This document shows, piece after piece, positions 1 to 64,000 of a DNA stretch of 64,000 bases. The position numbers were made by a program, and so were the translations under genes. The first letter of the stretch is position 1. Every line of letters starts with the position of its first letter. The notes under the pieces are model-generated. The model saw only the letters and a list, made by a program, of their open reading frames with translations, searched no databases and was not told the origin of the DNA. The stretch is from Bugula neritina (lineage: Eukaryota > Animalia > Bryozoa), in assembly GCA_964035545.1 (NCBI GenBank), contig OZ037773.1, forward strand, positions 2,509,751 to 2,573,750, given 5' to 3'.

Positions 1-308
1 TTGTACTGTGTCTCAGTATCTTCACTGTACACACTATACTGTGTCTCAGTGTCTTCACTGTACACACTATACTGTGTCTCAGTGTTGTCACTGTACACAC
101 TATACTGTGTCTCAGTGTTGTCACTGTACACACTATACTGTGTCTCAGTATCTTTACTGTACACACTATACTGTGTCTCAGTGTCTTCACTGTTCACACT
201 ATACTGTGTCTCGGTGTCTTCACTGTACACACTATACTGTGTCTCAGTGTCCTCATTGTACACACTATACTCTGTCTCAGTGTTGTCACTCTACACACTA
301 TACTGTAG
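1..308. repeat. 33-bp minisatellite, ~9 copies, ending at a splice acceptor
   Basis: Unit TACTGTGTCTCAGTGTCTTCACTGTACACACTA. Confidence 0.95.
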
Positions 309-3300
309 GTTTACCAAGGTGCATACCACCTGGTGGGATTTGGTCGGGCTGGTCCACCTGGACTTCTTGTGGCGTGCCGTGTGGTAGTAATGGATTTCGG
401 AAGCGCTACAGAAGCTGTGAGATGGACACAGGATGTGCTGGTAAAGGGGAGATGACTGAGAGCTGTAGGGGTGTTCCATGTGAGGGGGAGGATAGGGGGT
501 ATGTCATATCCAGATATCTTGTAATATGAATATCTTTCACATTCATCCCATTGAAACTCAATAATGAAGTATTTTGTTGTGTTGCCCTTTGTTACATAAA
601 TCACGTTGTATCAGCAATACTGAAGCTTTAACACCCTATGATTGTAGAAAGGAATATATTTTATAATTACTGTTTTTTTTAAGATGAAGATATGCCAAGA
701 AAGGGCTGTAATACTATAATTATTGCGCTTAGTTATAAGTCATTTGTATAAATGAGTTATAATAGCAACAATAAACCTTTAACACCATTTGAATAAGTCA
801 TTTAATTTAGAAACGAATGATTTACACAATCCATGTTTACTGTACCATGAAGCTATGCCAAGAAAGGGATGTAACACTTTCGTTTTGACAATTATCTACA
901 ATTCCAGTTTACTTTTGAACTGAAAACCTTGACACCCCCCAATAAGTGAGAAGTTGATTGTTAGACTGTGGCCCATCTGTTCTAGCAAACCAGATGAGGT
1001 CGGGTGGACCAGTTGCTCAGTCACTTGTGGTGCGGGACTCCAGTTCTACCGCCCATCCGGCTCCAAATTATCCAGAAAGTGCAGGACTACACCCTGTGAT
1101 GGTATGAAGACCTCCTTTACTCTTCCAGTATCATATGCGTTCTTATTAATAATAACCATGTAGAAGCTTATGTACATATGCGTGCTTGAGCTTGCTAAAT
1201 AATATACAATGTACTACCATCACTAAGTAAATTCAATATATTGAAATGTTCTGTGTAATACGAGTATAACACTGCATGGGGTTCTGTATCTAGCAGTCAC
1301 TTTGCCTCAGTTCTACTGAAATTGTACTAGACTCTTCTCATAGCCTCAGTTCATTAAACGTAGCCTTTTTCCCTATATAGTTGTATTTTATTGTTTCAAA
1401 ATGTATTTATATTCCATTCTTATGTTTAGCTTCCTTTCCTAGGTTTAGCCTTCTGGCAGCAGTGGAAGTCGTGGGGCGCGTGTACCGTCACATGTGGGGC
1501 AGGTGTTAGACTTAGGTCCAGGACTTGTGTTTCCCCGCAACCTTCTTTGTCGTGTAAAGGTGATGGCATTCGGACAGAGGGCTGTACTATTCCTTGTAGA
1601 ATGTCTTTCTCAGAGGGTATGTGTTTACTATGCTATAGCATACTGTATGTATTTGATATGCTATAGCATGCTCTATGCTATAGCATGCTCTATGCTATAG
1701 CATAGTAAATACATACAGTATGCTACTATAGCATACTGTATGCCTAGGGCCACACGGTGCGTATTTTCGCATGCGAAAATTGAAATCACAAGTAGCAAAG
1801 GTGTCCACTGTGCGCGTTGAGAAAACATTCGCACTTGTCGCTCTGCATTTTCAACGCAAGTGCGAATCGTCTCTGTCGTCGTCACCTAATTGGCTGGTAG
1901 TTATTCAGCGAGCCCAATTTCTTTATTTTAGTGTTACATTCCAGTAAATTGCGTTTTATTGAAAGCGAGTGCGATTTAAAAATGAATGCTTTATTTATCA
2001 CGCATCACTGACGCTACAGTGGACACCTTTGCTACTCGTGATTTTAATTTTCGCATGCGAAAATACGCACCGTGTGGCCCTGGGCTAAGTCTTTACTATG
2101 CTATAGCATTCTGTATACATGCATTTACTATGTTATAGTATACTATATGTGTTTAGTATGCTATAGAAGGCTCTATGCTATAGCTTACTGTGTGCTATAA
2201 CATGCTCTGTGCTATAGCTTACTGTGTGCTATAGCATACATTATCCTATAGTATACTATATGCTATAGCATGCTGTATGCTATAGTAATTATGATTGAAC
2301 TCAACATCCTGTAGATTCATCGAGTGGCCGACAACCAGTTGGTACTCTCGTCTCCAACTCACTCACCGACTCTGCTGTCTCAAGCTCTCAGGTGAAGGAG
2401 GTAGGAAGTGTGTGGACTTCCTGGTCTGACTGGTCGGCTTGTTCCGTCAGTTGTGGTGTCGGCATAGAAACCAAGTTCAGAAAGTGTAAGACCCGTTGCT
2501 ATGGTGATGCACAGCAGAGACGTCCCTGTGTCAAGGACACATGTGATTCGGGTATGACAACTCCAACTTCATATACATACATTCGGGAATTGCCAAGTCA
2601 TTTCTGCTAAGCACCTCCCAATCCGTTGCTCTCAAGTGCAAAAGGAAATATAAGAGTTTGGCTAACCTCTATATGTCTTACAATATCACTGATTCAGTTC
2701 TTCTAAACCTTTAGGTTTGCTTTTAGCATTTGGTTTGGTTTAAAACTGAAAAATAATTTTCTCTGCTTTTTCCTTGCATTTACTTTCAGTTGTTTCATGA
2801 GAATTATTTCTATTTTCATTCATTATTTTAACTCTTTTTCTAGAAAATGTTGCGTTTTCCGAGAGACTTCTGGAGGGGGACTCAATGGAGTTGAGGTGTC
2901 CCGTGGAGGACAGCGACACGGAGCACGTCATCTGGGTTTCTCCGGACGGGCAGAAGATTGACGCCGATTCTCAAGACGAGAGGTTGAGTGGTACTTGTGT
3001 TTAGAGAGATGTTCAAGTGGTACTTGTGTTTAGAGAAATTTTCAAGTGGTACTTGTGTTTAGAGAGATGTTCAAGTTGTACTTGTGTTTAGAGAGATGTT
3101 CAAGTTGTACTTGTGTTTAGAGAGGAGATATGTTCAGGTAGTACTTGTGTTTAGAGAAATGTTCAAGTTGTACTTGTGTTTAGAGAGATGTTCAAGTAGT
3201 ACTTGTGTTTAGAGAGGAGATATGTTCAAGTTGTAACTGTGTTTAGAGAAATGTTCAAGTTGTACTTGTGTTTAGAGAAATGTGCAGGGTTCAAGTTGTA

Positions 3301-6300
3301 CTTGTGTTTAGAGAAATGTTCAAGTTATACTTGTGTTTAGAGAGATGTTCAAGTTGTACTTGTGTTTAGAGAAATGTGCAAGGTTCAAGTTGTACAAAGG
3401 AGAGCTCATCCTTCTTCCGTAATTTGGGAAGAACCGGGATTGACTTCAATTTGCCTTCAGAAATGATTTGATTTTTCTTTGGTTTTAACTTGACAGTTAA
3501 AATTATTTTTTCTTGGTATTCAAATAATCATTTGCAGGTGTTTTAGAGACATCTTATCTGTAGGAAGGTTTGGTGCCATGAAGTAGATAGTTATTGTATC
3601 TTGTAAAAAGTTAATCATTACATTCATGTGTATATACGCTATATAATAAGCATCGAATTGATGTTTATTTATGGATTTTGTTTCAAACTCAGCTCAAAAA
3701 ATGTTGATTCCTCACCTGATATTTCCAATGACTCTGATATGACATGTTCCACTAACACATCATGCGAACCAGGTTTTAGCTGCTTTCTCACTAATCAGAT
3801 CAGCTTTAGTTTCACTCAGCGTCTCTTGTAGATTCCAGCTGGTCGGCAGCACCCTGGAGATCGTGGATGCCGGCCGAGCGTCTATCGGCACGTATCACTG
3901 CATAGTGACTCACAGTGACACGGGGCTAGTCAAGTCCGGTGATATCAGTCTGGGTAAGGGGTTCTCAGTCTAACAGACTAGTCTTTACTTCTGCGTAACT
4001 TAGCTTCTGTATCGCAGTTTGTGTAGATTCGTATGAAGGGTAGACAACTTCACCCTAGTTGGATTCTACTGCCACCTAATCTCATCCTTATAAGTTGTGA
4101 GTTAAGTTAAAGTTTAGTACATAACTCTGATACTGAAATACCAGGGTTGGGGTCAATTACATATGAATGTAATTAATAACAATTGCAATTACTTGAAAAT
4201 TTGTCAATTACAATTATAATTACATGGTAATGTAATTAATTGCAATTACAGTTACTTTTGTTCTCACAAGGAATAAATAGAAATTATATAATCTCACTTC
4301 TGTGATCCAACTACCAGGGGTGATTTTAACAGTGGACACCCTCCTTAGTTCTCAACAGTGATTAATAGAGCGACACAGCACTGCATTTAATTATTCTGAA
4401 CTTTTTACTAATCAGTAGGCATGGTAGGAAAAGTATGAATTTTATAAGGTTTAAAAATTTGAAGTAATTGATATGTAATGATAAAGTAATTATAAAAATC
4501 AATTACATTAGCTGTGTAATTAATTACAATTAAAATTATATTATTATACATTAATTACAAATTACATTCAAATAATTGAAAAAATGTAATTAATTACAAC
4601 TAATTACAATTACCTGAATGCTGAATACATAGGTCATCATGTGAATACACTGTAATGAATTCGAAGACTGTACATATTACATAATTCACGAAGTTATTAA
4701 AGCATTTGTGGAAATTGGAAAGTTTGTAAGAACCAATTCCATTGACTGAAAGCTGCGGGTGGAGTAGAATTAGCGCAGTTATTATCAATCAAGTATTTTC
4801 TTATTTATGATTTTGTAGCCGTGACAACGTGCGACTCGTTGCCATGTAAACACGGGGGCTCTTGTGAGGAGACGCCTAATGAGATCATACCATGGCTAGC
4901 CTTCACCTGTCACTGTCCTAAAGGCACTGTCGGCACTTTTTGTGAGCTCAAGCTATCTTGTAAGTCTATGTGTCACTCGTTCATTGGCTGAAATTTTGTT
5001 TAATATTCTGTAGACAGTGCCCAGTTCTGTATATATTACCATATATTACATTTGCAAACAGTACCCAGTTCTGTTTATATTACCAACTAATATATTTTAG
5101 AATGTACCCAGTTCTGTATACAATACCAACTGTTATATTTATAGATAGTACTCAGTTATGTATATATTGTAATCTATTAAATTTATAGATAGTACCCAGT
5201 TCTGGATACTCACAGTGATCATATTTGGCTGCTCTCTCTTCTGTCTCTGTTTCACTGTCTTCACTCTCTCCTGGAAGGAACAACATGAAGATCATGGAGG
5301 TGACACTCTCAACATCAGAGAGTACTTCAATCAGTTGTGAGTCATAGTTAGACTAACAGTAGATTAGAGTCAGTATATCTCAGTTAGAGTTAGACTATCA
5401 GTAGATTAGAGTCAGTATATCTCAGTTAAAGTTAGACTATCAGTAGATGAGTGTCAGTATGTCTCATTTAGTGTTAAACTATCAGTAGATGAGTGTCGGT
5501 ATATCTCAGTTAGAGTTAGACTATCAGTAACTGAGTGTCAGTATATCTCAGTTAGAGTTAGACTATCAATAGATGAGTGTCAGTATATCTCAGTTGAAGT
5601 CAGAGTTAGATTCAAACTATGAGTTAATAGATTTTAATAAATCTGTAGAGTTACACCTGGTTTATGAGATTATCTGTTCAACAGGTTGATTGATTATGGC
5701 TGTAAGATGGAACCACCAACAACAACCTGGAAAGGAGAGGGTTAGTTTATTATAATAATTGTATTGAAAATTGTCTAAATTTATGTTAGTTAGTTTCAAA
5801 TACCTACAGGCTACAGCCTAATCTATCACATTATCCCATGCCTATGACGTACACTTATATGCCTCTAGTCAGTTATGCCGGCGTTTCATACCATTTTATT
5901 ATTTTTATCTAGTATTGTTGTCATTTTTCTTCTATTCTGACCATTCTTTTATAAAACCTATGATTCAACCTAAAGTTATCTTTATTATCATTATATACTG
6001 ATATAAGGAAGTTATTCCTTTTGGAAATTTTATTTACTGTGAAGTTCCTTTAAATTTCTATTGTTGAAATTTGTTTATAAAATTTTACCCAAAAATTATG
6101 TCTTTTCACCTGAAGAATATTCTTTTAGTTCTATGTTCGAAAATATTGATTTATGGGTGTGACAACTCCATATTACTCATTTTGTATTTTCATGACACAC
6201 TTGAGTTTCAATACGATAACGAGACACACAGTATGTTATTTTGCAGACGTTGTTCGAATTGATGTCTCGCGGCCGGAAGGTTCTGGATGGTTGTCTAGAA

Positions 6301-7574
6301 TTTGTCGCTGTCTCCAGTTCAACAGACGTCCCAAACCGGAGTTTGGAGATTATCCAACCGACTTTGACGAGGCTATGAATCAGTTTGGGGGAGACGACTA
6401 CAGTTCCACTGAATATTCTTCCGTACGTAACTTTTCTCAGTATGGTGTGTGACTGTACCATATTTGTCCTGGAGTTTAGACTAGCATATTGCGAGTTGTA
6501 AATTTAGCTATTATAAATATTATTATATTGCGCCATTTTGTCTATTCAAGGATGAAGAAGAACAAACAGAAAGTGGGGCTGAAAACGAAGATTCTGGCTC
6601 TTACTTACCACCTCCCCGTACGTATTAGTTCTGGTGGTCATAGCTCAACATGATTCAGGATTGAGTAAATGTGTGCGTGCGCAAGAGTGAGTGCGTGCGC
6701 AAGAGTGAGTGCGTACGCAAGAGTGAGTGCGTGCGCAAGAGTGAGTGAGTGAGTGAGTGAGTGAGTGAGTGAGTGAGTGAGTGAGTGAGTGAGTGAGTGA
6801 GTGAGTGAGTGAGTGAGTGAGTGAGTGAGTGAGTGAGTGAGTGAGTGAGTGAGTGAGTGATGCACTCTGTGACTCATTGTTCTCTCGACTCACCAACAAT
6901 GTTACAAACTTGCTCTCTGTATGTGCACATTGTATCTGTTGCAAGCATACACAAATTATGGGTATTAGAATCTATTGTACACAAGATGGAAGTATGGAAA
7001 TATTTAGTGTGTACTATTTCTTGTTGTTTCACTCACATTCATTGCCTTGTATTAAAATTTCTAGCTGTTGATTTCAATGACTATGCCGGCGAGATGGCAA
7101 ATGTAGATGACGTCATGCAAGCAAACAATCCAGTTGGAAAAAAGAGTTTACAGTCCGAGTATCCGTTTGATCAGGTATTTTGCCACACCAGTCCATTGAA
7201 TAGTCTGATTTCTTAGTTAGTGCTTGTCAAAGCGATTATTCTCTTCCATCAAATTTTTGAATATTGAATAATACCCGAGGTTGTTAATATAATTGTATTG
7301 TTGCAAGTCATTTACTGAGAAAGTTTGTTAAACTAACAATTTGAAGCTGTGTACAATTGATTCAGAAAGAAAAGGGAGATAAATCGGGTGTTTACGGGCT
7401 TCATACTTGATTGTATTAATATTTGAAGTTTTGCCACATAAAATAGCTGTAAAAGTTGTGTACTTGGATTAGGATGAAGACGATGAATATGAAGAAGGAA
7501 GTACCACCACAGTTGGCACAATTGGCACTCTTGGAACTGCGGTTAACTCGGATGCAAGCTCTAGTGATGATTAA
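309..7574 (+). CDS. Type I transmembrane protein, 5'-partial: at least 4 thrombospondin type-1 repeats, Ig-like domain, EGF domain, TM helix, ~190 aa acidic cytoplasmic tail
   Basis: 13 phase-compatible GT-AG exons: 309-498, 965-1101, 1443-1616, 2315-2551, 2844-2982, 3832-3953, 4819-4959, 5189-5336, 5685-5740, 6247-6422, 6551-6617, 7065-7174, 7473-7574 (TAA). TSP1 motifs WSGWSTWTSCGVPCG, WQQWKSWGACTVTCG and WTSWSDWSACSVSCG. Ig: ELRCP..VIWVSPDG..LEI..GTYHC. EGF: CDSLPCKHGGSC..CHCPKGTVGTFC. TM: FWILTVIIFGCSLFCLCFTVFTL. AATAAA at about 7742. Confidence 0.85.
1617..2285. repeat. Degenerate TATGCTATAGCA tandem repeat, interrupted by a MITE
   Basis: Repeated tatgctatagca units start at the exon donor and resume after the MITE. 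Confidence 0.85.
1742..2085. mobile_element. MITE (~344 bp), PIF/Harbinger-like
   Basis: TIRs of about 65 bp: GCC(T/C)AGGGCCACACGGTGCGTATTTTCGCATGCGAAAATT..AGTAGCAAAGGTGTCCACTGT. Flanks TAT/TAA suggest a 3-bp TSD with one mismatch. Inserted into the TATGCTATAGCA repeat. Confidence 0.8.
2976..3395. repeat. ~29-bp minisatellite starting at a donor site
   Basis: Unit GAGAGATGTTCAAGTTGTACTTGTGTTTA, ~13 copies. Confidence 0.95.
4142..4623. mobile_element. Degenerate non-autonomous DNA transposon (hAT-like MITE)
   Basis: Left end CAGGGTTGGGGTCAATTAC. Both subterminal regions are packed with AATTAC/GTAATT motifs. The right end is degenerate (..AATTACCTGAATGCTG). AATAC lies on both flanks. Confidence 0.45.
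5005..5205. repeat. ~44-bp minisatellite whose last unit contains the TM-exon acceptor
   Basis: CCCAGTT/CTCAGTT core at 5021, 5064, 5107, 5151, 5195. Confidence 0.85.
5337..5610. repeat. 42-bp minisatellite starting at a donor site
   Basis: GTC(A/G)GTAT at 5369, 5411, 5453, 5495, 5537, 5579. Confidence 0.9.
6670..6860. repeat. 18-bp repeat x4 followed by a (GAGT)n microsatellite
   Basis: GTGAGTGCGTGCGCAAGA units, then about 30 GAGT. Confidence 0.95.
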
Positions 7575-9419
7575 AGATTACGTGTATCGTATAGGAGTAA
7601 TGTGTTATAATAGGATTACAATCAAAGTTGCACAACTGCTTGTACTACCAATTTTTCACTCAATACTTTCAACTGGAGTTTGTAAATATAAAATTGCAAA
7701 ATATATAGTTGATGAAAAACCTAAATCAGCTGGTTTTTGCTAATAAAATAAAAATAATTTAATTTAAACGTCTCATTTTTTATCTTCTTGCCAATTAAAA
7801 CAAATCCTCTTCAACATCCACAGCATAATATTATTAAAATATTGCAGCTTAAAAGTATAAAATGAATTTCTGATCACAGTCTCTAACTGTTGGTTTATAC
7901 TGATTATAAGTGTACAAAACTATAGAAAACATTACAATGTTGTTGAAAACAAACTTCCCTAGTTCTAGCTGCACACTATATGACAATGCACCAATATCTA
8001 AACTTTCTGTCCACTTATTTAGGTTTTCATAGGCTAGGTAGCTTAGAATATTATTTTATAATCCAATAGAAGATCATAAAATACTCATTAATTAAACAAT
8101 TTAAATATTCCAAGCATAAGCTTTTTATAAAAGTAATGAAATGCTCTTTCCATCTGGAGTTATCCCATCTATTACACCTGATATACGCACATACTAGATG
8201 CAAGTAATAAGCATATAATACGTTGCAGCAGGCGGATATAGTATGCCTTAATTATCTAGAGTTGTCCTCTACTTTTTCACTACTTGCTCATCACCATGGC
8301 TAGAGGACATTTAGTTAGTAAGCACAGTGGGGGAAGATTCGTATGTCTAGTTTCACTCTAAGAATGTATTGATTAGTTGGCAATAAAAAATATTTCAAAA
8401 CGTTTTTAACATAGTAAGTAGATGTTTTAAAACTTTTGCTAGAGTCTTGACAAATGAAATTGTTATTGAAAGCACTTATTGTACAAATATTCTGCTTGAA
8501 ATCTCTTACATTGTGACTTCACCATATTCTACCAGAATTTCCTTTGTACAAAAAAGTGGTTTCTTTAGAGAATATTTTATTTATTTATCAATATGTCTTG
8601 CCAGTTATTTCTGAAAATAAATACTCTTATGCTTGTTCCACAACCAATGTTGCTATGATTAAACTGCTTTATTGAGTGAGAATATGTACTGCTGTCGAAA
8701 GAGCTGTCCAAGTTCTAGTGGTTAGAGCACTGGCTTAGAAAACACATTGGCAGTGGTTTGAGAGACAGCAATGCATACTTGAGTTTTTTTGTATTTTCTG
8801 CTGTCCATTTGTTGGGTGTATATTATTGCTGTTGAAACCTTAGTTATACATGGGTACACAACTTTTCGTCCTTGAAAGTAATTCGGTATTTTGAAACTAA
8901 CTGGTGCATTAGTGTTAATGTCCTATGAGACAAAAATAATACAATCAGTTCACCTGGGTCTTTATTAGTTCACTTTCTGACTGAGACTTCAAGCATTTAT
9001 AACTTTGTAAATGAACACAAGTTACCCTTTTTTCTACTGATACGCATCCCTATTTTTCGAGCTTTAATGCCACTGCAAGTTATTCAATCTGTGTAAAATA
9101 CCTTATAGTATTGTATCAAGTACCAAGTATAGTAAACTTTGGTTAGATATTTTCACTACTTTACATCATTATAAAAGCTTCATATACAAGGTTTGAAATA
9201 CGATGGAGAAGCTATTTGCTAAAATTTTACGAAAAACGCTTGTCTGCATGTATATCACTCCTGATTATAAACGTAAACATAGACACAATTTACTATAATA
9301 TTTTGTTCTTATTAACATAGACATAGTAGCAGACGTATGGAATTGTCACAGAAAAAAGTGTAGAACTAGATTCGCCTGCTCAAGCTGTCAGTTTATCAGT
9401 GACTCATGACATCATTGTC

Positions 9420-18852
<9,433 letters not shown>

Positions 18853-21265
18853 AATGATTGCCTAACTATAAAAAGACTGATCGAATAAACTACCATGCTT
18901 AATTTGTAAACATAAGGTAGAAAAATTGTAAAATTAAGACTGATCAGTGAATTGAAGAGGTCGTTGCATCAAATATGTATGGAATATTTAATTAGTCCTG
19001 TTTTCATATGGCCATCCACACACACAAACACAAACACGCACGAACACACACCACCTTGCTTGTCACTTAAGCAAGGAATTAGCAGCCTGTTGGAGCTTTA
19101 CAACAAAAGTAATTCAATTGAAATATAACTCCTATCTAAAACCTAACTAGTTTTACTTCTGTGTATAAGTACCGCTGAACAACTTGCAAATACAAGGCAC
19201 TGAATGATTTCAAGGATATTTATTTAGGTTTGACTTCAGGGTGAAGTTATGCACTCTATGAGCAGACAACTCTTAAACTATAATCCTGGTAATATTTATG
19301 TAATTGTAATCAGCTCCATAGCATTGTAACATTTATGAGGAATTATTTGAAACCTATAAAACATTTAACTAATGGTATATACTCATGCAGAGTGTATCCA
19401 AAGTAAAGACAGCTAGTCACTAAATTGTATTTATGACATATATAACTCTTGTAATTTAATTTGTTATTGAAAATAATATTTGACAAATTTCATGCAAATA
19501 TTATGTAAATATTTGCTATCTATAGTAACAAATTTTACTTAAGTTAAATATCGGAAATTATACATTTTCTAGCTGCATCAAGTGACACATTGCCTTGCAT
19601 GCATACATACCATACCATAATTGTAATTATATGCTATAAAGAACACGTGCTAGCACCTGCGCATCTTGTATTTTATATATCTGCATATTATAGCTAATTA
19701 TTTCCATCTAACATACTATCAGTATAATAGTATAGTCTGACACTTATGGCAATCAATTAAGTCAGGCTATGCTTTCTGACTCATGCAGTTAATGATTCAT
19801 ATACACTTATCCATTATGTAAAATAATTAAACACAACAGATCTGCACCTACAACTGATTGCTGTTTTTAACATTTATAGCAGATAATTAGTCATGGGCAG
19901 CACTTAACTGATTATTCAATACTAAAAACTCTTTGCCCAGATTGACTCAGCATTAAGCAAGGCAAGTGAATCTGTTCTGACATAATAATACATTTATTGA
20001 TTTCGTTGAACTGATGAAGCTTTTCTGAGTATTTTGGTAATTAATAATGATATTTAATAATAATAATTACAGTGTCTGATTTTTATTATAATGATTTAAA
20101 ATAAAATAGCTCAATTCACTATGTTGGCTATGAAAATTTGCATGCCCAAATTTAATTGGTAAACCAGCAAAATTTCGCATTATAAACAATCTTTCAGATG
20201 ATTTAAATGATAAGTCATATAGTTTATTCAAGCCAAGCTCCACATGTAAGCAAATTATATATTAAGCCAAAATTTCACATAGTCATTTTCGTTGTCCTAG
20301 GATTCCACAATTATATAATGATGAATTTTGACATAAACTGCTCAGGGTTAATCCCTTATCAGCCTCATGCAGCCAGTCTGCATTATATATTGTATTTTAG
20401 ATGATCTAGCACTGTGATCTACTATACCACAGAGTTATGTATTATAAAGCAGCATTGTAAGTGAAAGTGTTGATGTGTATAGCCAGATACATAATGCCAT
20501 AGCAGAAGAACAGGCTTTGTACTTTAGTAAATACAGAAAATTGTCTCATTGATTTCAATTGAAATAAATGTTTTTGAATTCAGGCAATGTTTGAACAAGA
20601 CTAATTAGGACTAGAAACCACAAAAAGCTATGGCGAATTTTCATATTCTCATATAAGTTGTATTGCTGTAAAGATTCTTCTGCTGCTAGCTTTTGTTATT
20701 TTCTTAAATGACCTTTATTTGACTCCCAGTGTTTATTGGGTCAGTCAGGCAAAGCTTGTTATTCTGTTTAACTGCACCAGTGTCAGGAAAAATATCCCTA
20801 TTAATATCGAATAACAGCTGTTGCAACTTGTATTGATGTTATATAATTAAGTAGGACTACAGCTGATCGAAGCGAGTTTGTTTGCTTTGTGAATAACATT
20901 ACTATTGAAATCTACTTCCGTTAGTAGCTGCAATACAATAGCATAATTGTTTACTCGACTGGGTATCAAGTACCAGGTCGTTGTAATCGCTGTAAACACT
21001 AAGGCTAATTCAGTGCAAAACATGTCCACGTGAGTAGTTTCGCAATAACTCACCAATGAATGGGCTTTTGTAGTCTGACAATATCCAATCCCATCGATTC
21101 AGAAACACCCTAGAAGCATGCTTTAATCTTCCTCGTGTTCATGTTGTATGCTGATGATTCATACTTCAAACTCTCGAATGTCTGGACTTGGTCAGCATGC
21201 ATTTAGACCACCAAGAGTTCGAAAATTACCCTAATTACAACACTATCACTCACACAGATTTGGAT

Positions 21266-21286
21266 ATGTACGACGACCAATCTATG
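21266..21286 (+). CDS. Candidate alternative first coding exon of the fos-like gene (MYDDQSM)
   Basis: ATG at 21266, 7 codons, donor ATG|gtacgt. Phase 0, so it is compatible with exon 24230. Confidence 0.45.
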
Positions 21287-22810
21287 GTACGTAAAACTAA
21301 ATGTATTTTCTCTACTAAAACGGTGAAAGTAAGCCAAAGTCTTTTGAGTTTTGAATGTAGATAAAAAAATCCTTCAAGTTTGACATAACTTAAAGTCCCT
21401 ACGGCTATTGCTAGCAACTAGAGCTAATTTCACTTGTCAGTGTCAGTAACACATCAACTGCTAACACTATGACTTTCAGTACAAAAAGTCAGTTTTAGTT
21501 ACATGCTTTCAGTTGCAGAGCTAGTTTTTGCTGGTAGCAAATATATTTTAGTATCAAGTTCAACTTTTCATTTTTCATCAAGTTTAACTTGGAAAAATTC
21601 AAATTATCAACTGATATTAATCATTATGGCACGGTAAAGCTATTAGTAAGTCATAATCACAATACTTATGTTCACTAGACTTGCTAATTTTTCAAATTTT
21701 CTAACAAATTCAAGGACACCTAATTTTATGATTACAATTTTGCATGCACTTGTAGTAATAACACTGGTAATACTAATAGTTTAGTATATGAGTAGTTCAA
21801 ATTGGAATTTGGTTCCATATTCACTCTGACTGGGCATTGTACTATCAATGTGACAGACAATTTATACTAGAATTATAATGAGCTCCAAGCAGTATCATCA
21901 TTACTAATTCGTTATGCTAATTGATATGGTTATTTGGAGAGCTGTATTCAGTAATAGTAATACTATACTTCAATAGTCAATATTAATTTATAATATTTAA
22001 TTATAAGCTTCATACTGATACAGTTCACGCCTTAAGTCAAGCAATATGACTAGTCTTTACTATGGTTATGATTTTAAGTATTTGAGTTGTAAGTGTGAAA
22101 ATTGCTGATTGTCACGTACTGCGAGCCATTTTAAGGTTGAAGCCTGTAACTTTAGTTGGCCAATAACGATATGAATATAATTGTACCATGAACTGAGTGA
22201 GCTTCAATACGATTGCAACATTTACATTTGACTGATTTAGCATTCTTGAGCATAGCTTAACCGTTTTGCATAATCGAAGCAGTAAAAGGTGCAATATGAT
22301 TTGCTCATCTGTCCTATTACATCAGTAAACCACGTTATTATACACGAATATCTATGGAATATGCTGCAAGCCATAACAAACACACAGGCCTTGAAATAAG
22401 TCATAATGAGTATAAATATCCCTGCAGCTAGGATATGAATCCGCCCGTGTGGATCGTGATTCAAGAGACAAAGAATGAGTGGGACAACAAACCTACAAGA
22501 AATGAATCCATCACTGCTCGCACATGGCACGCCATAGCATACTAACGTACTATATTATATTCATGTTGGATTGTTTACAACTTATTACTTGGCAATAACC
22601 CAGCATATGTCCATCGCAATTCAATTAAGGCAATCTACATGATGCAATTATATGATTGTCACTCCGTGATTGGATAAATAGTTATGAAAGGGATCGGATA
22701 ACTAACTGGCAATCACTCTTAAAACTCTGCCCAATGACAAAAGAACCTCTGGGATTTCCAACAAAGAAAGAGAGTCTACATTTTCACAAAGCTGACCGTG
22801 ATCTACACTT

Positions 22811-25800
22811 ATGTTGATGAGTGAACACTACCCATCTGTCTATCATGCAGACATGTACAGGAGTAATCACTTGAACTTACACTCGCCGACATATCCTTCA
22901 CACAATCTCGCCTCCCTCGTTCAGAGATCTACACAATCAGCTGCAGTCAATCAACACTTGTACCTACAACAACAGCATGACCACAACGTAGGTATCAGCT
23001 TGGTCATACTGTAGGTGTCAGCTTGGTCATACTGTAGGTATCAGCTTCGTCATATGTAGGTGTCAGCTTCGTCATACTGTAGGTATCAGATAATTTCAGC
23101 ATGAATTGGCACATTTGCCACATGCCTTAGTAGCGTATAGCAATTGGCTAATCTGTTTCGAACATCCTGCTAGTGGTACTAAACTTTTAGAAGTAGTTTT
23201 TAAGACATTTTACTGTATGTATGGTAGCATTTATTTAATTACTAACTCAAATCTTATTTTGTCATATTTTCGTTTAGTTATCAGCTGACTCTAGCTTGCA
23301 GTCACCTTAAAGGGTGATGGATAAGTGTGCTGTGAAGTATGACAGAGTTGTCATGAGGTTGTGAATAACTATTCACGTGACTCTCTTTTATAGAAGGCTA
23401 GAAGCTCAGGTGGAAATTATATAAATAAACATAATATTTATATAAGGAACACAATTTAGTAATACAAATATTGGATATATGCCTAGTCTTAGAGCATATA
23501 AATTTGGTGTGTTGCTTTTTATTAGCTGATGAGAAATTATGCCAAAATTATTACTGTTTTTCTGCATTGTTGATGTTGCTCAACACTCCAGTATTGCATT
23601 ACTACCAGCTGTAGAATTTATGCTACAAAGACCAGTTGCGATTGTATATAATTCTACTACCACTCAGGGTTTTGTACTGCTTTTATGGCATATAGTTCTA
23701 CTACCACTCAGGGTTTTGTACTGTTTTTATGGGTTTTATCCCTGCCAGTTAGTGCTAAGTTGTTAAACTATCTTGTACCATCTGCCTCTGCCCATCTCTA
23801 CTTGGTGTCACCTAACGCCCCATTACCTTGATTGCTACACTAATTGTTATACCCACAGGTCTACCTTTCTTACATTGCTCACCATAATCTGCTCATGTTA
23901 CAGCAAATGTCATAATTTGTGCAGCTAATCCGATATCAGATATTGATATTGATCAAGAATTGATATATTCTGCTATTGCACAACATTAACTGATAATTAA
24001 TACCTTAAAAATTCAGCAGTAAAATAATGCAGTAAGGCTTCACCTAATATGCTTATTTATATGCAGCATTTATTTATAGCAATTTTATGTTATCTAATTT
24101 AAATTAATTCAATACGTTTGACTAAGATATTTAGTTTATTTACTGCTAGACATTCCAGCTAAAAATAGATTATTAGATTAGTAATGGTTTGCTGTGACTG
24201 TGTCCTCATAGAAATGTCTTGTTTTGTAGCATGATTTCTATCCAAACAGTCAATTGGCGGGACAGTGCTATGATGGCCCCTCCACACACCTTGACCAACA
24301 CACACTGGCTATGGACAGAGTCAATAGAGGGGCTCTTGTCCCCCAGTACTCTTACCACAGCCCTGTACCCTCTGCAGTTGACCCCAACTCTATTAACTCT
24401 CTCTACCCCAGTCAGTCGTGGCAGTACCACTCTCCCCTAGAAGCTGAGAAAAGAGGCAGTGTGATTATGGGACAGGCTCCGGCCCTCCCCCAACCCGCTG
24501 CTAAACGAAAAGGAGGTCGGAAACCTAAGGATGACCCGGTTAGTCCCTTTTTACAAACTTTTCTAGAACCATTCTTTGACTTGTAAACTCATAATGCAAC
24601 CATCGTCTGACAGAAAACCAGACTTCCATACTTTTAGTGTAAATTCTGTCCTCAAATTTAACAAAAATTCAAACAAATATTTGTCTGAAATTTTTGTTAT
24701 TTGGCCAACGACCTCTAATATGTGAGTTACTCCTTTCTTGCATCTATAATAACAGTTTAACTGGTGTAACCTTAGCTTTGTTCTGCAGTCAGGTTAAAAG
24801 TTCATTTCTATTTTATGAGTAGAATAATAATTTTTTGAGCTGTTTACCACCACAGTTTGCATTAAAATGTGTTTATGGCCACCACAGTTTGCATTAAAAT
24901 GTGTTTATGGCCAACTAGACTCGTTGGGATGAATTATGCATATGATAATTATATGAATTGTTATGAACATATTATTTACAAGTCATTAAGTAATATTAAT
25001 TTGGAGTTCATCCGAAGGTTAAACATTTGAAGTTGTTTACTAAATGTTTTCAATATCTATGAAGTGATCAATTTCTGCATACAAATACTACTTCAGTTTA
25101 GATTTGAAATTAAAATAATGGAAGCTGCATTCTTTTATTTATTCACTTAATGCCCTAGAAAACTACACTAGTTACAATAATACAGAATTGGGTGCTTCTC
25201 TAGTCTGAATTATATCAAACTGATCTTGTTTAAGCATTCTTATTTTTTACCAATCTGTTTCAAATAATCCAGTACAAAGATGTTTTCTTGAGTATTTTTG
25301 AAATTAACAAGATATATTATTGTTGAAAATCCCTGCACAACTACTTTGGATAGTCCTTGAATTTGTAAAACTCTGCATTAGCAGCAATTCATCATGAGAC
25401 ATAAAATTAGAATAGCTAAAAGACCTGACAGAGCGGGTATTGCACACAGTAATGTAGAAGAAAGCACTTTGAATGTGAAAGTATCCAACATGTTTCAAAT
25501 TAACTTTACAAAGAACATTGCTTTGGCATGACTCATACACTGATAAACTAACATATGTTGGATAACAAAGAAATTCATTTCTTTCTGGTCCAAGTTAAAT
25601 TTTAATTGCTTAATATATTTTATGTAGACAAATCATAACCTGTTATAAAATGATAAACACTTGAATTTGTATCTTCTTTTTACATGATCCATTAGAGAGG
25701 TAAGGAAAGATTTGTTACTGGCCTAAATAACTCTGGATGTGTTTATGAACTTGTAATGACCTTAAATTACTCCAACTTGTGGGTGAAAGACCACTAGTGG

Positions 25801-28800
25801 TTGCTAATTGGTATATTTTTAGCACAATGAAAGTTTCGGCTTACTGACTTCTTATCACCTTTCAACTCAAGTGAACTCAAAAATTATTTTGTGCAATTTA
25901 AGATATGTATAAGAGAGTTTAGAGTCATTGCACAACGCTGTGCAGAGAGAAGGCAAAACATTGTGTTGTAGAAGTTATTTGAACAACAGGAAATTCCTAA
26001 ATTTTCTTAGACTTTTCAAACAATTTCAAGTTGAGTTAAAAAAAGCTGAGTTAAGAAAAAATGTCTGCGTCTTGGTCATCAATTCGTTTCTCTGTACTAA
26101 ACCAATTCAAACTGAAATTAGCATAAGATGCTGAAAAGCCACTGGTAAAAATGTGTAGGATTTTTGTAAAATTGAAAAGAGTAAGACAACATTGTAATCG
26201 TGTTTATACAGTTATATTTACGGTAGTTAGTTGGGGAAGATCAGACTATGACCACTGCACTTAGCCAGCCTATGCACTTCACTTCAACCCAGTCTTCTGT
26301 CTCAAAAACCTGTAATTAATTTAACTCAACAAACAAAAGCTACTGGGAGATAATATATGTACTTAGTATTAATTTGATAATAGCTAATGCTGCGTGAATT
26401 GAGTACAGCATCTATTATGTAAAATATATTTTCAACAAAGCACAATGTCCGCCTGCACTAAACTTGTGTACCTCCGTTGACCTAGATATTTTATTGTTCA
26501 CGGATTGGTTGAATGGAATGCACCGAGCCTTTTCACTAACTTTGCCACGCTGCACTTGATAACGAAAATAGTAATTCTACCTTCAATAATATTGAGTAAT
26601 AGAGTCGCTGAAATTTGAAACTGAAAAAATATCATTTTAGCAAAGCTATATAACCCACCTCTCACACCAGTGGGTGTTATTTAGTGCATACTGTACCCTC
26701 AATATTCCCTTTTGGTTTTAATGCTGATGAAATCTGTTTTTAAAATTTAATTTTAGTTTAATATTTAAAAAATATGTCATTGGCTTATAGGTAGTGCTCT
26801 ATATTATCATTGAGTGCTTTCAAGTTGAAAAATCAATTTTTAGCCATTAGACAGCTATGCAACTGAAACTAGCCATGGTTTCTTAACTTTTAGAGACAAA
26901 GAATTCATGCCTTATATTATATGTCTTCCCAAATAATAATATAAATAATTAGTTACTCAACTTGGTTATTAGTTGAGTCTTTATTCCATCCAACTTCTCA
27001 GCCTAACAAAGCCATGACGTAAAGTTGGTTTCAATCCAACAGTCTAACATTTGTAAGTAGCATCTTCACTGACTGGAACAAAAGACCGGTTAGCACCATT
27101 TATAAGGTATAACTCAGAAGGGCAAAATAATGCCTTTATCTATTTGACATTATAGCTTTCTTTTGATGTTCTTGTACTGTTTTTTTATTTTCCAGTTTCT
27201 AGCAGGTTTATAGCAAGTGTCAGCAGGTTTGTAGCAAGTGTCAGCAGGTTTGTAGCAAGTGTTTTTGCTGTTTTAGAATTTACCTCCTAGCGAAAAGGAA
27301 AAGAGAAGACTAAGGAGGCTGAGAAACAAGGAGGCAGCGGCCAAGTGCAGAGAAAGAAGACTCAACCATACATCTAGCTTGTTACAAGTAGGTGCATTTC
27401 ATGGCAGTAATAAAGTAATGAACGTACTACTCGGGTCATAGGAGATGAGCAGCATATCATTTCTCTAGAATGCGTTGTAGGTTCATCTACTCGTACTTTG
27501 TCCGTGAGTTTTATTAAGTTTATTTGAAAGTTTATAGACATCACCATCTCTGTGAGAACCCCCCCCCCCATGGAAGGGGTTTTTGTTAAATCAGGCTAAT
27601 GACTTATTCAGAGCAATTATTACTGAATGCTCTTCCTAACATCGCCAATGGCTTTCCTCTGTGTTTGAACCCATGACTTTGTGCTTACTAGGCAAACGAT
27701 CTAACTCCTAAACCACCCTATTCCCTTACTTAATGCTCAACATAAAACAAAATTCTACCTGGATGGGCTCTGTATTTGTGTGGCGATGTTTTCCTTATTT
27801 CAGTCATCAACCTTTATGTGACCCTTCAGCTGGTTTTTGACTCGACCTTCACTTTTGTTTGTGGTTGCTCTCAGACTAAATAAAACATTCCATCTGCCTG
27901 TACTTGGACTAAAATGCTCTCTCTGATTCACTACTGGTTGTTATGGTTTGGAATGACTCATTTACAGCAGTATGACGTTATGTCATGCGGAGCGGATTCG
28001 AATATCAAAGGTTGTTTTGAGTGAGTCACTTCTGAAAAGGCCTTCAGCAAATTTTTCAATTAGAAGTTGTCCCATCCTTGACTTACAGTTTGTAGTTAGC
28101 TATAAAACTCAACAGTATGGATTCTTTTTAGCTATTTGCTGACTTCACCAGTTGTGAGATGACTTTATGCATCTTTTTATCTGTGCTACTACTACTGCTA
28201 GAAATTAAAGTAATGCCTTCCACAACTGCTGCAGCTGTAAGAATTTTAATTATATTATGATATTTATAGCAAACACAGCATCTGGACTTTGTGCCTTTTT
28301 TCCTTCTTCCTTGAAGTGATTCACCCACTTCCTGTTAGAGAAAGGGACTAACATTCCACTCATTGCAAAGTTATTCACTGCAATTATAGTTATTATAACT
28401 ACTGTACATCTCATTCAGTAAAATCTATTGTTTATTAAAAACAAATACAAAAAAGTTGCATTTAAACTTGTAAACATGATCTGTGATTCAGATATTGCTG
28501 CGTTTGCTCAAATATTTTCTGCCACCAATCACTTGATCACATGACAGGAAACTTACTGAATCTATGTATAGCAATTCCTCTAGAACCTAGATGTACAGGA
28601 CCACAATTGTTCCCCAGAACTTTATATAGTACCATTTTAATACATTTTAGTATATAGAGCACAAGTCAGGCTATCTAATGATAGAAAATTAGTCGCCTTC
28701 AAACACCTTCCAATTATAAAATGAAATTCTTAGCACTTGTAGACTTTGAGCTGATAGGAAATAATTAATGTTTTGAAAGTACTTTTCTTTCTCTATCAGT

Positions 28801-31137
28801 ACTAAAGACTGTGAATTTGAACTGATCACACCTGATAATACCACTCAGTGAGGCAAATAATTGTTCATGCATCTCAAGAATAAATTGTGAGGAGGCGTTT
28901 TTTACTATACCTACTCTATTGTGTCCTAGTTCTCTTTATTTCTACTCAAAATCTGTGTGTTTATTTCTACACATTACCTCAACATGTTTGTAAGCCACTC
29001 CCTATAACTCTGAAAATAGTACAAATTCTGATGTAAATAACAAAAAAGCCAACATTTTATTAGAAGTTGCATTTATAATCCTAGCAGAGGTGACGTTCTC
29101 AGTCTAACATTAGACCGAGTGGGATGTGGCATGACCTCAGTAACTGTGGGGGAGGGGAAGCAAAATTCCACTGCCACTGGCTATAACTTTTCTACCATTT
29201 GAATGGGTTTTTTTATCAACATTTTTTTAATACTTTAAGAAAAATTAATTTTTTTTTCCCAACAAAAAGATGTGTTTCAGTTCTGACAGTAATTGAGTAA
29301 CCATGTAAAGCTTATTTAAGATAATGTAAGATAAAATATTATAGTGTTGAAACTGATCTATTAAATACTGATTAAATATCCACTAACATTATTCACATAG
29401 ACACTGTCATGAAACAAACATATAAAGTACGTTAAGGTAGGTTTGAGCCAGCTGGTTACGCTGCAAATTTATGCTATAAATATGTGAAGGTTAACCACAG
29501 TTGAGATGTGACCCGATGGTTTAGTGGTAAGCTATGTCTCAACATCAATCACCTGGTACAAATCAATCAATAATTGTGTTATTGATTGTGCAGGTTGCAG
29601 CATGGTGCCCTGTCACCTTTACCTTGTACTCTCTAATCAAATTCTATAGCTTTATAAACCACTGGCTCAACCGAACACAAACAATATCTTTCATTTTAAA
29701 CTGAACTAAAAAAATAATGTGAAATAGAAAGTGGAAATTAGATTAAACAAAGAAAATAAAATTTATACTAAGTAAAGATACATCCAGCTCATTCTTGTTG
29801 TGGTTTTTTCTTCATGGTAATTGGTATAAGAATAGACCTACGTGAAAGTTTTCGCATTATTGGGGAAGTTTTGAAATAGACTGGGAACTTAAAATCTAGC
29901 CACTCTATAGTGCTTCTGGTTGGCAACCCCTGCCTGTAATTTGACTGCATGAAGAGTAACATTATTGTGTCTCGATGATTCGTAGTTGGCAGGCTTTCAG
30001 CAGGATTAAAAGTGGCGCCAAAAGCAAACATACTCAGCTCAGACAAACAAGTGAAATATTTCTTCACTGACTTAGATTTCATAACACATTAGCCTTTGTA
30101 GTGTAATTTATTTAATTTAGTTTGCAGGTAATATGGCATGACAGACATAATTTAGGCCATTATTTTAATAACAAAACTTAGATGATATAAATTGTAATTT
30201 TTAAAGTAATAATACTTGACATGGATTAGTGGTAAACTAGGGGCTTTCATATCTTCATCTATATTTCCTTCTGAAGGTTTCAGGTGTTTTATTCATAGGC
30301 CTTCTGTAAATGGAGCTGGAAATATTTTGTAGTCCTTGCATCAAAATATAAAATATGTTCAAAATCACTTCTTCAAACCTGCAGAAAACACACTGTTTTT
30401 AGCACTGAAATTAAAAAAAATTAGTCTGAAATAATGATGTAGTGAAGGATGTCCTGTTATGCTAGTTACAGACGTACCTTAAAACCTGCCTTATAGCCTT
30501 AGTTCTACTTTGTATAAAATTGCATTAACCAGGAAAGTTGTCAATTTTGTAATTTGAGGTTTTAGTGCTAACAGCTTATTTGTGTGAAGAAATTTAATAA
30601 AATAGCTTCCTAGGTGATGAATAATAAAATTCCCTTCTAGTACATAAGATGTAATCTATGCCTGCATATACTTTAGTTTGGAGTGTTTTTTCTGGGTTGT
30701 TCAGCTTTTCACGAGTTAATATTTATGTTTTGTAGCAAATACAGCAATTAGAGAAATCGCAGACAGCGTATGAAGAGCAGATAACTCAGCTCCGGCAGCA
30801 CAAGGAACAGTGCGAAAAACTTCTATCAGCTCATTATCAGGACTGCAGCAAAAAAGTTTCTACAAAATCGCCAGCAACAGCAAGTTCTTCAGCGGCAGCA
30901 TCTGTGGCAGCATCGCAATCATCTACCGCAGTGTCATCTCCGGCATCAAGTTCAAGTGATGCCACTCCTCCCCCTCCGTCAACCAAACTACTAGCGGCAG
31001 CTGCCAGTTTGAATACTTCAGCCAATAGGAGAAAGCAACTTACCCCCAGATTGAAGTTAGACGTCAGCTGCGCTGATTCTCATCGTAGGACTAGCAGCTC
31101 CAGTAGTGGAGGGTTGCAATCACCTGTCATACACTGA
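22811..31137 (+). CDS. fos: Fos/kayak-like bZIP transcription factor (~332 aa)
   Basis: Exons 22811-22987, 24230-24538, 27277-27387, 30736-31137 (TGA), all phase 0. Pre-basic GGRKPK, basic region EKEKRRLRRLRNKEAAAKCRERRLNHT, zipper ending LLSAHYQDC (Fos/ATF3-type H-x3-C). Introns flank the basic exon, as in Fos genes. Confidence 0.82.
22988..23090. repeat. 23-bp minisatellite made of donor-site copies
   Basis: GTAGGT(A/G)TCAGCTT(G/C)GTCATACT x4-5, starting exactly at the fos exon donor. Confidence 0.9.
27539..27720 (-). mobile_element. tRNA-derived SINE copy 1
   Basis: Alignable by eye to 61760-61935 and 63067-63712: CCATCTCTGTGAGAACCC..ATGCTCTTCCTAACATCGCCAATGGC..TTGAACCCATGAC..CTAGGCAAA..TCTAAC. 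Confidence 0.65.
27954..28028. promoter_or_regulatory. AP-1/CRE-like cluster in a fos intron (candidate autoregulatory enhancer)
   Basis: TGACTCA 27954, TGACGTTA 27973 and TGAGTCA 28022 within 75 bp. Confidence 0.3.
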
Positions 31138-31470
31138 CACTCACTTGTTATACACTGACACTTACCTGCTATACACTGGCACTCAGCTGTCATACACTGA
31201 CACTCACTTGTTATACACTGACACTTACCTGCTATACACTGGCACTCAGCTGTCATACACTGACACTCACTTGTTATACACTGACACTCACCTTTTACAC
31301 AGTGTCACTCACCTGTCATACACTGACAGATACCTGTTATACACTGACACTTACCTGCTATACACTGACACTTACCTGTTAGACACTGTCATCTGCCATA
31401 CACTAACACTCACCTGCCATATACACTGACACTCACCTGCTATACATTGTCATTTGTTAACACTGTCACT
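31118..31470. repeat. 21-bp minisatellite overlapping the fos stop codon
   Basis: CACCTGTCATACACTGACACT-type units, ~16 copies. Confidence 0.9.
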
Positions 31471-33779
31471 TACCTTATACTGATTCTACTTACAACCTCT
31501 TATAAAGTAAAAATATTCAACTGGCTGTTCTATAAATTTCTATAATTCTTTAGCTAATGTTATATTAAAACTCCTGCACACCCACTTTTTAGTTGCTGCA
31601 ATTTGATTTGTTTGTATATTTTGTTTTCCAGTAATTTTACAATCATCACTCTAACTAGTAGAACATAATATTCATTTTAAGGCTCAGTTAGTGAGCTAAA
31701 ATTTCTAGCTGATTTTTACGTGAGCCAAATAATTGTAATTTTAATTATCAAATTTGTGGATTGCTTGTTGCCTTGTATATTTGTACGTACATGCGTTAAT
31801 TCTTAAGAATATATACTGGTATGCATGCTTATAATATCTTATTTTTTATTTCCAGCAGTGAAACTGAAGTTGTTATATATTTTTAGCTAAACACAGTATT
31901 TGGTAGAGCTAAATATTTCTATGGATACCTTTGAGTGGCTCAGCCATTCTACACAATAATATTATTTTGGTGCAGTAATGAAAATTAGTATAACTTTTCA
32001 TCATGTGTTTTATTTTATGCATTTTTATGACTTAGCCTGTGTTCTATGATTATTCTATATTCTATAGTTACTGGCTCAAACTTTGAAATTTTTGTTATAG
32101 TTAATGTAGGGTCAGCCGTCCACCCCTATTCAGATGTTTCAGAGAATCTTAGTTTAAAATTTCAACATTGTGTGCAGCTAGCAACAAAATATACAGCTTT
32201 CTATTCCAAAGTAAGGCAAGACTGCCCTCTGTTTCTATAGAAATTACTTCTATCATTTGCTGAAGAGACTCCAATTTATTCCAACTATTTTATCCTATTG
32301 GGAAAAATGCATATCAGCTCTGTGCAGTTTATTCATTGATTGTGTATTAAGGGAACTAGCTATCCTGATATACTTATTATTTATATATTATATTAGATTT
32401 TACAGTTCATAAACCACTATAATTTGTTAATATTGTACATTTCATAATGTAATTTGTATAAACAATAAAATATAAACAACCAAAATACATTAGAACATAT
32501 AAATTGTACTTTTTAAACAAACTGCAGCTCCTTTGCAAATACATCTAACATTTTCTTCTCAGAATTTACTTCTAAAACAACAAAACATAATTATATGTAT
32601 GCGAATTAGAGAAAATTTCCAACATGCGTAGTTTTAGTATTTAATTGCTACATTTTTTAAGATCAATCACCAATTAGTATATATAAGGCCAACTATTTAG
32701 CAAATTATTTAAATAATGACAGGTAAGGATTATCACAAGGTAACACTAACTGGATGCTTTCAGTACAGACTTATCACTTTTATCTAATCAGGTCAAAATT
32801 AAACACTGAAATATTTCAACATGGAGATAGAGTGTTGCACATGCTCTATCAAGTCAACATATCTGTTCTAGAATGTGGCGCAATAGTGGGGAGAATCATC
32901 CGCATTGCAACACAGGAACTAAATTGAGAAAAACAATATTGTATGATTTGCTTTTAGCAAACGAAAATGTACTTGAAAGTGCTTATTAATAATTTCATTG
33001 CTATTTAAGTTTCTACTTCACATTCAACACCGCAAATGGAAAGTTACTTACACCACCCTATCCAAATATATATAGATCTAAGGCTAATGCACTGTTTTTT
33101 AGAAGACAACTCCTACTAAAAAAATTAGGGGTGACTCATGGTGTTTATTAATGTGGTACAGGACTGGAATTCTGAGATTTTAAGAAACTGCATATAATTT
33201 GCATTTATCTAAAGTCAGGAATTGAAGTTAAATTAATAAATACCTTTATGCTATATAAGTGCATTTTAGATCAATAGATTTGCTTAAATAATGTGTTAAT
33301 AATGTGTCATCGTAAAACAATTAATTAGAATTCTATGTCCTTTCTGGTAATTTATGCATATAGGTCAGTGGCATTGTGTACTCAGCTATATAATATATTG
33401 TAGCCATGATATCATGTAAATGCTATGTAACAAGAGCTAGGAAATTTTCCATATTTACCCTAAATTCTTATAAACATTAAAGAGTTCTAAATTTCATGCA
33501 CAAGGCATCACAATGACACGACAGCAAAACTACATGTATATTATTATGCAGTATCTTATACACTTTGCACAGACAAAACAAATATTGTATCAATCCACTA
33601 GTGACTAGAAGACATATGTTTTTAAAAGTTTTATTATGTGACCCTACATAATGCCAATATTAAATTATAATGCTCACAGTACAACAATAACAATCAAACT
33701 AATTATATATACTCGTATTATAATGTAATATTGTATACAATATAGTATATAACATATATAGTATATATAGCATTTGTAA

Positions 33780-33921
33780 TATATATATAGCATATGTAAT
33801 ATATATATTACATATGCTATATATATTACATATGCTATATACTGTATATATTATATACTATATATATTATTACATATGCTATATATATATATAATCCCGA
33901 AACAGCTGCTGTCCACAGATT

Positions 33922-33960
<39 letters not shown>

Positions 33961-34062
33961 AATTTGTTATCTCAAATATAGTACCAATATAGTATATATA
34001 GCATATGTAATATAAAGTGAGAGCATCATCTCTCAATCTGTAGACAGCAGCTGTTTGGGGGG
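33780..34062. repeat. (TA)n-associated dispersed repeat, inverted copies
   Basis: AAACAGCTGCTGTC(C/T)ACAGATTGAGA at about 33900 (+) and 34031-34056 (-). A third copy lies at about 35933 (+), followed by (TA)n. Confidence 0.6.
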
Positions 34063-35955
34063 GGGGTTGTCTTGATACATATTAATGGCGTTCAATAAGT
34101 CAATTTATGGCGAATGAAGTTTTAAAATCAAAATATCTGCATACATTACATAGAAACCATTAAATTACTTTTAATGCTGTTAAACTTGCATTGCACATTG
34201 CATAACATTACATATTATAATGCACACATATCACATCATATTGCATAATATATGGGGCAATCAGAATTTATATGCAGTCTAAAATAGCACACATGACCAA
34301 TATATAACCGCAGATGCTAACTATCTATTTTGCATTTAATAGAGTTCTTGGTATAAATATCCAATCTAAAACATGTTTAGCTTAGTGGGTTACGAGAAAA
34401 AGAAATAATTTTTTCTGAGTAATTCAGAATTGTTTTTATCATATAACTAGCAAATGGAAATATGAGATAATCAAGAAGCTATTTTCACCACATGCATGGT
34501 TCAATTTCAAATTGTGGTTAACCATTGTTGATTTTTCTAGTGAGGCTAAATTGAAATTACAAAAATTCAATCATGCAAATGCATAGTCCTAACTGAAGTC
34601 CATAATTCAACTCCATTTTTAACTCCAGGGTAAATTTTTCCCTTTACTTTAGAATTTCTTGTGTAAGTAGGTTCTATTCACTAACTGCTTCATATAGTAA
34701 GTAATCTACTTTATTACTATATTGTTAGATATGTTATACCATAGTGATACTATATTATATTCCATTACATTACATTACTACATTACATTACTACATTACA
34801 TTACTACATTACAATACATTACTACATTACATTACATTACATACATAAACCTTTTCAACATGCAAAACATTAATGATCATCACACAACTTTTTGCAAAAA
34901 TGTTTAAAAATGGACATTAAGTTTGATGCAAGAAGTTTAATAGCCTAGGTTCTTCGTATTTTATTTATAAATATTGGTTTGAAAGGTCACAACTTCCATG
35001 AGAACATAACTTCTTTCTCAAGTTTTCTCATCATACAAGTGTTAATTTGAGATGTAATTATACCTACATTCTGATTTGCTTGGCTATATAGAGTGTAGGA
35101 TGTTGACTAAAGGATTAGTAATATTTTCAATTATAGCATACTCAAAAGGTCATTGTCAAGGAGCATGGTGACACACTGCAGCTGAATAATAGCAAACAAT
35201 AAACAATAATACTTACAATTTTGAATAGCCAGCAAGTATACTGTAAGAGGGGTATTTCTTTTAGCCTAATATTATGTTACTGAGTAATTACAAAGATACA
35301 ATCATATATCTCATTTTACTTTTCATTCAGGGGCTTTAGAAAATAATATTTCTGTAGTTGCGTAATAAAATATTCAACTATTAGTGTTATAGTATTTACA
35401 TATTTGGTTTTGAAAATAATTGCAGAAACCCCTCTGGCAGCTTTCTCTTTATCCACCACTGAACTGAGTCAGACTCAGACCTTCTTGATTCAGCAATATT
35501 TTGACTTGGTGCCAATTTATCTTCCTCTCTTTTACACAAACCTAAGTAGTAATGTAATATAATGGTTATAGCAACTAGTCATAACTGTGTGAAGTAATTG
35601 TATAAAAGTGTGTAGAATTTTCTATTTGAAAAGGTGGCTGTAACTTTTATAAAAAAATATTAATTTGTTCAAAAGTTTTGTAAAATTAAAACATCATTTT
35701 CGTTGAAAATTACAATCTTTTTGTAGGATTGATTAAAATTCAAGTTTATAAAAGAATTTAGAATACTAGGTTTCTATATTATAATTATTTGCTTTAAAAC
35801 AAGAAACATGCCAATTGTGAAACAGCCGCTTTTCAAAACTGTTATAGTTCATAATGTGCACGTAATATATATATTTAAACATATTACTCATGTATTTTAT
35901 TTAGGTTATTTACTTTATTTAGGACAAATCCTGAAACAGCTGCTGTACACAGATT

Positions 35956-35994
<39 letters not shown>

Positions 35995-38458
35995 AAATAT
36001 AATGAGTAATATGTCTGAATATTTAACTATATTTTTCTATATATTATATTTTATGTTAGTTTCTAATTCATTGCATACTGAATAGGAATAGGGAATTCAT
36101 CTATTTTCTCAATTAAAGTTCTGTTAGATACTGCAAAAGCATTGGCTAGAAAGAATTTTTAAATAGCAGTTATCTTCTCATATCTTAGAAACATTTGGTA
36201 CAGACAACTCCTACTAAGCCGTTAACTATGTACATCAATGAAAGCAAGGTGGCCCAACTCTTTGGCTGCAAAATTAACTTTAAACTCAACACTGTAATAA
36301 TAATAACTATAATAATAGTAATTATGATAGTAAAATCAGAGAAGATAGGAAAATATCAAGACTCAGCACTAGAGATAACTTGCCTTTGGAAAACATCAAC
36401 AAAAGTCATCCTTGGAGCTTCATATAAGACTGTAGATGGCACTACTTGGAGTAGCTGAAAACAAACAATCACTGATTAAACAGAGAGCCTCACTAGAATC
36501 AGCTCACTTCTTAAGGAAAGTTCTATCAATCCCAGCCTAGTGGAACTAGGCCAAGGTTACACCAGCAACAACCAATAGTAATTGTAATAACAATAGTAAT
36601 TACAAGAATAGCTGTTATGAAATAATTGACAAGTTAAGAAACAATTGCTTACAATTAATTAAATTTATAAGTCTAGTTCCCGGCAAAGAGCAAAGATTTT
36701 ATTGATGGCTTGCAGTTTGCACTGGCGACTTAATTTATTGAGGGAGCAACTCCCATTATAAATGATAGTTAACTGAAGACAGATTTCACCAGGTTTGCCA
36801 TTCAAGTGCTGCACAGTTTTGTCACTCATTAAGGCTTCACTGTATTAATAAAATGTCAGATTAGAAATTTCCTAAGAGAACTGCACGTGTTGATTTTTAT
36901 TTCACACTTGTCGCTGCATGCAGGAAGCATAAAGTTTCCATGGGAACAATAATACTAGTGGACTACAACAATTATCACAACTCATAAAATAAATAAGATA
37001 TTACAAACAACAAACTTCTTAGTTAAGGAATCTGAAGGCTAGGCAAAAACTTCTTTGGAGTACTCAACTTCAGGTTTGTATGGGTCCAAAAGAGCAACTA
37101 GTAATGAGAGTGCAGATTGTAACATAACATTGTTCTAAACTGGGGTCAGGAAGTTTATACCTATTTAAGTTGTAGCAATTCTTATTCTAAAGCTTGTATT
37201 TTTCAAACTTTCAACTATATTTATAAAAAGTTAGTTAGAGGAATATTATTTTCAATTGCAATCCATTGTGCCAGCCCGGATGCTGAGTGACACGAATGCC
37301 TATGTGTAGCACTGATACTGTATGATGGTTGCACATATGCGGACCAGAACTCTACTTATGTCCAATGCCAACAGTTTATTTCTCTCAAAACTCTAACTGT
37401 AACAATTATTTGTACAATAAAGTTTAAGTTGCCTGCACCTTCACCATGAGGAAAATTGAGCTAAAATGACCCAAAAACTACTAGTAAAAAGATATTGTGA
37501 AAGCTTTCACAAACAGTTTTCATCACACAATGCTTTTCCCAAAACTACAACAAAAAGCTCCTGCAACATCCATTACCAAACATTATTGTTCTACAGCAAA
37601 ACTTCCAAGTATTTAATATAATATTCATTCGTCTTTGCATATTTTTACCTGTTTAAAATGTTTCTACGTTGAATTTGGGTTGAAGTAAAGCCAAAGATGC
37701 TTACGAAGGGCAACTCTATAGGAGACACAACTCCAAACAACACTCGCACCTCTAATAATGCAAAGCATTAGTGCTCCAATAGCTATGCAAGTTAGTTGGG
37801 TAATTTAAAAAATTGCTATCATACTACGCCTACATATAAGTGGAGAGATAACTCCAATGAATGATGGTTTTATATTTTGCTCAAATTAGCTGCAAACTTG
37901 TAAAAAACTCTGTATAATCTGAATCATTAGAGAAAGGTCTGAAATTTTGAATAAATATCATTTATTTCCCTCACACTGAAAAGTTATCTTACAAATCCAG
38001 TCTTGAGGTAGAATAGTAAAAGCGTATTTTAAAAAGAGCAAACTTTACTGTACAGATCTCGTACAGTGGTTAATACAATGTGAGAAATAATACCATGTGG
38101 TACCAATAATTATAAAAATATCAACAAGCAGAAATAAAAATACGCATCTGTTATTGCCAACTTGTGGTGCACAGGCACTGGTCCTGTGATGTTAATATTT
38201 AGTAACTGAAACCAAAAGGTAAATAAACCAGTATCCAGGAAAAATAGTAAGTAACAAAAAGCTTGGTTCCAAAGAACTGAGCATAGACTGAGAAGATAAA
38301 ATGTAGGTATTCTGTAATAATATATACAAGAGTTTCAACACATGTAAAATATCTACATAATAAGTGGATCCGAAAAAATACAATCTAGTAACAAAATTAA
38401 TAGCTTCTATGTGAATAATAAACCGATGATTGTCATGGTGGACAAGTGAAGGTAACTC

Positions 38459-38999
38459 CTAAGGTGGCTTGGAAATCTGTAGATTTGAGAGCTGCCGGTC
38501 AGCTTTGTAGTGACCAGACTGGCGGCGACCAGAGCAGCACCAAGAACAAGAGAAGACGTCCAGAAGGGCATTGATTGCTCGCTTACGTCTGCTTCTACAC
38601 TCTGGAATGGCCTTCTTGCCATCCTCTATTGGTTTGCCCGACTCGATGAGAGACCCTTTGCTGCTCTGTGAACTCACTAAACTCTGAGCGTCATATTGGA
38701 CTCGCCGAGGGCTGCCAGGGAAAGTGAGCGAAGAGGAGGGCCGAGACAGGTCGTCTTCAAGAGTGTTGTCCCGGTAATCGGCATATGCATCTCGAGTTGA
38801 CGTCACCGGCTGTGAGAAGATAAGAAAAAAGCATCACAAATCCGTTAACACCCAGACAGAAACGAATTGAATCTCACAATAACTTGCAAGAGGAGAGAGA
38901 GGGGGGGAGACAGAGAGAGAGAGAGACAGAGGGACAGAGGGACAGAGAGACAGAGAGACAGAGAGACAGAGAGACAGAGAGACAGAGAGACAGAGAGAC

Positions 39000-39068
<69 letters not shown>

Positions 39069-42000
39069 GGGGAAGGGGAAAGAGAGGGGGGGGGGGAGAG
39101 AGAGAGAGAGACATAGTAACCACATCTTACCTTTACTGAGAGCTTAGTTGGAGACTTCTCCTGACGGTGAGACTTGGTGAGCGAGCTGGGGGCGTGTGAG
39201 GTGGGGCGGGAACTGAACGTCGACGTTGTAGTAGTGTTAGTCACCGACCCGGAGGTGAAGGTCACGGACGACGTACAAGGTGTTGCCACTATTAGCCGCT
39301 GTGAAGGTGGCAGTTTGTGTACTGGAGCTGCAGGAACTGAGGCTAACCTGAATTCAAACGTAGGCTAATAATAACATAGACAAACCAAGACTTGAGCTCA
39401 TAAAATCACACATCCGCAATACTTTCTCCAGAAGAAGTGAGACACATATTGAACACACAGGGAATAGGGAGGTCATCAGTTTCATTGAGAGAATTTTCAT
39501 TGAACAAAGACACATGATTTGAACTCCTGGAGGCTTAGCCTGACCCTTTAACTAATTTATAATCCAATGTTTATTTTGAGTAGCAGTTACCACATGAACT
39601 GCAAGCAGAGCTGGAAAACCAATTATCTAGTGAAGTAGCTGAACATGTCTGCAGCCCCTATTCTCTGCATACAATTCTATCAGTGGTACTGAACACCGGA
39701 TCACACCACCAGTTATGTAACAATTCAACTGCATGATATTATTTACTTTGCTATTCTACTAACAATGGGAAGAATGAGAAATGAGCAATACTGCTGAATT
39801 ATAAAAAGATAATGTTTGGCCAAGCACAGCACCATCTCCTGCACATCAATACCATCTCCTGCATTACTATTTACATATGGTGACTGCACGTATATTGTCA
39901 ATATTAGAGTTATGCCTCTTGATTTAGGCACCTAAAATAGCCCAACTTCCAACAATTACATGCCTAATTTCTGTATTCACTACCCAACAGCTCATATGTT
40001 TCATACCATCACCTAATAGAACTGAAGACAGGCAAAAGTTTCAGTCTACAGTTACATTTGCTTACAGATCAATGGAGGCTACACCGCCACAAGAGAAAAC
40101 AGATTCACCCTAGTTAGAAACCAACTCGAATATAAGAAATAATAAAATATTCAAGTCTGGACTATAAGTTGAAAGAAGGTACTAAATCCACACCAAGTTT
40201 TAGCATGAACCAAGAGACATAAATGAGTGAAAGAAATAAAGCAAAACCATCATAGCATATGAATAGTAAAACTTATAATTAGGTTTATAGCAGGATCACA
40301 ATAACACCCGAGTAGTGATCACGAACTAAGGCAGTATCTAGCCGCCCCTTCAATGTCTATTGAATGTTAGTAACATGTTGCTAGTTTAACCAGCGGCCTC
40401 TCTGCACAACCGCTCTACCTGCACACAGCTCCGACACCAACTACAGGTCTCATTGAATGCAGCTGGGAGTGTAGAGCCATCTAGTGTGTACATCTATCTA
40501 GATTCTAGTGCATACAGCTACTGTAGTTACAGCAAATGTGGGTAACCTTGTCGAATAATATGAAATGTTGATCTAGGCTTATGACAGCGTAGGAATTGAA
40601 ATTCCAGATAAATACACACAGAGCTGTTTTTACTGTCATTTACAGAACATCTAAGCAATCCTAGGGATACTGAGATGAGAGGCACTGAGTGCTGTTGCAG
40701 TTTATTCATCAACTACTTTGTAACTACTCAGCTGAACTGAAGGCGGGATATATTAAAGGAGAAGGTGGGAGATGTGAAGGAGAAGGTGGGAGATGTGAAA
40801 GGAGAAGGTGGGAGATGGAAAGGAGCTAATCAGGGCACTCAACACTAACACACACTGCAAGAACACCGAGTATGGCATGCTATGCCCCTCTTTATAGCCA
40901 CTAACAGACAACTGGCCACCTGAATATATATATCATTTTCCTAACACCATAGAAGGCAAGATCTAAAAAAGCTCTGAAGTTGATACGTGGGAAGGTGTTT
41001 GTAGCAATAAGAAGTAAGTTGTACTGAAGAAAATTCTGCAGTTACACTGAAGAGTTGCTGGCACGCTGAGCCGAGAGTGTACAGCTACTCAAGTAAAGAG
41101 TAAGAGAGAGTTTGGCCATTGCTGGGGTTAAAGTAAAGTCTTACCTGGGAGGAAGTGAAGGGGTGGACAAGTGAGATGGCGGTCGGTGCGGCTGCTTAGC
41201 AAGTGAGCAAGTTGGGTGTGACCTGCAGACAAAAGAAATCAAAGTGAAATAAGAAAACATGCAACTATCTTCAGTATTATTGGCATCAGGGACAAAAGAA
41301 ATGGGAGAAATTATTACATCTAATGATAATGTAAATAAAAAATGATTGCAAAAATAATCTTATATGAAGCTAAACTCTCTATTACAAACTTATTCCTATA
41401 ATGATTAGTATAATGATCAGTTGCATCACAAGAAGAATATAGCGTATAGTTGAATAAAGTATTTAAACAATATAATATAATACGAGCTGTCACTTGATTT
41501 ATAAAAGTGTCTGAAATAGTCATTAATTTGCAGTAGAAATAATTGAAAGCTCATTATACAAGTGTATTAGCTTGCATCCAGTAGCTTGGGTGCACTTGTT
41601 AGAACGCAGCACCACATTCAAGATATATACATTCTACTAGGAGAGACTTGTGCAACTGAGAGTTACTGGGGAGGGGGGTGACTGCACCTGGAGGGACGGG
41701 TGACGGTGCTCGAGGGTCTTGCAGGTAATCTTGGCGGAGGGAACTCTGGCACACAGTCATCCTCATCCTCCACAGGCACTGGTGGTAACTTCTGCGGTTT
41801 GTATGCTTTCTGTAGACTGGGGGAAGACTTCACATCTATCGGCTCATCTGATTGGCTGTGTGACCTGTCGGTCCGGCCGCGTCTCAAAGGCAGATTCACA
41901 CCGGAGCCGATGGACTGACTACGGAAGAGTGTCAAGTGGTGCGGCTTCTTGGGTAGTTCCGGGGCCGACTCGGTCTGAGCAGAGCACTTCTGAAACACCA

Positions 42001-44375
42001 GAACAGAGGCAACTCAGTACAGAGTAACACCAGTGATGGTACTTTCTTGTCTCAAACTGTCTACACAGAGGTAAAAAGTGTAATCTAAAATACAGAACAC
42101 CCCCCCTCCCCCCAGTGGTGGATGTCTTACCTTATTCAGTGAGTCACCAACTCTACTTGTCTCCACTTCTACTTCAGTCTGCAGTTTTGCTTCAGATTGC
42201 TCTGAAAAGTAAAAAGTACAGACTGATTATTGAACAGCAAAATATTCCAGACAGGGTGCTGCAAGCTAGTTCCATGACTCAGACTAGATGCCTAATGACA
42301 GAGCCTTCAAAACGACAACTACCACTGTGATAAAGAATATGAGAAATACCGGTTTCAGTTTGCAAGGGAGGGTTAGCATCTCTGATATCACACAGCATGT
42401 CCCTGATATCCAGCACGCGGTCTCGGAATCTTGTGGCATTGGTCAGATTAATGAAGGTCAAGCCATGTCGCTCCACCCCTGAGCCAGTAGTGTGAGAGGT
42501 TGGGGTTGACCAGTGGTGGAACAGACCGTTAGCTTCATTGTAGACCAAATCAGCAGTTATCGGACACCTTAGGATCTCCTAGACATGGAGAGTAAATGTA
42601 ATCATTTCAGTGTCTGGGCAGACAACTCAGAGAAACTATCATAATAATGAATGATGACAGTCGCAGTAACCTACAGTTTGAACCCCCGACAAACAAGTAT
42701 AAGCTGGAGAACAAGTATAAGCTGTGTAGCAGGTATAGCACTACTAACCATTCTGTCAAATAGCCGGCAAGCGACAATATAATGCTCCAAGCCTACAAAC
42801 TCAACATTGATGATGGACATCGGGTCTCCATGCTTGCACTTTATGGGGACCCAAAGAGCTGCTTGCTCATCAATCACCATCGGCTGAGCCTTCACCTTCA
42901 CAAAAGCTGGCAGAGCCCTGTAAAAGTGACAAGTATGCCAAACCACATAAACCATGAACCTCCAAATACACAACTTGAAGAAGAGCTTTGTTTCAGTTTT
43001 AAACTTATTAATACTACTTGACTAACTAGTAAATAGTATTGCATAGAAATAGGGTAGTAAGCAAATCCAAATGTATTATAGATTATTATTTAAATATTGG
43101 TATATAATAAGATATGCTTTATACTTAATATTTAGCATTATACTCGAGTAAATCAGATTTACTATTGAAATGACTGGCATGATTGTTTAAGTAGTTTCAA
43201 TGACTCAAATTGAAATTTCAACGAACTATATTTAGCTTCACAATTTATATTCTATCTCAGAATAACAAATACCTTATTATTTAGAGCTCTTGTCATGAAA
43301 CTATCATTATGATTTCAAAATCAGAATCGATATGAAGTCAAAAAAGGTTAGTTTAAACATTATTTTGTAAGTATAAACATTTATTACTAGACTTTGCAGC
43401 TTTAGAGTAAGGTAGCAAAACTGAAGAGTGGGGGTGAACTTTAAAATAAGTTGGTAATTGAAATTAAAACATTAACATTGATATATACAAGTGTTACTGT
43501 TAAACCTGGTAGAACTGGAGGCAAAATTTATAGCAAGAGTCACGTTTAAGATTAATGGTTTGAATTCTTAATATAACTTATACAATTATTCATATTATTT
43601 TACCAATATTTTATATTTTAAATATTGTAATTGCGTTTTGAATTAATGAATGCCATTTTTAAACCAAGTTCAATTTCAAGGTATAAACTCAAAAGCTAAT
43701 CTAAATATGAAAAGTTAACCCAAGGCTAACAGTAACAGTGAGTGTAACCACTAACTATGGATTTTATAGCCTTTCGTCTTTTTTACATTTAGTTTTACAA
43801 CTACTACTAGTACTACTACAACAACTTGAACTAGTCTACTACCACCACAAGTATGTGAGCACTTCTACTTATACCCTATGGCTACTAGTACTAGTAGTAC
43901 ACTAGTACTACTACAGTACTACTACAAGTACAACTTACTAGCTAATATTCATATTGATACTGCAACTAGTGAACTACAACTTGAACTTGCATTACCAAAA
44001 CAACTTAGTATCTAGTACTACTAATAGTAAAATTGATAATATTCATATTGATAGCATCTGCTAGTGCTATGCACTCGCAGACTATCAGACTCAGAGTCAG
44101 TATAACTATGACTATAAGAATCACTATCACTATGACATTGACTATGTTTTTAAATCGAAATTCAGATGCAGTTTCAAAGTGAGTTTTACTGTTTGAATCA
44201 CAATACCAACAGATATTCAATTTTAAACGATTTTAGGTATTTGCTAGATAAATAATTATTATAACCTACTGTGCCATATTATAAAATCGTCCGTTCAATT
44301 TTTAACCATCTTTATCTTCATGGTGATGATCGTCTTGTTCACTTACAATACCCTGACTTGACATGCCGTTCTCAT
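38459..44375 (-). CDS. spred: SPRED-like (Sprouty-related EVH1 domain) protein, ~481 aa
   Basis: Exons 44375-44347, 42917-42749, 42578-42350, 42201-42131, 41989-41688, 41222-41145, 39347-39131, 38809-38459 (TAG), all phase-compatible. EVH1 FVKVKAQPM..LWVP..CRLFDRMEILRC..DLVYNEANGLFHHW..HGLTF..ATRF resembles SPRED (RL.DKMVVLEC..DLIYN..FHHW..FGLTF). Also a KBD-like YADYR and a C-terminal SCSWCC. Confidence 0.78.
38892..39111. repeat. (GA)n/(GACA) microsatellite in a spred intron
   Basis: GAGA/GACAGAGA run. Confidence 0.95.
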
Positions 44376-44595
44376 AGTATCTGGCTTTCCATTCACTTAT
44401 CCACATCCGATTTTTGCACTTGTATGAATGCGCGAAATGCATTCAAGAGTGGTGGCGGCATGAGCAACAAATATTTAAAACATAAAATATTAGAACTAAT
44501 TAAAAAATACATGTAAACTGAAAGGTAAAATTAAATTTTGATGATTACTTCAGAAAACCTTTAAAAAATTTGGATCTACAATGAAAATATTGATG

Positions 44596-44603
44596 ACTTC
44601 CGG
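44596..44603 (-). promoter_or_regulatory. ETS consensus (CCGGAAGT) near the spred 5' end
   Basis: ACTTCCGG on the + strand, ~220 bp upstream of the spred ATG, in a locally CpG-containing segment. Confidence 0.3.
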
Positions 44604-45918
44604 AGCGGATTAACAACTAATAAACATAGCAAATTTTGACATCGCGTGAGGATAACTTACAATGACCGTTTTCTTTTCAGTATGTACCATGATTAAGCAG
44701 TGGAACCTTAGCCGGCTTACGTGCACTAGAAATGTTGAAGTTTTGAAATAATGGATATTATTGATTGTACACTTGTTCTTTCAAGAAATGGGCAATTAGC
44801 CGAATAAGATTTGTTGACAGGACAACAATGTGAACAGATGCAAACACCGAACTTTTTTATTACCAAACCATTTTTTGTCTCAATATGCAATAATTTCACA
44901 GCTATAAGGTAGAAAACACATCTTTGTTACACAATTATAGACTACCAGGCAACTGCAAGTATTGTAGAGCTAGCAAAGTGCAGGGCCATTAATGCAAACT
45001 AAGGCGAATGTAATTATGCAAACGGAAGCTGTAGTGCTCTCTGATTAGTTAGTGTAATAATATTTAAATACAATATATTTACCTAAATATCCACAAATAA
45101 AATCTCCTGAAAAATTTCAAAAGACTGCTGATAAGTTTCACAGCAAAATAAGAATGCAGCATTTTGACATTGGCCAAATGCAACATGTTAATTTAATGCA
45201 AATGTATATAAAAGAAACTGAAAAATAGGTTGAAATTAAAAACACAAGTGCTGAACTTTACTATTGAAAAGTTTGGAAATGATCATAACAACACAAGTAA
45301 TATTGATGGCATTACACAATATACAAAGTTTTACACCTAACTGAATACTTTTGTTCAGTATTTGCTTATTCCAGTATTTACAATTATTTATGATGGTGAC
45401 TATGGGGAGCATGTAAATGCACTGTGGAATAGGTTTAAATTAGAAATTGTGAGAAAAAAAGAGTGCAGTTGACTTCTTCTGAACATATTACAACAAGATA
45501 AAGTGTAAGAAAAATAGTAGTGTCAACATAGGCAAAGAATATGTGTGGGTGGGGAGGGAGGTGATTCTAAGTGATATGTATACATAGTAGTTGTAAAACT
45601 GCTCCAGTAACAAGCCTGTTTCTAAAAATCCAAACATAAACATTATAAAATAATCACAACTCCCAGTGTCTGACTTTGTAAAACTTAGACACTCACGAAA
45701 AACGAGTGAGTAGTACTTATAGCAACAACTTAGAAAAGTAATAAAGATAGCCTGTATATAAGTGTACAATAATATTATATAGATATATTTAAATTCATGA
45801 TAGAACTATACGGAATGTCCGCGACCACAATAATCATCACTAAACAATGCATCATCCCATCAGTAAGAATAGTTGGTGGTAGAAGATCCAGTCTCTTGAT
45901 CTCAGCGTATAAAACTTG

Positions 45919-48900
45919 TTACATCTTCAGCTCAAATTCTTTATTAAAATGGGTAGCCTTAGTGCTAGAGGCTGAAACAGGAGCAGATGGGGTAGTCGAT
46001 GCAAGGAATGGGTTGGTGGAAGAGTTACTGCGTAGAGCCCAGGCCGTGTCGAATGGATTCTGGGGGTTGGCAGCTGGCCCACCAACTAGGCCTGTAGAAG
46101 GCATACTGCCATTCGTCAGACTAATGTTAGTTGATTGCTGATTGGATGTTTGTATTGGTTGCTTGAACTGGTCAGCAGATAGACTGGGATTATGGCTAAA
46201 AGGTTGAGAGAGTGCGGAGGTGGTGGTGGGCCGAGGTCTACAAAATGCAATGTATGGTTACAGAAACAGCACTATTTCCCTCAGTTCAGTTTAAATGAGC
46301 TAAAAGTTGTAACAATGAAGATATCAGAATAAAAGTTGTAGCAGTGCATCAAGGTTCAACTCAATTAAATTTTCACCCAAATTATTTCAATGAACCACAA
46401 ATATTTTTGAGCCGCTGTGTTCAATGTTACAGCAATATGAAGTTGTCTTCTTTGTTGAACATGAGGCAAGGAGATACACCAAAAAAGATCCATAGTAACT
46501 AATTAACTATGATTGGTGATGAAACAACTCCAAATTTCCAATGATCTGATGATTATATACTTGACAAATTTTGAGTAAAAAATATTTTTGTTGTGAAGCT
46601 TTCTTTAACAACAATTTATTTTCATCAGCTATAAGTGCTGTCAGAAATATTTCCTCAATTATAGTTGCATAGATATTGTAGTAGAAAATAAAGATATCTT
46701 CAAATAATTTCGTAAGAGCAGAAATTATTGAATGTTTTTACAAGAAAATAACTAATTTCGCACACCCTTAATTGGCTATGAGAAATTATAGGATCTAATG
46801 CCTTCAAGTATGACAAATGTTACATTTTAAAACAGAGCATATTCAGTGTTAGGATTTAATGATCTAATAAGCAGGGATCAAAAGAAATACAAAGTAGTTC
46901 GTAGAGCATGAAGTTGACACTATGCAACAGGTGACCTAGCATTATGCTGCTAATGTCCCTATACGCAACTCGGAGGCTCTACTCGCCTAATGTGTGGCGA
47001 GACTACAGAAGTAGTTGTAGTTATAGAAGTTGAGAAACTAGATTTTGGTACAGTTGGAGCTTGACCAATGGTTGCCCTGGAGACCGGAGGGTTCGAGGGT
47101 GGAAGCCAGAAGTCGTTTTCCTGAGGAGCTGGAGCAGCCCACGGGTTTGTCTGCTGTATCGGATGAGCGCCATTTGTGGCAGCGACAGTCACGCCTGAGT
47201 GAACACATGGCAGTTTCATATAGAACTATATACAACTGCCGGAAACATATGATACGAAGTAACATACATTCATGCAGTACTAAAGTTACATTGATGCTTA
47301 GATGAGCAATCAAAGTAACCGTTCACTAAAGTTCACTAAATATACATATATATAAATATGTACTGATTATGCATGCATATAAATATATACCGACTATATA
47401 TTATATGTACAGATCTAATGCAAGGCTCATGAGATATTACTGGTAATAAATTTCCACTACGGTGACAAATCAAGACGCACTATGAAATTACCCAGAAATC
47501 AACACTCACCAGCTGCAGGAGACTGAGATAGTGGTGGCTGACTCGCTACTGCATCACTGCTGACATTTTTAGGTTCTTCTGAGTTGAGCCCAGTTAATCC
47601 TTTTGTTAGCTGCTGGCACATCTCTGCTATAGGGTCCCATGCATCGCCTGACGGCTTTTGTGGAGCTGTGTCTGTAAGAGCTGAGGCTAAAGTAGCAGGC
47701 TGGGGTGATTCTATAAAACCACGCAGTCACCATCATTAGGAGTTGCCTGTCTTATGTGTATTGAGAAGTAAACTGCAACTACTGATGAATAAAGCCCATA
47801 AGGTTGAGAAAAAGATAATAATTAAGATGCGCAAAGAAAAGCCTTTATATTGATGGAACTGGCCCATTATAAAATCCCAGTAGAAGACAGACAGAGATTA
47901 AGTTTACATAATGTAATAGACAAGTAGATAAGCTGCTAGATAACCGCGGCAGCTGCGCTAGCTGCCAAAATTCTGACCTAATTCTTCGTCTCCCTCAATA
48001 ATGGGTACATTTTCTCCAACAGGTTTGTCAAAGTCAGCTTGCTGCCTTGACAGGTTGCTAGGCAACTCGTTTAGTCTGAGAGAGAGGTTTCGCTTAAATG
48101 GGGAGTTTTGACTGAAACAAAAAATCATTGCATGAACTGCTGTACACATACATTGTAGTTAATGTTGAAGCTCTACGTATAATGTATTTATGCTCCAGGA
48201 TTTTGCAACAACTTCTAATTCACGCAACTCGAATTGCAAGAATTAACGATACAATGTTAAACCAAAATACTGGCAGAGTGAAAGGTGTGGTTGATTTCCT
48301 GTCACCTTCCATGCAACCCACCGTGTACACCGAGACACAGCTTAGTCCAGCCAACCTGTTAGGAGAGTGAGTGTGTGGTATGACTCATAAGTTAGTAACG
48401 AGATGGGCTGCACCAGTAAACTCATGACACAAAATCTTTTATTATTTCGAAAACACAAAAACTTATGGCCTAATCATTTACAGAAACAGAACTGTTTAAA
48501 TCAAGCATCAGCGCAAATTTTGGGCGCCATTTGCATTTAATATCATATCATATGTGACAGCGAGCTGAAAGCGATGTTAAAGTTCCAATGAGTTAAGGTG
48601 CACCCCACAAGTATGTTTCTTGCAATAGCATAGAACACTGCGGCTTATGACTACATCTAACTGAGTAAACAGGTTGAATGGCTGAAAAAGTCTTCCAGCA
48701 GTTGGTGTTATGCTTACTTTTACAGCTGCTGTTTAATACAGCATGGTGGTTATTGTAAAAACGAACAACATAAAACATAAACCAGTTGCTAAGTCAGCAA
48801 GCCTCTACTGTTATGAAACAGTCGAGTGCCATCACTTGGAGTGAGATGATGTCATGGGGAGATGATATTCCCTTAGTGCTGGAAGACTTTCATATCAGCA

Positions 48901-51900
48901 ATATTTAATCTGTTTAACCATGAACATGACGCCTGCATTTAGCAATGTCTGCATGGTGTGATGTCTGCACCGGACAGCTAGAAGTTTTATTACAATGCCA
49001 CACTAACAAACGCCAACAGCTGAACTATGCTGAAAGTGAATAAATGAAAAGAAAAGTTTTTCCAATTTGACACAAGAAAAGCTATCCAACTGAACAACTA
49101 AGACAAATATTAATGCGTAGTAACATGTAACTGCATGCTGATGACAGCCAGTGTTAGCCAATACCGTGCTCTTGATTCGATCACCTCTCTCCAAAGTGCT
49201 GCCATAAACTCGCCTCTAACAAACAAGTAACCAGTTGACAAGAGATCAGTCTAATGTGTGCATGAGGAGAGCTCAGTCTATTGTGTGCACGAGGAGAGCT
49301 CAGTCTAATGTGTGCATGAGGAGAGCTCAGTCTAATGTGTACATGAGGAGAGCTAAGTCTAATGTATGCATGAGGAGAGAGAGTTGAGAATAGAAATAAT
49401 ATAACTGACTGAAAGGATTTGTAATAATAACACAACCATAGTGAAAGAAGATGAATAATTAATCATAGTTGTTGCATAAAATGACAGGATCAAAGCTGAA
49501 TGGGAGAAATAAGTTTGACCGTGACGGTGGAAAAGAGTAGATCAGATGCAATTATGGAGCAAAAAGAAACAAGATAGCAGAACCTGTAGAATGTCAAGAT
49601 GCAGGCAGGACAACTGCCAACATACATAAATATATATAACATAACTCCAACTCAATTGTAACAAGTAATAACACGGAAAGCCTGTGGCACCTGTTGAGTT
49701 TGTTGAAAGTATTAAAAGATCCCTGTCTAAGTAATAGGTTGGCAGATGCGTGCGGTCGCTCTACTTGTGCTGTTTCTATGTTGGGCCGAACGGCACTGGG
49801 AGAAGCGGAATTGGCGGCGGGTTCCACCACTTTCGTAGACTGTGGGTCCGCCAGTCTCTCTGTGAGGGTAGCCTGTCTGAAGGAGCCCAGTCTTGAAAAA
49901 CCTGGCAACAAGAACGACACTTTAACTCGAGTGTGACAACATTTGCTCTTCAGCAAGTCATTCCTTAGTTGATCAGATCTCAGTTATCTCCCACAACACT
50001 CACTACTCTCTAGTGTCAGTGACTCATTAGTATTAGTGACTTATCAGTATCAGTGACTCATTAGTATCAGTGACCCACTAGTAGTAGTAACTCATTAGTA
50101 TCAGTGATTCATTAGTACCAGTGACTGACCAGTTGACTAGCATTAGTGACTCAGTATTATTAGTGACTCAATAGCCTAGTATACTAGTATCAGTAACTCA
50201 TTATTCTAGTATCAGTATCAGTCAGTATAAAAGTCAACACTCACTTGTCTTATCATCGTTATACGACACGGACACCGCCTCTTTCTCTCTCTTCTGCTTC
50301 TTCTCCAAACACACGGCGAAGGCGCAACCAACTGCGTGACTTAACCTTTCACCCTGAAAATAATGTCAGAGAAAACTCTTATAACAAGAATAATGATTGC
50401 TGAGCCAAATCAGTTGATTGCCATAGCTAACTCACTCATAGATAAACTAACAAAGCATTGTACAAGGAGATTGTATTCAGAATGATTTATGCAAACCAAT
50501 GTATGATACTCGGGGTATTGATTGCAGCATCAGCAATGGTACACCTATACAGCTTATCATACAATGGCTGCACTTGTAATCCAAACAGTTGTAAGCATGC
50601 AGTGAGCATTCAAGAGATATGAAATTCATGCCAAGAGCAATTTAGTGAGGAACTGGTAACCAGAAGAGAAACAGAGAATTGCTGACAGCTCTGCATGCTG
50701 GTTAGCCAATCACAAGTCATCTACTTACAGCACTCCAAAGACAACCTGACCAATCAGAAACAAGCTGACAGTTGGTATATGAATCCAGAAACCATTCCAA
50801 TTCAACATTTCATAAAAGGAAATGGCTAAATTATGTCTTTTAAAAACTCATTGCAATCCACTACCACCTGATCTATCAACATAAGAAAAACTCCTTGCGT
50901 GATTGGCCAGTTCAAACTGAACTGCACCTTGATTGGCTAATTCAAAGCTAAAGACAGCCAGATCCCTCTTACTACATCAGGATTGGCCAGTTGCATTTGT
51001 TAGAAATTAGATGGTAATACTTAGAGAACACTATGCACAAATGGATAATATATAAACAGACACACCGTGATGATTACGATACACTGGCCTATACTCAATG
51101 TGCAAAACTAAAACGTACAATACCAAAACCTTCCAACACGAAAACGACCAAATATCTTGTACAATACGGATGTTTAGAGTGGGAAAACATGACAGACTGA
51201 ACATCTAACACAATATCCAACAATGAAACCACACACAAACCGCCGTAGGACTGAGCTAAAAGTAGAACACAAAACCGAGCTAAAAATAGAACACAGAACT
51301 GAGCTAAAAACAGAAGAGTTGACAACTTGAAAGTTAGCTTCTGCAAAATGCTAAACCAAAAGTCTGAGTAAATCTCAAGTCTGAGCCACACAATGCTAGT
51401 TTACAAGAGACATATTCAATTCACCATATTTACAAACCCTAGGCGGTCACTGTAGCTGCTGTAGCAAAAGCTAAACATTATATAGTGAAACAGGCAGTAC
51501 TTACAGACTCTTTCAAAGCTAAGAATCCGTGACACATCCACCTGCGGGTGGTGCCATCCCTGCAGATGTAGGCGAATGCCTTCTCATGGTTCTTGGCAGG
51601 TGCACAGAAAGACACTTTCTCAATGGTCTGGTCTACTATGAGACCCTGAAATATGCTTTATACATATAACATATAGTAATATAATCATATACTCAGTTAT
51701 ATATAACATATAGTAATATAATCATATACTCAGTTATATAGCAATATAATCATATACTCAGCTATATATAACATATAGTAATTTAATCATATTATATAGA
51801 ACATTATGTAATATATAACAATGTAGTCATCTAAAATAACATGTGTTGATGTGTAGCAAACCACAATTATTTAAAACAATAAGAGTACAATATGTAAAAG

Positions 51901-54900
51901 AAATGCCAGCAAACAAAGAAATACAACATAGTACAGGCAGCACAAAAGTTGTTATAAGATTTAGCAGTGAGGCAGTGAAGGGTACCTAAAGAAACACAAT
52001 TTGACCAACTAAGCCCTTTGTGCTAATAAATGTGTAACTAGAAGGGACAGGATATGGCCTGGTTTTTGAAACTAAAATGTAGTAAGTTCACAGTTTTTTA
52101 AGTTCATAGGCATTTATTGGAACCAGCAATTCGTCAACTACTGCTTTTTCCAGCAATTTGGCTATCAGCTCCACCACGGGTGGGGGAGGAGTGAAATAGA
52201 TTGCAGGGTCTTTCTAAGTGCAAAGACACACCAAACGGATCTTCATATCAAACAACAAACTGCTAACACACACTCAAACTACACAACTGATTGGCTAATG
52301 TGAGGTGTCAGACAGGTGCCTGATTGGTTGATATTTATAAAGAAGTACCTGGCCATCATCAGCACTGGCGATGCTGGCCTTCTCTTCAATCACCCGCAAC
52401 GAGTCACCAGAGACATATATTATGGCCTGGACAACTCGCTGTCTCTTTTTATTTTTCTTACGAAAACTTAAACGTTGAGACTTCTTTGCGTTCTATAAAA
52501 TGAAAATGTGCGGAAGGTACAACAAATAGAATAACAACAGTCGTACAACATGGAAACAACCTCCTGCAAACTTCTAACACTTTTACCTCCAGTCTCCAAA
52601 GTATCAGTGGATAGTTGGAGTTGCCCACTCAAAGTTGGATACAGTGAGCTAGGGGTTTGAGTGGAGACGCACAGACAGAAGTGTTGGAAGTTTACAAGAA
52701 TACGGAGTAGAATTACCTTACTCATCTCATCCACCACTCTCAGTGCGTCACCAGACACATATAACACGGCTCTCTGGTATTTACCCTTGCATTGCTGAGA
52801 CACACAATATTATAATGTATGTATATATATGAGAGTAAAGATGCTTAGCTCTAGATTACTAGCAAATAGTAGTAATAATTTATATTTAAGGTGAAACTTG
52901 ACTGGGTGATAACCCTGAACACAGCCTACTTAGAAATATACATATAATACATTGGTTAGCTAATAGTTCACAAATAGTAATGTGTTAATATTAGCATTCT
53001 CATGCATAACTACCTATTTGTTTCCTAAATTTCCCAATAACTACAACGTGAAAATATGCATCCCTAAGTGAGAACAACTTCTCAGATATTTGATTCCATC
53101 AAAAAAAAGTTATCTTGTGAAGTCGCATTGATTTGGAATATTTTTATGCTAAAAGCATTTTAAAAAACTTGATAATTTCTTCTTTTACTGTGGCCAACAA
53201 GATTAGAAGAAAAACATCTATCATGAGCCACATAACTAATAAACAGTGTAACTACAACGTGGTCACTAACACACTCCATACTAGCACTACTTGACATATC
53301 ACAGGATAAACAAGGAGCGGTTTCTACGCTTCAGAGTGCAGAGAAAATATCAGTGATTTAGTTCATACCCTGTACTTGTTACACGTTAAATGCAATGCTA
53401 ACATTTGAACTACATTCAAGTTGCAAACACTAGTGCTATTGTAAAGTAACATCGAAATATTTTTTGTTATACAGAGGCAGTCTGTTACGTAGCTTTTATA
53501 GATGTTTTATTGTGTTTTAATAGATTAGATAAACTACTCACAGAATATGTAAACTAAACACCTCGGACACTTTAAAATATCATTCTCATCTCTACATCCT
53601 AAAGTCTAAACTAAGACTGTGGCAACAACACAAGTTGTTAATACAGCCTCAGTTTTATTAGTAAAAAACTAACATATTCTCATCTTACATTTGCATTTAA
53701 TAAATGAGAGATCTAAAGCTATTTTAGCAAGTTGTTGAGAAACTCAGGTTTTTACAATGGAAATGAACTTCTTAATTATATAATGATTTATATATTATAC
53801 AGGTGGGCATGATTTAGTAGCCTATATGACATAATACAGATAGACATACTTTAGTATATGGCACCATACAAGTATACAGGTGGAAACAAGCATTACCTGT
53901 CTCAGTATCTTGTGGGCTTCTTCACACACCTGCATGCCCCGAGACTCGAACACTTCAACACAGCCCAAGTACTACAAAGACACACAGCACACGGGATATA
54001 TAATACATCAACTTAGTTTCTTTGTGTTCCCTACACACAAATATTGAAACTTACTTCTATATGGTTTACAGTACAGCTGACAGTTATTGAACCCTGGTGC
54101 ACCAAGGCCGGTTTTGGAGTTATTTCCTTAAAAATGTTGGTCTATGGCAAAACTTTGAGCTGGAAAAATGACAACAATCTAGCAAGGATAAATTTCATTG
54201 TCTATTTGACAAGACTATTCACTGTGCATAATAACATTGAAAGTAGTTTTCTAAAGAGTGAATAACAAGTTTGGTATTGCACTTCTTTATTTACTCACAG
54301 AAACACCTTCCATTACATTACCAAGTTAAATTCAAAAAACAGCCTACAATCCTAGGAAATATTGACTAGATAGAGACAAATGAGTGTGAAAAACATAGTT
54401 TTAATGAATTGTCTGCCCTTACAACCTAACAGCTATTTTATCATACAGGAGCATTGAACAGACATAGAGGAGATAACTTTAGTTTGTATGCAAAGGGCTT
54501 GGTATAAAAACATGATGCTGAATGGACTATTGTTGACATAAGAATTGATTAGTGAAACAACATTATCAGTAGATAGACAATAAGATATGCGATATAATAC
54601 ACAGACAGGGGAGTAACTCACACCAATGCATATAGTTTACACGAATGTAACCTCAGTTGTTATAAAAAAGGAAAGTAAACATTTCATGTTGTGATTAGAG
54701 AGCTAGTAGCAGTTAACCTTCCAACTTGATGATTATTACACTATAAAATGCTATCAATTACAACCTCACTCATATATCGCACAGCTGAGTGCCAAATGGC
54801 ATACCAGAGTTGGCTAGGTTAACACATTGTTGCAAAATCTCAACTAAATGTCATATTAAATGACTACAATCCTTGCCTTCATGAAATGCCCAGGAAGAAT

Positions 54901-56306
54901 GTTAGCTACACCCTTAGAGCCCACTGCACACAGAGCTTGTTATGTAACACTTGCAGCTGACGTATCTACTTGAATGTTCAATGAACTGTGGTAGATACCG
55001 TAATACTACACTGTTACACTGTGGTAGACACTGTAACACTACACTGTTACACTGTAGTAGACACTGTAACACTACAATGTTACACTGTCGTAGACACTGT
55101 AACACTACAATGTTACACTGTAGTAGACACTGTAACACTACAATGTTACACTGTAGTAGACACTGTAACACTACAATGTTACACTGTAGAACATACTGTA
55201 ACACTACAACCATGCACTTTAGTGTACAATGTAACGCTACAATCTTGCACTGCAGTACATACTGTAACACTACAAACTTACATTGTGGTTGCTACTGTAA
55301 AGGTTTGTTTATACATCCAATTAAAAAAGTTTTAGAGGATTTCACTTTATAGCTCTACTGAAACTAGTTGAAATCGAATTGATGCAGTAGAAGACTTTTC
55401 AATAGTGAAACATGACTCCCTTAATCTCTATTTGATGCCCTTCCAAACCGTAATGTATCCCCAAACTCGATAGGATAAAACTGACAATTGAGAACTGGAG
55501 CTGATATTACAGAATTTGAAGCTTTTACTAGACTCGCTGCAGTTTTATTCAAGTCTTCTAAACGGCAAAGTGATAATTAAATACCTACAAGGATTTATCC
55601 TTCCCTTTGACTATTATCCTAAAATCCCAGGGAAAGTTATCACAAGACACTAAATTTGACGAGTGGTTTGGCAAAGTAAAAATGTAAAACTTTAAACTGA
55701 AAATCGTGAAGGTACAAACGAATTTCAACCCTAAAATCTCGCTACAAGATATGAAACCCTAATACTGGGCTCTGCACTATTGTTTGATTCAGCTTGGACA
55801 CCTGTGATCTAGAATGATCTGGAATGACTCACATCAGAAGACGCAAAATAGCAGACAAATATCCCCAGTACTCTCATGTTTATAACAAACATAAACATTA
55901 ATTCTACAGTTGAGACAGATATTGCTGCCCTATTAGAGTCAGCATGTGAAATCACAATGCTAGGTGAAATCCTCACCTCACCTATCTCCCCTGTCCTGTT
56001 CAGGTGAAATATTCATATTGAGATTTAGTAATAACTAAACTGACACTAGCAGCTGTTGACTCATGCTTGAGTGTGATAACCTTTTACACTGCTATACTAA
56101 CCTGATACACCAATACACTAACCTATTGTACTGAAATAGCCCTACTAAATCAGTAGATAAAATCTACAAACCTTGACCTGGAAGCTACAAGTTCCCTCTC
56201 TCACTTTTCGCTCATCCTCTTGCCATTGATGTGGCTTTGCGGACTCGGTTTCCTTTCTCTTCTTTTTCCGAGACCGAAAACTTAGCGTTCTTCTCAGTTT
56301 ATCCAT
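45919..56306 (-). CDS. numb: Numb (PTB domain + NumbF + NPF motifs), 536 aa with exon A or 558 aa with exon B
   Basis: Exons 56306-56172, 53971-53897, [52794-52717 or 52492-52349], 51645-51505, 50353-50245, 49901-49691, 48111-47978, 47710-47510, 47194-46987 (GC donor), 46237-45919 (TAA). Motifs: [98 protein letters not shown], two NPF, C-terminal FELKM. Confidence 0.95.
49240..49382. repeat. 27-bp minisatellite x5
   Basis: AGTCTAATGTGTGCATGAGGAGAGCTC units. Confidence 0.9.
50012..50225. repeat. 17-bp minisatellite containing AP-1 consensus sites
   Basis: TCAGTGACTCATTAGTA units. Perfect TGACTCA at 50020, 50054, 50147, 50164. Confidence 0.85.
52349..52492 (-). CDS. numb: numb alternative PTB exon B (paralog of exon A at 52717-52794)
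   Basis: ttttatag|AAC...CAG|gtactt, 144 nt, phase 0/0, open. Encodes [48 protein letters not shown], homologous to exon [27 protein letters not shown]. Confidence 0.8.
54985..55290. repeat. 33-bp minisatellite, ~9 copies
   Basis: CTGTAGTAGACACTGTAACACTACAATGTTACA units. Confidence 0.92.
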
Positions 56307-59224
56307 TTTTTCACTTATTGAAATATGCCTTTACTAGAAAGCATCACCACAAGCACTAAAACAGTCCCAGATATCACAGTTCAGGTGAAAATAATACAGA
56401 CACAGGTGTGTTATGGAATGCTACACACGATAATATAATAATTATAATAAATATTAAAGTACTAAACTGACACCAGTTTAATATGTAGTACAATCAGTAA
56501 GAGATTTTTCTCAGCTGATAAGTTAGCAAAGAAGGTTTCAGTTCATATAGACCACCATCAATATATTCTACTTAGACGACCCCCAACTGGAGGACTTCCA
56601 GGTTATTTAAAAACATTAGGAATTAAAAAAATTAATATTTGATGCCAAGTTACATTTATTTTGGTTTCGTGTGCACAGGTGTCTAATTGAAGCCATGCAT
56701 AGGTGTATAACTGAGGCCATATGCATAATATGATTCTTTGAAGCCATTGCTCTAACAGTTTACTGAAGTCATTATCCATAAGATGCCTAATTTTTTAAAA
56801 ATATTATCATATAATTCTTTAGACTATTCTTCTATATTACATTCATTCAATTTCAAAGTTTAAAATAGTCAAATATATTTAAATATCATCTGCACATATA
56901 TTTGATAGCAATATTTGAGGTCGTCTATCTGGAATGACACCAAAGAAAGACATTTCAGAAGGTGAGCTTCAATTACCAATGAAAAACAGCCCAGATATAG
57001 AAATCCACTGAAACTTTGTAAATAAATGTTTCTTTATCCACCTAATGACTCAGGTTGCTGAGTCACCTATTATTATAGCATAAATATGTTTACGAGAACA
57101 ATATCTTTTGACTATATTTACAAGCCTTTGGCCCACCAAGAGGGTAAATGTTACAAATATTTGCATTACCTAATAAAACTGTATCAACTTAGTAATTACA
57201 GGTTGAGTAACTTTAAATTATTGGTTAACAAAGCTAACATTTAGCACATTTCACTCACAGTAGTATAGCATTAGTTCACTCACTAGATTATTGACACCTT
57301 GGGGCACCTTAATAAACTTTCTCAACTAGCTTTAGATTATATTGAAATAATGAGTTGAAATGATTCTGAGACTAATATTACTTTATGTTTGAGTAATAAT
57401 ATTCTTCACCAACAGGCTGTAACAACCAATGATGATATGGGCATGACTATTAACATGAACGACTGGCCACAAAATTCACTAACTTGTTAAATTTTTGCTA
57501 ATGTAGCAGTGCATTAGTAGTGTTACCATTTCATAATTATAACTTGGACTGCCAGCATATTATTGGAAATGATTTTTTTAATTAGAAGTGTCAGATATGG
57601 AGCATAAAACAATTTAAATACCTAATTCTATCATTATGACTGATACATTACAAGTCTGATTGGAACTATGATGGAAAATTTAAAGCTTGTAACTCTTTAT
57701 TTCACTAGAAGAAAATCATCTACCATTCATATGTTCACAAGCAATAAAAAAGGAGAAGCCATTACTGTTACTTACTATAGTAGGAATAATTAAAGTATTA
57801 CCTAATAACACTAATAATCTCTACGATAATACAGCTTTACGCCTGAGTATCAGTATGACTTTGACTACCGTCGTCCTAGATCAAGTTCTATAAGGACCAT
57901 GAGTATGACTATGACTGTGACTATGGGTATTACAATCAGTACTGCATTAATATATATCAAAAAGTATTAATTTATAATTAGTGATATTGTCTATTACTTC
58001 ATCACTTTATAGCAGTACGACCTATTGGTTATCATTTAAAGTAAAGGCAGTGAGTCAGCGGACAATCACAATGTATGTGTAAATTACTCAATGTCAAGCT
58101 AAAAAGTCAATAATCATTTGATACCCAATGGAAATGTGGATAATTGAAAATAAAAGTGAATAAGAGTTTGAGCATCAGCATGACGGTTATTCCTTAAAGT
58201 TAACAAGTCTAACTAATACTAAAATTTATGAGTTATAACTATCACATCAATATAAGACATAAGATTAATAATTATAATAATAATATTATTATTAGTATAA
58301 AGCTAAGTACCACTATTACCAGTAGTAGTACTACTACTCCTAGTCATACTACTACAGTACTAGTAGTAACACTGTGACTGTTACCAACAGTAATACTAAC
58401 AGTTAAATTTAATGTTATAGTTATACTTAATTTTAGTACTATTGGTATTAGTATGACTATGAGTATCACTACCCCTATCAATTATCACTATCAGAATGAG
58501 AATCACTATGGCTATCAGTATCACTATCACTATGAGACTCGGACTGACTCTGAGTATCAGTGTCACTGTCAGTATCACTCTATCAGCATCACCAATAAAA
58601 CCGCACAGATATAACTATAACTATTCTGATTCTCATCATGATCATCATTATGATGATGATAATCACTTTGAGTGTGACTTTAACTTTAAGTTTATGATAT
58701 ATCATTATCATAATGATTATCATTATCATAGAATTAGACATCAAATTAAATCAATATGAATATATTTATGATATCCATTATGATTATGATTATCACTTTA
58801 TCATTATGATTATGATTTAGATTATCATTATGGCACCAGTATTTAATTTTAGTTTTACTATTAGTATTACTATTACTCTATTAGTATTAGTATTACTATT
58901 AGTATTACTTACTCTTACTCTTAGTATTACTATTATAATTACTATTACATTTACTGAGTATAAGTATTAGTATTTATTTTTAATTTAAATTTTAGTCTTT
59001 TGAATTGGGTTCAGAGTAAAACTAGGTCATATTGATATTGATAATAATAGTTAGCCGAATTCAATGGTAAGATATCATCACAAACAATATTATTGAAATT
59101 ACAGTCATTAAAAAATTCACTTGACACTAACGCCATTGCCTATTAACTTACGCTTGCGACTAGTGATTAGCTCAACGTAATACTAATAATTATTGTCATT
59201 GAAAAAGTAGTTGACCTAGTTTAC

Positions 59225-61010
59225 CTGTAGCCTCCTACTGGGATTGGCATCGAGTCGAATTAGGCCATGTTGGTGACAACGACCACTCGAGTTTTTCATT
59301 CCATTACACATACTATACAAGAGTTGTCTTCTTTTAAAACATGCTTTTAACCTACGTTTTTATTAATATAATCTATCCGATAGCGTTGTATATACCCCCA
59401 GTTTATACATCGACACTGTTGAGGGGATCCCTTGCTTAGACACTGACAGCTACTCGTACAATAATATTTATCATGCAACTATTGCACATAAATTAAATAT
59501 ATCAATAATCATAATGATTTATGATAATTACAATCATTAATGATTATAATTAGGATTTAGATTATCATTATTAGTATCATTATGAGTATGACATTGATCA
59601 TCACAGGCACTATCACTATGAGTATGACCCAGTAATTTATACTGCCGTCATTCAGCTGACTCTCATCACAGTCAGTGTCACTGTCAGTGTCACTGCCCCG
59701 TCCGTGTGTGAGTGTCACTCATCATGATCATCATCATGGTCATAAGTCATGACTGACTGATCATGATGAGTGATTACTCAGACTAAGACTGTCTCATTCT
59801 GATTCTCATGATGATGATAATTCCATGATAATAAATTCATATCCTAATACTAATAGTATAAGTATTACTGTAAGAGTAATTCATATTGGATTTGATTCCC
59901 AAAATATTAAAATAAAGATGTGACTCAGACTATGGGTGTCAGAGTTACGGTTAGTCATTAGGCTACTCATTAGTCATTAGTGCAAGTCACCAAGCAACTG
60001 CCTTTGTGTGATTAACTCAGTCTTATAGTTAAATAAGTTATATTTATACTCATGAGTCATGGTAGAACTTACTGGCACTAATAATAATATTCATATTCAC
60101 ACTGGTGGTGACACTCAAGTCATCTGTAGATAATCATAATGAAACTAACACTAATACTGATAGTGAGTGATGCTGATAGTGATAGTCATAGTCATGATGA
60201 TGATTATTCATTATATAATTTATAATATTGATAATAATATAAATATTCATATTCTGATTATTCATATTCATATTGAGATAGTCACCACTCTAATGACTCA
60301 GACTGTGATATAGTCATATACTTATAGTTACTAGTGATAGTGATTGCTTGAATGGGTGGTTTCTGTTATTGATGTTATATTTATTGTTAGGACTATGGTT
60401 TTATGAATATATCACTATCTGTGCCAGTAACAAGTAACCTAATCACTGCTAATTTTGTACTTTATGAGAGTGAGTCAGTATTCTCTAACCACCCTAAGTT
60501 AAAATTCAGTCAGTCCTCAAATTTTATCAATGTTATTTACATCAATGTTGAAAGTAGTGATATTGTAATTGTGTTTGAGTATGGCGTTTATAAATATATT
60601 TAAATATTGGTGTTGCTTTAAGCATATGTAACAGCAATTGATATATTTTAATCTCGCTAATTTTGATTTTGACATTCACATTGACGTAGCTATTATGAGT
60701 GTCATTTACTCATTGTAATCTACTTATTCCTAATAATAACAGTAGTTAAATTTATACAGGATTGAGCATTAGCATTTACTTTGTAATTGGCCTTGAGTTT
60801 AAAGCATTTTAAATCTATATACTTTGTTTAATACATTGTGTTAGGCCTACACTCACATAAATCTTTAAATAACTTACCTACAGTCACTGAGTGTTAAACT
60901 CAAACTGAACCTATAGTTGTTTCTATAAAGTGCTTTTTTGTTTAAACATAAAACTGGAAATTCTTAGCTGTAATATGCATTGAACACCAGAAAATGACAG
61001 TGGTGAGTAA
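59225..61010. promoter_or_regulatory. Divergent numb / kanadaptin promoter region with candidate non-coding first exons
   Basis: Minus-strand donors CAG|gtaaac (59224) and TAG|gtaagt (about 60878), plus-strand donor GTG|gtgagt (about 61003). The two genes are head-to-head. Confidence 0.35.
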
Positions 61011-61280
61011 TTATTGATATACTTCTAGCTTTACACTTTAATTGTTGACCTTTTTATTCATATTATTGTAAATAAGTAAAGCGGATACTTTTAGCTGGTA
61101 TTATAATATCTATTTTATGTTCTATTATGTTACAACAATGAGATTATGGGGTTGCTAGCTGGAGAAGCAAATGCCATCATAAATGAGAAGGGAAAGGCCT
61201 GTTGTTAATTAGCTGTGGTTATCACTATGTTTGATAGGTAACCTCTAGATGTGCAATAAAGGACTTGTAGAGTAATCCAA

Positions 61281-64000
61281 ATGGCTGAAGTTATGGATGT
61301 TCAACCTACTGTCACTGCTGTGGATCTGCCCAATGTTGAAAGTGATGGTATGGTGACAACATGTTACTGATCTCTTGCATCTCATTTATATTTCACTTAA
61401 ATGTGACTAATTTTAATAGAAGTTATGAGTCTTTGTTTTATCCTGAAACCTAATTCCTATTGATGAAAGTTTGTTGCTTTTCTTGGTAAGAGTCTGCATT
61501 TTAGGGATGTTTATTCTAAGTACCTCTAATTATTTCAATTGTAATTTTTATTATAAACTTCTTTTATTATTCTTATCATAATTTTTCTAAAAGTGGAAAT
61601 AGGTTTTGCAACAATAACCTAAAAATGAGCATCATTTAAATAGAATGGGGAAATTTTATTGACAGTTGCGCTGAAACTCAAGCAATGAATTTGTTCCAGT
61701 TACTATGAAACATATTTTCATGTGTTCAGTAATTTATATAAAAACTTATGAGGGCTTATAATCGCCATCTCTGTGAGAACCCTTGATGGAGATGGTTTTT
61801 TCAAGGACTTGCTTTCTGTTGTGACACAGGAGTAGTTATGATTGGATGCTCTTCTTAACATCACCAATAGTCTTTACTGGTGTTCAAACCACTGACCTCT
61901 TGTTTACTAAGCCAGGCTCTAACCACATGGATGTATCCAGTAGCTTATGTATTCATCAGAATTGTTGATCAGAAATGACCTTTATTCACTTGGTTGTGTT
62001 TGAGTTCAATAAAAACGTCAATTGACTTTTCACCCAGTGTGTGTCCCAGTAGTCTATAATGCGACATAATTCTAGTAGTTCTAATTAATTTAGACCTGAA
62101 TTATTTATCCAATAAGTTGACAGTTTGATGTGTTGTTTTGTTCTAATATCAGTAATGCATTTTAACCAATTGTTTATAAATATAGGTACTACACAAATTA
62201 CTTCAACTTCTGTCCAATAATCTCAAATCTTTGTTTTTTCATTCCTTTCACTCTCAGGATTTAAAGCTCCAAGCCTGCCTTCCCTTAATAAGTCTAACTC
62301 CGAGGTTGAAGTGAAATCATCAAATAATGACCAAAAGCCGTCGGAGAGAAAATCTGTTCCCACTTCCAAGGATAAAGGGGCGTTAAAGTCACCCGCTGAA
62401 AACCTCAAACCTGTGCCACCCCTCCCATACAAGGGTAGGTCATCTTAAAAGTTGTCTTCTCTATTTGTTTGAGTACATTTATTGCTAGCATTTTGTATTG
62501 ATATTTCAACATTATCTTTGTAATGCCATTATCTTGTTGTATAAACAAATCTAAAAAAGTACATTATTATTCAACATTCCTTTGTGGCATAAAATTGAAG
62601 CAAACACGCTCTGACATTGATGTGATTAATGTGTTTAGTGTTTATAGCTTAGATTGTTTATGCAGCTATTTATATAACATAGATTTATATAGCAGTCATA
62701 GTTGGCAGTTATATTGAACTTTTACAAAATTTGTTTTTGCAAAGTTATGGCATAAATCACATATGTGTTGGCATAGAATGTAAGCTTTTTACTAAAAATT
62801 AAAGTATTGAGGTTATGGCAGTTCTATGAAGCTAAACAACTAGCAAATAAGCTTGAAAAGTTTCCCAAGGCAGACAACTCCCAATTCCTAACATTTTTTA
62901 ACTCGATATGCAAATTTTTCATGCTTCATTTTCTCTCTCTCTGGAAAAAGTCCTTTCCTAGTACATTGATGTTTCTTATTTTCCCCTACGATGATCTCAA
63001 AACTTTCGCCTTTTGGCAACCAACGATGATCATGTAATTGGTTTGAAAATAAAACTCGCACAAGTTTATAGTTGCCATCCCTGTGGGAAACCCCCTGATG
63101 AAAGGTTTTTTTTGTTGAATAGACCCTTTTCAGAGGTCCCCCCCCCCCCCCCCCCCCCCCCGATGTCCCCCCTTACAATTAAGAGTTGTGGTCTCCCAAA
63201 ATGAAATTTGTTGAGCAAAATAGGCTTAAACTCATTTTTGTGGTTTTGGTTACTGAGCAAAGCTGAAGTGCCAGATTAACATTGCCCAGTAACCAAAACC
63301 ACATAAATGCTTTCAGGATTCTTTCTGTCAAAATTATCTTTGAAGAAATATTTTTAAAGTTTTTTTCGAACTGCTAATCTGTGTGCTTATACCAAAATAT
63401 CTATCTCCTAAAATAACAATTCTATAGCATAATTAGAATTCTAAGTAGCAGCCAAACTTTAAATTTTCAATGAGTTTGCTCTTTATACAAAGGTTCAACC
63501 TATTCCCTGTAGGAGACCACAACTCTTAATTGTAAAGGGGATATTAGGGACCTCTGAAAATGGTCTATTGGGTTAAGTACTTCTTCATCTATGTGGCACA
63601 GGAGCAACTATGACTGGATACTTTTCCCAACATCACCAATGGCCTTTGTTGGGGTTCGAACCCATGATTTCGTGTTTGCTAGGCAAATGCTCTAACCCGT
63701 AGACCATGCCTCTTTCCTGTAGTTGATTTTAAAAAAAATTAATGAAATAAGAATTGTTTTTGTACTGAAATTATGCATAGAAAGTTTCTCAATGATTTTT
63801 CTATATTCTTGTGATATTCTTGGGTACTTTCTAGAACCTACGTGGAGTGGAACATGTTCCCACAAGTATACTGTAGAGGTCATTAAGAATGGAGTGTCTG
63901 TTAGTGAAATAGCATTGAGCTCTAAACCTTTCTGGGTGGTTGGAAGACTACCACAGTGTGACGTATCAATGGAGCACCCCAGTCTGTCTCGCTATCACGC
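61281..64000 (+). CDS. SLC4A1AP: Kanadaptin (FHA-domain protein), 3'-partial
   Basis: Exons 61281-61347, 62258-62434, 63835 to window end, phase 1/1. Motifs GFKAP..., PPLPYKEPTWSG..YTVEVIKNG..VVGRLPQCDVSMEHPSLSRYHA (FHA GR..S..H signature with the kanadaptin-type PYxEPxW lead-in). Confidence 0.82.
61760..61935 (-). mobile_element. tRNA-derived SINE copy 2
   Basis: Same tail (CCATCTCTGTGAGAACCC), core (GGATGCTCTTCTTAACATCACCAAT) and degenerate B/A boxes as copy 1. Confidence 0.65.
63067..63712 (-). mobile_element. tRNA-derived SINE copy 3, split by a MITE
   Basis: Minus strand shows an A-box-like TGGTCTACGGG and a B-box GGTTCGAACCC (about 63652-63706). The tail lies at 63067-63120, separated by the MITE at 63121-63566. 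Confidence 0.7.
63121..63566. mobile_element. MITE with AT TSD, nested in a SINE
   Basis: TIR AGACC(C/A)TTTTCAGAGGTCCC..TTACAATTAAGAGTTGTGGTCTCC at both ends. Internal 28-bp hairpin at 63233-63309. AT is duplicated on the flanks. Confidence 0.85.

What the first reader, a model, noticed from the sequence alone, without database searches (positions are those of the whole stretch)
52349..52794. Numb PTB domain encoded by a tandem-duplicated exon pair; one copy adds a polybasic, aPKC-type membrane switch
Seen: two homologous phase-0 exons 224 nt apart. Exon A is [26 protein letters not shown]. Exon B is [48 protein letters not shown]. Both are open, have canonical splice sites, and fit between ..HKILRQ and [11 protein letters not shown] adds 14 aa N-terminally (10 K/R in its first 19 aa) and 8 aa C-terminally. 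Known: vertebrate Numb makes PTB-long isoforms with a basic 11-aa cassette at this same position, linked to plasma-membrane binding. Numb cortical localisation is switched off by aPKC phosphorylation of basic-hydrophobic motifs. B's RLSFRKK echoes this gene's own N-terminal [11 protein letters not shown]. Inference: a lineage-independent, convergent PTB-long/PTB-short switch built by exon duplication, with an extra phospho-regulated membrane motif. Joint inclusion would stay in frame but duplicate PTB strands, so an active exclusion mechanism is implied.
Basis: partly seen in the sequence, partly recalled or inferred. Interest (0 to 1): 0.85.

Follow-up and report, generated by a model that had tools for sequence, protein, structure and literature searches.

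The report
Ancient alternative exon pair in Numb
The bryozoan Numb gene has two alternative versions of one PTB-domain exon; the longer, strongly basic version is the one found in mRNA, and the same pair exists in another bryozoan and a brachiopod, so a "PTB-long" Numb isoform is not confined to chordates as the literature states.

Summary
The single-copy Numb gene of a Bugula neritina-complex bryozoan lies on the minus strand. It has two homologous phase-0 exons 224 nt apart, both with AG/GT sites: A (52794-52717, 26 aa) and B (52492-52349, 48 aa).

- **Exon B is used.** One RNA-seq contig joins exon 2 to B to exon 4 and skips A. The GenBank B. neritina model and both Watersipora RefSeq isoforms carry B. 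That RNA comes from a sibling Bugula lineage, not the window's own.
- **Exon A was not seen spliced in any bryozoan.** It is nevertheless intact and under strong purifying selection (pN 0.03-0.09, synonymous sites saturated).
- **The pair is old.** The same A-then-B pair occurs in Watersipora and the brachiopod Lingula. Lingula RefSeq lists separate A-only and B-only isoforms.
- **Annelids differ.** They place a similar basic segment (RMSLRRKK) in a stand-alone cassette exon at the same PTB position.

The pair is therefore an ancient lophophorate feature, not a Bugula invention. It conflicts with published statements that PTB-long Numb is chordate-only. A structure model keeps the PTB fold with B. 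The aPKC-controlled membrane-switch role, A's use in bryozoans and the exclusion mechanism remain untested inferences. The A-B intron is unusually conserved.

The parts
56172..56306 (-). Numb coding exon 1 ([45 protein letters not shown]). It holds the N-terminal polybasic [10 protein letters not shown] motif.
   Evidence: open frame. joint 53971/56172. Matches P0001 residues 1-45.
53897..53971 (-). Exon 2 ([25 protein letters not shown]), constitutive. It encodes PTB strand beta1 and helix alpha2.
   Evidence: (77-nt contig 53897-53973, joints on both sides).
52717..52794 (-). Alternative exon A, 78 nt. This is the canonical short version, 24-25 of 26 residues identical to the copy in the other bryozoan and brachiopod genomes.
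   Evidence: It was seen only in an unspliced contig.
52493..52716 (-). The A-B intron, 224 nt. It is 96% identical with no indel between two Bugula lineages, is single copy in the genome, and is predicted to form a long hairpin.
52349..52492 (-). Alternative exon B, 144 nt. This is the long version found in mRNA.
   Evidence: (316-nt contig joining exon 4, B and exon 2). (P0001 residues 71-118).
52436..52492 (-). The polybasic N-terminal part of exon B ([19 protein letters not shown], 10 K/R in 19 residues). The RLSF serine codon AGT is at 52466-52468.
   Evidence: The motif is conserved in all bryozoan copies and is RRSFRRKK in Lingula.
51505..51645 (-). Exon 4 ([10 protein letters not shown]...FLALKES), constitutive.
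   Evidence: (piece 51504-51644 joined to exon B).
50243..50353 (-). Exon 5 ([37 protein letters not shown]), constitutive.
   Evidence: (pieces in runs X1 and X6).

Best explanation
This is the single-copy Numb gene of a bryozoan of the Bugula neritina complex. Exons A and B are an ancient tandem-duplicated pair of alternative exons. Each encodes the linker after helix alpha2, strand beta2 and the beta2-beta3 loop of the PTB domain.

Splicing takes one exon or the other. This gives a canonical PTB-short Numb (A) or a PTB-long Numb (B). B adds a polybasic, serine-containing segment ([13 protein letters not shown]) and lengthens the hairpin loop by 8 residues. In the bryozoan data available, B is the main form.

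**Shown**
- B is spliced in and A is skipped.
- Both exons are conserved under purifying selection.
- The pair is shared with Watersipora and Lingula.
- Lingula RefSeq annotates A-only and B-only isoforms.
- A structure model keeps the PTB fold with B.

**Inferred**
- A is used in bryozoans, in some stage or cell type not yet sampled.
- The basic segment raises electrostatic binding to the plasma membrane.
- Phosphorylation of its serine by aPKC or a related basophilic kinase releases that binding, as at the N-terminal site of Numb.
- Exclusivity is set by splicing regulators or RNA structure in the conserved A-B intron.
For: **Splicing of B.**: in run X1 a 316-nt contig (depth 1130, close to exon 5 at 1086) joins 51504-51644 to 52348-52492 and then to 53897. 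No joint touches exon A. KAF6026457.1 of B. neritina (558 aa, PID + NumbF) reads exon 2, then B, then exon 4.

**Distribution.**
- Watersipora X1 and X2 are both B-type.
- Lingula X1 and X2 are B-type and X3 (545 aa) is A-type.
- the A-then-B pair with AG/GT sites and lengths of 78 and 141-150 nt occurs in six genomes.

**Selection.**: for exon A, pS is 0.67-0.99 and pN is 0.03-0.09. For exon B within bryozoans, pS is 0.5-0.9 and pN is 0.06-0.2.

**Structure.**
- the AlphaFold2 model has mean pLDDT 80.7. B's NAKKSQRL extends helix alpha2, [12 protein letters not shown] is a low-confidence loop, and the strands are intact.
- B's N-terminal extension fills the gap occupied by the exon-3 insert in human PTB-long (5NJJ).

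**Literature.**
- PMC11889595: exon 3 enhances plasma-membrane localisation, and S7 is an aPKC site that controls membrane release.
- PMC6020718: aPKC sites lie within polybasic membrane-binding domains of Numb, Lgl and Miranda.

**A-B intron.**: it is 96% identical between Bugula lineages, against 70-86% for neighbouring introns.
Against: - No spliced A form was found for any bryozoan.
- The RNA evidence is a single run kept as contigs. Contigs show presence, not absence or level.
- Base-for-base variant matching shows that run belongs to the GenBank B. neritina lineage, not the window's own.
- The Lingula isoforms are automatic RefSeq models whose RNA support I could not inspect.
- Nothing tests phosphorylation or lipid binding. 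KKNKKRQR could equally be a nuclear localisation signal or a protein-binding surface.
- The intron hairpin has significant fold energy only in Bugula and Lingula (z -2.5 to -3.9). It does not in three other bryozoan loci (z -0.6 to -1.4).
Confidence: 0.62

Rival explanations
1. Exon B has become the constitutive exon in bryozoans. Exon A is an unused relic, or a sequence kept for a non-coding reason such as a splicing-regulatory element.
For: Every bryozoan transcript or model seen is B-type. No A-type Bugula fragment is in the protein collection.
Against: Exon A keeps its open frame, its AG/GT sites and 24-25 of 26 residues while synonymous sites are saturated across four bryozoan lineages and Lingula. 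That pattern is one of protein-level selection. Lingula has an annotated A-only isoform.
Confidence: 0.12
2. A and B are alternative exons, but B's basic segment does not act as an aPKC-gated membrane anchor. It acts instead as an isoform-specific protein-binding surface, as vertebrate exon 3 does for MDM2 and LNX, or as a nuclear localisation signal.
For: Vertebrate exon 3 creates a non-canonical peptide-binding surface for MDM2 and LNX1 (PMC11889595; PMC6778778). KKNKKRQR has the composition of a classical nuclear localisation signal. The segment is modelled as exposed and flexible.
Against: The conserved core is R-[LIR]-S-F-R-[KR]-K-K in bryozoans and Lingula. It closely copies the Numb N-terminal motif, whose serine (S7 in mammals) is an aPKC site controlling membrane release. 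Exon 3 in vertebrates also enhances membrane binding, so the two roles are not exclusive.
Confidence: 0.22
3. Both exons are normally included together, or both skipped. The B-only contig would then be a minor or assembly-selected form.
For: Both exons are multiples of 3, so double inclusion or double skipping stays in frame. An old ab initio Lingula model (P0128, 595 aa) joins A and B.
Against: There is no 52717/52492 or 53897/51645 joint. The B-only contig has the same depth as constitutive exon 5. Curated-pipeline models in three species have one exon only. A+B would duplicate strand beta2 of a compact PTB fold.
Confidence: 0.04

Closest known systems
Chordate NUMB exon 3 (PTB-long / PTBi isoforms p72 and p66)
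   Same: Both are alternative splicing that lengthens the PTB domain at the same point, between helix alpha2 (..LRQ / ..RLKA) and strand beta2 (5NJJ alignment). Both insert a basic and hydrophobic segment. In vertebrates the insert enhances plasma-membrane localisation (PMC11889595).
   Different: - The chordate version is a 33-nt stand-alone cassette (11 aa) upstream of a single core exon.
- Here the extension is part of a 144-nt alternative copy of the core exon, lying downstream of the short copy.
- The sequences are not recognisably similar.
- B also lengthens the beta2-beta3 loop by 8 residues and carries a serine in an aPKC-like context.
- The literature calls exon 3 a chordate invention that is absent in invertebrates (PMC6778778).
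Annelid Numb basic cassette exon (Paralvinella, Owenia and unnamed transcripts)
   Same: It sits at the same PTB position, has a similar polybasic serine motif (SRMSLRRKKK against [11 protein letters not shown]) and is alternatively included (Owenia isoforms).
   Different: It is a stand-alone 60-63-nt cassette upstream of a single A-type core exon, with no B-type core copy. I cannot resolve whether it is homologous to exon B or convergent with it.
Classical mutually exclusive exon pairs from tandem exon duplication (for example FGFR2 IIIb/IIIc, tropomyosin, Dscam clusters)
   Same: These are also tandem homologous exons in the same phase, each fitting between the same flanking exons and encoding the same structural element. 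The intron between them is conserved.
   Different: - The two exons differ almost two-fold in length (78 against 144 nt).
- Frame, intron length and splice-site type exclude the NMD, steric and U2/U12 mechanisms.
- No conserved docking/selector pairing was found.
- Use of one member (A) is not yet shown in this phylum.
aPKC-regulated polybasic (basic-hydrophobic) membrane motifs of Numb, Lgl and Miranda
   Same: Both are a K/R cluster with hydrophobic residues and an embedded serine. The motif is nearly a copy of the Numb N-terminal motif, whose serine (S7 in mammals) is phosphorylated by aPKC (PMC6020718).
   Different: Here the motif sits inside the PTB domain and is present only in one splice form. 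No biochemical evidence exists for it.

Membership tests
Numb / Numb-like adaptor proteins | N-terminal PTB (PID, PF00640) domain of the Numb type | tested here: met
   P0001:20-190 matches Drosophila Numb PTB 2NMB at E 3.6e-68. PF00640 is precomputed for P0001.
Numb / Numb-like adaptor proteins | NumbF region (PF06311) after the PTB domain, and C-terminal NPF motifs | tested here: met
   PF06311 is recorded on P0001. NPFDTAW and NPFLAST are in the last exon.
Mutually exclusive exon pair | Tandem homologous exons, same phase, each compatible with the same flanking exons | tested here: met
Mutually exclusive exon pair | Each exon is found alone in mature mRNA | tested here: inconclusive
   B alone is shown. 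A alone is seen only as a Lingula RefSeq model (P0126) and not in any bryozoan.
Mutually exclusive exon pair | The two exons are not, or only rarely, joined together or skipped together | tested here: inconclusive
   There is no A-B or exon 2-exon 4 joint, but contigs cannot show absence.
Chordate NUMB exon 3 (PTB-long) | Insert lies between helix alpha2 and strand beta2 of the PTB domain | tested here: met
   the human 5NJJ insert and B's extension fill the same gap relative to PTB-short (1WJ1, 1DDM).
Chordate NUMB exon 3 (PTB-long) | Stand-alone 33-nt cassette exon encoding about 11 aa, with sequence of the ERKFFKGFFGK type | tested here: not met
   The extension is the 5' part of a 144-nt exon. 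Only scattered identities appear.
aPKC-regulated polybasic membrane motif | K/R-rich cluster with hydrophobic residues and an embedded Ser/Thr | tested here: met
   [19 protein letters not shown] has 10 K/R in 19 residues and no acidic residue. It is conserved.
aPKC-regulated polybasic membrane motif | Binds acidic phospholipids, and aPKC phosphorylation releases it | not testable with these tools
   This needs lipid-binding, kinase and localisation assays.

The most novel reading that the evidence does not exclude
A regulated PTB-long/PTB-short switch in Numb is ancestral to Spiralia, or even to Bilateria. On this reading the lophophorate exon B, the annelid basic cassette and chordate exon 3 all descend from one ancient alternative segment. 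That would overturn the published view that PTB-long is a chordate invention. In lophophorates the long form would carry a second, isoform-specific aPKC phospho-switch inside the PTB domain, and the exon-like conserved A-B intron would control the exclusive choice through RNA structure.
Probability: 0.15. Interest if true: 0.75.

Novelty: new variant of a known kind. Interest (0 to 1): 0.55.

Why it matters
Numb is a central cell-fate and polarity determinant. [quoted passage not shown]

Here, PTB-long forms at the same structural position are encoded in bryozoans and a brachiopod by a duplicated alternative exon, and in annelids by a cassette exon. In bryozoans the long form is the main one detected.

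This gives a testable case. Either splicing-controlled membrane affinity of Numb evolved repeatedly, or it has deep ancestry. It also gives a natural pair of isoforms, with and without an extra aPKC-like motif, for polarity studies in spiralian embryos. Spiralian embryos divide by stereotyped asymmetric cleavages.

Tried and rejected
- **Short fragments with exon B.** The search for homologous proteins with exon B alone found nothing. The length filter makes this blank meaningless.
- **Spliced A-type Bugula fragments.** A 70-aa exon 2-A-exon 4 query returned only other animals' fragments and unspliced exon-A ORFs.
- **Other RNA runs.** Runs X3, X4 and X6 gave no contig on exons 2, A, B or 4. 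This is uninformative.
- **Rfam.** The whole window gave no match at gathering score.
- **Docking/selector pairing.** Inverted repeats in 51400-54100 are short, AT-rich and not conserved. Intron flanks show no motif conserved across distant species, except about 50 nt upstream of B shared with two related bryozoan contigs.
- **A-B intron hairpin.** It is significant in Bugula (z -2.54, -3.94) and Lingula (-3.87). It is not in SRR31252263 (-0.99), SRR25569786 (-1.41) or Watersipora (-0.60). Window controls gave -1.15 and -0.15. I keep it as a lead only.
- **Transposon origin of the A-B intron.** Rejected, because it is single copy in the 216-Mb genome.
- **A second Numb gene.** Rejected, because only a distant PTB paralogue exists on contig C3.
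- **Exclusion by NMD, steric block or U12.** Rejected from sequence: lengths are 78 and 144 nt, the intron is 219-845 nt, and all sites are GT-AG.
- **Depth argument for a non-B form.** Dropped. Exon 2 has depth 1632 against 1130 for B, but constitutive exon 5 has 1086 and contig depth is unreliable.
- **Loci not on record.** Owenia P0010, Lineus P0014 and Watersipora P0006 could not be fetched.

Full report
**1. What is in the sequence**

On the minus strand, exon A (52794-52717, 78 nt) reads [26 protein letters not shown]. Exon B (52492-52349, 144 nt) reads [48 protein letters not shown]. Both are preceded by AG and followed by GT, and 224 nt separate them. The upstream exon ends ..EEAHKILRQ|gt at 53897. 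The downstream exon begins ag|[10 protein letters not shown] at 51645. The coding gene runs from an ATG at 56306 to a stop near 45925, with NPF motifs at the C-terminus. A motif scan finds only these two copies in the window.

**2. Gene and organism**

A full-library phmmer search with exon B found a 558-aa protein, P0001. This is KAF6026457.1 of Bugula neritina, with PID and NumbF domains. It reads exon 1, exon 2, exon B, exon 4 and onward, so it lacks exon A.

The window is not the same assembly. The two loci are about 85% identical over 5.8 kb, with dS of about 0.13-0.18 in the exons. The window is therefore a sibling lineage of the B. neritina complex. Its genome (216 Mb, 321 contigs) has one Numb gene.

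**3. RNA evidence**

The run search listed only coded runs. I laid four of them on 50230-56229.

In X1, a 2016 'symbiont metagenome' RNA-seq kept as contigs, one 316-nt contig of depth 1130 covers exon 4 (51504-51644). It jumps to exon B (52348-52492) and then to exon 2 (53897). A further joint links exon 2 to exon 1 (53971/56172). No joint touches exon A.

Exon A appears only inside an unspliced 508-nt contig (52487-53011, depth 155). I read this as pre-mRNA from a library without poly-A selection. The B contig's depth matches constitutive exon 5 (1086), so B is the main form in that sample, with the caveats that apply to contig depth.

The X1 variants coincide base for base with the GenBank B. 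neritina locus (table 3). The RNA therefore comes from that lineage, not the window's own. The other three runs gave nothing on these exons.

**4. Comparative evidence**

Exon-B-like ORFs in three other data sets (P0002-P0004) led to genomic contigs. I also fetched the loci of B. neritina, Watersipora subatra and Lingula anatina.

| Locus | Exon A length | Exon B length | A-B intron |
|---|---|---|---|
| Window | 78 nt | 144 nt | 224 nt |
| B. neritina GCA_010799875.2 | 78 nt | 144 nt | 224 nt |
| SRR25569786 | 78 nt | 141 nt | 640 nt |
| SRR31252263 | 78 nt | 141 nt | 219 nt |
| Watersipora | 78 nt | 141 nt | 845 nt |
| Lingula | 78 nt | 150 nt | 379 nt |

In all six loci the order is exon 2, A, B, exon 4, and all sites are AG/GT.

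Nei-Gojobori counts show saturated synonymous change with few replacements:
- Exon A: pS 0.67-0.99 and pN 0.03-0.09.
- Exon B among bryozoans: pS 0.5-0.9 and pN 0.06-0.2.

Both exons are therefore under protein-level constraint.

RefSeq isoforms are as follows:
- Lingula X1 and X2 carry the B-type exon (GGPNAKKQSLLRRSFRRKKVGIRAILYISGDSLRVVEEKSALERNPDSNK).
- Lingula X3 carries the A-type exon.
- An old ab initio Lingula model joins both exons.
- Watersipora X1 and X2 are both B-type.

The pair thus predates the bryozoan-brachiopod split.

**5. Other spiralians**

Among 124 Numb homologues, most have a 49-50-residue ESRG..VDQT segment, which is the short form.

Annelids add a basic segment before an A-type core: SKGHRSVWSRMSLRRKKKDKKDK, or SYKERKRKSSKLKFWKAPNE in Owenia. 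Owenia has isoforms with and without it. In Paralvinella this segment is a stand-alone 63-nt phase-0 cassette between exon 2 and the core exon, with no B-type core copy. Lineus has isoforms with an 11-aa insert after the core exon, VKDTKGINSNK. It ends like Lingula exon B.

So alternative lengthening of the PTB at these two points is widespread in Spiralia, and it is built in at least two ways.

**6. Protein consequences**

Compared with solved Numb PTB structures, B has a 15-residue insertion after ..LRQ and an 8-residue insertion in the beta2-beta3 loop. The human PTB-long insert (5NJJ) fills the same first gap, with only scattered identities.

An AlphaFold2 model of P0001:20-195 built on a 30-sequence alignment has mean pLDDT 80.7 and keeps all PTB elements:
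- NAKKSQRL continues helix alpha2.
- [12 protein letters not shown] is a low-confidence loop.
- The 8 extra C-terminal residues form a low-confidence hairpin loop.

The conserved core R-[LIR]-S-F-R-[KR]-K-K nearly repeats the N-terminal [10 protein letters not shown]. In mammals the equivalent serine, S7, is an aPKC site whose phosphorylation releases Numb from the membrane (PMC11889595). aPKC sites inside polybasic membrane-binding domains are a recurring theme (PMC6020718). The membrane-switch reading is therefore reasonable, but it is inferred.

**7. Mechanism of exon choice**

NMD, steric hindrance and U2/U12 incompatibility are excluded by exon lengths, intron length and splice-site type.

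Between the two Bugula lineages the A-B intron is 96.0% identical with no indel. That equals the exons, while flanking introns are 70-86% identical. The intron is single copy in the genome.

It is predicted to form a long hairpin in Bugula (z -2.54 and -3.94) and in Lingula (z -3.87). Three other bryozoan loci do not show this (z -0.6 to -1.4), and control intron stretches from the window gave z -1.15 and -0.15. I found no conserved docking/selector pairing. The mechanism is unknown, and the conserved intron is the best lead.

**8. Comparison with the literature**

Confalonieri et al. [quoted passage not shown] The 2025 JBC review (PMC11889595) speaks of a single invertebrate NUMB form. My searches for Numb together with mutually exclusive exons, or together with spiralian taxa, found no description of this pair. 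The Lingula isoforms do exist as database models, but I found no paper describing them.

**9. Verdict**

B is real and used, and the position matches chordate exon 3.
- The pair is ancient and shared across lophophorates, not a Bugula-specific convergence.
- Use of A in bryozoans, the aPKC switch and active exclusion remain to be tested.
- This is a new variant of a known kind of isoform switch. It is of moderate interest because it contradicts an explicit claim in the literature.

Noticed in passing
window 50214-56399 against L006 (B. neritina GCA_010799875.2, VXIV02002273.1): The window and the published B. neritina assembly are only about 85% identical across this locus, with exon dS of about 0.13-0.18. 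The two assemblies therefore represent different members of the B. neritina species complex. The 2016 RNA-seq run X1 matches the published one base for base.
   Followed up: partly
window 54985-55300 (Numb intron 1): A 33-nt tandem repeat with 9.6 copies at 86% match. It stays open in one minus-strand frame ([14 protein letters not shown]...). Short X1 contigs of depth 92-257 land on it, so related copies may be transcribed or lie elsewhere in the genome.
   Followed up: no
window 51664-51792 (just upstream of the exon 4 acceptor): An AT-rich tandem repeat with a 28/37/65-nt period. Its units are weakly complementary to an AT-rich stretch upstream of exon A (52822-52837). The stretch is not conserved in the sibling lineage, so I take the pairing for chance.
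   Followed up: partly
P0014 and P0133-P0146 (Lineus longissimus); P0010 and P0129-P0132 (Owenia fusiformis): A further alternative segment sits at the beta2-beta3 loop, directly after the core exon. It is an 11-aa VKDTKGINSNK in Lineus and a 4-aa KSTQ in Owenia. This is the same position as the 8-aa C-terminal extension of exon B.
   Followed up: no
G000:C3:2234448-2234588 (L012): A second PTB-type exon, 45% identical to Numb exon 4, lies on another contig. It is probably a different PTB adaptor gene.
   Followed up: no
window 38460-42020, minus strand: Long open stretches rich in Ser and Pro lie downstream of Numb, and a (CT)n-type microsatellite reading SLSLSL sits at about 38850-39130. This is probably another gene. 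I did not examine it.
   Followed up: no
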